Positions 1 to 64,000 are shown, counted from the first letter of the stretch. The stretch: DNA of 64,000 nt from Parasulfuritortus sp. (GCA_036391875.1 DASVZA010000024.1:38003-102002), one strand, 5' to 3'. A program made the numbers and translations. Notes: generated by a model from the letters alone, not told the origin.

Positions 1-120
1 GATGTCGTCGCCGTCCCGCAGGCGGAGCACGCCGACGGCATGGCGGGCGACTTCGTCCGGAAGGGGCACCCTTCGGCCGGGCGGCAGGGGCATGGCGCAA
101 TAGAAGCGGGGGATGGGCAT
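1..120 (-). CDS. rsmE: 16S rRNA m3U1498 methyltransferase RsmE, 5' part (runs off window start)
   Basis: Manual translation from ATG at 120: MPIPRFYCAMPLPPGRRVPLPDEVARHAVGVLRLRDGDDI, matching the RsmE N-terminal 'H...VLRL..G' pattern. Confidence 0.8.
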   Translation of the reverse strand, partial: MPIPRFYCAMPLPPGRRVPLPDEVARHAVGVLRLRDGDDI

Positions 121-180
121 AAGATCGGATGAGTTAAATTACGATGGTATTATCAGCCAAAACACTCGAGGAGCGAGATC

Positions 181-738
181 ATGGTCAGTATGGAAACCCC
201 CGTCTGTGATTTCGGCTGGCAGGCGCCCGATTTCGATCTGCCCGGTGTGGACGGGCGACGTTACACTCTCAAAGAGGTGGCCGGACCCAATGGCCTGCTG
301 CTGATGTTCATCTGCAACCATTGCCCCTATGTGAAGGCGGTGATCCGGCGCATCGTCCGCGACGTGAACGACCTCAAGGCCCTGGGCGTCGGCGCCGTCG
401 CCATCATGGCCAACGACCCGACTGACTATCCGGAAGACTCATTCGACAACATGAAGCGGGTGGCCGCCGAGCTGGCCTTTCCGATGCCCTATGTGATCGA
501 CGAAAGCCAGGCGGTCGCCAAGGCCTATGGCGCGGTCTGCACGCCCGATTTCTTTGGTTTCAACGGTCGGCTGGAACTGCAGTATCGCGGCCGGCTGGAC
601 GAATCGCGCAAGGAGACGGCGCCGGAGGGCGTGCGCCGCGACCTGTTCGAGGCCATGAAACAGGTGGCCGCAACCGGCCGGGGCCCGGCCGAGCAGATTC
701 CCAGCATGGGCTGTTCGATCAAGTGGCGCGGGGAGTGA
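181..738 (+). CDS. Thioredoxin-fold AhpC/TSA family protein
   Basis: FICNHCPYV redox motif; YRGRLD and C-terminal SMGCSIKW typical of this family. Confidence 0.85.
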   Translation: MVSMETPVCDFGWQAPDFDLPGVDGRRYTLKEVAGPNGLLLMFICNHCPYVKAVIRRIVRDVNDLKALGVGAVAIMANDPTDYPEDSFDNMKRVAAELAFPMPYVIDESQAVAKAYGAVCTPDFFGFNGRLELQYRGRLDESRKETAPEGVRRDLFEAMKQVAATGRGPAEQIPSMGCSIKWRGE

Positions 739-742
739 TGCC

Positions 743-1564
743 TTGAGCCCGCTGCTGGCCGCCGTCATCGAGGCCGCCCGGGCGGTGGGCCGCACCGAGG
801 TGATGCCCCGTTATCTTAAGGTGGCCCATGCCCGCAAGGACGACGGCAGCCTGTTCACCGAGGCCGACCTGGCCGCCCAGCGGGCCTTGATCGCCCGGCT
901 GCAGGCCATCGCCCCCTATCCCGTGCTGGGCGAGGAGATGGACGACGCCAGCCACCGCCGACTGTGGCAGGAGGGCGTTGATGGGCTTTGGTGCGTGGAC
1001 CCCATCGACGGTACGACCAATTTCGTCAGCGGCCTGCCCTTCTTTGCGATGTCGATCGCCTTGCTGAAGGGCGGCCGCCCTGTTTTGGGTGTCGTCTACG
1101 ACCCCCAGGCCGACGAGTGCTTCTATGCCGAGGCGGGGTCCGGCGCCTTCCTGGATGGCGATCGACTGCCTTTGAAGCTGCCGCCGAAGGTGCTTGGCGG
1201 CTGTATCGCCGGGGTCGATTTCAAGCGTATTCCCCGTGCCTTGGCCGGGCGCCTGGCGACGGAACACCCTTACAGTTCCCAGCGCAACCTGGGGGCCAGC
1301 ACCCTGGACTGGTGCTACTTGGCCGCCGGGCGGTTCTACGTCTACCTGCACGGCGGCCAGAAGTTGTGGGATTACGCGGCCGGCGCCCTGATTCTGGAGG
1401 AGGCGGGCGGCGAGGTCAGCCAGTTGAGCGGCGAGCCGTTCTGGCAGGGCGACCCCTGGACGCGCTCGGTCCTGGCGGCGATCACGCCGGCCCTGTTCGG
1501 GCAATGGCGTGCCTGGTTGGATGATGCGCCGGAAAAAAAGCCCTACCAAAATCCAGGTCAATAA
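743..1564 (+). CDS. Inositol monophosphatase family protein
   Basis: LGEE, WCVDPIDGTTNF and WDYAAG metal-binding motifs. Confidence 0.9.
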   Translation: MSPLLAAVIEAARAVGRTEVMPRYLKVAHARKDDGSLFTEADLAAQRALIARLQAIAPYPVLGEEMDDASHRRLWQEGVDGLWCVDPIDGTTNFVSGLPFFAMSIALLKGGRPVLGVVYDPQADECFYAEAGSGAFLDGDRLPLKLPPKVLGGCIAGVDFKRIPRALAGRLATEHPYSSQRNLGASTLDWCYLAAGRFYVYLHGGQKLWDYAAGALILEEAGGEVSQLSGEPFWQGDPWTRSVLAAITPALFGQWRAWLDDAPEKKPYQNPGQ

Positions 1565-1828
1565 ACAAGGCAAGGCAATTTATAAAAACATTTTAATTTT
1601 TTGTGGGAGTGGCCGAAAAGCCGCGACAGACAAGGAAATCGGCCTGTATTCCCCGCCCGCCACTGGGTTTGGGCCGGAGGGCTCGTATTGCTCTGCCTTG
1701 ACCCCTTACGACATAATCAGATTCCTTGTGCCCGGATTGGGCAGGTGAGGCCTTGAATGAATACCGCGCCGAGCAGGTGTGGCATCCATGCAACGCTTCC
1801 GTAATTTTTTATCTTGAGGAAACACAAC

Positions 1829-3817
1829 ATGGCAACCCGTACCGACCTTGCAAACGCCATCCGCGCCCTTTCCATGGATGCCGTCGAAAAGGCCAAATCC
1901 GGCCACCCCGGCGCCCCCATGGGCATGGCGGAAATCTCCGAAGTCGTGTGGAACCACCACATGCGCCACAACCCGGCCAACCCGAAGTGGGCCGACCGCG
2001 ACCGTTTCGTGCTGTCCAACGGCCACGGTTCCATGCTGATCTATTCCCTGCTGCACCTGACCGGCTATGACGTCACCATCGACGACATCAAGAACTTCCG
2101 CCAGTTGCACTCCCGGACCCCGGGCCACCCCGAATACGGCTACACCGCCGGCGTCGAGACCACCACCGGCCCGCTTGGCCAGGGCATCACCAACGCCGTC
2201 GGCATGGCGCTGGCCGAGAAGCTGCTCGCGGCCGAGTTCAACAAGCCCGGCCACGACATCGTCAACCACCACACCTATGTCTTCCTGGGCGACGGCTGCA
2301 TGATGGAAGGCATCTCCCATGAGGCCTGCTCCCTGGCCGGCACCTGGAAACTGAACAAGCTGATCGCCTGCTGGGACGACAACGGCATTTCCATCGACGG
2401 CCACACCGATGGCTGGTTCACCGAGGACGTCTGCGGCCGCTTCGAGGCCTACGGCTGGAACGTGGTGCGCAATGTCGACGGCCATAGCTTCGAGGCGGTC
2501 GAGGCCGCCGTGCAGAAGGCCAAGCAGTCTGCCGACAAGCCGACCCTGATCCAGTGCAAGACCACCATCGGCAAGGGCTCGCCCAACAAGGAAGGCACCC
2601 ACGATGTGCACGGTGCAGCCCTGGGCCACGAGGAAGTGGAAGCCACCCGCAAGCATATCGGCTGGCCGCACGCCGCGTTCGAAGTGCCGGCCGACGTCTA
2701 CGAAGGCTGGAGCGCCAAGACCAAGGGCGAGGGCCTGGAAAAGCTGTGGAACAACAAGTTCGACGAATACGCCAAGGCCTTCCCGGCCGAGGCTGCCGAG
2801 TTCAAGCGCCGCATGGCCGGCGACCTGCCCGCCGACTGGAGCGATCGCGTCGCCGCCGCGCTGAAGACCACCCTGGACAAGGCCGAGACCGTCGCCACCC
2901 GCAAGGCCTCGCAACTGGCCATCGAGCGTCTGGTCTCGACCCTGCCCGAGCGCGTCGGCGGTTCCGCCGACCTGACCGGCTCCAACCTGACCAACTGGCC
3001 CGGCTGCCAGCCGATCCACCGTCACATGCCGGCCAACTACATCTCCTACGGCGTGCGCGAGTTCGGCATGAGCCACATCATGAACGGCATGGCCCTGCAC
3101 GGTGGCCTGTTCCCGTACGGCGGCACCTTCCTGATGTTCTCCGAATATGCCCGCAACGCCCTGCGCATGTCCGCCCTGATGAAGCAGCGCGTGGTCTACG
3201 TCTTCACCCACGACTCCATCGGTCTGGGCGAGGACGGCCCGACCCACCAGCCGGTCGAGCAGACCGCCACCCTGCGCATGATCCCGAACATGACCGTCTG
3301 GCGTCCCTGCGACACCACGGAGACAATGGTGTCGTGGATCGCCGGCGTCGAGAAGAAGGACGGTCCGACCAGCCTGATCCTGAGCCGTCAGAACCTGCCC
3401 TTCGTGGCTCGTTCCGAAGCCCAGATCGCCGGCATCCGCAAGGGCGGCTACGTGCTGTCCGACTGCGCCGGCACCCCGGCCGTGGTGCTGATCGCCACCG
3501 GCTCCGAGGTCGAACTGGCGCTCAAGGCCCAGGAAGTCCTCAAGGCGGACGGCGTCGCCGCCCGCGTGGTGTCCATGCCCTCCACCAACGAATTCGACAA
3601 GCAGGACGCCGCCTACAAGGCCAGCGTGCTGTCGGCCGGCGCAAAACGCGTGGCCATCGAAGCCGGCGTTACCGACGCCTGGTACAAGTACGTGGGCCTG
3701 GACGGCGCCGTGATCGGCCTGGACCGCTTCGGCGAGTCCGCCCCGGCCGGCCAATTGTTCAAGGAGTTCGGCTTCACGGTCGAGAACGTGGTCGCCAAGG
3801 TCAAGGCTGTTCTGTAA
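1829..3817 (+). CDS. tkt: Transketolase
   Basis: SGHPG, LSNGH, GDGC...N TPP motif, [16 protein letters not shown]; start set at ATG 1829 behind a GAGG RBS. Confidence 0.97.
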
Positions 3818-3832
3818 ATTCGCATGAAGTGG

Positions 3833-3868
3833 CGGGCGCCGGCCGAACATTGCGGCCGGCGTCGCCCG
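3833..3868 (+). other. Intercistronic GC-rich stem-loop between tkt and gap
   Basis: CGGGCGCCGGCCG-aacattg-CGGCCGGCGTCGCCCG, no U-tract. Confidence 0.6.
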
Positions 3869-3879
3869 TGAAAATTTGA

Positions 3880-4902
<1,023 letters not shown>

Positions 4903-4905
4903 GTC

Positions 4906-4987
4906 GTTGGGTGGGTTAGCCGCACAAGCGGCGTAACCCACCAAAGCGATAAGGTGAGTTACGGCCTCGCGGTCTAACCCACCCTAC
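4906..4987. repeat. Inverted REP doublet (REPIN-like)
   Basis: GTTGGGTGGGTTAGCCGC..GGCGTAACCCACC (4906-4942) and an inverted copy GTAGGGTGGGTTAGACCGC..GCCGTAACTCACC (4953-4987); each is palindromic and the second has a GTAG foot. Confidence 0.75.
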
Positions 4988-5059
4988 GTCCAAACAACCT
5001 GAGTCGTAAGGCATGAGCCCACTTATCCCTTACCACTTAACTATCCAAGGAGCATCGAT

Positions 5060-6244
5060 ATGGCCAAATTCCTCCGCATGACCGATCTCGACCTCAAGGG
5101 CAAGCGCGTCTTCATCCGCGCCGACCTGAACGTGCCTGTCAAGGACGGCAAGGTGACTTCGGACGCCCGCATCACCGCCTCCATGCCGACCATCGAACAC
5201 GCCCTCAAGGCCGGCGCCAAGGTCATGGTCACCTCGCACCTGGGCCGTCCGACCGAAGGCGAGTGGACCCCCGAGGTTTCCCTCGCGCCGGTGGCCGAAG
5301 TGTTGTCCGCCAAGCTGGGCAAGCCTGTGCGCCTGGTCAAGGACTGGATCGACGGCGGCTTCGACGTTGCCGAGGGCGATCTGGTCCTGCTGGAGAACTG
5401 CCGGGTCAACAAGGGCGAGAAGAAGAACAACGAGGAACTGGCCAAGAAATACGCCGCCCTGTGCGATGTCTTCGTCATGGACGCCTTCGGTACGGCCCAC
5501 CGCGCCGAAGGCACGACCTACGGCGTTGCCCAGTTCGCTCCGGTCGCCTGCGCCGGCAAGCTGGTCGCCGAGGAACTGGAAGCCCTGGGCAAGGCCCTGG
5601 CCAATCCGGCCCGGCCGATGGTCGCCATCGTCGGCGGCTCCAAGGTCTCCACAAAGCTGACCGTGCTCGAGGCCCTGGCCGAGAAGTGCGACCAACTGGT
5701 GGTCGGTGGCGGCATCGCCAATACCTTCCTGAAGGCGACCGGCAAGAACGTCGGCAAGTCCCTGTGCGAGGACGATCTGGTGCCGACCGCCAAGAGCCTG
5801 ATGGCGAAGATGGCTGCCCGCGGCGCCAGCATCCCCGTCGCCGTCGACGTGGTCTGCGGCAAGCAGTTCGACGCCAACGAGCCGGCCGTGCTGAAGGATG
5901 CTGGTGCCGTGGCCGACGACGACATGATCTTCGACATCGGTCCCAAGTCCGCCCAGGAACTGGTCGACATCATCATGAAGGCCGGTACCGTGGTCTGGAA
6001 CGGCCCGGTCGGCGTGTTCGAATTCGACCAGTTCGGCGACGGCACCAAGGCCATCGCCAAGGCCATCGCCGAGACCAAAGCCTTCACCCTGGCCGGCGGC
6101 GGCGACACCATCGCCGCGATTCAGAAATATGACATCTACGACAAGGTATCCTATATCTCCACCGCCGGTGGGGCGTTCCTGGAATACCTCGAGGGCAAGG
6201 TGCTGCCTGCCGTGGACATCCTGGAAAAACGGGCGGCCGGCTGA
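5060..6244 (+). CDS. pgk: Phosphoglycerate kinase
   Basis: [41 protein letters not shown]. Confidence 0.98.
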
Positions 6245-6249
6245 TACCC

Positions 6250-6315
6250 GAGTGAGGAGTCAGGAGAACGGAGCGCTCCTTGCGCATCCTCCCCTTCACT
6301 CCTCACACCTCACTC
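6250..6315. repeat. GTGAGGA-type inverted repeat element between pgk and pyk
   Basis: GAGTGAGGAGTCAGGAG (6250-6266) facing CTCCCCTTCACTCCTCACACCTCACTC (6289-6315). Confidence 0.6.
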
Positions 6316-6329
6316 ATCGAAGATAAAAC

Positions 6330-7760
6330 ATGCTACGCAGAACCAAAATCGTCGCTACCCTGGGGCCCGCCTGTTCGGACCCCAAAGTGCTGGACAAAAT
6401 GATCGAGGCGGGCGTCGATGTCGTCCGCCTCAACTTCTCCCACGGCACGGCCGAGGAGCATATCCAGCGGGCCGAGATGGTGCGCTCGCTGGCCAAGACC
6501 CGGGGCCGCGCGATCGGCATCCTGGTCGACCTGCAGGGCCCAAAGATCCGCATCGGCAAGTTCAAGGACGGCAAGATCACCCTAAGCCCGGGCGATACCT
6601 TCCATCTGGACGTCAATTGCGAACTGGGCGACCAGACCAAGGTCGGTCTCGACTACAAGGATCTGGTCTACGACGTTTCGCGCGGTGCGACGCTGCTGCT
6701 CGACGACGGCCGGATCGAGATGTGGGTCGAGGAGGTCAAGGACGGCATCGTCACTTGCAAGGTGGTGCAGGGCGGCGTGCTGTCGAACAACAAGGGCATC
6801 AACCGCAAGGGCGGCGGCCTGTCCGCTTCGGCGCTGACCGACAAGGACATCGAGGACATCAAGACCGCGGCCCAGCTGCGGGCCGATTACCTGGCCGTGT
6901 CCTTCCCGCGTTCCGCCGCCGACATCCAGCAGGCACGTGAGATCCTGCACGCCCATGGAGGCAAGGCCTGGATCGTATCGAAGATCGAGCGGGCCGAAGC
7001 GATCGAGGCCCTGAGCGGCATCCTGGACGCCTCGGACGCCATCATGGTGGCGCGCGGCGACCTGGGCGTGGAAGTCGGCGATGCGGCCGTGCCGGCCCTG
7101 CAGAAACGCATGATCCGCATGGCGCGGGAGAAGAACAAGCTCACCATCACCGCTACCCAGATGATGGAGTCGATGATCACCAGCCCGATCCCGACCCGGG
7201 CCGAGGTATCCGACGTGGCCAACGCCGTGCTGGATGGCACCGATGCGGTGATGCTGTCCGCCGAGACGGCCGCCGGCCAGTTCCCGGTCGAGGCGATCGC
7301 CGCCATGAATCGCGTCTGCCTCGAGGCGGAGAAGGAAATCGAGCCGCCCCAGTTCGGGATCAAGCATGCCGACATCCTGCGGGTCGACGAGGCCATCGCC
7401 AAATCGAGCGCGTTCACCTCGCTGCACCTCAACGTCAAGGCCATCGCCGCCATGACCCAGTCCGGTTCGACAGCGCTCTGGATCTCGCGGATCAGCACCC
7501 ACGTGCCGATCTATGCTCTGACTCCCGAGGTCAACACCCGGCGCAAGGTGACCCTGTTCCGCGGGGTGTATCCTGTGAATTTCCGGCCTGCCACGGAGGA
7601 CCGGGACCAGCTCCTGGCCGAGGCAGAGGACGAGCTCAGGCGGCGCGGCGCGGTGCGCAACGGCGACCTGATCCTGCTCACCATCGGCGAGCCCATCGGC
7701 CGTTCTGGTGGCACCAACACCATGAAGATCGTTCGCGTCGGCGAACGCAAAAAGTTTTGA
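6330..7760 (+). CDS. pyk: Pyruvate kinase
   Basis: RRTKIVATLGPA, RLNFSHG, DLQGPKIR, MVARGDLGVE, DGTDAVMLS. Confidence 0.97.
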   Translation: MLRRTKIVATLGPACSDPKVLDKMIEAGVDVVRLNFSHGTAEEHIQRAEMVRSLAKTRGRAIGILVDLQGPKIRIGKFKDGKITLSPGDTFHLDVNCELGDQTKVGLDYKDLVYDVSRGATLLLDDGRIEMWVEEVKDGIVTCKVVQGGVLSNNKGINRKGGGLSASALTDKDIEDIKTAAQLRADYLAVSFPRSAADIQQAREILHAHGGKAWIVSKIERAEAIEALSGILDASDAIMVARGDLGVEVGDAAVPALQKRMIRMAREKNKLTITATQMMESMITSPIPTRAEVSDVANAVLDGTDAVMLSAETAAGQFPVEAIAAMNRVCLEAEKEIEPPQFGIKHADILRVDEAIAKSSAFTSLHLNVKAIAAMTQSGSTALWISRISTHVPIYALTPEVNTRRKVTLFRGVYPVNFRPATEDRDQLLAEAEDELRRRGAVRNGDLILLTIGEPIGRSGGTNTMKIVRVGERKKF

Positions 7761-7780
7761 TTTGAAAAGGAGAGTAAAAG

Positions 7781-8848
7781 ATGGCACTGATTTCCCTGCG
7801 TCAACTGCTCGATCACGCCGCTGAGCACGGCTATGGCCTGCCGGCCTTCAACGTCAACAACATGGAACAGGTCCAGGCCATCATGCAGGCCGCCGCGGCG
7901 GTCGACAGCCCGGTCATCCTGCAAGGTTCCGCCGGCGCCCGCTCCTATGCCGGCGAGCCCTTCCTGCGCCACCTGATCCTGGCCGCCATCGAGTCCTATC
8001 CGCAGATTCCGGTCTGCATGCACCAGGACCACGGCGCCAGCCCCAGCATCTGCTTCCGTTCCATCCAGTCGGGCTTCAGCTCCGTGATGATGGACGGCTC
8101 CCTCGGCACCGACGGCAAGACCCCGTCCACCTACGAGTACAACGTCGACGTCACCCGCCACGTGGCCGAACTGGCCCACGCCTGCGGCGTGTCCGTGGAA
8201 GGCGAACTGGGCTGCCTGGGTTCCCTGGAATCCGGCAAGGCCGGCGAGGAAGACGGCCACGGTGCCGAAGGCACCCTGGACCACAGCCAGCTGCTGACCG
8301 ATCCCAACGAGGCCGCCGACTTCGTCGCCAAGACCAAGGTCGACGCCCTGGCCATCGCCATCGGCACCAGCCACGGCGCCTACAAGTTCACCCAGAAGCC
8401 GACCGGCAAGGTGCTGCGCATCGACCGCGTGCGCGAAATCCACGCCCGCATCCCCAACGTCCACCTGGTCATGCACGGCTCCTCCTCGGTGCCGGAAGAC
8501 TGGCTCGCCATCATCAACAGCTTCGGCGGCGACATGGGCCAGACCTACGGCGTGCCGGTCGAGGAGATCGTCGAAGGCATCAAGAACGGTGTGCGCAAGG
8601 TCAACATCGACACCGACCTGCGCATGGCTTCCACCGGCGCCATCCGCAAGCACCTGGCCGAGAACAAGGCCAACTTCGACCCGCGCAAGTTCCTGAAGGA
8701 AGCCACCAAGGGCATGAGCGGTATCTGCAAGGCCCGCTACGAAGCCTTCGGCTCCGCCGGCATGGCCAGCAAGATCGGCAAGGTGTTCAACCTGGAGGAG
8801 ATGCAGAAGCGCTACGACTCCGGCGAATTGGACCCCAAGGTCAACTAA
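7781..8848 (+). CDS. fba: Class II fructose-bisphosphate aldolase (CbbA-like subtype)
   Basis: [41 protein letters not shown]. Confidence 0.95.
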
Positions 8849-8864
8849 GCCGAATCGGCAGCGG

Positions 8865-8893
8865 AAAAAAGGCGGCTTCGGGCCGCCTTTTTT
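8865..8893. terminator. Rho-independent terminator after fba (bidirectional shape)
   Basis: AAAAAAGGCGGC-ttcgg-GCCGCCTTTTTT. Confidence 0.85.
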
Positions 8894-9110
8894 ATTTCTA
8901 TGTTCCGAGGTGGAGCGGTCCCAGCCAGCAGCAATATTCCGGTGGACCGGAAACGAATGGCGGCGGGCTCACGGCAAAAACCGGGGTCAGCGCCTATGAT
9001 GAATTTGCACAGATTCCGAGAGGATGTCGTCGGCGCGCCCGATCGCGGGCTGCGTCCGAAAGTGTGTTCCGCACAACGCAGAAAATATTGCCCCGGAGGA
9101 TCGTTCATTC

Positions 9111-10256
9111 ATGAAGATAAAACAGATGCAATTCTCCGGCGGGCCCGATGCCGACGCGCTCGCCGAGCTTCAGTCTGTCGACCCCCAGGTGGTCCTGGTT
9201 TTCGGCAGCGTCGATCTCCTGAAAAAAACCGATATGGACCGGGTGTTGCATCAGGCCTTCCGGCGGGCTGCCGTGTTGGGCTGTTCCACTGCCGGTGAGA
9301 TCACCGCCCAGGGCGTATACGAAAAAACCTGTGTCGTGAGCGCCATCCGGTTCGAACACGACATCGGGTTGAGGACCGCGGAGGCTTCAGTTCCGGTCAT
9401 GGAGGACAGCCAGATGGCAGGGGAAAGACTCGGCCGGCAGTTGGCCGGGCCGGGGCTGCGTGCGGTCCTGTTGTTCGGCAAGGGTGTGGGCGTGAACGGC
9501 AGTGCAGTCATCGAGGGCCTGATATCCCATATCGGCCCCGATGTGCCGGTCACCGGCGGACTGGCCGGCGACGACGGAGCCTTTGTCGGCTCCCTGACCG
9601 TGACGCCATCGGGCATCCGGGCCGATGCGGTGGTCGGGCTCGGCCTGTATGGCGACGACTTGATCGTCGGCCATGGCTCCTATGGCGGCTGGGTGCCGTT
9701 CGGGCCGGCCCGGAAGGTCACCCGCAGCGAGGGCAACGTGCTGTATGAGTTGGATGGCGAGCCTGCGCTCAATATCTACAAGCGCTATCTGGGCGACTAT
9801 GCCAAGGAGCTGCCGGCCTCGGGCCTGCTTTTCCCGTTCGAGATGCTCAACGAAAACCACGATGCCATGGGTCTGGTCCGCTCCACGCTGGTGATCGATG
9901 AGGTACAGGGCAGCCTGATATTGGCGGGCGATATCGTCGCCCACGGCTATCTGCGCCTGATGCATGCCTCGACCAACCAACTGGTCGACGGCGCCGACGT
10001 GGCGGCCAAACAGGTCCGAGGCTGTCTGCCCCAGGACGTGCCGCCCGGCCTGGCCATCCTGGTCAGTTGCGTGGGGCGCCGTTTGGTGATGGGCGACCAG
10101 GTGGACGACGAGGTGGATGCGGTGGCCAATACGCTGGGCCGGCAGAACGCTCTGACCGGCTTCTACTCCTACGGCGAGATCAGCCCGTTCACCGCCACGA
10201 CGGATTGCAGGTTGCACAACCAGACCATGACGGTCACCTATCTGGGCGAACGCTGA
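9111..10256 (+). CDS. FIST N/C domain protein (NosP-like signal transduction protein)
   Basis: GCSTAGEI, GGLAGD, SCVGRR and GFYSYGEI..LHNQTM FIST motifs; start ATG 9111 after GGAGG. Confidence 0.88.
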   Translation: MKIKQMQFSGGPDADALAELQSVDPQVVLVFGSVDLLKKTDMDRVLHQAFRRAAVLGCSTAGEITAQGVYEKTCVVSAIRFEHDIGLRTAEASVPVMEDSQMAGERLGRQLAGPGLRAVLLFGKGVGVNGSAVIEGLISHIGPDVPVTGGLAGDDGAFVGSLTVTPSGIRADAVVGLGLYGDDLIVGHGSYGGWVPFGPARKVTRSEGNVLYELDGEPALNIYKRYLGDYAKELPASGLLFPFEMLNENHDAMGLVRSTLVIDEVQGSLILAGDIVAHGYLRLMHASTNQLVDGADVAAKQVRGCLPQDVPPGLAILVSCVGRRLVMGDQVDDEVDAVANTLGRQNALTGFYSYGEISPFTATTDCRLHNQTMTVTYLGER

Positions 10257-10271
10257 GGCCGGGTAGAAGCC

Positions 10272-13200
10272 ATGCACCATCTACTCGAACGCCAGCTGAA
10301 GCGCACCCTGCAGATACAGGGCGAGTCCGAACTGGCAACCTTCAAAGTCGCCTTGGCCGAATTGGCGCGTGCGGGCACGTTGCCCGAGGCGGTGCAGCGG
10401 CTGTGCCAAGGGTTCGCCGAGTTCGTCGGCCGGATCGATGGCAGCTATGGCCAGTTCGAGCGCGACCTGGAATTGCGTAACCGCAGCCTGCACCTCAGTT
10501 CGGAGGAATTGACCGTCGCCAACGAGCGTCTGCGACAGGATGCGGAGCGCCAGGGCCGGGTGGTCGACTCATTGCGGGCGACGGCCAACGAATTGCTGCG
10601 GGCGGAGGGCCGGCCGGAGATCGGCAGCGGCGATGCCAGCCTGGAACAGCTGTCAAGCCTGATGGCGGAACTGGTGCGCGACCGGCGGCGGGCACAACGC
10701 GAACTGGAGCAGCAGAAGTTCGCCTTGGACCAGCACGCCATCGTCAGCGTCACCGACCCGGCGGGGGCGATCCTGTACGCCAACGCCAAGTTCTGCGAAA
10801 TCAGCGGCTACAGCCTGGACGAGCTGCTGGGCAGCAATCATCGCGTCGTCAATTCTGGACGACACCCGGCCGAGTTTTTCCGAGACATGTGGGATAGCAT
10901 CGCCTCCGGCCGGGTCTGGCACGGCGAGATATGCAACCGGGCCAAGAACGGCAGCCTGTTCTGGGTGGCGGCGACCATCGTGCCCATCCTCGACGATGCC
11001 GGTCTGCCGGAGCGCTACATTGCGATCCGCACCGACATCAGCCAGCAGAAAACACTGGAAGAGGCCATCAAGCAAAACCAGCGCTTCCTGCAGGGGGTGA
11101 CCGACTCCATGGGCGAGGGGGTGTATGTCCTGGATGCGAACGGCTTTTGCACCTTTCTCAACCCGGAGGCCGAGCACATGCTGGGCTGGACCCTGGCCGA
11201 GCTGTCCGGACGGAATTTCCACGACTGCGTGCATTACGAGTCGGCCGACGGCCATGTCTTGTCGGCCCGGGATTGTCCGATCAGCGAGGCGGTATGGGGC
11301 GGCGAAATATTCCGATCCGGGGACGAGCGGTTCAAGCGCCGGGACGGTACTTCGCTCCAGGTTTCGGTCACGGCCATGCCGATGCGTGAGGATGGACGCA
11401 TCATCGGCCAGGTCGCCGTTTTCCAGGACGTCAGCGAGCGCAAGCAGTTCGAGGCCGAGCTGCAGGCACTCGGCAGCCGCCTGGGGGCGATCCTGGAGAA
11501 CATGCAGAACGGGGTGCTGGTGGAGGACGAGGCTCGGCGCATCGTCTTGCTGAACCGGAAGCTGTGCGAGCTGTTCGGCCTGCCGGCCGAGCTGCAGAGC
11601 CGCCTGATCGGCCAGGATTGCAATCCACTGCTCGAACGCATCAGGGTCCAGTTCGGCGATCCCTCCGCCTTCATCCGTGGCATCGACCGGACCATCGATG
11701 CAGGCAAGGTCGTGATCGGCGAGGAATTGAGACTGGCCGACGACCGCTATTTCGACCGCGATTACATCCCCATCATGGTGGGCAAGAATACCCGCGGCCA
11801 TCTTTGGCAGTATCGGGATATCACCCCGCACAAGGACGTGGAACGGGAGTTGAGCCAGGCAAAGGAAATGGCCGAGGCGGCCAGCCACGCCAAGAGCAAC
11901 TTCCTGGCCAACATGAGCCACGAGATCCGGACCCCCATGAACGCGGTGATCGGGCTTTCCCACTTGGCCTTGCAGACCGACCTGGACGAGCGGCAGAAAG
12001 GTTATCTCGGCAAGATACTGCTGTCGGCCAAGAACCTGCTCGGCATCATCAACGACATCCTGGACTTTTCCAAGATCGAAGCCGGCCGACTGGTCGTCGA
12101 ACGCAACGAGTTCCTGTTGGAGGACGTGCTGCACCAAGTGGCGGCGGTCATCGCCCTGTCGGCCGCCAACAAGGGCCTGGAGCTCCTGATTGCCGAGCCC
12201 GCAAAATTGCCAGACCGGCTGATCGGCGATGCGCTGCGCCTGGGCCAGGTGCTGACCAACCTGGCCAGCAACGCGGTCAAGTTCACCGAACAAGGCGAAG
12301 TGGTGATTGCCGTGAACCCGGTCAAACAACAGGGCAACCGGCTGCTGCTGCGCTTTTCGGTACGCGATACCGGCATCGGCCTCAGCGAGGAGCAGAAGTC
12401 CCAGTTGTTCACGTCGTTTTCCCAGGCGGACATGTCCACAACCCGGAAATACGGCGGCACCGGCCTGGGGTTGGCCATCAGCAAGCGGCTGGTGGAGCTC
12501 ATGGGCGGGGAAATCGGTGTGGAAAGCCGGCTTGACCTGGGCAGCGAGTTCTATTTCACCTTGCCGTTCGAGGTCGCCAGCCATCGCGATGTCGAAGCCG
12601 AGAGCCTGCGCCTGAAGGGAAAAAGAGTGCTCATCGTCGACGACAACACCACCGCACGGGACGTCCTGCGCGACATGGTGGCCAGTTTCGGCATGGAATC
12701 CGGGGAGGTGGCGTCAGGCGAGGCCTGCATCCAGGAACTGCGTAGGGCGGACAGTGCGGAGCCCTATCATTTCGTGCTGCTGGATTGGCGCATGGCAGGC
12801 ATGGACGGCCTGGCGACGCAGGCCGCGATTCAAGCCGACCCGGCGATCCGACAGAAGCCCGTCCCATTGCTGGTGACGGCCTACGGCCAGGACGCCACCA
12901 TGTTGGAGGCGGGGGCGCGGCAAGTCGTGGTGGTGCAAAAGCCGGTTTCGCCTTCCACCCTGTTCGATGGCATGCTCAATGCCCTGGGCTTCCGCACGCC
13001 GGAGCGCCCGCATGCCGTCCACGCGGCGGTGCGCGATGTCGATGCCATCCAGGGGCTACTCGGCGCGCGGATATTGCTGGTGGAGGACAATGCCATCAAC
13101 CGCCAGGTCGCCAGCGAATTGCTCGAAGGCCTCGGGCTGGTCGTCACCTGCGCCGTGGACGGCATGGATGCGCTGGCCAAATTCGCGGACCAGGTCTTCG

Positions 13201-14081
13201 ATCTGGTGCTGATGGATGTCCAGATGCCCAATATGGATGGCTATGAAGCCAGCCGGCGGATCCGCGCCGAAGGCGGGCGCGTGCCCATCATCGCTTTGAC
13301 CGCCCATGCCATGACCGGTGATCGGGAGCGTTGCCTGAGTGCCGGGATGGATGATTATCTGACCAAGCCGATCGATCCCGAGTTGCTGTTCGCCATGCTG
13401 GTGAAATGGGTCAGTCCCGAACGCCATGCGGAGCACGCGACGCAGCAGGAGGGTGCCCAGCCGGGCTTGCCACCGGCGTTGCCCGGCATCGACCTGGTGC
13501 GCACCCTGGCCAACCTGGGCGGCAGCGAAGAGCTGTGCATGGAGATATTGGGCCGCTTCCAGCAGGATTATGGCGATTGGGTCGCCAAGATGAAGGAGGC
13601 GCTGGCCACGTCGGCGGAGACGGCCACGCGTCTGGCCCACACCCTCAAGGGCGTGGGCGGCACCATCGGGGCCGCTGCTTTGTCCAGCGCTGCTCAGCGT
13701 GTGGAGTTGCGGCTGCGCGGCGGGGAGGTCCCGGCCGCGGCCGAACTCAATGCCTTGTATGCCGAACTCGATCTGGTGCTGGGCGGCCTGAGCGGGCTGT
13801 TCGACCGGGATAAGGCACCGCCGGAAGCGGGAACGGCCGAGGTCGACGGCGCCGCCGTCGCCAAGTTGCTGTCCGAATTGGCGCCCCTCGTGGCCGCCGG
13901 CGATGTCGAGGCCATGGAACCCGTTGGCCGTTTGGCCCGGTTGTTGGTCGGCAGCGCTTTTGCGCTAGAGGCCGGCAAGCTGCAGCGGGCGGTCGACGAT
14001 TTCGAATACGACAAGGCGCAACAACTCTTGTCGGCGTTGGCGGCGCATTTCACGGCTGAACGGAAAGACGTGGACGCCTGA
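10272..14081 (+). CDS. Hybrid sensor histidine kinase (3 PAS, HisKA, HATPase, 2 REC, HPt)
   Basis: FLANMSHEIRTPMN H-box; NLASNAVKFT, DTGIG, GGTGLGL; receivers LLDWRM and LMDVQM; HPt AHTLKG; no obvious TM helix. Confidence 0.93.
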   Translation: MHHLLERQLKRTLQIQGESELATFKVALAELARAGTLPEAVQRLCQGFAEFVGRIDGSYGQFERDLELRNRSLHLSSEELTVANERLRQDAERQGRVVDSLRATANELLRAEGRPEIGSGDASLEQLSSLMAELVRDRRRAQRELEQQKFALDQHAIVSVTDPAGAILYANAKFCEISGYSLDELLGSNHRVVNSGRHPAEFFRDMWDSIASGRVWHGEICNRAKNGSLFWVAATIVPILDDAGLPERYIAIRTDISQQKTLEEAIKQNQRFLQGVTDSMGEGVYVLDANGFCTFLNPEAEHMLGWTLAELSGRNFHDCVHYESADGHVLSARDCPISEAVWGGEIFRSGDERFKRRDGTSLQVSVTAMPMREDGRIIGQVAVFQDVSERKQFEAELQALGSRLGAILENMQNGVLVEDEARRIVLLNRKLCELFGLPAELQSRLIGQDCNPLLERIRVQFGDPSAFIRGIDRTIDAGKVVIGEELRLADDRYFDRDYIPIMVGKNTRGHLWQYRDITPHKDVERELSQAKEMAEAASHAKSNFLANMSHEIRTPMNAVIGLSHLALQTDLDERQKGYLGKILLSAKNLLGIINDILDFSKIEAGRLVVERNEFLLEDVLHQVAAVIALSAANKGLELLIAEPAKLPDRLIGDALRLGQVLTNLASNAVKFTEQGEVVIAVNPVKQQGNRLLLRFSVRDTGIGLSEEQKSQLFTSFSQADMSTTRKYGGTGLGLAISKRLVELMGGEIGVESRLDLGSEFYFTLPFEVASHRDVEAESLRLKGKRVLIVDDNTTARDVLRDMVASFGMESGEVASGEACIQELRRADSAEPYHFVLLDWRMAGMDGLATQAAIQADPAIRQKPVPLLVTAYGQDATMLEAGARQVVVVQKPVSPSTLFDGMLNALGFRTPERPHAVHAAVRDVDAIQGLLGARILLVEDNAINRQVASELLEGLGLVVTCAVDGMDALAKFADQVFDLVLMDVQMPNMDGYEASRRIRAEGGRVPIIALTAHAMTGDRERCLSAGMDDYLTKPIDPELLFAMLVKWVSPERHAEHATQQEGAQPGLPPALPGIDLVRTLANLGGSEELCMEILGRFQQDYGDWVAKMKEALATSAETATRLAHTLKGVGGTIGAAALSSAAQRVELRLRGGEVPAAAELNALYAELDLVLGGLSGLFDRDKAPPEAGTAEVDGAAVAKLLSELAPLVAAGDVEAMEPVGRLARLLVGSAFALEAGKLQRAVDDFEYDKAQQLLSALAAHFTAERKDVDA

Positions 14082-14131
14082 ATGGCCGCTTCGGTACGGG
14101 TAGATGGCCGCTGCCGGCAATGGGGTGAACG

Positions 14132-14449
14132 ATGGACGCGATCTGCAATTGCGCTGATATTCCGGTCGGTGAAGCCCGCTCCTTCAAGCGGCCGGAAGCC
14201 GGTGCCGTCCTGGTCGTCCATCTGGCCGGCGGCCGCTTCCTGGCCTACGAGGACCGCTGTACCCATTTCGGCGTGCCGCTCGGCGTAACCAGGGATTACC
14301 GCTATGTCGACGGCGGCGACATCGTCTGCCAGGTCCATTATGCGCGCTACGCAGTCGAGGACGGCCGCTGCCTCAGAGGAGAATGCAACGGGCAGGGGCT
14401 GCGGCCCGTTCGCGTGGCGGTGATCGGCGGGAAGGTCTATCTGGCCTAG
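14132..14449 (+). CDS. Rieske [2Fe-2S] ferredoxin
   Basis: CTH ... CQVH ligand pattern. Confidence 0.82.
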   Translation: MDAICNCADIPVGEARSFKRPEAGAVLVVHLAGGRFLAYEDRCTHFGVPLGVTRDYRYVDGGDIVCQVHYARYAVEDGRCLRGECNGQGLRPVRVAVIGGKVYLA

Positions 14450-14561
14450 TTGGGCGTTGCGGCCGGAGTCGGCGCCGCCGCTGGCTTGCCAGTCCGGCGG
14501 GGACGGCCTTTAATACGCGTGACAGCCGTTGACATCCTGCAATCGACTAGAGGAGGGGATC

Positions 14562-14867
14562 ATGGGGGTGATGGGAAGTGTGTTGGGGCTTGCGATCGGT
14601 CTTCTGTCGTCCGTGGCCATGGCCACGGACATGCCTGCCGCCGGCCGGTATTGCCTGGCCTGCCACGCCGTGGATAGCCGGAAGGCCGGGCCATCCTACA
14701 GGAGCGTGGCGGACAAGTACCGAAACAATCCGGAGGCGGCCGCCATCCTGTTCAAGGAGGTGCGTTCCGGCAAGCACAACGAGTTGACCAAGATCGACAT
14801 GCCGGCCCAGGGCGTCATCAGCACTCCGGATCTCAAACAGATGATCGCCTGGATACTCTCCCGCTGA
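14562..14867 (+). CDS. Class I c-type cytochrome (c551/c552-like)
   Basis: Signal peptide, CLACH heme motif, GPSY, distal MP; AGGAGG RBS before ATG 14562. Confidence 0.88.
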   Translation: MGVMGSVLGLAIGLLSSVAMATDMPAAGRYCLACHAVDSRKAGPSYRSVADKYRNNPEAAAILFKEVRSGKHNELTKIDMPAQGVISTPDLKQMIAWILSR

Positions 14868-14974
14868 GCGGGGCGGCGGACGCGCCGGGCGATGGCGGTA
14901 TGAAGTGAACGGCCGGCTTTGGCCGGCATTCAAGCCGTGCTATCTTCGGCGGGCTTATTCGATTGGCTGACACC

Positions 14975-15853
14975 ATGGACGCACTCTACGAAACCTCCAT
15001 CAAATCCTTGCCGTTGATCCACAAAGGCAAGGTCCGCGACATTTACGCCGTCGACGACGCGCGCATGCTGATCGTGACCACAGACCGGCTGTCGGCGTTC
15101 GATGTGGTCCTGCCCACGCCGATCCCCGGCAAAGGCCGGGTACTCACCGCGGTGGCCGATTTCTGGTTCGCCAAGCTGGCCCACATCCTGCCCAATCAAT
15201 TGACCGGCGATGCTCCGGAGAGCCTGGTGGCACCGGCGGAGCGGGAGCAGGTGACCGGCCGCGCGGTGGTGGTGAAACGGCTCAAGGCACTGCCGATCGA
15301 GGCCATCGTGCGCGGCTATCTGGTCGGTTCCGGTTGGGCGGACTACCAGAAAACCGGCAGCGTCTGCGGCATCCCGTTGCCGCCGGGACTGCAGCAGGCC
15401 GACAAGCTGCCGGAACCGCTGTTCACCCCCTCGACCAAGGCCGCGGTGGGCGAGCACGACGAGAACATCGATTTCGGCCAATGCGAAAAGCTGCTCGGCG
15501 TGGAACTGGCTGCACGGGTGCGGGACGCCGCCATCGCCCTGTACAAGGAAGCGGCCGATTACGCGTTGACCAAGGGCATCATCATCGCCGACACCAAGTT
15601 CGAGTTCGGCTTGGACGAGTCTGGGACACTGACCCTGATCGACGAGGTACTGACACCCGACTCCTCCCGTTTCTGGCCGGTCGACGAGTACCAGGTGGGC
15701 AGCAATCCGCCCAGCTTCGACAAGCAATACGTGCGCGACTGGCTGACCAATTCGGGTTGGAACAAAAAAGCGCCCGGTCCGGAACTGCCGGCCGAGGTGG
15801 TGGCGCGGACGGCGGAGAAATACGACGAAGCCTTGCGCCGCCTGACCGCATGA
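14975..15853 (+). CDS. purC: SAICAR synthase
   Basis: [42 protein letters not shown]. Confidence 0.97.
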
Positions 15854-15863
15854 GCCAATGACA

Positions 15864-15895
15864 ACGGTGCCGTGGCGGTTGGGCCACGGCACCGT
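15864..15895. terminator. 13-bp perfect hairpin between convergent purC and the secreted-protein gene
   Basis: ACGGTGCCGTGGC-ggttgg-GCCACGGCACCGT; weak U-tracts. Confidence 0.55.
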
Positions 15896-15927
15896 GATTG
15901 CTGCCACTTCATTCCTGCCGCTATACG

Positions 15928-17184
15928 CTATTGCGGCGTGCCGGCTGCAGGCGCGGCAAACTTCAGGTCGGTCACGAACAAGTCCACATGACGGACTTGG
16001 CTTTCACCCTTCTGCAACGTCACGTCCGAGACACCGGCCAGGTTGTTGGCACCGGAGCCGTAGAAGGTGCCTTGGACCGAGCCGGCTACGGCATGGCCGT
16101 TGACCGAGGTGGACTGGATGTTGGCGCCATTGATGGTGCCTGCAGCACCCCAACTCGGCAGGTTGCCGCCGTTCCAAGAACCGTTCCAGGCGGCGGTACT
16201 GAAGTTGGCCTGGATGTTGACCCAGGCGCCGGACAAGACCTCATTACCCTGGTAATAACCGATCTTGGTGGCCATAGCAGCCATGTCGTTCGCGGAAGTG
16301 GGGTAGCCGACCACATAGGCACCCTCGACACCCATCTGCGGAGTCTGGCAATCGCCACACAGCGTTTTTTCGGTTTGGCCGGAGACGTAGACATAAATCC
16401 TGAAGCTGTCGGTGTTGCCGCCGACGGCGACCTGATCGTGACCGGTCACGGTCCCTTCGATGTTGGCACCGCCGGTTTCACTGTTGCTGCTGGCCGTGCC
16501 GTAACCGAACCAGCCCGGGATGTAGAGATACCATCCGTCCGGCAGATTGCCGGAGGCGGTGAAGGTCGGGGCTGGATCGTCAGGATTCAACTGAGTCAGC
16601 AAGAAGCTGGCCGACATCGGGCCACCGAACATGCCGGTTTCGCCAATGCTCGGCGTCACCGAGAAGGTCGCCGGCAACATATGAGTCTTGCTGTCGCCGC
16701 CTTCGTTGTAGGCGGTCGTCCAGTAACCACTATGTTGGATCGGGTGGTTGGCTAACTGCAATTGCCAGCCACGCTTGGTTTTTACCCATTCGTGGACATA
16801 ATGGTCTTCCCAGTAGGGAGGGACGTAGCTCGTGTCATAGTTCCGGTACACGGCAAAACCGCACGCGGCACCGGCAGGGCACCCTCCCGCTCCGTCAGTC
16901 GGTGTGGTCGGATTATCACTGGTGGGGCCATGGAAAACCGGACTATTCACGTAGAGTTCACCACCGTTCATGCCCAGGAATCCGATCCCACTCGGGCCGG
17001 CAGCTGGCGGGGCGAATTCGGTCCAACATCCCCAGCCACCGGCAGAATCGTCGGCGATGGTCAATTTGTCGCAGAGTTGAATATTACCCCATTCGTTTTC
17101 ATGGGTATTTGCGGCGAGTGCCGGCTGTATGCCGGTAAATAGAGCAGCAACGACCGTTGCTATCAATGTCAATTTGGCTTTCAT
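15928..17184 (-). CDS. Secreted protein with C-terminal TbpB-like beta-barrel; putative type XI secretion (Slam) cargo
   Basis: SPI-type signal MKAKLTLIATVVAALFTGIQPALA; C-terminal alternating beta pattern with GTING and GSVQGTFYGSGANNLAG; AAGGAG RBS; adjacent to a Slam-like gene. Confidence 0.72.
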   Translation of the reverse strand: MKAKLTLIATVVAALFTGIQPALAANTHENEWGNIQLCDKLTIADDSAGGWGCWTEFAPPAAGPSGIGFLGMNGGELYVNSPVFHGPTSDNPTTPTDGAGGCPAGAACGFAVYRNYDTSYVPPYWEDHYVHEWVKTKRGWQLQLANHPIQHSGYWTTAYNEGGDSKTHMLPATFSVTPSIGETGMFGGPMSASFLLTQLNPDDPAPTFTASGNLPDGWYLYIPGWFGYGTASSNSETGGANIEGTVTGHDQVAVGGNTDSFRIYVYVSGQTEKTLCGDCQTPQMGVEGAYVVGYPTSANDMAAMATKIGYYQGNEVLSGAWVNIQANFSTAAWNGSWNGGNLPSWGAAGTINGANIQSTSVNGHAVAGSVQGTFYGSGANNLAGVSDVTLQKGESQVRHVDLFVTDLKFAAPAAGTPQ

Positions 17185-17321
17185 GGTAGCTCCTTTCACT
17201 TTAAGTGCCAGGAAAAGCTTCCACTTTCAATATAGATTCAAGATATAAAAATCCGCTTGTTTATAAATATGAAATTAATTGATGCCATATTTGAATTGCG
17301 CAGTTTTGATTCAACGGGCGC

Positions 17322-17347
17322 AAAAAAAAGGCATCCAATTGGATGCC
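17322..17347 (-). terminator. Rho-independent terminator after the Slam-like gene
   Basis: Minus strand GGCATCC-aatt-GGATGCC followed by T8. Confidence 0.8.
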
Positions 17348-17370
17348 CATGGGGATATGCGGTCGAGTTG

Positions 17371-18651
17371 CTAGAAGGTACGGCCTATCGTCAGCAAGGC
17401 CAGATCCCGCTGATATTTATAAACCGGATCGTCGGAATTGTTCTCGATATGGGTCCAGCTGCCGTTCAGGTTCCAGTTGTTCAGCTTGCCGGTCTTGAAG
17501 TGGTGGCCGAAGCCGACTTCATACTGATGCGTGTAATCCTGGCGGCTGGCCACGGTACCGCCAACATCGTACCAGGCCACGTCCTGGGTGTAGCGGGCGT
17601 AGATGTTGCCATTTGTCCAGGCCAGGTAGTTGACGCCGACGAACCATTCGTAACCATGGTTGGTATATTGCGGCGTTTTTGCATCCTCGTTGAACAGGCG
17701 GGCACCGACCTGGGTGGCCGTCTTGCCGTTGCGAAGGATTTTGCCGTAGGACAGGCCGCCGGAGACGTAATCGCTATTCCTGACGTCGTTTCCGGAAAGG
17801 ATGAAGTTCTTGCGGGTGTACTGGAGGTCGGTGGTCAATTCCGCGCTTCTGAGCTGCCAGGTGTAGCTGGGGGCGACCGTCGAATAGACGGCCAATTCGT
17901 GCCCACCTTGCATCAGGTTGTCGATCTGGAAGTTGACGTTGGCGCGCCATTTGTTGGGCGCCAGCCAGGCCGGGCCGGTGGCCAGCGTGGCGATGGTCAG
18001 GTTGTAGTTGCTGTTGCGGTTGTAGCTGCGCTGATAGAGGTTGGCTTGGCTCTTCCAGAGGAAGCGCGCCGCATCTTCACCCACCCGAACCGGGGTGGGC
18101 GATTGGTAGGTATGGCTGAGGCCGGCCTGGAGTACTGTAGCCCAGTCGCCTGTTTCAACGGAGGAGGGCGACAGCACCCAGCCGCCGGGCAACAGCGAAT
18201 TGCCGGGGCCGGCGTTGATATTCGAATCGTAGAGCAGGCCGGCCGATACCGACGGCTCGAAGTGGCTCTTCTGCTTCAGAAGCAGGGCCTCATCCTGTTC
18301 GACCTGGGCCAGGAATACCTGGATCGCGAGTTTGACGTTCTCAGGTGTCTTGGGATCATCCAAGACCTTCTTGGCCTCCGCCTTGGCGCGCTCGTAATTC
18401 AGGACCCGGTAGTAGGAGACGGCCAGCTCCAGGCGGACGCGTTCCAGCGTGGGCTGGTTCTGCAGAATCGACTCCATCGCCTTGATGGCGGAATAGGTCT
18501 TTCCTGTTTCGCGCAGGTACATGCTTTCCTTGAACAGGGTATCGGTATCCGTGTCGGCTGCCAGCGCATGCATGGGCAAGGCCATCATGCCTAGCGCGGC
18601 GGCCACGCTGGAACCGACAACGGTTTTTTTGAAAATAGCGGCTTTGTTCAT
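17371..18651 (-). CDS. Slam-family (DUF560/type XI secretion) outer-membrane protein: TPR plus beta-barrel
   Basis: Signal peptide; TPR-like helices (RVRLELAVSYYRVLNYERAKAEAKKVL); YDSNINAGP barrel-start motif; amphipathic strands; terminal Phe (LTIGRTF). Confidence 0.82.
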   Translation of the reverse strand: MNKAAIFKKTVVGSSVAAALGMMALPMHALAADTDTDTLFKESMYLRETGKTYSAIKAMESILQNQPTLERVRLELAVSYYRVLNYERAKAEAKKVLDDPKTPENVKLAIQVFLAQVEQDEALLLKQKSHFEPSVSAGLLYDSNINAGPGNSLLPGGWVLSPSSVETGDWATVLQAGLSHTYQSPTPVRVGEDAARFLWKSQANLYQRSYNRNSNYNLTIATLATGPAWLAPNKWRANVNFQIDNLMQGGHELAVYSTVAPSYTWQLRSAELTTDLQYTRKNFILSGNDVRNSDYVSGGLSYGKILRNGKTATQVGARLFNEDAKTPQYTNHGYEWFVGVNYLAWTNGNIYARYTQDVAWYDVGGTVASRQDYTHQYEVGFGHHFKTGKLNNWNLNGSWTHIENNSDDPVYKYQRDLALLTIGRTF

Positions 18652-18848
18652 ATGGGGCTCCCGGTACGACTTAAAAATTGTGCTTTTGAATGATGCTACA
18701 GGGCGGTCGGCGCATTGGTATAAACATACCGGCACTAACAAAAGTGCCGGTCGAATGTTGTATGGATGAAACGCTTACCGGCAATTGGCGCGGAATATTA
18801 GGCCAGTTTAAATGCGGGCAAAAGCGGTTTTGTTTTATGGCGTTTCAT

Positions 18849-20270
18849 TTATTGCCGCATGGAGCCGGATACCATCCGGTATTCGTATAACCGACATTCC
18901 AATGGGCCGTTATAAAGCGGTATGCGGCGGTCGGCCTTGAGTCCCATGTTTTTCGGAAATTCAGGGTCGGCCGAAATGAAATAGGCCGTCCAGCCGGGAA
19001 AATGCTGTTTCATGGCGTCGCCTAGGCTGCTGTAGAAAGCGGCATCGGAGTCGAGGCGGATGCCGTAGGGCGGATTGCTGACGATCAGGCCCGAGTCTGC
19101 CGGCGCGGGGATTTCCAGGACGTCGCCTTCGCGCAGGATGACGCAGTCGAGCAGGCCTGCGGCCTTCAGGTTGATGCCGGCGGCGCGGACCATCTTGGGG
19201 TCGATGTCGCAGCCGTAGATCGGCAATTCCCGTTTTTCCTGTTGGGCGGCCTGGGCATCCTTGCGCAGCCGGGCCCATTCCACCTTGTCGAAGCTGATCA
19301 GGTTTTCAAAGGCGAAGTGCCGCTTGAGGCCCGGCGCCATGTTGAGGGCCATCATGGCGGCTTCGAGCAGGATGGTGCCGCCGCCCATCATGGGGTCCAG
19401 CAGCGGCCTGTCCGGCGTCCAGCCGGCCAGCCGCAGCAGGCCGGCCGCCAGGTTTTCGTTCAAGGGGGCCGGGGCGGGCTCGATCCGGTAGCCGCGCCGG
19501 TTCAGCGGCTCGCCGGACAGGTCGAGATAGAGGCTGTAGTTGTCCCGGTCCAGGTAGAGCAGGATCGGCACCTGGGGCGAGCGGGCGTCGACGTCGGGGC
19601 GCAACTCCAGGTCCTGGCGGAAACGGTCGCAGACCGCGTCCTTGATCTTCAGGGTGGCGAAGTTGAGGCTCTTCAGCGGGCTCGCGTGGGCGACGGTGCG
19701 AACGGCGATGGAGCGGTCCACGCCGAACCAGTCTGACCAGGGAAGCTTAAGGGTGGCCCGGTACAGGTCGTCCTCGTCCCGGTAACTGCCGGTATCGATC
19801 CGCTGCAGTACCCGGATCGCCAGGCGGCTCCACAGGTTGACCTTCCAGGCGATGGGCAATTCGCCGCTGAATTCGACACCGCCGGATGCCTCCCGGATCT
19901 CTTCGGCGCCGAGTTCGGCCAGTTCCTTGGCCGTCTCGGCTTCCAGGCCCCTCGGGCAGGCGGCGAAAAAGTGTTGCAGGCGGGCCGTTTGTGGCTTGTT
20001 CGCAATGGTGCGGCGTCGGGTGCGGCCTTCGTTCTTGTGATCCGCGTTCCTTTGTTCCGCCCCGCGTCCGGGTTTGGCCGTGGCCGGGCGCTTCTTGGCC
20101 GGCTCGGCAGCCGGCTTGGCCTGTTTGCCCTCGCTCGCTCGGGCCCGGTCGCGTTGCAGCGGACTCCAGCGTACCGGCGGGCGTTTTTTGCCCTGTCCGG
20201 GCGCGCCGGGCTCAGCCTCCTTGGTCTTCAGGCGGATGGTTTTGCGTTGCGGCTTGGGGTTGTCGGACAC
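18849..20270 (-). CDS. rlmL: THUMP-domain class I SAM-dependent RNA methyltransferase (RlmL-like)
   Basis: FFAACPRGLE, NLWSRLA, LNRRGYR, APLNENLAA, NPPYG; about 90-aa basic N-terminal extension. Confidence 0.8.
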   Translation of the reverse strand: MSDNPKPQRKTIRLKTKEAEPGAPGQGKKRPPVRWSPLQRDRARASEGKQAKPAAEPAKKRPATAKPGRGAEQRNADHKNEGRTRRRTIANKPQTARLQHFFAACPRGLEAETAKELAELGAEEIREASGGVEFSGELPIAWKVNLWSRLAIRVLQRIDTGSYRDEDDLYRATLKLPWSDWFGVDRSIAVRTVAHASPLKSLNFATLKIKDAVCDRFRQDLELRPDVDARSPQVPILLYLDRDNYSLYLDLSGEPLNRRGYRIEPAPAPLNENLAAGLLRLAGWTPDRPLLDPMMGGGTILLEAAMMALNMAPGLKRHFAFENLISFDKVEWARLRKDAQAAQQEKRELPIYGCDIDPKMVRAAGINLKAAGLLDCVILREGDVLEIPAPADSGLIVSNPPYGIRLDSDAAFYSSLGDAMKQHFPGWTAYFISADPEFPKNMGLKADRRIPLYNGPLECRLYEYRMVSGSMRQ

Positions 20271-20290
20271 GTTTGCTTCCTGTGATGCGT

Positions 20291-20824
20291 TCAGCGGGGT
20301 GAGTGGCTGGTTTCATCCAGCAGCTTTTCCATGACCCGCCGGTAGTAGAAGTAGTCCATCTCGGGGCAGGGGGCGCCGAGCCGGGTGGCGACGGCCGAGA
20401 TCTGGCCGCGGTGATGGATGTAGTGGTCGAAAAGGTGGCTGAGCACGTCCCGGACCCACATGGTCCATTCCTTGCCGTCGCCGCTCCGGAAGCGGATTTC
20501 GTCCTCGAAAAAGGCCTCCGGCTGCGACTCGAGCCAGTCCTGCAGGTGCCGGGTCTCGTGGCGCATGGCGTTCTGCAATTCGCGCCAGACCGGATGCTGG
20601 ATTTCCCGGAAGTTCACCTGCAGGCTGTTTCCCTGCAGCCGGGCGAGCCAGACCTGGCTGACTGCCAGGATGTGGTCGACGGTATGGTGGATGCTGCCGA
20701 AGAACAGGCCCTCGTCCCGGGTCAGGGTTTCCGGCTTGAGGTGGCTGAGCGATTCGAACAAGACGTTGTTGGCCCAGTTCTGGTAGTCCGCCTGGACGAC
20801 GAAATAGTTTTTCCAACTGTACAT
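20291..20824 (-). CDS. DinB family protein
   Basis: YQNWAN, FFGSIHHTVDHI, HYIHHRGQ His pattern. Confidence 0.85.
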   Translation of the reverse strand: MYSWKNYFVVQADYQNWANNVLFESLSHLKPETLTRDEGLFFGSIHHTVDHILAVSQVWLARLQGNSLQVNFREIQHPVWRELQNAMRHETRHLQDWLESQPEAFFEDEIRFRSGDGKEWTMWVRDVLSHLFDHYIHHRGQISAVATRLGAPCPEMDYFYYRRVMEKLLDETSHSPR

Positions 20825-20836
20825 TCCGGGCTCCTT

Positions 20837-21865
20837 TCAGGGCACGACCGTCGCTTGCATCGACTTGTCCAGCCATTCGACACGGGCGGCCATGGTCTGG
20901 GTCATGCTGGCCTGGCCCGAGGCGTCGATCCGCAGGACTTCGGTGATTCCGACTTTCTTCGCCATCTCACGCCATTCCGTTCTGCCGCCAATGAAGATCG
21001 GCTTGCTGGCTTCGTCCGAGATGGTGCCGGCGTGGGGGCCGTGGGCGATGATGGTCACCGCCTGGGTGTCCTGCACCGGCCAGCCGGTGCGCGGGTCGAT
21101 CAGGTGGCAATAGCGTACGCCGTTCAGCATGAAGTAGCGCTGGTAATCGCCGGAGGTGCCGATCGCCTCGCCGTCATTCAGTTCCAGGGTGGCGATGGCG
21201 CCGGCCTGGCGCGGGTGCTGGATGCCCACCTTCCAGGGCCGGTCGTCGTGCTGGCCCAGGGCGATGATGTTGCCGCCGATGTTGATCAGGGCGTTCTTGA
21301 CGCCCTGGCTGCGCAGGTAGTTGGCGGCGTCGTCCAGGGCATAGCCCTTGGCGTAGCCGCCCAGGTCGATGCGCACCGCGGGGTTGTCGCAATGGAACTG
21401 CGTGCCCTTGATGACCAGGTCGCTCATGCGCGGGGCGGCCTTCACCAGCTTGGCGATCTCGGCCTTGTCCGGCATGTGCGGCACGAAGGTATCCGACTGG
21501 AAGCCCCAGAGCCGGATCAGGTTGCCGATGGCCGGGTTGAACAGGTTGTCGCCCTGAGCGGCGTAATGCGAGGCGTCCGTCAGGATCGCGGCAAGCTCGG
21601 GCGACATCGTGCCGCTGACCGGGGCATGTTCGAGCTGCTGGTTGAGGCGGGACAGGTCGCTCGGCTGCCAGGCATGCAACTCGCGGTTGAGCCGGTCGAA
21701 TTCGGCCAGGATGTGGTCGGTGACCTGCCGGGCCTTGTCCTCCGGTTCGTCGGCGATGGTGATGTCGACCAGGGTGCCGAAGACGTAGGACTGTTGCCTG
21801 TATACCGGCGGATGGCCGCAGCCGGCCAAGAGCAGGAGCAGGAGGAAACCGGCGATCAGGCGCAT
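20837..21865 (-). CDS. apbE: FAD:protein FMN transferase ApbE (lipoprotein)
   Basis: Lipobox LAGC; FGTLV, IDLGGYAKGYA, GTSGDYQR, HLIDPRTG; real start 21865, not the long ORF start. Confidence 0.9.
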   Translation of the reverse strand: MRLIAGFLLLLLLAGCGHPPVYRQQSYVFGTLVDITIADEPEDKARQVTDHILAEFDRLNRELHAWQPSDLSRLNQQLEHAPVSGTMSPELAAILTDASHYAAQGDNLFNPAIGNLIRLWGFQSDTFVPHMPDKAEIAKLVKAAPRMSDLVIKGTQFHCDNPAVRIDLGGYAKGYALDDAANYLRSQGVKNALINIGGNIIALGQHDDRPWKVGIQHPRQAGAIATLELNDGEAIGTSGDYQRYFMLNGVRYCHLIDPRTGWPVQDTQAVTIIAHGPHAGTISDEASKPIFIGGRTEWREMAKKVGITEVLRIDASGQASMTQTMAARVEWLDKSMQATVVP

Positions 21866-22797
21866 TGCCGCTCCAGTGCGTCGAGGAATAGGGCGGCCAC
21901 GTCGCAGCCGGTCTGGTCGGTGATCTCGCGGAAACAGGTCGGGCTGGTGACGTTGACCTCGGTCAGCCAGTCGCCGATCACGTCCAGGCCGACCAGCAGC
22001 AGTCCCTCGTCCTTCAGCTGCGGGCCGAGCGCGGCGGCGATTTCGCGGTCGCGTTCGGTCAGCGGCCGGGCCACGCCGGTGCCGCCCGCCGCCAGGTTGC
22101 CGCGGGTCTCGCCCGGGGCCGGGATGCGGGCCAGGGAATAGGGCACCGGCTCGCCATCGATCAGCAGGATGCGCTTGTCGCCGTCCGCGATCTCGGGGAT
22201 GTAGCGCTGGGCCATGACCTGGCGGCTGCCGAGCCCGGTCACCGTTTCCAGGATGGCGCCCAGGTTGGGGTCGTCGGTGCGCAGGCGGAAGATGCCGCTG
22301 CCGCCCATGGCGTTGAGCGGTTTCACGACGATGTCGCCATGCTCGGCCAGGAAGGCGCGTATTTCGCCGGCCAGGCAGGTCACCAGGGTCGGCACGGTGA
22401 ACCGAGGGAAGCGGCCGATGGCCAGCTTTTCGTTGTAGTCGCGCAGGGCGCGCGGCCGGTTGAATACCCGGGCACCGTCCCGTTCGGCCATCTCCAGCAG
22501 GTAGGTGGTGTTGAGGTAGGACTCGTCGAAGGGCGGGTCCTTGCGCATGAGCACGGCGTCGAATCCGGCCAGCGGCCGCCATTCGGATTCGGCGGCGCTG
22601 AACCAGTCCGGGCTGCGGCCGGTCAGGCCGATGCGGCGGGTCGAACCCAGCACCTTGCCGCCGCGCCAGACCAGGTCGGCCGGCTCGCAGGCGTGGATGC
22701 CATGGCCGCGGCGCACCGCCTCGGCCATCATGGCGTAGGTCGAGTCCTTGTAGACCTTGAAGCCGGCCAGCGGGTCGGCGACGAACAGGATATCCAT
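21856..22797 (-). CDS. gshB: Glutathione synthetase
   Basis: KDSTYAMM, MRKDPPFD, NEKL, RGNLAAGG, EVNVTSPT. Confidence 0.96.
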   Translation of the reverse strand: MDILFVADPLAGFKVYKDSTYAMMAEAVRRGHGIHACEPADLVWRGGKVLGSTRRIGLTGRSPDWFSAAESEWRPLAGFDAVLMRKDPPFDESYLNTTYLLEMAERDGARVFNRPRALRDYNEKLAIGRFPRFTVPTLVTCLAGEIRAFLAEHGDIVVKPLNAMGGSGIFRLRTDDPNLGAILETVTGLGSRQVMAQRYIPEIADGDKRILLIDGEPVPYSLARIPAPGETRGNLAAGGTGVARPLTERDREIAAALGPQLKDEGLLLVGLDVIGDWLTEVNVTSPTCFREITDQTGCDVAALFLDALERQCA

Positions 22798-22825
22798 CAG
22801 CGGGCGGTTCGGGACGGCAGGGCGG

Positions 22826-24127
22826 TCATAGCTTGACCTCGGGGTGGAACTCGGGATCCGTGTCTTCCAGTTCGATCGCCGCGGCCAGGGCCGCCAGGCG
22901 GGCCAGCACGCCGTAGGTGTAGAAGCGGTTCACCGGCGCATCCGGGCGGGCGCTGGCGTCGGGCAGCATGCAGGCCTGGTCGAAGGCCAGCGGCACGAAG
23001 TGCATGCCGGGGGCATTGAGGTTCTCGTCGACGCCGCGGCTGGTATGCACCCGGTAGAAGCCGCCGACCACGAAGTGGTCGATCATGTAGACCACCGGCT
23101 CGGCCACGGCATCGTTGATCGACTCGAAGCTGTAGACGCCTTCCTGGACCAGCACCTGGTCGACCGCCAGGCCTTCCTTCACCACCGCCATCTTGTTGCG
23201 GGTCTTGCGGTTGAGGTCGCGCACGTCGTCCGGGCTCTTGGCGGTCATGATGCCCATGCCGTAGGTGCCGGCGTCGGCCTTGACGATGACGAAGGGCTCC
23301 TTGTCGATGCCATATTCCCGGTATTTCAGCTTGATCCGCTTGAGCATCTCGTCGACGTGGGAGGCCAGGCACTCCTCGCCGTCGCGGGCCTGGAAATCGA
23401 CCTCGCCGCAGACGGCGTAATAGGGGTCGATCAGCCAGGGATCCATGCCGATCACCTGGCCGAAGGCCTCGGCCAGCTCGGCATAGGCCTTGAAATGGTT
23501 CGACTTGCGCCGCACCGCCCAGCCGGCATGCAGCGGCGGCAGCACCGTCTGGTCCGGGTCGATGCCTTTCAGGATGTCCGGGATGCCGCCCGACAGGTCG
23601 TTGTTGAGCAGCACGGCACAGGGGTTGAAGCCGTCGACGGTGAGGCGGTTGCCTTCCCGTTTGACCGGTTCCAGCTTGAGCACGCCGCCGTCCGGCAGGT
23701 CCAGGATCATGGGTTCCTTGAGGTCCGGGATCAGGCTGCCGATGCGGACCGTGATGCCGGTCTTGCGGATGATCTCGGCCAGGGCCGCCACGTTCTGCAG
23801 GTAATAGGCGTTGCGGGTGTGGTTCTCGGGGATGAGCAGGAAGCGCTGGGCCGCCGAGCACATCTTCTCCACGGTCACCTGGGCGGCCTGCACGGCCAGG
23901 GGCATGAAGGCCGGGTTCAGGTTGTTGAAGCCGCCCGGGAACAGGTTGGTGTCCACCGGCGCCAGCTTGAAGCCGGCGTTGCGCAGGTCGACCGAGGAAT
24001 AGAACGGCGTGGCGTGCTCCTGCCATTGCGTGCGGAACCAGTGCTCGATGGCCGGTTGCGCGGCGATGACGTGCTTTTCCAGGTCCAGCAGGGGTCCGGT
24101 CAGGGCGGTGGTAAGGTGGGGAACCAT
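22826..24127 (-). CDS. gshA: Glutamate-cysteine ligase (betaproteobacterial type)
   Basis: FYSSVDLRNAGFKLAPVDTNLFPGGFNNL, KADAGTYGMG; upstream of gshB. Confidence 0.93.
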   Translation of the reverse strand: MVPHLTTALTGPLLDLEKHVIAAQPAIEHWFRTQWQEHATPFYSSVDLRNAGFKLAPVDTNLFPGGFNNLNPAFMPLAVQAAQVTVEKMCSAAQRFLLIPENHTRNAYYLQNVAALAEIIRKTGITVRIGSLIPDLKEPMILDLPDGGVLKLEPVKREGNRLTVDGFNPCAVLLNNDLSGGIPDILKGIDPDQTVLPPLHAGWAVRRKSNHFKAYAELAEAFGQVIGMDPWLIDPYYAVCGEVDFQARDGEECLASHVDEMLKRIKLKYREYGIDKEPFVIVKADAGTYGMGIMTAKSPDDVRDLNRKTRNKMAVVKEGLAVDQVLVQEGVYSFESINDAVAEPVVYMIDHFVVGGFYRVHTSRGVDENLNAPGMHFVPLAFDQACMLPDASARPDAPVNRFYTYGVLARLAALAAAIELEDTDPEFHPEVKL

Positions 24128-24183
24128 GATTACTCGTTAAAATGCCTTCTTCTGATTGTAATGCAAGGCAGGCTGTCGCTCCC

Positions 24184-24645
24184 GTGTTCCATATCGTCCT
24201 GTTCCAACCCGAGATTCCGCCCAATACCGGCAACATCATCCGGTTGACCGCCAACACCGGCTGTCGGTTGCATCTGGTCAAGCCGCTCGGCTTCGATCTG
24301 AGCGACAAGCAGATGCGGCGCGCCGGCCTGGACTACCACGAGTACGTCAACGTCCAGGTCCACGACAGCTGGGACGAGATCAAGGCGGCTTTGCCGCAGA
24401 CCCGCTATGCCTTCACCACCAAGGCGTCACATTCCTTCGCGGAGGCCGCATTCAAGCCGGGCGACGTGTTCGTGTTCGGCCCGGAAACCCGCGGACTGCC
24501 CGACGAAGTGCTGGCCGATTTCCGGCCCGAGCACCGCTTGCGGTTGCCGATGCGGCCGGGACAACGCAGCCTGAACCTGTCCAATGCGGCGGCGGTGGCG
24601 GTGTTCGAGGCCTGGCGGCAGAACGGCTACGAAGGCGGGATGTGA
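24184..24645 (+). CDS. trmL: tRNA (cytidine/uridine-34-2'-O)-methyltransferase
   Basis: PEIPPNTGN, RAGLDY, FGPETRGL, RSLNLSN SPOUT motifs; GTG start 24184. Confidence 0.93.
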   Translation: MFHIVLFQPEIPPNTGNIIRLTANTGCRLHLVKPLGFDLSDKQMRRAGLDYHEYVNVQVHDSWDEIKAALPQTRYAFTTKASHSFAEAAFKPGDVFVFGPETRGLPDEVLADFRPEHRLRLPMRPGQRSLNLSNAAAVAVFEAWRQNGYEGGM

Positions 24646-24694
24646 CGGCCGATGCTTCGGACCGGCCCGGTTTGAGGCCAGATCGGGCGAAGTG

Positions 24695-25675
24695 CTATTC
24701 GTCCTTGATTTCCCGATTCAACAAGGCGGCCACCGCCTCCTTGGGCGGCAGTTCCTGATCCAGGATCGCCCGCACCGCCTCGGTGATCGGCATCTCCACG
24801 CCCAGTTCGCGCGCCAGGCGGGCCACTTCGCGGGCCGTGGTGACGCCCTCGGCGACGTGGCCGAGTTCGCGCAGGATACCTTCCAGGCTTTCGCCCCGGG
24901 CCAGCTTGAGACCGACCCGGCGGTTGCGGGAGAGGTCGCCGGTGCAGGTCAGGATCAGGTCGCCCATGCCGGACAGGCCCATGAAGGTGTCCTGGCGGCC
25001 GCCCAGGCGCAGGCCCAGCCGGCTGGTTTCGGCCAGGCCCCGGGTGATCAGCGCGGCGCGGGCGTTGAGGCCGAAACCGAGGCCGTCGGAGATGCCGGCG
25101 GCGATGGCGATGACGTTCTTGATCGCGCCGCCGACCTCGACCCCGGGCAGGTCATGGCTGGAATAGAGGCGCAGATGGGGCCGATGCAGGTCGTGCGCGG
25201 CCTGGCGCGCGAACTCGGCGTCGAGCGAGGCGACCGTGAGCGCGGCCGGCTGGCCGGCTGCGACCTCCTGGGCGAAGCTGGGCCCGGACAGGATGGCCGC
25301 GGCCGGGTGATCGGGCCATTCCTCCGCCAGCACCTCGTGGCTCAGCTTCATGGTGCCGGTTTCGAAGCCCTTGCAGAGCCAGACCAGGGGCGAGCCGATG
25401 CCGGCCTGGCGCAACTGGCGCAGCAGGTCGCGGAAGCCGGAGGTGGGCACGGCCGCGATCAGGTAGTCCGCGTCATGAGCGGCTGCGGCCAGGTCGGACG
25501 TGATGCCGAGACCGCCCAGGGCGAAGCCCGGTAGGTAGCGGTCGTTGACGCCGTCCCGGGCCATCTGCGCGGCATGCTCCGGATTGCGGGTCCAGAGCCG
25601 GACTTCGGCGCCGTCGGCCAGATGGATGGCCAGGGCGGTGCCCCAGGCGCCGGCTCCGAGCACCGCGATCTTCAT
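24695..25675 (-). CDS. gpsA: NAD(P)H-dependent glycerol-3-phosphate dehydrogenase
   Basis: [30 protein letters not shown]. Confidence 0.95.
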
Positions 25676-25682
25676 GGCCGGG

Positions 25683-26153
25683 TCAGTTCGGCTGCTGCTT
25701 GGCCTGCGCTTCGGCCTGGGCACGCTGCTGGAGGTACATGGCCTCGAAGTTGACCGGCTGCAGGTAGAGGGCAGGGAAGCCGGCGCGGGTGACGGCCTCG
25801 GACACCGTTTCCCGCAGGTAGGGGAACAGGATGTTCGGGCAGCCGACCGCCAGCATGGGCTCCATCGCTTCCTGGGGCACGTTCTGCATGCGGAAGATGC
25901 CGGCCTGATGGGCTTCGACCAGGAACGCGGTCTTGTCGCCGATCTTGGCGTTGACCACGGCGACCAGCACGGTCTGGTAGATGCCGTTGTCGATGGCCTC
26001 GCTCTGGTTGCGGAGCTGCACGTCGATCTGGGGAGCGTTCTGTTCCAGGAAGATCTGCGGGGCGTTGGGCACTTCCACCGACAGGTCCTTCAGGTAGATC
26101 TTCTCGATGCTGAAGACGACGCCTTCGATTTGCTGCTGCTCTTGATCGCTCAT
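25683..26153 (-). CDS. secB: Protein-export chaperone SecB
   Basis: [34 protein letters not shown]. Confidence 0.96.
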
Positions 26154-26221
26154 TTGACGTTCCAGGTTGGAGGTAGGGAAAGCGGCCCATTATAGCCGCT
26201 TCGAGTTGACGGTTTTGTGGC

Positions 26222-26644
26222 TTACAAATGTTGTCTCAGCCAGGCGGCCAGCTGCGGACCGGGCAGGGCGCCGGATACCCGGTCCACCTCGCGGCCATTC
26301 TTGAACAAGGCCAGGGTGGGGATGCTGCGGATGTTGTGGCGCGCAGCCAGGCCTTGCTCGGCCTCGGTGTCGACCTTGACGAAGCGCACTTGGCCGACGT
26401 ACTGGCCGGCGGCCTGGGCGAAGGTGGGGGCGAACTGCTTGCAGGGGCCGCACCAGGGCGCCCAGAAGTCGACCAGCACGGGCAGGCCGTCACGGGTGAC
26501 GAAGCGGTCGAAATCGGCGGCGGTCAGTTCGATCGGCGCAGGCGGCAGCACGGGCTTGGCGCACTTGCCGCATTTGGGGCGGTCGCCGAGCCGTTCGGCG
26601 GGGACCCGGTTGACGGCCCCGCAGTGAGGGCAGACCAGTTCCAT
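26222..26644 (-). CDS. trxC: Thioredoxin 2 (Zn-finger N-terminus)
   Basis: CPHC..CGKC plus WCGPC. Confidence 0.92.
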   Translation of the reverse strand: MELVCPHCGAVNRVPAERLGDRPKCGKCAKPVLPPAPIELTAADFDRFVTRDGLPVLVDFWAPWCGPCKQFAPTFAQAAGQYVGQVRFVKVDTEAEQGLAARHNIRSIPTLALFKNGREVDRVSGALPGPQLAAWLRQHL

Positions 26645-26713
26645 GATGGACTCCTGAAAATGCGATCAGGAGTGAAATGGCGCCTGGCCGCCGGATTTCA
26701 AGCCGGCCGTGCT

Positions 26714-26971
26714 TTAGGCCGCGAGGAGGGGATCCAGCTCGCCGCCGGCATCGAGTGCCGACAGGTCGTCGAAGCCGCCGACATGGTGGTCGCCGATGAA
26801 GATCTGCGGCACGGTGCGGCGGCCGGTGATCTCGATCATGGTGTCGCGCTGGGCCGGGTCGAGGTCGATGCGGATCTTCTCAATCTCGGTCACGCCCTTC
26901 TTGTTGAGCAGGCGCTCGGCCATCTGGCAGTAGGGGCAGACCGCGGTGCAGTACATCTTCACGTGGGGCAT
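26714..26971 (-). CDS. grxC: Glutaredoxin 3
   Basis: CPYC, TVPQIFIG, GGFDDL. Confidence 0.95.
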   Translation of the reverse strand: MPHVKMYCTAVCPYCQMAERLLNKKGVTEIEKIRIDLDPAQRDTMIEITGRRTVPQIFIGDHHVGGFDDLSALDAGGELDPLLAA

Positions 26972-26972
26972 A

Positions 26973-27380
26973 TCACTTCTCCTTGGGGAAGCCGGCTTGT
27001 TCCCAGGCCGAGATGCCGCCGGCCAGGTTGCTGACGTTTGCGAAGCCCGCCTTGCGCAGCATGCTGCAGGCGTGGCCGGAACGGCTGCCGCTGCGGCAGA
27101 CGGCCACGATCTGCTTGTCCTTGTACTTCTCCAGCTCGGACAGTCGCTTGCTCAACTGGCCGAGCGGGATGTGCTTGGATTTCGGGATGTGGCCGTCGGT
27201 GAACTCCGAGTCTTCCCGCACGTCGAGCATCAGCGCGTCGTGATTGAACAGCATCACCGCTTCCTGCGGGCCGACCTGTTTCACGCCCGACAGACGGCCC
27301 ATCAAGCCGCCGCTGAACAGCATGAAGCCGGATACCAGCGTGAGCAGCACCAGCCAGATGTTTTGTTGGACGAACTCCAT
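26973..27380 (-). CDS. Membrane-anchored rhodanese-like protein (YibN-like)
   Basis: N-terminal TM helix, LDVRE, active-site CRSGSRS. Confidence 0.88.
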   Translation of the reverse strand: MEFVQQNIWLVLLTLVSGFMLFSGGLMGRLSGVKQVGPQEAVMLFNHDALMLDVREDSEFTDGHIPKSKHIPLGQLSKRLSELEKYKDKQIVAVCRSGSRSGHACSMLRKAGFANVSNLAGGISAWEQAGFPKEK

Positions 27381-27421
27381 CCCGTTACCTCAATGCAATT
27401 CCGAAGGAAGTCGATTCTACC

Positions 27422-27649
27422 TTAGCCGCAGCAGGAGCCGTTGCCGGACTTGAGGCCCAGCTTCTTGAACAGGAACTCGGGCGGGCAGAAGCCGGTGACT
27501 CCCGACTGCAGCAGGTTGAGGCCGATGAAGGCGGTGAACCAGAGCCAGGACAGCTTGCCCAGGTCGACCTGGCCGAAGGCGTGGGCCAGGGCCAGGGACA
27601 GCAGGATCATGACGCCGGCCAGGAGGCGGATAGCGCGTTCGACGGTCAT
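27422..27649 (-). CDS. DUF2892 (YgaP-like) two-TM membrane protein
   Basis: VERAIRLLAG, GLNLLQSGVTGFCP; C-terminal SCCG. Confidence 0.82.
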   Translation of the reverse strand: MTVERAIRLLAGVMILLSLALAHAFGQVDLGKLSWLWFTAFIGLNLLQSGVTGFCPPEFLFKKLGLKSGNGSCCG

Positions 27650-27671
27650 TGGATTGCTCCTTTCGAAAAAG

Positions 27672-30600
27672 TTAGGCGGCGGGCGCCGACATGCGGCGCT
27701 GCCACAGGTAGTACATCAGCGGGATCACGACCAGGGTCAATGCCGTGGAGGCGAAGGTGCCGAAGATCAGGGAGACGGCCAGGCCGCCGAACACCGGGTC
27801 GGTGATCATGATGGCCGAGCCGAGGATGATCGCCAGGGCGGTCAGCAGGATCGGCCGGAAGCGCACGGCGCCGGCCTCGATCACGGCGGTCTCCAGGTCG
27901 TAGCCCCGCTTGCGGTAATCGAGGATGAAGTCGATCAACAGCAGCGAGTTGCGCACCACGATGCCGGCCAGGGCGATGACGCCGATCATCGAGGTCGCCG
28001 TGAAGGCCTGCCCGGTCGCCCAGTGGCCGGGGAAGACGCCGACCAGGGTGAGCGGGATCGCGCCCATGACGATGAAGGGCAGGGCGAACGACTTGTAGTA
28101 GCCGACCAGCAGCAGGTAGATCAGGACGATCGCGACCATGAAGGCGGAGCCGAGGTCGCGGAACACGTCCAGGGTCAGGCGCATCTCGCCGCCCCAGAGC
28201 AGGGTGTTGTCGACCACGTCCTTCGGGCTGGCCTGGACGAAGCCCAGGTTGCCGGTGGTGAAGGTCACGCCGTTGGGCAGCTTCTGGCCGTCGATCATCT
28301 TGTCGAGCGCGAGCACCGCGTAGACCGGGCTGGACTTGAGCAGCTCGCCGCCGACCATGACCATCGGGTGCTGGTCGCGGTCGTAGATCGGCTTGGCCTC
28401 GGTGACCTTCTGCACCGTGGCGATGGCCGACAACGGCACCTGCTTGCCCTGCGGGTTGGCGATGCGCAGGCTGAGCAGGGTCTCGGGCGTGGCGCGCAGC
28501 TCGCGCGGCAGGCGGACCTTGATGTCGACCGGTTCGCGGGCGTCGGCGACGTGCAGGGTGCCGATCGAGAAGCCGGAGACGTAGTTGCGCAGCAGCTCGG
28601 CGACCTGGCCCGGGGCGACGCCGGACAGCAGCGCCTTCTCGGTGTCGACGTGGACCTCGAAGCTTTCTGCGTTGGCGGTCACCGTGTCGTCGACGTTGGT
28701 CATGCCGTAGATGCTCTGGAAGTCCTTGTCGACGATGGCGGCGGCCTCGCGCAGCTTGTCATAGTCGGGGCCGTACAGCTCGGCCAGGATCTGGGCCTGG
28801 ACCGGCGGGCCGGGCGGCGTCTCATAGAGCTTGATCTTGGCCGTCGGGAAGCGCTTGCGCACTGCCATCAACTGCTCGTTCAGCTCGTTGGCGATCTCGT
28901 GCGACGAGGTGCTGCGCTCGTGCTTGCCGACGAAGTTGACCCGGATCTGGGCCAGGTTCTGGCCCTTCTTGATCAGGTCGCCGCGCACCAGGGCGGCGAA
29001 ATCGATCGGCGCCGTCATGCCCAGGAAGGTCTGGTAGTTGGTCACGTAGGGGTTGGCCTCGACGACCCGGCCGACGGCGCGGGCGACCTCGTCTGTCGCG
29101 GCCAGGGCGGTGCCGGCCGGCGTGTCGACCTCGAGCAGCATGGTGTTGGTGTTGTCGTTGGGCAGCATCTTCAGTTCGACGCCCAACATCGACAGCGGAC
29201 CGTTCAGGCCGGACGGCCGGATGAACTGCCAGGCCGGCATCAGCATGGCGCCGAGCAGGAGCAGCAGCACGATCAGGAAGGTCAGGTTGCGCTTGGAACT
29301 GGACTCGATCAGCGGGGTGATCACGGCGACGTAGGCGCGGTGCAGCGGGTCCTTGGGCGAGGCGCCTTCCTCTTCCAGGCTGGGGGTATGGGCAGCCGCA
29401 TCGCGCGCGGCCTTCTTGGCCAGCCACAGGTTGGAGGCCCAGGGCACCACCATGTAGGCGATGACGATGGAGGCGATCATGGCGACCGGCACGTTGAACG
29501 GGATCGGCGCCATGAACGGGCCCATCATGCCGGTCACGAAGGCCATCGGGATGAAGGCCAGGATCACGGCGATGGTGGCGATGTTGGTCGGGTTGCCGAT
29601 CTCGTTGGTGGCCTCGATCAGGGCCTCGCCGAAGGTCTTGTCGCCGGTGCCGTGGTGCAGGTGGCGATGGATGTTCTCGATCACCACGATGGCGGCATCG
29701 ACCAGCAGGCCGAGCGACAGGATCAGGGCGAACAGGGTGATCCGGTTGATGGTCTGGCCGAATGCCAGGCCTACGGCCAGCACCACGAACAGGATCAGCG
29801 GCACGGTCAGAGTGACGATGCCGGCTTCGCGCCAGCCCAGGAAGATGACCAGGATGACCACCACCGAACCGATGGCGATGCCCAGATGGGAGACCAGTTC
29901 GTTGACCGCCTCGTTGGCCTTCTCGCCGTCGTCGCGGGTGACGGCGACGTCGATTCCGGCCGGAATGGCTTCCTTCTTGAGCTGGTTCAGCTTGTCCAGG
30001 ACCGCGTTCGCCACCACCACGGCGTTGGTGCCCGATTTCTTGGCGATGGCCAGCGTGACGGCCGGGTTCTCGCCCTTGACCGCCTTGCCGGCGGCCGGGC
30101 CCCAGGCGAAGCGGGTGCTTTCGTCCATCTCGGCGGGGCCGTCCTCGATCCGGGCCACGTCCTTCAGGAAGACCGGGCGGCCCATGGCGGAGACGCCGAC
30201 CACGATGTTGCCGACGTCCTGGGCCGAACCGAGGTAGCCTGACAGGCGCAGCGGCCGCGCCCGATTGTCCTGGACCAGGTCGCCCAGCGGGGCGGACACA
30301 TTGCTGCCGCGCAGCATGTTGTCGACCTGGTTCAGGGTCAGGCCGGCGGCATCCAGCCGCTGGGCGTCGAGCCAGACGTTGACCGCCCGGGGGCTGCCGC
30401 CGATGACCTGGGTGAACGACACGCCGGGCACGTTGCGCAGCTGTTCCAGCAGCCGGTCGGCCACTTCGCGCAGCCGGTTGTCGTCATAGCTGGACGAGGA
30501 CAGGGTCAGGGTCATGATCGGCACGTCGTCGACGTTGATCGGCTTGACCAGCGGCTGCATGGCGCCGGGCGGGATGCGGTCCATGTTCTGCATCAGCTGG

Positions 30601-30965
30601 TTGTACAGCTTGACCAGGCTGTTCTCCTGGTTCTGGCCGACCTTGAACTGGACGGTCACCACGCCGAAGTCGTTGGTGGCGTAGCCGAAGGTGTGGTCGA
30701 CGCCGGACTGGGCGTTCATGATCGCCTCCAGCGGCTTGACCACCAGGTTCTCGATCTCCGCTGGCGAAGCGCCGGGCTTGGCGACGATGATGTTGGCGGC
30801 CGGGACGACGATCTGGGGGTTGTATTCGCGCGGCGTGACCATCAGGGCCAGCATGCCGGTCAGAGTGACCGCGATGATGGTCAGCAGGGTCAGCTTGGAG
30901 GTCAGGAAGGCCTTCGCGAGCTTGCCCGCGATGTTCATCTTGCTGTCGTGTTGGACGTCGCTCAT
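27672..30965 (-). CDS. RND transporter permease subunit
   Basis: PREYNPQI, GLLVDAAIVVIENI, VRNSLLLIDF, RFRPILLTA; about 1100 aa, two TM halves. Confidence 0.93.
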   Translation of the reverse strand: MSDVQHDSKMNIAGKLAKAFLTSKLTLLTIIAVTLTGMLALMVTPREYNPQIVVPAANIIVAKPGASPAEIENLVVKPLEAIMNAQSGVDHTFGYATNDFGVVTVQFKVGQNQENSLVKLYNQLMQNMDRIPPGAMQPLVKPINVDDVPIMTLTLSSSSYDDNRLREVADRLLEQLRNVPGVSFTQVIGGSPRAVNVWLDAQRLDAAGLTLNQVDNMLRGSNVSAPLGDLVQDNRARPLRLSGYLGSAQDVGNIVVGVSAMGRPVFLKDVARIEDGPAEMDESTRFAWGPAAGKAVKGENPAVTLAIAKKSGTNAVVVANAVLDKLNQLKKEAIPAGIDVAVTRDDGEKANEAVNELVSHLGIAIGSVVVILVIFLGWREAGIVTLTVPLILFVVLAVGLAFGQTINRITLFALILSLGLLVDAAIVVIENIHRHLHHGTGDKTFGEALIEATNEIGNPTNIATIAVILAFIPMAFVTGMMGPFMAPIPFNVPVAMIASIVIAYMVVPWASNLWLAKKAARDAAAHTPSLEEEGASPKDPLHRAYVAVITPLIESSSKRNLTFLIVLLLLLGAMLMPAWQFIRPSGLNGPLSMLGVELKMLPNDNTNTMLLEVDTPAGTALAATDEVARAVGRVVEANPYVTNYQTFLGMTAPIDFAALVRGDLIKKGQNLAQIRVNFVGKHERSTSSHEIANELNEQLMAVRKRFPTAKIKLYETPPGPPVQAQILAELYGPDYDKLREAAAIVDKDFQSIYGMTNVDDTVTANAESFEVHVDTEKALLSGVAPGQVAELLRNYVSGFSIGTLHVADAREPVDIKVRLPRELRATPETLLSLRIANPQGKQVPLSAIATVQKVTEAKPIYDRDQHPMVMVGGELLKSSPVYAVLALDKMIDGQKLPNGVTFTTGNLGFVQASPKDVVDNTLLWGGEMRLTLDVFRDLGSAFMVAIVLIYLLLVGYYKSFALPFIVMGAIPLTLVGVFPGHWATGQAFTATSMIGVIALAGIVVRNSLLLIDFILDYRKRGYDLETAVIEAGAVRFRPILLTALAIILGSAIMITDPVFGGLAVSLIFGTFASTALTLVVIPLMYYLWQRRMSAPAA

Positions 30966-30968
30966 CGC

Positions 30969-32027
30969 TTAGCCTCGTACCAGGTCGCCGTTGCTGACTG
31001 CCGCAGCGTTCTTGGTCACGACGCGATCACCGGCCGACAGGCCGGACAGGATCTCGACCTGGCCGTTGTCGACCCGGCCGGTGCGGACCATGCGGTATTC
31101 GGCCGTGCCCTTGTCGTCGACGACGAACACGCCGGTGATGCCGGCGCGGTTCAGGACGGCTTCCTGGGGCACCTGGAGCAGGGTCTGTTTGCCGGCCGGG
31201 AACAGGACACGGGCGAAGGCGCCGCTGCGCAGGTCCTTGGCGCTGACGTCGAGCTTGACCAGATGGGTGTGGGCGACCGGATCGGCGGCCGGCGACAGGC
31301 GCGAAATCTTGGCCATGATCGGCTGGGCCTGGCCGTCGACCTCGACCTTGACCGCATCACCCAGCTTCAGGCCGGTGTAGATGCTTTCCGGCACCGAGGT
31401 CTGGACCTGGAGACGGGATTGGTTTTCCACCAGCAGGACGGGGTGGCCCGGCGCGGCGATGTCGCCCTCGTTGGCGTATTTCATGACCACGACGCCGTCG
31501 ATCGGCGAGCTGACCACGGCGTACTTGAGCTGGCCCTGGGCGGTCTGCAGGCCAGCCTTGGCCTGGGCGGCGCGGGAGGCGGCGATGTCGTAGTTCAGCT
31601 TCATCTTTTCGTACTGCTGTCGGCTGACCACTTCGTCCTTGTACAGGGCGGCGAACCGATCGTAGTCGGCCTTGGCATCCTGCATGGCCTTGTCGGCCTG
31701 GTCCATGCCCAGGCGGGCCTGGGTGACGCCGCCTTCGATGTCCATGGGGTCGATGGTGAACAGGCGCTGGCCGACCTTGACGGCCTGCCCTTCGGCGACG
31801 GCGATGTTCTTGATGTAGCCCATCAGGCGGGAGGCGACCTGGACCGATTCCTGCGCGACCACGGTGCCGGGCATGGCACTGTAGACCACGCCCTGAGTGG
31901 GCTGGAGGGCGGTCACAGTGGCCTGGACCGTATGCTGGGCGGTGGCCGATGCGGCCTTGTCGTGTTCGCCGCCGCAGGCGGTCAGGGCGATGGCGATGGC
32001 GAATGCGAGAGGGTGGAGTTTGTTCAT
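30969..32027 (-). CDS. RND periplasmic adaptor (membrane fusion protein), lipoprotein
   Basis: Lipobox LTAC; lipoyl-like halves, coiled hairpin, SPIDGVV. Confidence 0.92.
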   Translation of the reverse strand: MNKLHPLAFAIAIALTACGGEHDKAASATAQHTVQATVTALQPTQGVVYSAMPGTVVAQESVQVASRLMGYIKNIAVAEGQAVKVGQRLFTIDPMDIEGGVTQARLGMDQADKAMQDAKADYDRFAALYKDEVVSRQQYEKMKLNYDIAASRAAQAKAGLQTAQGQLKYAVVSSPIDGVVVMKYANEGDIAAPGHPVLLVENQSRLQVQTSVPESIYTGLKLGDAVKVEVDGQAQPIMAKISRLSPAADPVAHTHLVKLDVSAKDLRSGAFARVLFPAGKQTLLQVPQEAVLNRAGITGVFVVDDKGTAEYRMVRTGRVDNGQVEILSGLSAGDRVVTKNAAAVSNGDLVRG

Positions 32028-32038
32028 CGAGTTATTCC

Positions 32039-33427
32039 TCACAATTTGTCGGCGTCGAGCACGCCCACGGCGAGTTTGAGTTCGGCGCGTTGCACGGCCT
32101 GGTCGTAGTCGGCCTTGACCAGATCGGCGCGGGCCTTGTCCAGTTGGGCTTGGGCGGAGAGCAGTTCGATCAGCGTGCCGAGGCCGTTCTCGTAGCGCTT
32201 CTTGACCAGACGCTGGGCTTCGACGGCCTCGTCCAGGGCCAGCTTGCGGGCCTTGACCGTTTCTTCCGCGGCTTCCGCCTGGCGCTTCGTTTCGCCGACC
32301 TTGTAGGCGATGCCGTTGTTGGCCTGGTCCAGCTTGGCCGCGATCTCCAGGCGCTGCGCTTCGGCCCGGTCCACGGCAGCCCGGCTGCTGCCGCCGTCGA
32401 ATGCGGTCCAGGACAGGACGCCGGCGACGGTGTAGGAAGAGGCGGCTCTGGTGTTCAGGTCCTTGCTGTTCCAGTCCTGGCGCAGCATGACGTTGAATTG
32501 CGGCAGGTTGCCGGCGCGCGCGGCGGCCACGGCGGCCCGCGCGCTGTCTTCCTGGCTGCGCAGCGCTTTCAGGCCCTGATGGTTGGCCAGGGCCTCGCGG
32601 CGCAGGGTCGTCACGTCGCCGTCCAGCATGGTTGGCATGACCGGGGCGCCCACGTCGAGCGGTTCGGCCAGCGGCTTGCCCAGCAGCAGGTGCAACTGGT
32701 CCAGGGCATCGGCCTCGGCGTTCTTGGCGGCGGTCACTTTCAGCTTCACGTCTTCCAGGTTGACCTGGGCGGTCAGCAGGTCGCTCTTGACCGACATGCC
32801 CTGCTTCAGTAGTTGGCTGGTGATCCGGACGTATTCCTCGGCGGCGATTTGTGCCTGTTTGGCGACTTCGACATAGGCGCGGGCAGTGTGCACGCCCTGA
32901 TAGGCCATCAGCACTTGTTCGGTGAGCTTCTGACGCGCCAGATGGTCGCCGGCTTGGGCGGCCTGGACGTAGGACTTGGCCTGTCTGACGTAGTCGCCCA
33001 CCATGCCGCCGTTGTAGACCGGGACCAGCAGCTCGATGCGCGGGTTGTAGTTGTTCACGTTACCCGGGTAGTTGAGGTCGTGCGGCGCGATGCTGAGAAC
33101 GGCGGGGTTGGACGGGTTGAATTCGCCGGCGCCGAAATCACCGAACGTGGCGTTGCGTTGGCCAAGCTTCAGGCCGAACGCATTCAAGGCGTCGTTGGTG
33201 CGGGTCGCGGTCAGGGATAGATTCAACTTGGGCCAGTAATTGCCCCGGGCCTGACGTTCGGCGGCCTCGGCTTGCTTGATCTGCGACTGGGCCGTGGCCA
33301 TGTCGGGGTTCTGCGCCAGGGCGATAGCGACACACTGCTTGAAATCGAGGGTTTCCGACCGGGCACCCGAAGCGGTCACGGCGAGCGCGACGGCCAGGGT
33401 AAGCCGGCGCAACGGAAATGACACCAT
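32039..33427 (-). CDS. TolC-family outer-membrane channel
   Basis: Signal peptide; ALAQNP, duplicated OEP repeats, YENGLGTLIELL; start 33427 chosen from AAGGAG spacing. Confidence 0.9.
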   Translation of the reverse strand: MVSFPLRRLTLAVALAVTASGARSETLDFKQCVAIALAQNPDMATAQSQIKQAEAAERQARGNYWPKLNLSLTATRTNDALNAFGLKLGQRNATFGDFGAGEFNPSNPAVLSIAPHDLNYPGNVNNYNPRIELLVPVYNGGMVGDYVRQAKSYVQAAQAGDHLARQKLTEQVLMAYQGVHTARAYVEVAKQAQIAAEEYVRITSQLLKQGMSVKSDLLTAQVNLEDVKLKVTAAKNAEADALDQLHLLLGKPLAEPLDVGAPVMPTMLDGDVTTLRREALANHQGLKALRSQEDSARAAVAAARAGNLPQFNVMLRQDWNSKDLNTRAASSYTVAGVLSWTAFDGGSSRAAVDRAEAQRLEIAAKLDQANNGIAYKVGETKRQAEAAEETVKARKLALDEAVEAQRLVKKRYENGLGTLIELLSAQAQLDKARADLVKADYDQAVQRAELKLAVGVLDADKL

Positions 33428-33478
33428 ATCCATGCTCCTTGCTTATAGGCAACCTCCCGGCCGTCAGCAAGGGCCAGG

Positions 33479-33524
33479 AATATTAGCGAAGGCTAATATT
33501 ACACATCAGAAAAACTTATGTAAA
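33479..33524 (-). promoter_or_regulatory. sigma70 promoter of the tolC-MFP-RND cassette with an overlapping palindromic operator
   Basis: Minus strand TTTACA(33524-33519)-N17-TAATAT(33501-33496); perfect inverted repeat AATATTAGC-gaag-GCTAATATT at 33479-33500. Confidence 0.7.
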
Positions 33525-33557
33525 TATAAGTCTGGTTCGCCTATACGCAATCTTGAG

Positions 33558-33878
33558 CTATTTCGCAAAACCGCAAAAGACGTCGCGCATAATGCTGATC
33601 AGCTGCAGGGTGCGGGTATCGGCCACGCGGTAGAAGACGCGATTGGCGTCCTTGCGGGTGCGTAGCACGCCTTTATCGCGCAGGATGGCGAGGTGCTGGG
33701 AAATATTGCTTTGGGATGTGCCTACGCTATCGACGATGCCCTGGACGCTCACTTCGTTGTCGCCCAGCACGCAAAGAATCTTTAGTCTAAGAGGATGCGA
33801 CATGGCCTTGAGGGCGCGCGAAGCCTGCTCGATGTGTTCATCCTTCTCGATGAGTTCCGTGATGGACTCCATGGTCAT
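33558..33878 (-). CDS. ArsR/SmtB-family repressor, two-Cys BigR/SqrR-like
   Basis: ALKAMSHPLRLKILC, SQSNISQHLAILR HTH, C-terminal VFCG. Confidence 0.88.
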   Translation of the reverse strand: MTMESITELIEKDEHIEQASRALKAMSHPLRLKILCVLGDNEVSVQGIVDSVGTSQSNISQHLAILRDKGVLRTRKDANRVFYRVADTRTLQLISIMRDVFCGFAK

Positions 33879-33952
33879 AATCAAGTATCTCCAAAGCGGC
33901 AATGGACGTAGGCAGGAACTTAAGCCCGGAACGGACAGGCAAATTCTAAGTC

Positions 33953-33974
33953 GTATTCAAATATACTTAAATAC
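33953..33974. promoter_or_regulatory. AT-rich imperfect palindrome in the arsR/gpmI divergent region
   Basis: GTATTCAAATATACTTAAATAC, 9 of 11 positions pair. Confidence 0.4.
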
Positions 33975-34015
33975 TGCCCGTGAAATCATATTGTTTTCTG
34001 CGATAAAATCTTCTA

Positions 34016-35581
34016 ATGCCACCTAATGTCCTACCTGCCCTTCTGATCATCCTGGACGGCTTCGGTTATCGAGAGGAAGCTGCCAACAACGCCATTGCCG
34101 CGGCCCATAAGCCCAATTGGGACAGGCTGTGGGCGACGTGTCCCCATACCCTCATCCATGCCTCGGAGGCTGCGGTCGGCTTGCCTCGGGGGCAGATGGG
34201 CAACTCCGAAGTCGGCCATCTGAACATCGGCGCCGGCCGCGTCGTCTATCAGGAGTTCACCCGGATCGACCTGTCGATCGAGTCGGGCCACTTCTTCGAA
34301 AACTACGTGCTGATCGACGTCATCGACAAGGTCAAGGCAAACGACTCGACCTTGCATATATTCGGTCTGCTGTCTGACGGCGGTGTCCACAGCCACGAAT
34401 CGCATATCCACGCGATGCTGGACATGGCGGTTCGGTCGGGCGTGAAGAAGATTTCCGTCCATGCCTTCCTGGATGGTCGCGATACGCCGCCCAAGTGCGC
34501 GGACATCTACTTGCAGCGCCTGCAAACCAAATTGGATGCGTTGGGCGCCGGTCGCATCGCGACCATTTCCGGCCGCTACTACGGCATGGATCGCGACAAC
34601 CGCTGGCCTCGGGTGCAGGTCGCCTACGACCTGATCACCCTGGGCAAGGCGGAGTACCGCGCCGCCAGCGCCCAGGAAGGCCTGGCCATGGCCTACGGGC
34701 GCGGCGAGACGGACGAGTTCATCAAGCCGACTGTGATCGCGCCGGCCGGCGAGGCGGTGCCCAGAATGCACGACGGCGATGCCGTGGTGTTCATGAACTT
34801 CCGTTCCGATCGGGCCCGACAGATTTCCCGGGCCTTCCTGTTCCCGGATTTCGACGGCTTCGAGCGGGCATACGTGCCCAAGCTGAGCGCTTATTGCACC
34901 CTCACCCATTATGGCGAGGAGTTCCATGTGCCGGTCGCCTTTCCGCCCGAGCGCATCCACAACGGCTTCGGCGAATACATTTCCAGCCTGGGCTTGCACC
35001 AGCTGCGCATCGCCGAGACCGAGAAGTACCCGCACGTCACCTATTTCTTCAACGGCGGCGAAGAAACCGTCTACGCCGGCGAGGACCGCATCCTGGTCAA
35101 GTCGCCGCCGGTGGCCCATTACGACATGCAGCCGGAGATGAGCGCCTACGAAGTGACCGACAAACTGGTCGAGGCCGTCCAGAGCCGCAAGTACGACGCC
35201 ATCATCTGCAATTACGCCAATGCCGACATGGTCGGCCATACCGGCAATTTCGAGGCGGCCCGCAAGGCCATCGAAGCCCTGGACGTCTGTCTGGGCCGGG
35301 TGGTGGCGGCCATGCAGTCGATCGGTGGCGAGGTATTGATCACGGCCGACCACGGCAATGCCGAGTGCATGCTCGATCTGGCCAACCAGCAACCGCATAC
35401 CGCCCATACCACCAACGTGGTGCCTTTCCTGTACGTGGGGCGGCCGGCTGAATTGGCCGAAACCGGTGCGCTGGAGGATATCGCCCCGACGTTGCTCAAG
35501 ATGATGGGGCTGCCGCAGCCTCGTGAAATGACCGGACACCCCCTGGTGGCGTTTGCCGGGCCTGGTGACGCTGGACAGTAG
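34016..35581 (+). CDS. gpmI: 2,3-bisphosphoglycerate-independent phosphoglycerate mutase
   Basis: ILDGFG, GQMGNSEVGH, AETEKYPHVT, NADMVGHTG, TADHGN. Confidence 0.97.
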   Translation: MPPNVLPALLIILDGFGYREEAANNAIAAAHKPNWDRLWATCPHTLIHASEAAVGLPRGQMGNSEVGHLNIGAGRVVYQEFTRIDLSIESGHFFENYVLIDVIDKVKANDSTLHIFGLLSDGGVHSHESHIHAMLDMAVRSGVKKISVHAFLDGRDTPPKCADIYLQRLQTKLDALGAGRIATISGRYYGMDRDNRWPRVQVAYDLITLGKAEYRAASAQEGLAMAYGRGETDEFIKPTVIAPAGEAVPRMHDGDAVVFMNFRSDRARQISRAFLFPDFDGFERAYVPKLSAYCTLTHYGEEFHVPVAFPPERIHNGFGEYISSLGLHQLRIAETEKYPHVTYFFNGGEETVYAGEDRILVKSPPVAHYDMQPEMSAYEVTDKLVEAVQSRKYDAIICNYANADMVGHTGNFEAARKAIEALDVCLGRVVAAMQSIGGEVLITADHGNAECMLDLANQQPHTAHTTNVVPFLYVGRPAELAETGALEDIAPTLLKMMGLPQPREMTGHPLVAFAGPGDAGQ

Positions 35582-36804
35582 TGTCGCGTCTATTCCTACT
35601 GCTGATTTTGCTGGTTCCGGTCACGGCGTGGCCGGCCACGAACAGCAAGCAGCAGGCGCTCGAAGATGTGCGGGATCGCATCGCCAAGCTCAAGGATGAG
35701 GTCGAGCACGCTTCCGCCGACCGAAAGGAAGCGGCGGACGGCCTGCGCAATTCCGAGCGCAAGATTTCCGACGTCAACCGCAGCTTGCGCGGACTGAGCA
35801 GGAGTGAACGGCAACTGGGCGATGCCCTGGCAACGCTGGCGCAGGAACACGGCGCCACCCAGGCCAAGCTGGAGGCGGAAGAGCAGCAATTGGCGGCCCT
35901 GCTCAGGCAGCGTTATAGCCAGGGCGGGGACGATGCCACCCAACTCATTCTCAGCGGCCGCAATCCAGGCGACATTCAGCGCGACCTCGAGTACTACGCC
36001 TATATCGGTCGGGCCCGGGCGAAGCTGATCGATACCCATAAGGCCACGCTGGCCCACCTGGCGGAAGTCGAAGCAGAGACACAGGCGCGCAAGTCGGACC
36101 TGGCACAGGTCAAGCAGAGCCAACTGAGTCAGCGCAATATCCTGGCCCAGGAGCAGGAAGCGCATCGCGTGCTGTACGACAAGCTCTCCAGTCAAATCAG
36201 CCAGCAGCGCAAGCAGATCGACAAGCTGGTCCGCGACGAGGCGCGCCTGACCCGCCTCGTCGAACGTCTGCAGCGTCTGGCGGAGGAGGCCCGGGCCAAG
36301 GAGGCGGCACGGGCCAGGGAAGCCGCCAAGGCGAGAAAAAGGACTGAAACCAGTGAACCCGTACACGGCAAAGCGGTCAATTCCGTAGCCGACGCCAGTT
36401 TCGCGGGATTCAAGTTCGCATCCCTCAAAGGCCGGCTGGCCCTACCGGTGGCGGGCGAGATCATGGCCCGTTTCGGGCAGGCACGGGCCGGTGGCGGGCC
36501 GGCCTGGAAGGGGCTGTTCATCAGGGCCAAGGCGGGACAGCCGGTCAGGGCGGTGGGCAGCGGCGAAGTGGTCTTTGCCGACTGGTTGAGAGGCTTCGGC
36601 AACCTGCTGGTCATCGACCATGGCGGCGGTTACCTCAGCCTGTACAGCAATAATGAAAGTCTGTATAAACAAGTCGGTGACAAGGTCCGGGCCGGCGATG
36701 TCGTGGCCACGGTCGGCAGCACCGGCGGACAGGATCAACCCGGGTTGTACTTCGAACTGCGTTACCGGGGACAGCCCTTCGACCCCATGAGTTGGGTCAG
36801 ATGA
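35581..36804 (+). CDS. envC: Murein hydrolase activator EnvC (coiled coil plus M23-like domain)
   Basis: Signal peptide, long coiled coil, KGLFI..FADWLRGFGNLLVIDHG..GLYFELR. Confidence 0.88.
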   Translation: MSRLFLLLILLVPVTAWPATNSKQQALEDVRDRIAKLKDEVEHASADRKEAADGLRNSERKISDVNRSLRGLSRSERQLGDALATLAQEHGATQAKLEAEEQQLAALLRQRYSQGGDDATQLILSGRNPGDIQRDLEYYAYIGRARAKLIDTHKATLAHLAEVEAETQARKSDLAQVKQSQLSQRNILAQEQEAHRVLYDKLSSQISQQRKQIDKLVRDEARLTRLVERLQRLAEEARAKEAARAREAAKARKRTETSEPVHGKAVNSVADASFAGFKFASLKGRLALPVAGEIMARFGQARAGGGPAWKGLFIRAKAGQPVRAVGSGEVVFADWLRGFGNLLVIDHGGGYLSLYSNNESLYKQVGDKVRAGDVVATVGSTGGQDQPGLYFELRYRGQPFDPMSWVR

Positions 36805-36823
36805 TTTTTCAGAGAATGTACTT

Positions 36824-38209
36824 ATGACCGGCAAATTCAAACAATTCGGACTCATCGGCCTTGGAGCCGCGCTCGGCGTGGCGCTGACCCTGAACTATTC
36901 CGCCATCGCTGACCGCCAGCCGGAGCCGTTGCCCATCGATGATCTGCGCGCCTTCACCGAGGTGTTCGCCAAGGTCAAGAGCGACTATGTCGAGCCGGTC
37001 TCGGACAAGAAACTCATCGACGCAGCCATCAACGGCATGCTGTCTGGGCTGGACCCACACTCCACCTACCTCGACCCTGAAGCCTTCAAGGAGTTGCAGG
37101 TCGGCACCCAGGGCGAATTCGGCGGCCTCGGCATCGAAGTCGGCATGGAGGACGGCTTCGTCAAGGTCGTCTCTCCCATCGAGGATACCCCGGCCTACAA
37201 GGCCGGCCTGAAACCGGGGGACCTCATCGTCAAACTCGACGATACCCCGGTCAAGGGCATGACCCTCAACGATGCGGTCAACCGCATGCGCGGCAAGCCG
37301 GGCACGGAGATCACCCTGACCATCGTGCGCAAAGGCGAGAACAAACCGATCATTGCCAAGCTGACCCGCTCAGTCATCAAGATCAAGAGCGTCAAGCGTC
37401 AGCTGATCGAGCCCGGTTTCGGCTATATCCGGATCACCCAGTTCCAGGAGCATACCGGCGAAAACATGGCTGCTGCCCTGAAGTATCTGGAAGAGGCCAA
37501 CAAAGGCCCGCTCAAGGGCCTGATCCTGGACCTGCGCAATGATCCGGGCGGCTTGCTCAATACTGCGGTCGGCGTGGCCGGCGCCTTCCTCAAGCCCGGC
37601 GACCTGGTGGTCTATACCGACGGCCGCAGCGAGGATGCCAAGATGCGCCTGGTGAACGCGCCGCAGGACTATCTGCAGCGGGGCGGTTCCGATTACCTCA
37701 AGAACCTGCCCGCCTGGGTCAAGAAGGTGCCTATGGTCGTCCTGGTCAACGGCGGCTCGGCTTCGGCTTCCGAAATCGTGTCCGGCGCACTGCAGGACCA
37801 CAAGCGTGCCCTGATCGTGGGTACCCAGAGTTTCGGCAAGGGTTCGGTGCAAACCATATTGCCCCTCAACAACGGCAGCGCCATCAAGCTGACCACGGCA
37901 CGCTATTACACGCCGAGCGGTCGTTCGATCCAGAACAAGGGGATTACCCCGGATATCGTGGTGGAGGAGGCGACGGTGACGCCGGCCGATGCCGACCAGA
38001 CGCTGGAGATTCATGAGTCCGACCTGGAAAACCACCTGTCCAACAACCAGGATAAGGGTGCGGGCAAGGCTGCCAAGCCCAAGCAGGGTGACAAGGGCAA
38101 GGCGGGCGAAGAGGGGGCGGAGCCGAAGGAAATCGTGTCCAAGAAGGATTACCAGTTCAACCAGGCACTGACCCTGCTCAAAGGTGTGGCACTGCTGCAA
38201 AGCCGGTAA
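36824..38209 (+). CDS. ctpA: S41 family carboxy-terminal processing protease
   Basis: LDPHS, PDZ (GGLGIEV), DLRNDPGG, SASASEI, FGKGSVQ. Confidence 0.92.
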   Translation: MTGKFKQFGLIGLGAALGVALTLNYSAIADRQPEPLPIDDLRAFTEVFAKVKSDYVEPVSDKKLIDAAINGMLSGLDPHSTYLDPEAFKELQVGTQGEFGGLGIEVGMEDGFVKVVSPIEDTPAYKAGLKPGDLIVKLDDTPVKGMTLNDAVNRMRGKPGTEITLTIVRKGENKPIIAKLTRSVIKIKSVKRQLIEPGFGYIRITQFQEHTGENMAAALKYLEEANKGPLKGLILDLRNDPGGLLNTAVGVAGAFLKPGDLVVYTDGRSEDAKMRLVNAPQDYLQRGGSDYLKNLPAWVKKVPMVVLVNGGSASASEIVSGALQDHKRALIVGTQSFGKGSVQTILPLNNGSAIKLTTARYYTPSGRSIQNKGITPDIVVEEATVTPADADQTLEIHESDLENHLSNNQDKGAGKAAKPKQGDKGKAGEEGAEPKEIVSKKDYQFNQALTLLKGVALLQSR

Positions 38210-38215
38210 GGTGAG

Positions 38216-38971
38216 ATGGACGATAGCCAGCTCCTGCGCTATTCCCGTCACATACTGCTGGATGAAATCGGTATCGACGGCCAGGCCCGCCTGGCCGCCT
38301 CAAACGTCCTGATCGTGGGTGCCGGCGGCCTCGGCTCACCGGTTTCTCTTTATCTCGCCGCCTCTGGCGTCGGCCATATCACCCTGGTCGACGACGATGC
38401 GGTCGACCTCACCAACCTGCAGCGCCAGATTGCCCACGACACCGCCAGTCTGGGCGAGAACAAGGCCGCGTCGGCCGCGCGCCGGATGGCGGCCATGAAC
38501 CCGGAAATCGAGGTCGTGCCCTTGGCCGAGCGTTTGGCCGGGGTTGGGCTGGCGAGCCGGGTGGCCGCCGCCGATCTGGTGCTGGATTGTTCCGATAACT
38601 TCGCCACCCGCCATGCGGTCAACCGGGCCTGCGTGCAGCATCGGAAACCCTTGGTTTCCGGCGCGGCGGTGCGTTTCGACGGCCTGGTCAGCGTGTTCGA
38701 CCTGCGTGAAGATACGGCCCCCTGCTATGCCTGCCTGTTTCCGGAACAGGCCAACGAGACCGAGATGCGTTGCGCGGAGTTCGGCGTGTTTGCGCCGCTG
38801 GTCGGCGTGATCGGCGCCGTGCAGGCGGCCGAGGCCCTCAAGGTGCTGATGGGGATCGGCCAGAGCTTGTCCGGCCGTTTGCAGCTCTACAGTGCCCTGG
38901 ATGCAACCTGGCGGACGGTGCGCCTGAAAAAGGACCCGGCCTGTCAGGTTTGCAGCGTCATACGGCCATAG
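38216..38971 (+). CDS. moeB: HesA/MoeB/ThiF adenylyltransferase
   Basis: RYSRHILL, GAGGLG, NLQRQ, CYAC and CQVC Zn sites. Confidence 0.85.
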   Translation: MDDSQLLRYSRHILLDEIGIDGQARLAASNVLIVGAGGLGSPVSLYLAASGVGHITLVDDDAVDLTNLQRQIAHDTASLGENKAASAARRMAAMNPEIEVVPLAERLAGVGLASRVAAADLVLDCSDNFATRHAVNRACVQHRKPLVSGAAVRFDGLVSVFDLREDTAPCYACLFPEQANETEMRCAEFGVFAPLVGVIGAVQAAEALKVLMGIGQSLSGRLQLYSALDATWRTVRLKKDPACQVCSVIRP

Positions 38972-39557
38972 TCGGCGCCGCCAAGCAGCGCGTCAGCAAC
39001 TGCCATTGGGCCGGCCAGTTTTCCAGCGGCATGCGGCTGAAGCCGCTTTTCACGAATTGCTGCCACCGGCCCTGCACGATGGCCAGGATCAGGTTGGCCG
39101 CGACGACGGCATCCATGCCCTCGACAGTGCTTGCCTGGCTGGCGGCGATGCGCAGTGCTTGGCGCAGGCTGGCCTCGACCCGGTCCAGGAGTTGATTGAC
39201 CCGGGCCTGCAGGCGCGGGTTCTCGTTGACCAGCACCTCACCGGTCAGCACCCGGCACATGCCGCGGTTCTTTTCCACGAAACCGAGCAGAAGCTGGGCG
39301 ATGGCGCGGGCCTGGCCGAGGCCGGCGGTCTCGTCCGCCGTGATGCGGTTGATCAGGGAGAACAGGGTCGATTCGATGAATTCGATCAGGCCCTCGTACA
39401 TCTGGGCCTTGCTGGCGAAATGGCGGTACAGCGCCGCTTCCGACACTTCGAGCCGGCCGGCCAGGGCCGCTGTCGTGATCTTTTCGGCCTGGGGCGCCTC
39501 CAGCATCTCCGCCAGGACCTGGAGGATTTTCTGTTTGCGCTCACCCGGCTTGTTCAT
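38958..39557 (-). CDS. slmA: Nucleoid occlusion factor SlmA (TetR family)
   Basis: KPGERK, ITTAALA..VSEAALYRHF.SKAQMYEGLIEFIE. Confidence 0.9.
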   Translation of the reverse strand: MNKPGERKQKILQVLAEMLEAPQAEKITTAALAGRLEVSEAALYRHFASKAQMYEGLIEFIESTLFSLINRITADETAGLGQARAIAQLLLGFVEKNRGMCRVLTGEVLVNENPRLQARVNQLLDRVEASLRQALRIAASQASTVEGMDAVVAANLILAIVQGRWQQFVKSGFSRMPLENWPAQWQLLTRCLAAPTMAV

Positions 39558-40594
39558 TGCGCGGACTCGGCTACGGGATAGGGAAGAGGTCTGAACGCCA
39601 GCCGGGGTCCTTCGGGCGAGGCCAGGCGCACGTCGCCGCCCTCATAGCTGCTGATCTGCATGACGGCCAACAGGTCGTAGCCGCCGCCCGGGGCGGGTGC
39701 CGCGTTGGCGACTTGGCCGGCGCTCTGGCTGCCGAATTCGGGGCTGAACACCGGATCGCCGACCTTGGCATCGGCCTCGACGTGGGCCAGGTACATGCGC
39801 CGTTTCTGCTTGCCCAGGTACTGGGTGCGGGCCACGATCTCCTGGCCGGGGTAGCAGCCCTTGTTGAAGCTGATGCCGTGCAGGTCGGCCATGTTGGTCA
39901 TCTGCGGCACGAACTGGTCCTGGGTCTCCGGCACGATGCTGGGGATGCCGCCGTCGACCATCAGCCAGTCCCAGGCCGGCGCCCCGATCGGGCGGGCCTT
40001 GGCACTCAGCTTTTCCCAGGCTGCGGTGGCGTCGTCCGGGCTGACGAAGATATCGAAGCGGTCGCCACCCAGGCGGACAGCGAAGGCATTGTCGGCCTGG
40101 GCGACGGCCATGATTTCGGCTTGTGGCGTCAAGCCGAGCGTCTCGGTCAGCAGAGCCGTTGCGCCCGGCCCGGACAGGCCGAGCCGAATCCATTCGCCGC
40201 CGGCATTGCGAGTTTTTACCTTGGCACGCAGGATGAACATGGCCAGGCGTTTCTGGATCGAGTCGCGCACCGATTCGGGCAGCATGACCAGCAGTTCGGC
40301 GCCGCGTTTGAAGACCAGGAAGTTGGCCAGCATCCGGCCCTTGGCCGAACAATAGCCGGCGAATACCGCACGTTCCGGAGTCAGGTTGCGCAGGTCGTTG
40401 GTGACCTGGCCGTGCAGGAAAGTCTGGGCCTCTTCGCCAGCGAAACCGATCAGACCCCAATGCGACAGATCGGCGACCACCAGATGCTCTTTGGCGGAGG
40501 CCAGTTCATCTGCCGGGTTGCCGAAATCGGCCAGTTGACCGTCGACGAAGTGGGCGCCGCGACGTTGCAGAAATTCGATCCAGTTGCTGCTCAT
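39554..40594 (-). CDS. ygfZ: Folate-binding Fe-S/tRNA-modification protein YgfZ
   Basis: FLHGQVTND, KGCYPGQE signature. Confidence 0.93.
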   Translation of the reverse strand: MSSNWIEFLQRRGAHFVDGQLADFGNPADELASAKEHLVVADLSHWGLIGFAGEEAQTFLHGQVTNDLRNLTPERAVFAGYCSAKGRMLANFLVFKRGAELLVMLPESVRDSIQKRLAMFILRAKVKTRNAGGEWIRLGLSGPGATALLTETLGLTPQAEIMAVAQADNAFAVRLGGDRFDIFVSPDDATAAWEKLSAKARPIGAPAWDWLMVDGGIPSIVPETQDQFVPQMTNMADLHGISFNKGCYPGQEIVARTQYLGKQKRRMYLAHVEADAKVGDPVFSPEFGSQSAGQVANAAPAPGGGYDLLAVMQISSYEGGDVRLASPEGPRLAFRPLPYPVAESAQ

Positions 40595-40746
40595 GAGTGT
40601 ATTCAGTCGGGAAGTCGAAACAGCGGTAAGTTAATGGCCACTTCGTCATTTGACAAGCCGAATAGCGGTTGACCGTTTTGTCGGCAGGTGAATTGACGGC
40701 CTCGTCGAGGTGGTTATCATCAGGCAAACCATTCAGGAGTCAGCCT

Positions 40747-41112
40747 ATGAAACGATCGTCGATCGCCGCCGCATTGTTGTTCTTGTCATTTCAGGTTTGG
40801 GCGGATGCGCCGGTGGCGGATCGCTCGGTGGCGGCCGAGCAGGTCGAGGCCGCGCAGCTGAGGGCCGATCTGGCCTGGAAGCGCCTGGACAAGGCCAAAT
40901 ACGAGGTGACCCGGGCACAGCAGGACGTCGGCGAGGCGGAACAGGCGGATCGCCTGGCGCAGCAGCGTGCCCAGGAAACCGCGAAGCAGTTGCAGGCCGC
41001 GCGCGCGAGTCTGGCCGGGGCTCAGGAAAGGCGGAAGCAGGCCGAGGCGGACCTGCAGAATGCCTCGCCGGCGCTGGACACGCTCTGGGGCGGCAAGGCC
41101 AGGCCCCGATGA
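40747..41112 (+). CDS. Hypothetical exported Ala/Gln-rich coiled-coil protein
   Basis: AGGAG RBS, signal peptide MKRSSIAAALLFLSFQVWA, heptad-like helix. Confidence 0.65.
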   Translation: MKRSSIAAALLFLSFQVWADAPVADRSVAAEQVEAAQLRADLAWKRLDKAKYEVTRAQQDVGEAEQADRLAQQRAQETAKQLQAARASLAGAQERRKQAEADLQNASPALDTLWGGKARPR

Positions 41113-41116
41113 GATT

Positions 41117-41956
41117 TCAGAGCCGATCGGCCTGTGGCAGTCGTTCGACCACCAGCGTGTGCAGCCTGCGGCTGTCCGCCCGGGTGACGCGGAAGCGATA
41201 GCCTTTGATGGTCACGTTTTCGCCCCGCTTGGGCAGGTGGCCGAAGGCATGGGTCACCAAGCCGCCGACAGTGTCGAATTCGTCGTCGGAGAACGAGGTG
41301 CCGATGATGCTGTTGAAGTCCGCGATCTCGGTCTGGGCCTTGACCCGCCAGGTGTCGCGTTTTTCCTGGAGGATGTTGTCCTCGTCCTCGTCGTAGTCGT
41401 ACTCGTCCTCGATGTCGCCGACGATCTGCTCCAGCACGTCCTCGATGGTGACCAGGCCGGCCGCGCCGCCGTACTCGTCGACCACGATGGCGATGTGGTT
41501 GCGCGAGGAGCGGAACTCACGGAGCAGGATGTTGAGCCGCTTGGATTCCGGTACGAATACGGCCGGCCGGAGGATTTCCCGCAGGTGGACCTCCTCGTCG
41601 GTGCATAGGCGGAGCAGGTCCTTGGCCAGCAGGATGCCGACCACGTTGTCGCGGTCGCCGTCCACGGCAGGGAAGCGGGAGTGGGCGGTCTCGATGATGA
41701 AGGGCAGGAGCTTGTCGGGGCTGTCGTTGATGTCGACCACATCCACCTGGGCGCGCGGGATCATGATTTCGCGCACCTGCATCTCGGACACCTGCATGAC
41801 GCCCTCGATCATGGACAGGGCGTCCGCATCCAGCAGGTTATTGTCGTAGGCGGCATGGAGAAGCTCGAGGAGCTCCTCGCGGTTGTCCGGCTCGGGGGAG
41901 AGCCAGGCGGTCAAACGTTCTATCAGACTAGGTCGGGGACTACTGTCGTCACTCAT
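41117..41956 (-). CDS. corC: CBS-domain Mg/Co transport-associated protein CorC
   Basis: MIPRAQ, HSRFPA, VDEYGG..GLVTIEDVLEQIVG, FDTVGGL. Confidence 0.92.
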   Translation of the reverse strand: MSDDSSPRPSLIERLTAWLSPEPDNREELLELLHAAYDNNLLDADALSMIEGVMQVSEMQVREIMIPRAQVDVVDINDSPDKLLPFIIETAHSRFPAVDGDRDNVVGILLAKDLLRLCTDEEVHLREILRPAVFVPESKRLNILLREFRSSRNHIAIVVDEYGGAAGLVTIEDVLEQIVGDIEDEYDYDEDEDNILQEKRDTWRVKAQTEIADFNSIIGTSFSDDEFDTVGGLVTHAFGHLPKRGENVTIKGYRFRVTRADSRRLHTLVVERLPQADRL

Positions 41957-42417
41957 GATTCAAGGTAAGGATCGGGATAACCCATCCGCATCATAACAAA
42001 ACTTTCCAACGCTTCCATGACAGCGGCCTCGGCCTCGTCTTCATGGTCGTAGCCCTGCAGGTGGAGCATGCCGTGCACCACCAGATGGGCGTAATGGGTG
42101 TCGAGCGGCTTGTCCTGCTTGGACGCTTCCCTGGCCACGACCGGCGCACACAGCACGATGTCGCCGGTGAGCGGGCTGCCATCCAGGGTTTCGTCCGGGC
42201 CGTATTCGAAGGTGAGGACATTGGTGGCGTAGTCCTTGCCGCGGAAATCGCGGTTGAGCGTGCGGCCTTCCTCCTCGTCGACGATGCGCAGGGTCGCGAC
42301 GGCGTCATGGGCCAGGGCGGCGCGGGCCCAGCGCCGCAACTGGGCGCGGCCGGGCAGCCCCTCCTTCGCCGCGGCGTACTGGATGGCCAGCTGCAGGCTG
42401 GGCGCCACGGTCGTCAT
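41953..42417 (-). CDS. ybeY: rRNA maturation RNase YbeY
   Basis: LNRDFRGKDYATNVLTF, HGMLHLQGYDH. Confidence 0.95.
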   Translation of the reverse strand: MTTVAPSLQLAIQYAAAKEGLPGRAQLRRWARAALAHDAVATLRIVDEEEGRTLNRDFRGKDYATNVLTFEYGPDETLDGSPLTGDIVLCAPVVAREASKQDKPLDTHYAHLVVHGMLHLQGYDHEDEAEAAVMEALESFVMMRMGYPDPYLES

Positions 42418-43361
42418 TCGGCCGCCTTGTTCCAGGCGTCGTAGGCCTCGATGATCCGGGCCACCAGCGGATGGCGGACCACATCCTCATTCTGGAACTC
42501 GGTGAAGGCGATGCCGCGGATGTTCTGCAGCACCGTGCGCGCCTCGATCAGGCCGCACCTCTGGCCGCGGGCCAGGTCGATCTGGGTGACATCGCCGGTG
42601 ACCACGGTCTTGGAGCCGAAGCCGATCCGGGTCAGGAACATCTTCATCTGCTCGGGCGTGGTGTTCTGCGCCTCATCCAGGATGATGAAGGCGTGGTTCA
42701 GGGTCCGGCCGCGCATGAAGGCCAGGGGCGCGACCTCGATCACGCCCTTCTCGAACTGGCGGGTAGCCTTGTCGAAGCCCATCAGGTCATAGAGCGCGTC
42801 GTAGAGCGGGCGCAGGTAGGGGTCGACCTTCTGCACCAGGTCGCCGGGCAGGAAGCCGAGCCGTTCGCCGGCCTCGACCGCCGGCCGGACCAGGACGATG
42901 CGCTTGACCAGGTCGCGTTCCAGGGCGTCGACCGCGCCGGCCACGGCGAGATAGGTCTTGCCGGTGCCGGCCGGGCCGATGCCGAAGGTGATGTCGTGTT
43001 CCTGGATCTGCCGAATGTACTGGTTCTGCCGGGCGGTGCGGCCGTGCAGGCCGGCACGCCGGGTCATCAGCACGGGCATGTCGGCGCCGTCGGCGGATTC
43101 GCTGGCCGGCTTGTGCGCCACTTCGACCAAAGCCAGTTGGATGTCGTCGATATCGAGCGGTTTGCGGGCGCGCTGATAGAAGTCCCTGATCAGCTTGGCC
43201 GCCTGCTCGACTTGGCGGTCCGGACCGGTGACATTGAACACCTCGCCGCGGCGGGCGATGTTGACGTTGAGCGCGGTCTCGATCTGGCGCAGGTTTTCGT
43301 CCAGCGCCCCACACAGATTGGCCAGACGGTGGTTGTCGGCCTCGGGGAAAGTGACTTGCAT
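42414..43361 (-). CDS. phoH: PhoH-like ATPase
   Basis: GPAGTGKT, RPAVEAGERLGFLPGD, LDEAQN, VVRHPLV. Confidence 0.93.
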   Translation of the reverse strand: MQVTFPEADNHRLANLCGALDENLRQIETALNVNIARRGEVFNVTGPDRQVEQAAKLIRDFYQRARKPLDIDDIQLALVEVAHKPASESADGADMPVLMTRRAGLHGRTARQNQYIRQIQEHDITFGIGPAGTGKTYLAVAGAVDALERDLVKRIVLVRPAVEAGERLGFLPGDLVQKVDPYLRPLYDALYDLMGFDKATRQFEKGVIEVAPLAFMRGRTLNHAFIILDEAQNTTPEQMKMFLTRIGFGSKTVVTGDVTQIDLARGQRCGLIEARTVLQNIRGIAFTEFQNEDVVRHPLVARIIEAYDAWNKAAE

Positions 43362-43379
43362 GCGGCTTCGCTAGGTTCC

Positions 43380-44714
43380 TCAGAGTTCTGAGGTTAGCAC
43401 TTCTCCGCGCAGACTGTTCGGGTAGGCCTGGGTGATGGTCACGTCGACGAAGTGGCCGATCAGGCGCGGATGGCCGGCGAAGTTGACCACCCGGTTGTTC
43501 TCGGTACGGCCCATCAGCTCGTTCGGATCCTTCTTGGACGGGCCTTCGACCAGGATGCGCTGCACGGTGCCGACCATGGCCGCGCTGTAGGCCTTGACCT
43601 GCTTGTCGAGCTGGGCCTGCAGCCGGTACAGGCGCTGCAGCTTGGCTTCCTGCGGCGTGTCGTCCTGCAGCGAAGCGGCCGGCGTGCCGGGGCGCGGGCT
43701 GTAGACGAAGCTGAAGGAGTGATCGAAGTTGAGTTCTTCCAAGAGGCGCAGGGTGGCCTCGAAGTCGGCCTCGGTCTCGCCCGGGAAGCCGACGATGAAG
43801 TCGGTCGCCAGCGAGATGTCGGGCCGGATCTCGCGCACCTTGCGGATGATGCTCTTGTACTCCAGCACCGTATAGCCGCGCTTCATGGCCGCCAGGATGT
43901 GGTCCGAGCCGGCCTGCACCGGCAGGTGCAGGTGCGACACCAGCTTGGGCACCTTGGCGTAGGTATCGATCAGGCGCTGGGTGAACTCGCGCGGGTGGGA
44001 GGTGGTATAGCGGATGCGCTCCACGCCCGGCACCTCGGCCACCAGTTCGATCAGCAGGGCGAAGTCGGCGATGTCGCCGTCGTGCATGACGCCGCGGTAG
44101 GCGTTCACGTTCTGGCCCAGCAGGGTGATTTCCTTGACGCCTTCGGCGGCCAAGTGGGCGACTTCGGCCAGCACGTCGTCGAGCGGCCGGGAGACCTCCT
44201 CGCCGCGGGTGAAGGGCACCACGCAGTAGGTGCAGTATTTGCTGCAGCCTTCCATGATCGAGACGAAGGCGGTCGCGCCCTCCACCCGGGCGGGCGGGAT
44301 GTGGTCGAACTTCTCGATCTCGGGGAATTCGATGTCGACCTGGGGCCGGCCGGTCTGCCGGCGCTTCTCGATCAGGCCGGGCAGGCGGTGCAGGGTCTGT
44401 GGGCCGAAGACCAGGTCGACGTAGGGCGCGCGCTGGACGATGGCGGCGCCTTCCTGGCTGGCCACGCAGCCGCCGACGCCGATCACCAGATCCGGGTTGC
44501 GCTGCTTCAGGTGCTTGACCATGCCCAGGTCGGTGAAGACCTTTTCCTGAGCCTTTTCCCGGACCGAGCAGGTGTTGAACAGGATGACGTCCGCTTCCTC
44601 GGGATTGTCGGTGGCCTCGAACGGCTCGGCTGCGCCCAGCACGTCGGCCATCTTGGCCGAATCGTACTCGTTCATCTGGCAACCGAAGGTTTTGATGAAT
44701 ACTTTGCGGGTCAC
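43380..44714 (-). CDS. miaB: tRNA-i6A37 methylthiotransferase
   Basis: [24 protein letters not shown] radical SAM motif, TRAM domain. Confidence 0.97.
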
Positions 44715-44747
44715 GGCAGGTCTGGAAGCAGGGCAGGGAAGTAAGGG

Positions 44748-44824
44748 TGGTGGTGATGGGCAGAATCGAACTGCCGACCTGAGGGTTATGAATCCTCCGC
44801 TCTAACCGACTGAGCTACATCACC
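44748..44824 (-). tRNA. tRNA-Met(CAT), probably elongator, encoded CCA
   Basis: GGTGATGTAGCTCAGTCGGTTAGAGCGGAGGATTCATAACCCTCAGGTCGGCAGTTCGATTCTGCCCATCACCACCA; paired G1-C72, anticodon CAT. Confidence 0.93.
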
Positions 44825-44888
44825 ACGCTTGGTCTCGTTTGCCGCGGCCACCTTAGCAGCAAGGTCCGCGCCTAAAAACGAGCCGCGG

Positions 44889-44917
44889 ATTATGCTTTCG
44901 TGCCCTTCTTATGTCAA
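44889..44917 (-). promoter_or_regulatory. sigma70 promoter of the tRNA-miaB unit
   Basis: TTGACA-N17-CATAAT followed by a GC-rich discriminator CCGCGG. Confidence 0.7.
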
Positions 44918-45816
44918 GAATTACAAGGGCTTGGCCGGCGGCCGCGGAGCGGGGGCAGGGTCAGCAGCGGCCAGGCGGCTGCGGCCCAGGCCCAGAACTC
45001 GTCGAGGCCGGCGAGATCGGCCGGCACCGCCAGGCCCAGGAAGCTGGCTGCCGCCCGCAGGGACGTCAAAGGATCGGCGGCGGCGACAGGGGCGGCCAGG
45101 GTCTGTTTGGACAGCTTGTCGCCGTGTTCGTCGAGCGCGACAGGGAGGTGGGCATAGCGGATCGCCGGCAGGCCCAGTGCCTGCTGCAGGACGATCTGGC
45201 GCGGCGTGGAGGTCAGCAGGTCGGCGCCCCGGACGATATGGCTGATGGCCTGCTCGGCGTCGTCGATCACCACGGCCAGTTGATAGCTGTAGACGCCATC
45301 CGCACGTAGCAGGACGAAATCGCCGCATTCAGCGGCAAGGTCGCAGGCCACCCGGCCCTGCACGGCGTCGTCGAAAACGATCCGGCCGGCGGGTATGGCA
45401 AAGCGGATCGCTGCCGGGCCGCTCGCCGTCTCGCCGGTCCGGCAGCGGCCGGGATAAACCGGGCCGTCCACGCCGCGTACGGCCATTTCCGCCAGCGTCT
45501 TGCGGCTGCAGGTGCAGCGGTAGGTCAGGCCCAGGCGCCGCAGCTCGGCCAGGGCAGCCTGGTAGGCCTCGTTCCGTCGGCTTTGGTACATGACGGGCCC
45601 GATCCAACGGAAACCGAATGCCTCCAGCGTACGCAGGATATGGTCGGCCGAGCCCGGTATCACGCGGGGTGGGTCGACATCCTCGATCCGCACCAGCCAT
45701 TCGCCGTCATTGCTGCGTGCATCCAGATAGCTGGCCATGGCCGCAACCAGCGAGCCGAAGTGCAGAGGGCCGCTCGGCGTAGGGGCGAACCGGCCGCGGT
45801 AGGGCGGGGGCGCCAT
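44914..45816 (-). CDS. gluQ: Glutamyl-Q tRNA(Asp) synthetase
   Basis: RFAPTPSGPLHFGS, CTCSRK..YPGRC, YQLAVVIDD, KLSKQ; truncated GluRS fold. Confidence 0.92.
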   Translation of the reverse strand: MAPPPYRGRFAPTPSGPLHFGSLVAAMASYLDARSNDGEWLVRIEDVDPPRVIPGSADHILRTLEAFGFRWIGPVMYQSRRNEAYQAALAELRRLGLTYRCTCSRKTLAEMAVRGVDGPVYPGRCRTGETASGPAAIRFAIPAGRIVFDDAVQGRVACDLAAECGDFVLLRADGVYSYQLAVVIDDAEQAISHIVRGADLLTSTPRQIVLQQALGLPAIRYAHLPVALDEHGDKLSKQTLAAPVAAADPLTSLRAAASFLGLAVPADLAGLDEFWAWAAAAWPLLTLPPLRGRRPSPCNS

Positions 45817-45818
45817 GG

Positions 45819-47564
45819 TCAGGCGGGTTCCTTCTCCTCGTGGAACTGCAAGGCGTGCAGCCGGCTGTAGATGCCGCCGTGGGCCAGCAGCTCGGCGTGG
45901 CTGCCGATCTCGGCGATGCGGCCCTGGTCCAGGACCACGATCCGGTCGGCGTTCTCGATGGTGGACAGGCGGTGGGCGATCACCAGGGTGGTGCGCCCCT
46001 GCATGAGGTTTTCCAGCGCCGCCTGGACCTGGCGTTCCGATTCGGTGTCGAGGGCCGAGGTCGCCTCGTCCAGGATCAGGATGGGGGCGTCCTTGAGGAT
46101 GGCGCGGGCGATGGCGATCCGCTGCCGCTGGCCGCCGGACAACTTGACGCCGTTTTCGCCGATCAGGGTGTCGAGGCCGTCCGGGGACTCGCGGATGAAG
46201 TCCAGGGCATGGGCGGCCTCGGCGGCGCGCTCGATGTCGGCCCGGGATACCCGGCCCAGGCGGCCGTAGGCGATGTTGGCGGCGATCGTGTCGTTGAACA
46301 GCGTGGTTTCCTGGGAAACCAGGGCGATGTTGGCGCGCAGGCTGTCCAGCTTGATCTGGTTGAGGTCGGTGCCGTCGAGCAGGATGCGGCCCTGACTGGG
46401 CATGTAGAAGCGGGGGATAAGATTGACCAGGCTGGTCTTGCCGCCGCCGGAGCCGCCGACCAGCGCCACGGTTTCGCCGGCGTGGACCTCCAGGTCGATG
46501 CCGGCCAAGGCCGGGCGCGGCTTGTTCGGATAGGCCAAGCGGACGCCTTCGAAGCGCAACGCGCCGCGCGCCCGTTCGATCATGACCGTGCCGGAATCCT
46601 GTTCGTCCTTGAGGTCGATGAGCGCGAATACCGTCTCGGCGGCAGCCAGGCCGCGCTGCAGCGAGCCGTTGATCGACGACAGCCGTTTCATCGGGGCGGA
46701 GAGCATCATCATGGCGACGATGAAGGACACGAAGCCGCCGACCGTGGTCTGGTCCATCGCCGCCTGGCGGGTGGCGATGTAGACGATGATGGCCATGGCG
46801 ATCGCGGCCATGAGCTGGGTGATCGGGTTGTGGGCGTTGTCGGCCGCGGTCTGCTTCATGGCGAAGTGGCGGGCATGCTGGATGACCGCCTCGAAGCGGT
46901 CGTGCTCGTATTGTCGGCCGTCGAACACCTTGACGATCTTCTGCCCGGCGATGCTTTCGTCCAGCACCTGGGTGATATCGCCCAGGTTGCGCTGCAGTTC
47001 GCGGCTGGTGTAGCGCAGGCGGCGGCCGGCGTAGCGGAACACCCAGAGCGCGGGCGGGGCTATGGCGAAGGTCACCAGCGACAGTTTCCAGTTCAGGTAG
47101 AGCAACCAGCCGAGCAGGCCGGCCACGGTCAGGACGTCGCGCACCAGGGTGGTCAGCACGTTGGTCGCGGCGTCGGTCAGCTGGGTCACGTTGTAGGCGG
47201 CATTGGCCACCAACTGGCCCTTGTTGGCGTCGTCGTAGAACGGAACCGGCTGGGCCAGCAGTTTGTCGAACATGCGCCGGCGCAGGTCCATGACCACATG
47301 GTTGCCGACGTAGGCCATGCTGTAGATCGAGACGAACGAGGTGATGCCGCGGACGATGAACAGCGCCACCAGGGCGAGCGGAACCCAGCGGATGACGGCG
47401 GCGTCCTTGGCGACGAAGCTGCCGTCCAGCATCGGCTTCATCAGGGCCGGCAATACCGGTTCGGAAGCGGCCGTCAGCACCATGGTCAGTACCGACAGGG
47501 CGAACATCCGCCAGTGCGGCTTAACGTAGCCGAGCAGATTCAGATAGAGTGTTTTTGAGTCCAT
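45819..47564 (-). CDS. msbA: Lipid A flippase ABC transporter MsbA
   Basis: TMD plus NBD; GGSGGGKT, LSGGQRQR, ILDEATSALD; start 47564. Confidence 0.9.
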   Translation of the reverse strand: MDSKTLYLNLLGYVKPHWRMFALSVLTMVLTAASEPVLPALMKPMLDGSFVAKDAAVIRWVPLALVALFIVRGITSFVSIYSMAYVGNHVVMDLRRRMFDKLLAQPVPFYDDANKGQLVANAAYNVTQLTDAATNVLTTLVRDVLTVAGLLGWLLYLNWKLSLVTFAIAPPALWVFRYAGRRLRYTSRELQRNLGDITQVLDESIAGQKIVKVFDGRQYEHDRFEAVIQHARHFAMKQTAADNAHNPITQLMAAIAMAIIVYIATRQAAMDQTTVGGFVSFIVAMMMLSAPMKRLSSINGSLQRGLAAAETVFALIDLKDEQDSGTVMIERARGALRFEGVRLAYPNKPRPALAGIDLEVHAGETVALVGGSGGGKTSLVNLIPRFYMPSQGRILLDGTDLNQIKLDSLRANIALVSQETTLFNDTIAANIAYGRLGRVSRADIERAAEAAHALDFIRESPDGLDTLIGENGVKLSGGQRQRIAIARAILKDAPILILDEATSALDTESERQVQAALENLMQGRTTLVIAHRLSTIENADRIVVLDQGRIAEIGSHAELLAHGGIYSRLHALQFHEEKEPA

Positions 47565-47603
47565 GGGGGCGCGAATGGAGGGTCCGATTTGGCTAAACGC
47601 CTG

Positions 47604-47633
47604 TTGACGCAACAAAAATTAGCCAATTATAGT
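47604..47633 (+). promoter_or_regulatory. sigma70 promoter of zapB-zapA
   Basis: TTGACG-N18-TATAGT. Confidence 0.5.
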
Positions 47634-47639
47634 GCCGGA

Positions 47640-47831
47640 ATGCTGGAAGAACTGGACACTTTGGAAGCAAAGCTCGCGCAACTGCTGGAACGCTACCAGT
47701 CGATGCGCGCGGAGAACTCACGCCTGCGTCAGCAGGTCGTGGCGGCAGAACATGCCAACAAGTTGCTGACGGAACGGCTGGCCGAAGTCCGCGGGCGGAT
47801 GGAAAGCCTGTTCGACAAACTGCCAGACTAA
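47640..47831 (+). CDS. zapB: Short coiled-coil cell-division protein (ZapB-like)
   Basis: LDTLEAKLAQLL..LRAEN-type heptads; directly upstream of zapA. Confidence 0.7.
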   Translation: MLEELDTLEAKLAQLLERYQSMRAENSRLRQQVVAAEHANKLLTERLAEVRGRMESLFDKLPD

Positions 47832-47854
47832 GAACCGATTTCTAAGTGGGAACC

Positions 47855-48166
47855 ATGCCGCCTGCCAAAACCGTCAGCCTCGATGTCACCATCATGGGGC
47901 GCGAGTTCCGGGTTTCTTGTCCGGAGAACGAGAGGCTGAGCCTGATCGAGGCTGCCAGCTACCTGGACCGCAAGATGCGCGAGATCCGCGACACCGGCAA
48001 GGTGATCGGCGTGGAACGCATCGCCATCATGGCCGCGCTCAACATCACCCACGACTATCTGAACGCGCGGCCGGCCGACCCGGACACCGCCGAAATGCGT
48101 ACCCGCATCGACCGCATCGGCGGACTGCTTGATCAAGCGCTGGCTCAGCAAGATAATCTGTTCTGA
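47855..48166 (+). CDS. zapA: Cell division protein ZapA
   Basis: VTIMGREFRVSCP, ERIAIMAALNI. Confidence 0.92.
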   Translation: MPPAKTVSLDVTIMGREFRVSCPENERLSLIEAASYLDRKMREIRDTGKVIGVERIAIMAALNITHDYLNARPADPDTAEMRTRIDRIGGLLDQALAQQDNLF

Positions 48167-48342
48167 GCCCTGCCGCGTTCGCGAGGTCAGCGTATTCTTT
48201 GAACCGATGCGTAAATCGCATGGCAGCAGTCATCATCCCGGCAGGTGTGCGCGTGGCCCGGTCCATGTACCCGAAGCCGATGTGCTGCAGCCCTCTTGAA
48301 CCACTGGGTTCAGGATTGCTTTCCGGACGGCGTACGCGGGGC
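48167..48342 (+). ncRNA. ssrS: 6S RNA
   Basis: Between zapA and ygfA (conserved synteny); ends pair (GCCCTGCCGCGTTCGC / GCGTACGCGGGGC); CTTGAACC..GGTTCAGG motif. Confidence 0.85.
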
Positions 48343-48353
48343 TCCCTCACACC

Positions 48354-48959
48354 ATGACCACCGACACCACCAGCAAGGCTGGGATCCGGCGCCAGTTGCG
48401 CCGGGCGCGCAGTGCCGTGCCGTTCGAGGTACGCCGTCATGCAGCAGACCAGGCGGTGCGCTTCGCTCTGCGCCAGCGGCTGTTGCACCGCAAGCGCCGG
48501 GCCGGTTTCTACATTCCCACCAAGGGCGAATTCGATTGCCTGCCTCTGGTCAACCGGGCCCTGTGGATGGGCATGAAATGCTTTCTGCCCATGGTGCCGC
48601 CCGCCCGGCAGCGGAGGCTATGGTTTTCGCGCCTGGGTGACGGTCCGCACTGGGCGCTCAACCGCTACGGTATCCCGGAATACGTCCGGCACGACGGCCG
48701 GATACGGGTTTCGGGGCTGGATCTGCTGTTCATTCCCATGCTGGGCTTCGACCGGGCCGGCTACCGCATGGGGATGGGCGGCGGCTACTACGATGCCAGT
48801 CTGGCCTATCTGGCCCGGCGCCGCTATTGGCGCCGGCCGCTGCTGGTCGGCCTCGCTTTCGAAGCACAGGGCCTGGAGCAACTGCCGACCGATCCTTGGG
48901 ACATCCCGCTGGATGCGGTCATCACCGAGCGGGGTTGCCGGCGTTTCAAGCGGTGCTGA
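48354..48959 (+). CDS. ygfA: 5-formyltetrahydrofolate cyclo-ligase
   Basis: GFDRAGYRMGMGGGYYD, WDIPLDAVITE. Confidence 0.92.
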   Translation: MTTDTTSKAGIRRQLRRARSAVPFEVRRHAADQAVRFALRQRLLHRKRRAGFYIPTKGEFDCLPLVNRALWMGMKCFLPMVPPARQRRLWFSRLGDGPHWALNRYGIPEYVRHDGRIRVSGLDLLFIPMLGFDRAGYRMGMGGGYYDASLAYLARRRYWRRPLLVGLAFEAQGLEQLPTDPWDIPLDAVITERGCRRFKRC

Positions 48960-48961
48960 AC

Positions 48962-49132
48962 TCAGGTCAGATGCCATTCCTGGGCCGAGGCCGCCGTACA
49001 GCCATCGGCCCCGCTTTGGCTGCAGCCAAGCGATAAGGGAACGCTGACGAAGGCGATGGTGGCGACCAGCAGCAGCGAGCCGAGGATGGCGCTGAGCATT
49101 TGCCTGGCGAATTCGGTGTCCTGGAATTTCAT
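48962..49132 (-). CDS. 56-aa single-TM small protein (not in ORF track)
   Basis: MKFQDTEFARQMLSAILGSLLLVATIAFVSVPLSLGCSQSGADGCTAASAQEWHLT; AGAGGAGG RBS; fills the gap between ygfA and livF. Confidence 0.7.
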   Translation of the reverse strand: MKFQDTEFARQMLSAILGSLLLVATIAFVSVPLSLGCSQSGADGCTAASAQEWHLT

Positions 49133-49225
49133 GATGCGACCTCCTCTGGTATGTGGAGGCGCCAGTCTGCGACCGTCCGATTAACTCAATCTTAAGCGGA
49201 TTCCCGGCCTCATCGGCCGTTGCCC

Positions 49226-49933
49226 CTACTCGCCCAGGTAGGCGGCCTTGACCATGGGGTCGTCGGCCAGGGCCGTGCTGGCGCCGGACAGCGATACGGC
49301 GCCGCTTTCCATGACGTAGCCGCGCTGGCTGACCTGCAGGGCGAGATGGGCGTTCTGCTCCACCAGCAGGATGGTGACGCCTTCGCGGGCGATCTCGGCG
49401 ATGGTCTGGTAGATCTTCTGCACCATGAGCGGCGCCAGGCCCATGCTGGGTTCGTCGAGCAGCATCAATCTGGGCCGGGCCATGAGCGCGCGGCCCAGGG
49501 CCAGCATCTGCTGCTCGCCGCCGGACAGGGTGCCGGCCAACTGGCTGCGGCGCTCGGCCAGGCGGGGGAACAGGCCGTATACCCGGTCCAGGTCGGCGTG
49601 GATCTGCTTGCTGTCGCGTCGGGTGTAGGCGCCCATGTCGAGGTTCTCGGCCACCGTCAGGCGGGCGAAAATGCCTCGGCCTTCCGGCACCAGGGCCATG
49701 CCGGCGGCGGCGATGGCGTGGGTTGGCCGGCCTTTCAGCCGGCTGCCGGCGAAATGGATTTCGCCGCTGTGGTGGACCAGGCCCATCAGGCCCTTCAGGG
49801 TGCTGCTCTTGCCGGCCCCGTTGGCGCCGATCAGGCAGACCAGTTCGCCTTCCTCGACGGTCAGGTCGATGCCGCGCACGGCCTGGATGCCGCCGTAAGC
49901 CACTTTCAGGTTTTTGGTCTCGAGCAGGCTCAT
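49226..49933 (-). CDS. livF: Branched-chain amino acid ABC transporter ATPase
   Basis: GANGAGKS, LSGGEQQM, LDEPSMGL, VEQN. Confidence 0.93.
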   Translation of the reverse strand: MSLLETKNLKVAYGGIQAVRGIDLTVEEGELVCLIGANGAGKSSTLKGLMGLVHHSGEIHFAGSRLKGRPTHAIAAAGMALVPEGRGIFARLTVAENLDMGAYTRRDSKQIHADLDRVYGLFPRLAERRSQLAGTLSGGEQQMLALGRALMARPRLMLLDEPSMGLAPLMVQKIYQTIAEIAREGVTILLVEQNAHLALQVSQRGYVMESGAVSLSGASTALADDPMVKAAYLGE

Positions 49934-50697
49934 GCGCCGGTCCCGCCCAGGTAGGCCTCGATCACGGCGGGATCGCGGCGGATGTCGTCCGGAATGCCCT
50001 CGGCGATCTTCTTGCCATAGTCGAGCACCGCCACCCGGTCGCAGACGCCCATGACCAGCTTCACGTCGTGCTCGATCAGGAGCAGGGTGATGCCGGATTC
50101 GCGCAGGCGCAGGAACAGCTCGCCCATCTGCTGGCGCTCGTTCGGGTTCATGCCGGCGACCGGCTCGTCCAGGGCGAGCAGCTTGGGGTCGGTGGCCAGG
50201 GCGCGGGCGATCTCCAGCCGGCGCTGGTCACCGTAGGCCAGGTGGCCGGCCAGCGTGCGGCCGCGATTCTTCAGGCCGACGAATTCCATCAGCGATTGGG
50301 CCCGGTCGCGGATCGCCTGTTCCTCGGCCCGGGTGTGCGGGCCGCGCAGCACGGCGCCCAGCACTCCGGCCCGGGTGCGCACATGGCGCCCGACCATGAC
50401 GTTTTCCAGGGCGGTCATGTTGGCGAACAGGCGGATGTTCTGGAAGGTGCGGGCGAAGCCACGGCCGACGATCTCGTGCGGCTTGCGGTTCTGGATCGCC
50501 GTGCCGTCGAGGCGGATGGCGCCGTCGCTGACCGTGTAGAGGCCGGTCATGCAGTTGAACAGGGTGGTCTTGCCGGCGCCGTTGGGGCCGATCAGGCCGT
50601 AGACCTCGCCGGCGCGCACCGACAGGTCGACCGACTCCAGGGCCTGCAGGCCGCCGAAGCGCTTGGTCACGTTTTCCACCGTCAGCATGGCATCCAT
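49930..50697 (-). CDS. livG: Branched-chain amino acid ABC transporter ATPase
   Basis: GPNGAGKT, RTFQNIRLF, LDEP, IEHD; start 50697. Confidence 0.93.
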   Translation of the reverse strand: MDAMLTVENVTKRFGGLQALESVDLSVRAGEVYGLIGPNGAGKTTLFNCMTGLYTVSDGAIRLDGTAIQNRKPHEIVGRGFARTFQNIRLFANMTALENVMVGRHVRTRAGVLGAVLRGPHTRAEEQAIRDRAQSLMEFVGLKNRGRTLAGHLAYGDQRRLEIARALATDPKLLALDEPVAGMNPNERQQMGELFLRLRESGITLLLIEHDVKLVMGVCDRVAVLDYGKKIAEGIPDDIRRDPAVIEAYLGGTGA

Positions 50698-50702
50698 GTC
50701 GC

Positions 50703-51798
<1,096 letters not shown>

Positions 51799-51815
<17 letters not shown>

Positions 51816-52728
51816 CGCGCTCTCCCAGCAGGCCGGACGGACGGAACACCAGGACCAGGATCAGGACCAGGAAGGCGAACACGTCCTGGTAGTTGCTGCC
51901 CAGGAAGCCGCCGGTCAGATCGCCGATGTAGCCGGCGCCGAGGGCCTCGATGATGCCCAGCAGCAGGCCGCCCAGCATGGCCCCGGCGATGTTGCCGATG
52001 CCGCCCAGCACCGCCGCGGAGAATGCCTTGAGGCCGAGCATGAAGCCCATGTAGTAGTGGGCTAGGCCGTAGTAGGCGCTCACCATGACGCCGGCGACGG
52101 CGGCCAGGGCCGAGCCGATGATGAAGGTGGCCGAGATCACCGTGTTGACGTTCACGCCCATCAGTTCGGCCACTTCCCTCGATTGCGCCGTGGCGCGCAT
52201 GGCCCGGCCGAGCCGGGTGCGCTCGACCAGGAAGGTGAGGCCGAGCATGATCAGCACGGAAAGCACGACGATGACCACCTGCAGGTCGGTGACCACCGCG
52301 CCCATGAACTTGTGCGTGCCCTGGGGCAGGATGGGCGGGAAGGAGATGTAGCCGCGGCCCCAGATCAGCATGGCCGCGTTCTGCAGGATGATGGAGACGC
52401 CGATCGCGGTGATCAGCGGTGCCAGACGCGGCGCGCGGCGCAACGGGCGGTAGGCGACCCGCTCGATGACATAGCCCAGTGCCATGCAGGCCGGGATGGC
52501 GACCAGGATGCCGGCCGCCATGACCAGCACGACCGGCAGGTGCGGGTGCATGCCGAGCAGGGCGCCGATCACGGCCAGGGCGACCATGGCGCCGATCATG
52601 GTCACCTCGCCGTGGGCGAAATTGATCAGTTCGAGGATGCCGTAGACCATGGTGTAGCCCAGGGCCACCAAGGCGTAGATGCTGCCCAGTACCAGGCCGT
52701 TGACGAGTTGTTGTACGAAAATATCCAT
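51799..52728 (-). CDS. livH: Branched-chain amino acid ABC permease
   Basis: LGYTMVYGI..INFAHGE, GRAMRA, KAFSAAVLGGIG. Confidence 0.94.
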
Positions 52729-52761
52729 TACTTCAAGGCCCTCCTCCTTGGAGGGCGGCCT

Positions 52762-53922
52762 TCACTGGCTGTTCTTCACCGTTTCCAGGACCGTCCAGGC
52801 GCCGTTCTTGACCTGGTACATGGTCACCGAGCCGCCAGTGACGTCGCCCTTGCTATCGAATTTGATCGGACCGGTGACGCCCTGCATGTCGGTCTTGGGC
52901 AGTTCGGCCAGGATCTTGGCCGGGTCGGCCGAATCGGCGCGCTTCATGGCCGCCACCAGCACGTTCACGGCGTCGTAGGCATAGGGCGCGTAGAGCTGGA
53001 TGGGGCCGTACTTGGCCTCGAACTTCTTCTTGAAGGCCTCGCCGCCGGGCATGGCGTCGAGCGGTAGGCCGGGCGAGGAGGCGATCACGCCCTCGCCGTC
53101 GGCGCCGGCCAGCTTGAGGAAGTTGATGTTCTGCATGCCGTCGCCGCCCAGGAACTGGGCCTTGATCGCCAGGCGCTTCATCTGCTGCACCATCGGGCCG
53201 GCCTGAGGATCCATGCCTCCATAGAAGATGAGGTCCGGCGACTTGCTCTTGATGTTGGTCAGGATGGCGGTGAAGTCGGTCGATTTGTCGCTGGTGTATT
53301 CGCGGTCGACGACCTCGGCGCCGGCGGCCTTGACCGCCTTCTCGAATTCGTCGGCAAGGCCCTGGCCGTAGGCAGTGCGGTCATCGATGATGGCGACCTT
53401 CCGGGCGCCCAGCTTGCCGGCGGCGAAGCGGCCGAGCGCGGTGCCCTGCTGGGCGTCGTTGGCCATGACCCGGTAGGCGGTGTTGTAGCCCTGCGCGGTA
53501 TAGGCGATGGCGGTTGCCGAAGGGGAAATCTGGGGGATGCCGTTGTCGTGATAGATCTTCGAGGCGGGGATGGTGGTGCCCGAATTGAGGTGGCCGATGA
53601 CGGCGACGACGCCTTCGTCGACCAGCTTCTGGGCGACGGTGGTCGCGGTCTTGGGATCGGCGGCGTCGTCCTCGCTGACCAGTTCCAGCTTGACCGGCTT
53701 GCCGCCCAGCTTGAGGCCTTCGGCATTGGCCTCGTCGACGGCCAGGCGGGCGCCGTTGTCGTTGTCCTTGCCGATGTGCGATTGCGCGCCGGTGAGCGGC
53801 GCCACCGACCCGATCCGGATGATGTCCTTGCCGGACGCGGTCGTCTTGCTTTCGCCGCAACCGGCCAGCAGGCCGGCGCAGACCAGTGCCGCGGCGGACA
53901 AACCCCAATAACCCAAACGCAT
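52762..53922 (-). CDS. livK: Branched-chain amino acid ABC substrate-binding lipoprotein
   Basis: Lipobox LAGC; GHLNSG, DRTAYGQGLA, YAPYAYDA. Confidence 0.9.
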   Translation of the reverse strand: MRLGYWGLSAAALVCAGLLAGCGESKTTASGKDIIRIGSVAPLTGAQSHIGKDNDNGARLAVDEANAEGLKLGGKPVKLELVSEDDAADPKTATTVAQKLVDEGVVAVIGHLNSGTTIPASKIYHDNGIPQISPSATAIAYTAQGYNTAYRVMANDAQQGTALGRFAAGKLGARKVAIIDDRTAYGQGLADEFEKAVKAAGAEVVDREYTSDKSTDFTAILTNIKSKSPDLIFYGGMDPQAGPMVQQMKRLAIKAQFLGGDGMQNINFLKLAGADGEGVIASSPGLPLDAMPGGEAFKKKFEAKYGPIQLYAPYAYDAVNVLVAAMKRADSADPAKILAELPKTDMQGVTGPIKFDSKGDVTGGSVTMYQVKNGAWTVLETVKNSQ

Positions 53923-53995
53923 GATGAACCCCTGATGGAACAACCGATTGCGCGATTTATACCACAAGGGGGCGGCGGTTCCGGACCGGATAAAC

Positions 53996-54024
53996 AAAAA
54001 GGGCCGGACAGGCCGGCCCTTTTT
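53996..54024. terminator. Rho-independent terminator after the cytochrome c gene
   Basis: AAAAAGGGCCGG-acagg-CCGGCCCTTTTT. Confidence 0.85.
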
Positions 54025-54039
54025 CGGCTGGTGGTTCTC

Positions 54040-54345
54040 TTACAGGGAGAGAATCCACTTGGCCAGGGCCTTGGCGTCTTCCGGCTTGACTTGCGGCTGG
54101 GCGGGCATGGCGAAGGTGCCCCACACGCCCTTGCTGCCGTTGTGGATGGTGTTGATGATGGTTTCCTCGGCCTTGGCGTCGCCCTTCAGCTTCTTGGCGA
54201 CATCCTTGAAGGCGGGGCCGAAGACCTTCTTGTCGACCTGGTGGCAGCCGAGGCAGGCCTTGGCGGCGGCGGGTTCGGGGGCGGCAGCGGCGGCGGCACC
54301 GGCAAAGGCCAGCATGGCGGCGGCGACGATCAGAGCGGATTTCAT
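54040..54345 (-). CDS. Class I c-type cytochrome (c551/c552-like)
   Basis: Signal peptide, CLGCH, GPAF, GVWG..MP. Confidence 0.92.
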   Translation of the reverse strand: MKSALIVAAAMLAFAGAAAAAAPEPAAAKACLGCHQVDKKVFGPAFKDVAKKLKGDAKAEETIINTIHNGSKGVWGTFAMPAQPQVKPEDAKALAKWILSL

Positions 54346-54430
54346 GGTTTTTCTCCAAATACGAAAATCAAAATTTAAAGGCTTTGAACCGGGAACCGGG
54401 CAGGTGTCTCGTCCGGTATCGGCGCGCATC

Positions 54431-56485
54431 TTAATTCATAGCGTAGCCAGATAGAATAGTGCGCAGTTCAGATAATTGAACTATTTCGGGCAGGCAATTC
54501 GCCCCGGTGCAGACATAAGCCGTAACCCCGGTGCGTGCGGGCTTGTCCAGCGCGGCGGGCAGATCCGTGGTGCCGGACGGGATGGCGAATACCAGTGCGT
54601 GGTCCGGTGTGTCGGGTTGGATCTGTCGCAGCCAGGCGCTCAACTCGGTCTCCGGTCCGCGCAACACGGCGATGCAGGGCGGTGTGAGCAGTTCGTGCAA
54701 GGCGGTCAGCAGGCTGGGCGCCGGGGCGGGCTGGCTGGCCAAGGCGGCGTAGAAGCTGCGTACGGTCCGCTCGCCGGCTTCGATATAGCGCGTATCGCCC
54801 AGGATGTGGCCGAGCCGGATCAGGTTCAGCGCCGCCATGCCGTTGCCCGAAGGTGTGGCGGTGTCGTGCATGGGCTTGGGCCGCAGGATGAGCCGTTCGT
54901 GGTCGTGGCCGGTGAAGTAGAAGCCGCCCCGTTCGCCGTCCTCGAACCGGGCGAGCAGGGCATCGGCCAGCTCTTGCGCCCAGTTCAGTTCCTCGGCCCG
55001 GAAGTCGGCCTGCAGCAGTTCCAGCAAAGCGGCGAGCAGGAAGGCGTAGTCGTCCAGGTAGGCGTCGAACCGGGCCCGGCCGTCTTTGTAGCTGGCCATC
55101 AGTCGGCCATCCAACCAGAGCCGTTGCTTCAGCGCCTCGGCGGCCTGACGCGCCAGCACCAGCCAGTCCGGCCGGTCCATGCGCCGGGCGGCCCGGGCCA
55201 GGCCGCGGATCGTCAGCGCGTTCCAACTGGTCAGCCTCTTGTCGTCGAGGCCGGGGCGGACCCGATCGGACCGGGCCTCGAACAGTTTGCGCCGGGCGCT
55301 GTCCAGGCGGCGCTGTGCTTCGTCGACCGCGAGGTTCAGGTCTTCCGCAACAGCATGCGGCGACTTGGCCACGGACAGGTGCCAGTGTTTCTCTTCGAAG
55401 TTGGCCGGCCGGGTCAGGCCCCAATGGGGCGCGGCCACGGCGTATTCCTCATCGCTCAACAGGGCGCGCACCTGATCCGGTGTCCAGACGTAGAACTTGC
55501 CTTCCTCGTGTTCGGAGTCGGCATCCAGGGCTGAGTAGAACAGCCCCTCGGGCGAGCGCATCTCGCGCGTCAGCCAGTCGACGGTCATCTCCGCCGTCCG
55601 GGCGAACAGCGGTTCCTGCGTCCGGGCCCAGGCATCGGCGTAGAGGCCGAGCAGGGGGCCGTTGTCGTAGAGCATCTTCTCGAAGTGGGGGATGAGCCAC
55701 ATGGCGTCGGTCGAGTAGCGATAGAAGCCGCCGCCGACCTGATCGAACAGGCCGCCCTCGGCCATCTTGGCCAGGGTGAACAGAATCTGGTCGCGGGCCT
55801 CGGCGTCGCCCACGTGCAGCATGAATTCGAGTTCGGCCGGCCGAGGGAACTTGGGTGCGCCGTTGTAGCCGCCGCGTTCGGCATCGAACCCGCCCTTGAT
55901 GTCGGCCACGGCGGTGCGGATCGGGCGCTCGCCCAGTTCCAGCGGCAGGGGACCGGCCGGCATCGATTCGGCCAGTGCGCGCAGCACCTCGTCGTTCTGC
56001 GCCTCGATCTCGCCGCGCCGTTCGCGCCAGGCATGGGCCACGCTTTCCAGCAGTTGGACGATGCCGGGCAGGCCGAAGCGGGGTTCGCGCGGGAAGTAGG
56101 TGCCGCCGAAGAAGGGTGTCTGGTCCGGGGTCAGGAACATGGTCAGGGGCCAGCCGCCGGCGCGGCGGGTCAGCGTCTGCAAGGCGGTCTGGTAGATCTG
56201 GTCGAGGTCGGGCCGTTCCTCGCGGTCCACCTTGATGTTGACGAACAGACGGTTCATCACCGCGGCGACGGCCTCGTTCTCGAACGATTCGTGCGCCATG
56301 ACGTGGCACCAGTGGCAGGACGAGTAGCCGATCGAGAGCAGGATCGGCTTGTCCTCGCGTTTGGCCAACTCCAGTGCGTCAGGGCCCCAGGGGTGCCAGT
56401 CGACCGGGTTGTCCCGGTGCTGGAGCAGGTAGGGGCTGGTTTCTTGGGCGAGCGCGTTGGCCATGTCGGACATCCGTGAGGGCAT
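54431..56485 (-). CDS. Thioredoxin-domain/six-hairpin protein (YyaL/DUF255 family)
   Basis: [46 protein letters not shown]; start may be 56464. Confidence 0.88.
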
Positions 56486-56508
56486 GCCCGCAGTTTAGCC
56501 TTGCCGGG

Positions 56509-56537
56509 CTAATCCCGACAAACGAAGTCGGGATTAG
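56509..56537. other. 11-bp perfect hairpin overlapping a stop codon
   Basis: CTAATCCCGAC-aaacgaa-GTCGGGATTAG. Confidence 0.55.
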
Positions 56538-56953
56538 GGTTTTTCTTCGAGCCGGTAGCTGGCGTGGCAGGCATTGCAGTTCTGCATGATTTCGCTCAAC
56601 TGCTTCATGCTGTGACCGGGGTCGCCCAGGCCTTCGGCGTCGGTGGCCAGGTTGTCGAAACCGGTGTGGGTCGCCTGGCCGAGTTCCTTGAACGGCAATG
56701 GGAAGCGCATGCGGGTGCTCATCGGCACCTTCTTGGCGCCGGCCATGCCCAGTTCATGGGCCGCGGTGGCGACCGACTTCATGTCGTTGTCGGCGATGCC
56801 GGCGGCGATCCGCTGGACGCCCTCCAGGAAGCCGCGCATCTCCTCCTTCACGGCCGCCGCTTCGTCAGCGGACACGGGCAGGGGCTGGCGGGCATCCTCT
56901 GCCTGGGCGGGCAGGGCGGCGAGGCAAAGTGCGGCGCAGAGCAGATAACGCAT
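56534..56953 (-). CDS. Helical c-type cytochrome with C-terminal heme motif (class II/c'-like)
   Basis: Signal peptide; helical body; CNACH near the C-terminus. Confidence 0.8.
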   Translation of the reverse strand: MRYLLCAALCLAALPAQAEDARQPLPVSADEAAAVKEEMRGFLEGVQRIAAGIADNDMKSVATAAHELGMAGAKKVPMSTRMRFPLPFKELGQATHTGFDNLATDAEGLGDPGHSMKQLSEIMQNCNACHASYRLEEKP

Positions 56954-56964
56954 GGCGGATTCCT

Positions 56965-58401
56965 TTATATGGTTTGCAGAATGTCCAGGGTGGTGGCGGC
57001 CATCAGCCGCATCTCCGGTTCCTCGATCACATAGGGCGGCATGAAATAGACGGTGTTGCCGATGGGCCGGATGAACACGCCCTTGGCCAGCGCCTGATCG
57101 TGGAAGCGGTGGCTGAAGCCGGCTGGAGCCTCCGCCACATCGAAGGCCCAGATCATGCCGGCGTTGCGGAAGTGGCGGACCCGCGGGTGAGCGCGTACTT
57201 CGTCCAGTATTTCCGTGAATCGAGCCGTCCGGACGCGGTTGGCGGCGATCACATGGTCCTGCTCGAAGATGTCCAGCACGGCTAGTGCAGCGCGGCAGGC
57301 CAATGGGTTGCCGGTGTAGGAGTGGGAGTGCAGAAAGCCCCGGGCGGTGTCATCGTCGTAGAAAGCGGCGTAGATCTCGTCCCGGGTCAGCACGGCGGAA
57401 AGCGGCAGGTAGCCGCCGGTGATGCCCTTGGACAGACAGATGAAATCGGGCCGGATGCCGGCCTGCGCCACCGCGGCGGTTTGGCGTTTATCGGCTACAA
57501 GGGACTGGGAAAGCCTGCCCACTTGCGCAGGCCCGGCGCCCCCTCCCGCACCGGCCGTCTCCGACGGCACCGAGTCGGGGCCGCCCTGCTCGCAGGCGAA
57601 CATCGTGCCGGTCCGGCCGAAGCCGACCGCGATCTCGTCGGCGATCAGGTGTACGCCGTAGCGGTCGCACAGCGCGCGGACCCGACCCAGATAGGCCGGG
57701 TGATGCATGGCCATACCGGCGGCGCCCTGCACCAACGGCTCGATGATGACGGCGGCAGTCGTTTCGGCATGGGCGGCGAGGTGGGCCTCCAGGTCGGCCG
57801 CGGCCCGCAGGGCATAGGCCTCGGCCGATTCGCCTGGCTCCGCCAGGCGCCAGTCCGGGCTCATGGCCTGATGGCTGTGCCGCAGCAGCGGCGCATAGGT
57901 GTCCTTGAACAGGGCGACGTCGGTGACCGACAGAGCGCCCAGGGTTTCGCCGTGATAGCCGTTCTTCAGGCTGACGAAGCCGGTCTTGGCCGGCCGGCCG
58001 GAGTTGCGCCAGAAATGGAAGCTCATCTTGAGCGCGATCTCGGTCGCCGAGGCGCCGTCCGAGCCGTAGAAGGCATGGCCCAGGCCGGTGAGTCGGGCCA
58101 GCCGTTCCGACAATTCGACCACGGGGGCGTGGGTGCAGCCGGCCAGGATGACGTGTTCGATCCGGTTCAGTTGATCGGTGATGGCGGCGTTGATGCGCGG
58201 TTCGGCGTGGCCGAACAGGTTGACCCACCAGGACGACACGGCGTCGAGATAGCGTTTGCCGTCGTAATCCACCAGCCAGGGGCCTTGGCCGCGTGCGATG
58301 GGCAGCGGCGGCATGGCCTCCAGTTGCTTCATCTGGGTGCAGGGGTGCCAGAGGGCGTTGCGGGTGCGGTCGAGCCAGTCGTGGTTGTCCATGACGGACA
58401 T
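56965..58401 (-). CDS. bioA: Adenosylmethionine-8-amino-7-oxononanoate aminotransferase, with a 41-aa in-frame insertion
   Basis: LWHPCTQM, SSWWVN, YHGET, DEIAVGFGRTG, SKGITGG, HSHSYTGN, YFMPPY. Confidence 0.92.
   Translation of the reverse strand: MSVMDNHDWLDRTRNALWHPCTQMKQLEAMPPLPIARGQGPWLVDYDGKRYLDAVSSWWVNLFGHAEPRINAAITDQLNRIEHVILAGCTHAPVVELSERLARLTGLGHAFYGSDGASATEIALKMSFHFWRNSGRPAKTGFVSLKNGYHGETLGALSVTDVALFKDTYAPLLRHSHQAMSPDWRLAEPGESAEAYALRAAADLEAHLAAHAETTAAVIIEPLVQGAAGMAMHHPAYLGRVRALCDRYGVHLIADEIAVGFGRTGTMFACEQGGPDSVPSETAGAGGGAGPAQVGRLSQSLVADKRQTAAVAQAGIRPDFICLSKGITGGYLPLSAVLTRDEIYAAFYDDDTARGFLHSHSYTGNPLACRAALAVLDIFEQDHVIAANRVRTARFTEILDEVRAHPRVRHFRNAGMIWAFDVAEAPAGFSHRFHDQALAKGVFIRPIGNTVYFMPPYVIEEPEMRLMAATTLDILQTI
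57463..57585. other. 123-bp in-frame insertion inside bioA, flanked by near-identical 10-mers
   Basis: Interrupts the usual CEQ-AGIRPDF; GCCGGCCTGC at 57457-57466 and GCCGCCCTGC at 57580-57589. Confidence 0.75.
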
Positions 58402-58478
58402 TATCCATGCCGCTGCAGATTAGGGCGACAGGCTCGAGAGCGGAGTCGGGTATTCGGGTCGGTGTCGGAGTTCGGGGA

Positions 58479-58703
58479 TTAGCGTAGGGAAAGGGGCGGT
58501 ACTTCCCAAAGGTCCATGACGGCTTCCGAACAGATCGTGGCGGCTTCCCGGTGGGCGGGGTTGCCGAACGCTTCCGCCTTGTCGTGGCAGATGCCGGCGG
58601 CGGCCCGGATGGCGCTGTTCCAGACATATTCATATCGGGCGACCATTTCGGGGTCGCTCGAGAGCCTGTCGCCCGCGTTGGTCAGAAAGTCTTGGAAGGT
58701 CAT
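58479..58703 (-). CDS. Hypothetical 74-aa protein
   Basis: Fills the gap between bioA and the mraZ promoter; protein-like composition; no clear RBS. Confidence 0.5.
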   Translation of the reverse strand: MTFQDFLTNAGDRLSSDPEMVARYEYVWNSAIRAAAGICHDKAEAFGNPAHREAATICSEAVMDLWEVPPLSLR

Positions 58704-58973
58704 TTTGGTTGAACGTTCTGAACGCCTATATCGAAAGGAATATTAAATATACACACATAGAGATTGCCTGTCCTGTTTTATCCAATCAAATCATGGCGAT
58801 TCATAAGATCGGCCGGTACCGGGCCATATAAGGCGATCGGCCAGCGCTTGGCGTCTTAACTTAATAATCAACTTTAAGTGTTGTCGCTAGTTTCTTAATT
58901 AAGAGGGCTTAGTGTCTGATTTTTTAATTGAGTGTAAGTCATTGTTGTCATTAAAAAAATAGGGTTTTCTCCC

Positions 58974-59046
58974 TTGACGTTGCGCCTTTCCATTCTCTAT
59001 AGTGGGCGTTGGTGGGAGAAAGTGGAGGAATGTGGGGTTTGGTGGA
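58974..59046 (+). promoter_or_regulatory. dcw promoter with MraZ-type direct-repeat operator
   Basis: TTGACG(58974)-N18-TATAGT(58998); GTGG[G/A] repeats at 59002, 59012, 59022, 59032 and 59042 (10-bp period). Confidence 0.8.
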
Positions 59047-59070
59047 GTTTCTGGGCCCCCTGGATCTGAG

Positions 59071-59541
59071 ATGTTTCGTGGCGCAACACCCCTCGCTCTG
59101 GACGGTAAAGCGCGTTTGGCGATACCGACCAAGTATCGCGACCTGCTCATGCAGCGTTGCGGGGGGCATCTCGTCCTTACGCTGGACCCGAGTGGTTGCC
59201 TGCTCCTCTATCCCTTCCCTGAGTGGGAGCCGATCGAGCGGAAGCTCAATGCGTTGCCCAGTTTCAATCCGGTCAGCCGCCAGATGCAGCGTCTGCTGGT
59301 CGGCTCGGCGACCGATGTCGAGATGGACGGTGCCGGCCGCATCCTGTTGCCGGGTCTGTTGCGCGAGCGTGCCACGCTAGAGCGGGATGTAGTCCTGGTC
59401 GGGCAAGGCAATAAATTCGAGGTGTGGAGTGCAGCCGGATGGCAGGCGCAATGCGACGCCGTGGCCGATCTTCCGGCGTTGCTGGACGAAGCGATGCGCA
59501 AGGGCGAGGTGCCGGATGAACTCAAGGACTTCTCGTTGTGA
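59071..59541 (+). CDS. mraZ: Division/cell wall cluster repressor MraZ
   Basis: [28 protein letters not shown]. Confidence 0.95.
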
Positions 59542-60503
59542 GCGCGGCCCAGGATATGGGCCACGCCTCCGTTCTGCTGGACGAAGCGATTGTGGCGCTG
59601 GACGTGAAACCGGATGGCGTCTACATCGATGCCACTTTCGGCCGGGGCGGGCACAGCCGGGCGATTCTCGCACGGCTCGGGCCGGCTGGCCGCTTGCTGG
59701 CGCTGGATCGCGATCCGCAGGCGGTGGCGGTCGCCCGGACCTGGGGCGATCCCCGCTTCGCCATCGTCCATGCGCCGTTCAGCCGGCTGGCCGCGGAAGC
59801 AAAGGCGCGCAGCCTGGCTGCGGTGGACGGGGTGCTGTTCGATCTGGGTGTGTCGAGTCCGCAGATCGACACGCCGGAACGGGGCTTCAGCTTCCGCTAC
59901 GACGCACCCCTGGATATGCGCATGGATACCAGTCGCGGCATGAGTGCGGCGGAATGGCTGAATACCGTGCCGGAGGACGAATTGGCCAGGGTGGTGCGTG
60001 ACTATGGCGAAGAGCGGTTTGCTAGGTCGGTTGCAAAAGCGATTGTCGCAGCGCGAGCGGATCAACCAATCACGACAACCGGGCGGCTCGCGCAGATTGT
60101 GGCGGGGGCGGTGCGCACGCGCGAACGCGGCCAGGACCCCGCCACGCGTACCTTTCAGGCTGTCAGGATTTACGTTAACCGGGAGCTTGATGAGATCGCC
60201 GAGGCGCTGCCACAGGCGGTCGATCTGTTGCGCCCCGGCGGGAGGCTGGCGGTGATCAGCTTCCATTCGCTCGAGGACAGGCTGGTGAAGCGCTTCATGC
60301 GGGGCGAGGCGAAGGGCGAAGAGTTGCCCCGGGAGATCCCCTTGACCGCCGGCGAACTCGCGCCGGGTCGGTTGCGCCTGGTCGGCCGCTCGATCAAGGC
60401 ATCGGTCGAGGAAGTGGCGCGCAATCCGCGTGCCCGCAGCGCCGTGCTGAGGGTGGCAGAACGGACCGTGGCGCCATTGCTGGAGCGGCCATGCAGCGGA
60501 TAA
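59538..60503 (+). CDS. rsmH: 16S rRNA m4C1402 methyltransferase
   Basis: [39 protein letters not shown]. Confidence 0.96.
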
Positions 60504-60766
60504 ACCCAATACTGGCCGTGATCCTGGTCATATGTGCCCTCGCCGTCGTCACAGCGCGCCATCAGGCGCGCAAATTGTTTATAGAACTCCAGGCGGTGCA
60601 GAAGCAGAGTCGTGACCTGGACGTCGAATGGGGACGCCTGCAACTCGAGCAGAGCACATGGGCCATGCATTCGCGGATCGAGCAGATCGCCAGCGGCCAA
60701 CTGCACATGTCTGTGCCCGATCCGAAGAAGATCCAGGTCATCCAGGCGCCGGGGGGCAGGTCTTGA
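60491..60766 (+). CDS. ftsL: Cell division protein FtsL
   Basis: TM helix plus coiled coil, LQLEQSTW; dcw position. Confidence 0.92.
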
Positions 60767-62487
60767 CCCGCGCCCGCAACCCCATTCTCCGCCTGGATCT
60801 GCAGCGTTGGCGCATGCGGCTGGTGATGGGCCTGGTGTTCGGCGGCTTCGCGGCCTTGACCGCGCGGGCCGCCTATCTGCAGGGCTGGCAGAACGACTTC
60901 CTCAACAAGCAGGGCGACATGCGCGTCCAGCGGGTGGTGGTGATCCCCGCCCACCGCGGCATGATCACCGACCGCCGCGGCGAGCCGCTGGCGATCAGCA
61001 CGCCGGTCGAGTCGCTTTGGGTCAATCCGCGCGAAGCCGAGGCGACGCCAGCCCAGATCCAGGCCTTGGCCAGCAGGCTGGACCTGGACCCGGACGGGGT
61101 GGCCCGCCAGTTCGCGGACAAGGCGAAGGCATTCGTCTATCTGAAGCGGCAGGTGCAGCCCGAAGTGGCCGACGCCGTGCTGGCGATGAACCTCAAGGGC
61201 GTGCATTCGACCCCGGAATACCGTCGCTACTATCCGGCCGGCGACGTGGTCGGCCAAGTGCTGGGCGTGACCGGCACCGACGACAGCGGCCTGGAAGGAT
61301 TGGAATATGCCTACCAGTCCTGGTTGGCGGGCGATCCGGGCGCGAAACGTGTGATCAAGGACCGCCTGGGCAACACCGTCGAGGACGTCGACCTGATCCG
61401 CTCGCCCAAGCCGGGCCGTGACCTGACCCTGAGTCTCAACCTGCAACTGCAATATCTCGCCTACCGCGAACTGTCCGCCGCGGTCGAGGCAAGCAAGGCC
61501 AAGGCGGGTGCGCTGGTGGCGCTGGATGCGCGGACCGGCGAGATCCTGGCGCTGGCCAACGTGCCTTCCTACAACCCCAACAACCGCGCCAGCATCACGC
61601 CGGACAGCAGCCGCAACCGGGCGGTGACCGATACCTACGAGCCGGGCTCGACCATCAAGCCGTTCCTTATCTCCACGGCCCTGCAGGACGGTGTCGTGAC
61701 CCCGGCGACGCTCATCGATACCGACCCGGGCTGGCTACAGATCGGCGATCGGCGGATTCACGACGTCCATTCCAAGGGGCTGATCAGCGTGGCGCAGGTC
61801 GTCCAGATCTCGAGCAACGTGGGGGCCGCCAAGATCGCCTTGGAAACGAAGTCAGAGGACTACTGGAACATGCTGACCCGGGCCGGGTTCGGCGCCCCGC
61901 CCGAGTCCGGCTTCCCGGGCGAGGCCGGCGGCCGGATACGCCCCTATGAGAGCTGGCGCCCGATCGAGAAGGCGACCATGGCATTCGGCATGGGCATGTC
62001 GGTCAGCCTGCTGCAGCTGGCGCGTGCCTATTGTGCCTTCGCCGATGATGGCGTGTTGCCCAAGGTCACCATCCTGAAGCGCGATCAGCCGGCCCCCGGC
62101 ACCCGTCTGGTATCGGCCAAGACCGCGAAGGAAATACGCGACATGCTGGAACTGGTCACCCAGCCGGACGGGACCGCGCCCGAGGCGCGGGTGATCGGCT
62201 ACCGGGTCGGCGGCAAGACAGGCACTGCGCACAAGGCGGTGGCCGGCGGCTACTCGCCGAACAAATATATCGCTTCGTTCGTCGGCATGGCGCCGATGTC
62301 GAACCCACGCGTGGTCATCGCCGTGATGATCGACGAGCCGGGAGGGAAAGACTACTACGGCGGCGAGGTCGCTGCGCCGGTGTTCTCCAAGGTGATGGCC
62401 GACGCACTGCGTTTCATGGCCGTCCCGCCCGACAGACCCTTGCAGGAAGAGCCTGCCGTGACCGGCAAGGCCGAGGAGCCGACCTGA
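60763..62487 (+). CDS. ftsI: Peptidoglycan D,D-transpeptidase FtsI (PBP3)
   Basis: RGMITDR, EPGSTIK (SxxK), SSN, KTG; TTG start overlapping the ftsL stop. Confidence 0.95.
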   Translation: MTRARNPILRLDLQRWRMRLVMGLVFGGFAALTARAAYLQGWQNDFLNKQGDMRVQRVVVIPAHRGMITDRRGEPLAISTPVESLWVNPREAEATPAQIQALASRLDLDPDGVARQFADKAKAFVYLKRQVQPEVADAVLAMNLKGVHSTPEYRRYYPAGDVVGQVLGVTGTDDSGLEGLEYAYQSWLAGDPGAKRVIKDRLGNTVEDVDLIRSPKPGRDLTLSLNLQLQYLAYRELSAAVEASKAKAGALVALDARTGEILALANVPSYNPNNRASITPDSSRNRAVTDTYEPGSTIKPFLISTALQDGVVTPATLIDTDPGWLQIGDRRIHDVHSKGLISVAQVVQISSNVGAAKIALETKSEDYWNMLTRAGFGAPPESGFPGEAGGRIRPYESWRPIEKATMAFGMGMSVSLLQLARAYCAFADDGVLPKVTILKRDQPAPGTRLVSAKTAKEIRDMLELVTQPDGTAPEARVIGYRVGGKTGTAHKAVAGGYSPNKYIASFVGMAPMSNPRVVIAVMIDEPGGKDYYGGEVAAPVFSKVMADALRFMAVPPDRPLQEEPAVTGKAEEPT

Positions 62488-63938
62488 TGGACGTCGCTGC
62501 CCTGATCGCCAAGCTGCGCCAGTTGCCGGGTCTGCGCCACCTGACGGCGGACAGCCGCCGGGTGTGCCCGGGCGATGTCTTCCTGGCCCTGCCCGGCGCG
62601 GTTCACGACGGCCGTGACCATATCCAGGCCGCGGTCTCGGCGGGTGCCGCCGCGGTACTCTGGGAACCTGACGGTTATGCTTGGCCGGTCGGTCTGGCGG
62701 TGCCCAACTTCCCGGTGCCCGATCTCAAGGGCCGGGCGCCGGCGATCGCTGCCGCCTGGTGGTGTGATCCGTCGCAGGCACTCTGGATGACCGGCGTCAC
62801 CGGCACCAACGGCAAGACCTCGTGCAGCCACTGGCTGGCCGATGCCTTCGGCCGCCTGGGCCGCAAGACCGCGGTCATCGGTACCCTGGGCAACGGTTTT
62901 CCGGGTGAGCTGCAGGGGGCCAGTCACACCACGCCGGATGCCGTCACCCTGCAGGGCCTGCTGGCCGGCTACCGCAACGCCGGCGCGGTGGGCGTGGCCA
63001 TGGAAGTGTCGTCCCATGCCTTGGACCAGGGCCGTGTCGAAGGCGTGGCCTTCGACGTGGCGGTGTTGACCAATCTGTCGCGCGACCATCTGGACTACCA
63101 CGGCGACATGACGGCCTATGCCCATGCCAAGACCAGATTGTTCGATTGGCCGGGCCTGAAATGGGCGGTGCTGAATCTGGAGGACGAACTGGGCAAGCGC
63201 CTGCACAAGGGCCTGGCCGGGCGTGACGTGCATTGCCTGAGCTACGGCCTGGGCGTCGGCGATATCCGCGGCGAGGCATTGCGCCTGAGCGCGGACGGTC
63301 TGGCCATGGAGGTCGAAACGCCCTGGGGCCGGGGCGAATTGCGCACCGGTCTGGTCGGCCGTTTCAACGCGGCCAACCTGCTTGCCTGTCTCGGCGCCCT
63401 GCTGGCCGCCAACATCAGCCTGGCCGACGCGCTCGCCGCGCTCGAACCCACCCGCTCGGTCGCCGGCCGGATGCAGCGCCTGGGCGGCGGTGCCTTGCCG
63501 ACGGTGATCGTCGACTACGCCCACACCCCGGACGCCCTGGAAAAGACCCTGGCCACGCTGCGCGACCTGACTGCCGGCCGGCTGGTCTGCGTGTTCGGCT
63601 GCGGCGGCGGCCGGGACAAGGGCAAGCGACCGCTGATGGGCGAGGCGGCGGCCCGGCTGGCCGACCGCGTCGTGGTCACCAGCGACAACCCGCGCCACGA
63701 GGCGCCGGCCGACATCGTCGCCGACATCCTGGTCGGCATGCCGGCCGGACAGCAAGTGGAACTCGACCGGGCCGCGGCCATCCGCGCCGCCATCGCCGGC
63801 GCCACGCCGGGCGACGTGGTGCTGATCGCCGGCAAGGGCCACGAGGATTACCAGGAAATCGAAGGCGTGCGACGGCCGTTCTCGGACGTCGCCGAAGCGG
63901 AACGGGCATTGAAGGAGATTGGCCATGCGCTCGCATGA
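62487..63938 (+). CDS. murE: UDP-MurNAc-dipeptide--DAP ligase
   Basis: GVTGTNGKTS, EVSSHAL, DYAHTPDA, DNPR, GKGHEDYQ. Confidence 0.96.
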   Translation: MDVAALIAKLRQLPGLRHLTADSRRVCPGDVFLALPGAVHDGRDHIQAAVSAGAAAVLWEPDGYAWPVGLAVPNFPVPDLKGRAPAIAAAWWCDPSQALWMTGVTGTNGKTSCSHWLADAFGRLGRKTAVIGTLGNGFPGELQGASHTTPDAVTLQGLLAGYRNAGAVGVAMEVSSHALDQGRVEGVAFDVAVLTNLSRDHLDYHGDMTAYAHAKTRLFDWPGLKWAVLNLEDELGKRLHKGLAGRDVHCLSYGLGVGDIRGEALRLSADGLAMEVETPWGRGELRTGLVGRFNAANLLACLGALLAANISLADALAALEPTRSVAGRMQRLGGGALPTVIVDYAHTPDALEKTLATLRDLTAGRLVCVFGCGGGRDKGKRPLMGEAAARLADRVVVTSDNPRHEAPADIVADILVGMPAGQQVELDRAAAIRAAIAGATPGDVVLIAGKGHEDYQEIEGVRRPFSDVAEAERALKEIGHALA

Positions 63939-64000
63939 AGTGGCTCAGGCGCTGAACGCCCGGGCCGTGGGGCCGGATGTGGAGTTCAGCACGGTGTCGA
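63925..64000 (+). CDS. murF: MurF ligase, 5' fragment (runs off window end)
   Basis: AAGGAG RBS; MRSHEVAQALNARAVGPDVEFSTVS; follows murE in dcw order. Confidence 0.75.
   Translation, partial: MRSHEVAQALNARAVGPDVEFSTVS

Follow-up and report, generated by a model that had tools for sequence, protein, structure and literature searches.

The bioA gene of Parasulfuritortus sp. (GCA_036391875.1) carries a 41-codon in-frame insert. We consider it probably to be mobile-element DNA that settled in the gene at a codon repeatedly used for landing, and that is now translated as part of the enzyme. We call the site a recurrent landing site because the same codon holds other hairpin repeats or a nuclease cassette in other bacteria. 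The analysis started from a stretch of 64,000 nucleotides (DASVZA010000024.1:38003-102002), referred to below as the window, in which an initial annotation made from the sequence had drawn attention to the insert. The features are collected in Table 1.

Table 1. Features of the insert-bearing bioA gene, numbered from the first nucleotide of the window.
Feature	Position	Strand	Remarks
bioA (adenosylmethionine-8-amino-7-oxononanoate aminotransferase)	56965-58401	minus	single long ORF, 478 aa including the insert
Insert	57463-57585	minus	123 nt, 41 codons, in frame
Element E	57532-57587	minus	56-nt three-tier hairpin; match of model R1
Insert tail	57463-57531	minus	69 nt; encodes PAQVGRLSQSLVADKRQTAAVAQ
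Left flanking repeat copy (coding sense), GCAGGGCGGC	57580-57589		overlaps the start of E; 9/10 match to 57457-57466
Right flanking repeat copy, GCAGGCCGGC	57457-57466		native target sequence
Target palindrome GCCTGC-GA-GCAGG(C)	57585-57597	minus	encodes A-C-E-Q; immediately 5' of every insertion
Empty-allele target sequence			TTCGCCTGCGAGCAGGCCGGCATCCGGCCCGAT
Catalytic Lys325 codon (CLSKG)	57427-57429	minus	11 codons downstream of the insert; from alignment to BioA structures
Predicted junction peptides of the insert-bearing BioA			...MFACEQGGPDSVPSETAGAGGGAGPAQVGR and ...QTAAVAQAGIRPDFICLSK

The product of the gene is a class-III aminotransferase (PF00202, E=1e-93, the sole Pfam domain found). 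Its nearest solved structures are BioA enzymes, with 3dod and 6wnn (E ~1e-89) ahead of BioA from E. coli and M. tuberculosis; 1qj5 is also among them. The features expected of a BioA are all present: the Aminotran_3 fold, an Asp that binds PLP and, within CLSKG, the catalytic Lys. Both Asp255 and Lys325 are invariant in the alignments with the relatives compared. The HMMER alignment against 3dod is split into query residues 6-272 on chain residues 2-268 and query residues 315-469 on chain residues 270-434, so that about 41 residues of the product have no counterpart in the structure. They are inserted between CAG (Gln272) and GCC GGC ATC CGG (AGIR); FACEQ is thus followed by the insert and then by AGIRPDFICLSK. 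The reading frame, the Pfam match and the structural alignment all bear out the claim of the initial annotation that 41 extra residues separate the PLP-binding Asp from the catalytic Lys with the frame kept. The peptide between Asp255 (IADEI) and Lys325 (CLSKG) translates as GGPDSVPSETAGAGGGAGPAQVGRLSQSLVADKRQTAAVAQ, exactly as quoted there. It begins with Gly-Gly, ends with Ala-Gln before the next residue, Ala, and is rich in Gly, Ala, Pro and Ser; the GC content is 74% in the insert and 65% in the window. The translation shows no intein motifs, as had been noted, and 41 residues are far too few for an intein.

The host protein appears to tolerate the insert. This bioA is the only copy in a genome that is 99.8% complete, and its dN/dS values of 0.15-0.20 against five congeners indicate that the gene is under purifying selection. 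An AlphaFold2 model computed from 77 sequences (mean pLDDT of 80.4) retains the strand 251-256, the helix 266-272 and the strand 320-323 carrying Lys325, and it superimposes on BioA structures with TM scores of 0.85-0.88 in Foldseek. Residues 282-312 have pLDDT values below 50 and no predicted secondary structure. From the single gene copy, the dN/dS values and the model, it is most likely that the insert is translated as a floppy, disordered loop. The same had been supposed in the initial annotation, and the predicted disorder at 282-312 next to an intact BioA core agrees with it.

The 5' part of the insert belongs to a family of structured repeats, here termed element E. Alignment of eight copies revealed a three-tier hairpin with compensatory changes, consisting of an outer stem of 9 bp, a middle stem CUCG/CGGG and an inner hairpin of 6 bp, together with two invariant unpaired stretches, GACWCGGT and GGTGCGGGA. 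R1, a covariance model derived from an alignment of E copies, scored 67 bits (E=2e-16) at the copy in bioA, its sole match in the window, and the next best place within the 64 kb reached 15 bits. In a 12-sequence alignment, 88% of the cells were paired versus 39-49% in slid controls, and 11 of the 19 pairs had changed on both sides; none of 500 shuffles attained the observed values. The window copy folds as DNA into the same three-tier structure. The fold of the whole 133-nt region is not better than those of shuffled sequences (z=0.16), and the imperfect hairpin potential that had been ascribed to the entire insert is therefore a property of its first 56 nt, where the hairpin is conserved and covarying. 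No Rfam family corresponds to E, which is an undescribed structured repeat family of betaproteobacteria. With a short imperfect palindrome, conserved sequence and a covarying stem, E has the composition of REP and REPIN sequences. The terminal tag GTAG/CGTC is absent from its consensus, CGTC...GACG occurring only in the inner stem of the window copy, and model R1 gave no further, inverted copy of E within the insert or close to it.

BLASTN against the source genome (G000; 45 contigs, 99.8% complete), which had been proposed for counting copies of the insert, returned only the 133-nt region itself. The model also gave a single copy of E in this genome, that in bioA, one to three copies in eight relatives of the same family and 16 in G027, from a different family of the same order. 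A model scan throughout this order, GTDB Burkholderiales, at a threshold of E<=1e-5 found E in 57 of 401 genomes from 26 genera, with at least 14 copies in several, the per-genome numbers being lower bounds. With E present once in the genome of the window, no donor copy can be seen there, nor any sign of recent transposition. Among 40 relatives, BLAST matched the first ~55 nt of the insert to places outside bioA. In G004 the match is on the 3' side of rho (83% over 52 nt, E=1e-8); the murB-ddl spacer holds E in G010, G013 and G021, and twice in G011. The rho and murB-ddl loci, when read, showed these copies to be between genes; together with the G027 copies, they contradict a confinement of E to bioA genes. 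In copy-rich genomes, E is found as inverted pairs 30-140 nt apart, inside a composite repeat of ~250 nt, and as tandem arrays of forward and reverse E with a unit of ~125 nt; inverted doublets or alternating arrays were seen in G027, G378, G075 and G109. A Y1/RAYT gene (PF01797) is absent from G027 despite its 16 copies of E, and the two Y1-like frames of G000 have no E nearby; E copies flanking a Y1 gene were seen in neither of these two genomes. The strict exact pattern of the E core had no match in the genome collection, and a loose pattern gave 120 matches in unrelated, mostly high-GC taxa, which we read as chance because only 17 specified bases were searched in 596 Gb.

The remaining 69 nt of the insert, its tail, fall outside the family. 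They have no match in the rest of the genome, in the 40 relatives or in the E and bioA loci compared, and an exact-pattern scan of the genome collection with the tail gave zero matches. A Smith-Waterman comparison with upstream bioA revealed no significant similarity relative to shuffles (p=0.66), on which ground we rejected the idea that the tail of the window's insert is a decayed duplicate of RTGTMFACEQ. The insert does not have terminal inverted repeats at both ends: its hairpin is confined to one of them, and no inverted match turned up in the tail. We found no related autonomous IS that could be its parent element, and no tandem repeat inside it. The earlier proposal of a coding-compatible mobile repeat family accordingly stands for the 56-nt E, which is dispersed, hairpin-forming and intergenic in relatives, and fails for the 123-bp unit, which is not multi-copy, contains an E that occurs once in this genome, and ends in a tail that matches nothing.

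Among the 40 relatives, the corresponding site of bioA is without an insert in G006, G008, G020 and others, holds a 5-residue remnant in G002, G004, G005 and G009, and holds inserts of 20-25 residues in G003, G010, G011, G013, G016, G019 and G021. These short inserts are not E, and for G003, G010 and G011 we rejected a decayed E; their core of ~40 nt, TCCCCTCGCCCTCCGGGAGAGGGGCTGGGGGTGAGGG, is a second dispersed hairpin repeat, E2. At least 22 copies of E2 were scored across G009, G013, G014, G021 and G024, and seven in the genome of the window; within bioA, E2 occurs in both orientations. G023 and G012 have tandem arrays at the site, with 2.3 copies of a 129-nt unit made up of 30 nt of bioA (encoding RTGTxFACEQ) and ~99 nt containing E in the opposite orientation. 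The G023 unit matches the plus strand of the window (E=4e-8), where bioA is on the minus strand, and the model places both array copies antisense to bioA. The window E is 83-84% identical to the G023 copy, with exact shared blocks of 15-16 nt. The reverse-E arrangement in bioA also occurs in locus L174 as well as in G012, and in at least 20 database proteins, with a bioA duplicate of 30-34 nt. Relatives thus have an empty site or different elements in either orientation, and the insert is not a lineage-specific loop present in most related BioA proteins, the outcome that would have spoken against the initial annotation.

We searched a protein collection with BioA residues 250-335 and sorted 120 matches by the segment between FACEQ and PDF. 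The segment classes comprise AGIR only, a solo E2 remnant of 15-22 aa, two E2 back to back (34 aa) and, in at least 15 proteins, a single reverse-E unit with the bioA duplicate (47 aa). P0056, P0003 (Sulfuricella) and P0041 carry between two and four reverse-E units. In a further class, a DUF559 (Vsr-like nuclease) domain lies between inverted E2 copies, forming an insert of 160-200 aa in 25 proteins; many Thiobacillus-like BioA proteins belong to this class. The DUF559 embedded in the BioA of P0004 matches PF04480 at E=7e-36, P0006 likewise carries the cassette at the same codon, and P0020 has a reverse-E unit followed by the DUF559 cassette. Only three sequences had E in the sense orientation: the window, P0002, which is a distant BioA and comes from an independent assembly, and P0016, where a 14-aa remnant is left. 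In every class, the DNA junctions fall within the same Ala codon, TGCGAGCAG-GCC-GGCATCCGG (GAGCAG^GCC^GGCATC). Pfam and model scans detected neither a DUF559 domain nor the E2 repeat in the insert of the window; RecG of the same genome contains an in-frame DUF559 cassette. The initial annotation did not mention the DUF559 cassette or the nucleotide-precise hot spot at the insert codon.

To count turnover, we masked the insert in 110 BioA proteins, placed them on a tree and took changes on well-supported branches as minima. DUF559 and reverse E each require at least seven changes of state, E2-like inserts at least 11, and the empty site at least four. The proteins in the tree were chosen by similarity to the site region, which inflates the share of occupied sites; the proportions of the states are therefore biased, and the intermixing of the states is not. 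The BioA of the window groups with the reverse-unit carriers P0046 and P0056; the sense-E protein P0002 branches off very far from it.

The insert is flanked by two 10-mers, GCCGGCCTGC (57457-66) and GCCGCCCTGC (57580-89), which are identical at nine of ten positions with a spacing of 123. A match of at least 9/10 at a fixed spacing has an empirical frequency of 2-5e-4 in the window, so the flanking repeat exceeds chance, and the near-identical 10-mers described earlier as target-duplication-like hold up. A direct repeat of 10 bp (9/10) is also the target-site duplication expected of a MITE-type element. The empty site in relatives reads TGCGAGCAG followed directly by GCCGGCATCCGG, and in G020 and G006 it reads GAGCAGGCCGG(C/T)ATCCG. 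From the DNA junctions, the empty alleles have a second palindrome, GGCCGG-CAT-CCGGCC, after the first, so that the intact target consists of two adjoining GC-rich palindromes, GCCTGC-GA-GCAGGC and GGCCGG-CAT-CCGGCC, which may act in targeting. For each E copy, the two flanking sequences were aligned to one another and the scores judged against shuffles. At the 3' end of rho in G004, E is flanked by a direct duplicate of ~70 nt (z=24), at the 5' end of ddl in G010 and G011 by one of 26-38 nt (z=9-26), and the reverse E in bioA of L174 by one of 34 nt (z=12). Long target duplicates therefore accompany E at three independent loci, and in G011 the ddl unit is amplified to two copies. The E copies of the copy-rich genome G378 are without long flanking duplicates. 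Unlike at the other E sites, nothing is duplicated at the window insert beyond the 10-mer (z=1.8 for longer stretches). Staggered breaks with fill-in and template switching during repair would both fit duplicates of 10-70 nt.

In the reading that we favour, E would have arrived by break-and-repair or transposition at the GC-rich double palindrome of the target. Within bioA, only stop-free insertions with a length that is a multiple of three would have survived, and such a filter would account for every bioA variant being in frame. The 41 residues would form a disordered surface loop running from the FACEQ segment to the strand of Lys325, presumably leaving the enzyme active, and the insert would have no function of its own. 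A more specific scheme, which we put forward only tentatively as possible rather than probable, treats the BioA codon between FACEQ and AGIRPDF as a homing site. The candidate DUF559 nuclease would cut empty alleles at the double palindrome GCCTGCGAGCAGG^CCGGCATCCGGCC, and repair would copy the cassette or capture E2 or E hairpins from other places, the 123 nt of the window being one such product. Homing with capture during repair would explain both orientations, the variable target duplicates (10 to 70 nt) and the tandem amplification.

An unlikely alternative to the independent entry of E is that the insert arose from the 129-nt unit (a 38-nt spacer, reverse E, 9 nt and the 30-nt RTGTxFACEQ duplicate) by inversion in place and subsequent decay. 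The lengths agree, with 123 against 129 nt and 56 + 38 + 30 giving ~124. In G023 and G012, in Sulfuricella and in many BioA proteins from metagenomes, the unit occupies this very codon, and both the clustering of the window's BioA with P0046 and P0056 and the identity of 83-84% to the E of G023 are consistent with such an origin. However, the tail is not significantly similar to the bioA duplicate (p=0.66) or to the reverse-complemented spacers of G023, G012 and L174, a comparison made partly by eye, and the window E directly abuts the target instead of following after 9 nt. The sense orientation in P0002, on its very distant branch, also argues against inversion.

It is quite improbable that E is not selfish and was instead recruited into bioA as a functional RNA or DNA structure, such as a binding site for a protein or a hairpin that stabilises or processes mRNA. 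Its invariant loops and covarying stems do resemble a motif recognised by protein or RNA, the murB-ddl copy is kept across three genera in the direction of transcription, and REPs have often been proposed as RNA elements (PMC3733652). Nevertheless, E occurs in both orientations in bioA and is missing altogether from close relatives, unrelated inserts fill the same codon, and its copy number varies between genomes from zero to at least 14.

Two further readings have hardly any probability left. A lineage-specific low-complexity loop made by replication slippage, with only coincidental GC-rich palindromy in common with E, might be suspected from the GC-rich genome, the Gly/Ala-rich peptide and the unremarkable fold of the whole insert; it is effectively refuted by the model score of 67 bits against at most 15 bits anywhere else in the 64 kb, the 15-16-nt exact blocks in common with the G023 unit and the match (E=1e-8) to the intergenic copy of G004, and the insert contains no tandem repeat. 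An assembly artefact or a dead bioA pseudogene, which a 45-contig draft might suggest, is scarcely credible given the intact frame of 478 codons, the low dN/dS, the single bioA of a 99.8% complete genome, the recurrence of such inserts at this codon in independent assemblies, and the location of the insert far from the ends of a 237-kb contig; on motif, size, frame and dN/dS we rejected the intein and pseudogene readings.

The insert resembles several known systems and differs from each of them in some respects. In-frame intragenic insertions of REP sequences and of Rickettsia palindromic elements (RPEs) have been documented (PMC3733652, PMC10969869). As in those cases, a short GC-rich palindrome is in frame in a conserved enzyme, most plausibly in a loop, other copies are intergenic and often form inverted pairs, and only neutral insertions would be expected to survive. 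E lacks the GTAG or CGTC terminal tag of the described REP superfamilies (PMC3733652), and copy number and host set it apart from the RPEs, with one copy in this genome and betaproteobacteria as hosts. In contrast to both, the repeat makes up only half of the insert, the site is common to unrelated elements, and solitary E copies bear unusually long target duplicates of 26-70 nt. The doublets, the arrays with a period of ~125 nt and the covarying stem with conserved unpaired bases in G027, G378, G075 and G109 are reminiscent of REPINs and BIMEs, whereas the genome of the window shows neither many-copy dispersal nor an inverted doublet of E, and G027 has no RAYT gene for its 16 copies. To our knowledge, Y1 transposition does not produce target duplications.

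The DUF559 cassettes use the same BioA codon. They lie next to active-site motifs in conserved enzymes, and their translation involves no splicing. The insert of the window differs from them in having neither a nuclease domain nor E2, and E is a different hairpin family; the link between E and DUF559 is limited to the common landing site. Vsr-like/EDxHD homing endonucleases such as I-Bth0305I have been described in introns and inteins (PMC3239194, PMC2677866). Like an intein, the insert sits in frame by catalytic residues of a conserved enzyme at a site that is reused across lineages. Unlike inteins, which have at least ~130 aa, it has 41 aa, no Cys/Ser/Thr start, no His-Asn end and no Hint fold, and there is no reason to expect protein splicing. 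Across lineages, one codon near the catalytic lysine of an essential enzyme holds small selfish DNA of three or more unrelated kinds, inserted in both orientations. The BioA site offers a test system in which the target is defined, alleles with and without inserts exist in nature and DUF559 is a candidate nuclease at the same spot; in it, site choice, the origin of long target duplicates and the tolerance of an active-site-proximal loop of a PLP enzyme for foreign peptides can be addressed. If the homing scheme were true, selfish nucleases and their hairpin satellites would have a third way of persisting in essential genes, beside introns and inteins, by remaining in the finished protein.

Two to four tandem units of 43 aa were found in each of four BioA proteins, those of genomes G023 and G012 and the database proteins P0003 (Sulfuricella) and P0041. 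Each unit comprises a repeat of the enzyme's RTGTxFACEQ segment together with reverse E, the hairpin repeat lying antisense to bioA, and the units within one gene are 86-98% identical.

Copies of E also occupy other sites. The murB-ddl spacer contains E in three genera (L132 in G013, L133 in G011, L134 in G021 and L135 in G010), where the murB stop codon is followed at once by a diverged second copy of codons ~3-13 of ddl and then by E. In G011, the spacer carries two copies of a 127-nt unit consisting of E and the ddl 5' end, including the ATG. The insertion of E at this site may have displaced the original ddl start. A single E between convergent genes in G004 (L131) has diverged direct duplicates of ~70 nt on both flanks (z=24 for flank against flank compared with shuffles), which take in the final seven codons and the stop codon of rho. 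In the copy-rich genome G378 (L146-L155, alignment A6), E is part of a composite repeat of ~250 nt, in which forward E is followed by ~50 nt, then by an E-like hairpin in reverse orientation and lastly by a tail that is conserved, GTTGCTCACTCCTTGTTTGG...CCAAACGGCG; one of the copies is N over part of its length.

The neighbours of bioA in the window include an ordinary 684-aa thioredoxin-domain (YyaL-like) protein and a 139-aa secreted protein. Further ORFs are, from their sequence, putative mraZ and rsmH genes that would open the cell-division cluster. Model R1, the covariance model of E, detected no E copy in the three neighbour intervals of the table.

Coordinates of the features described in this part
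Feature	Location	Strand
BioA tandem-unit array (G023)	L034 2279-2573	
BioA tandem-unit array (G012)	L040 2258-2549	
bioA neighbour	window 54431-56485	-
bioA neighbour	window 56534-56953	-
bioA neighbour	window 59002-60503	+
E between convergent genes (G004, L131)	G004:C7:20440-20640	
RecG DUF559 insertion	G000:C23:21831-22268 (outside window); locus L169, ORF 625..3096	-
Second DUF559 frame in G000	G000:C7:19061-19375	

In the window's own genome (G000), a DUF559 domain is inserted in frame in the 823-aa RecG, at residues 427-532 (E=2e-37). It separates helicase motif II (VDEQHRFGV) from MSATPIPR and has inverted copies of the second hairpin repeat, E2, on both sides (LPSPTGRGAGGEG ... PSPPAPPPEGEG).

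Mixed occupants were observed at the shared BioA insertion codon in P0017/P0018, P0020, P0049, P0075 and P0081. One class has two E2 copies and no cargo, which looks like a cassette after the loss of its nuclease. Another has a full DUF559 cassette adjoining a reverse-E unit, and a third has reverse-E units followed by E2 remnants. Later elements seem to have arrived alongside earlier ones, each time at a FACEQ^A junction.
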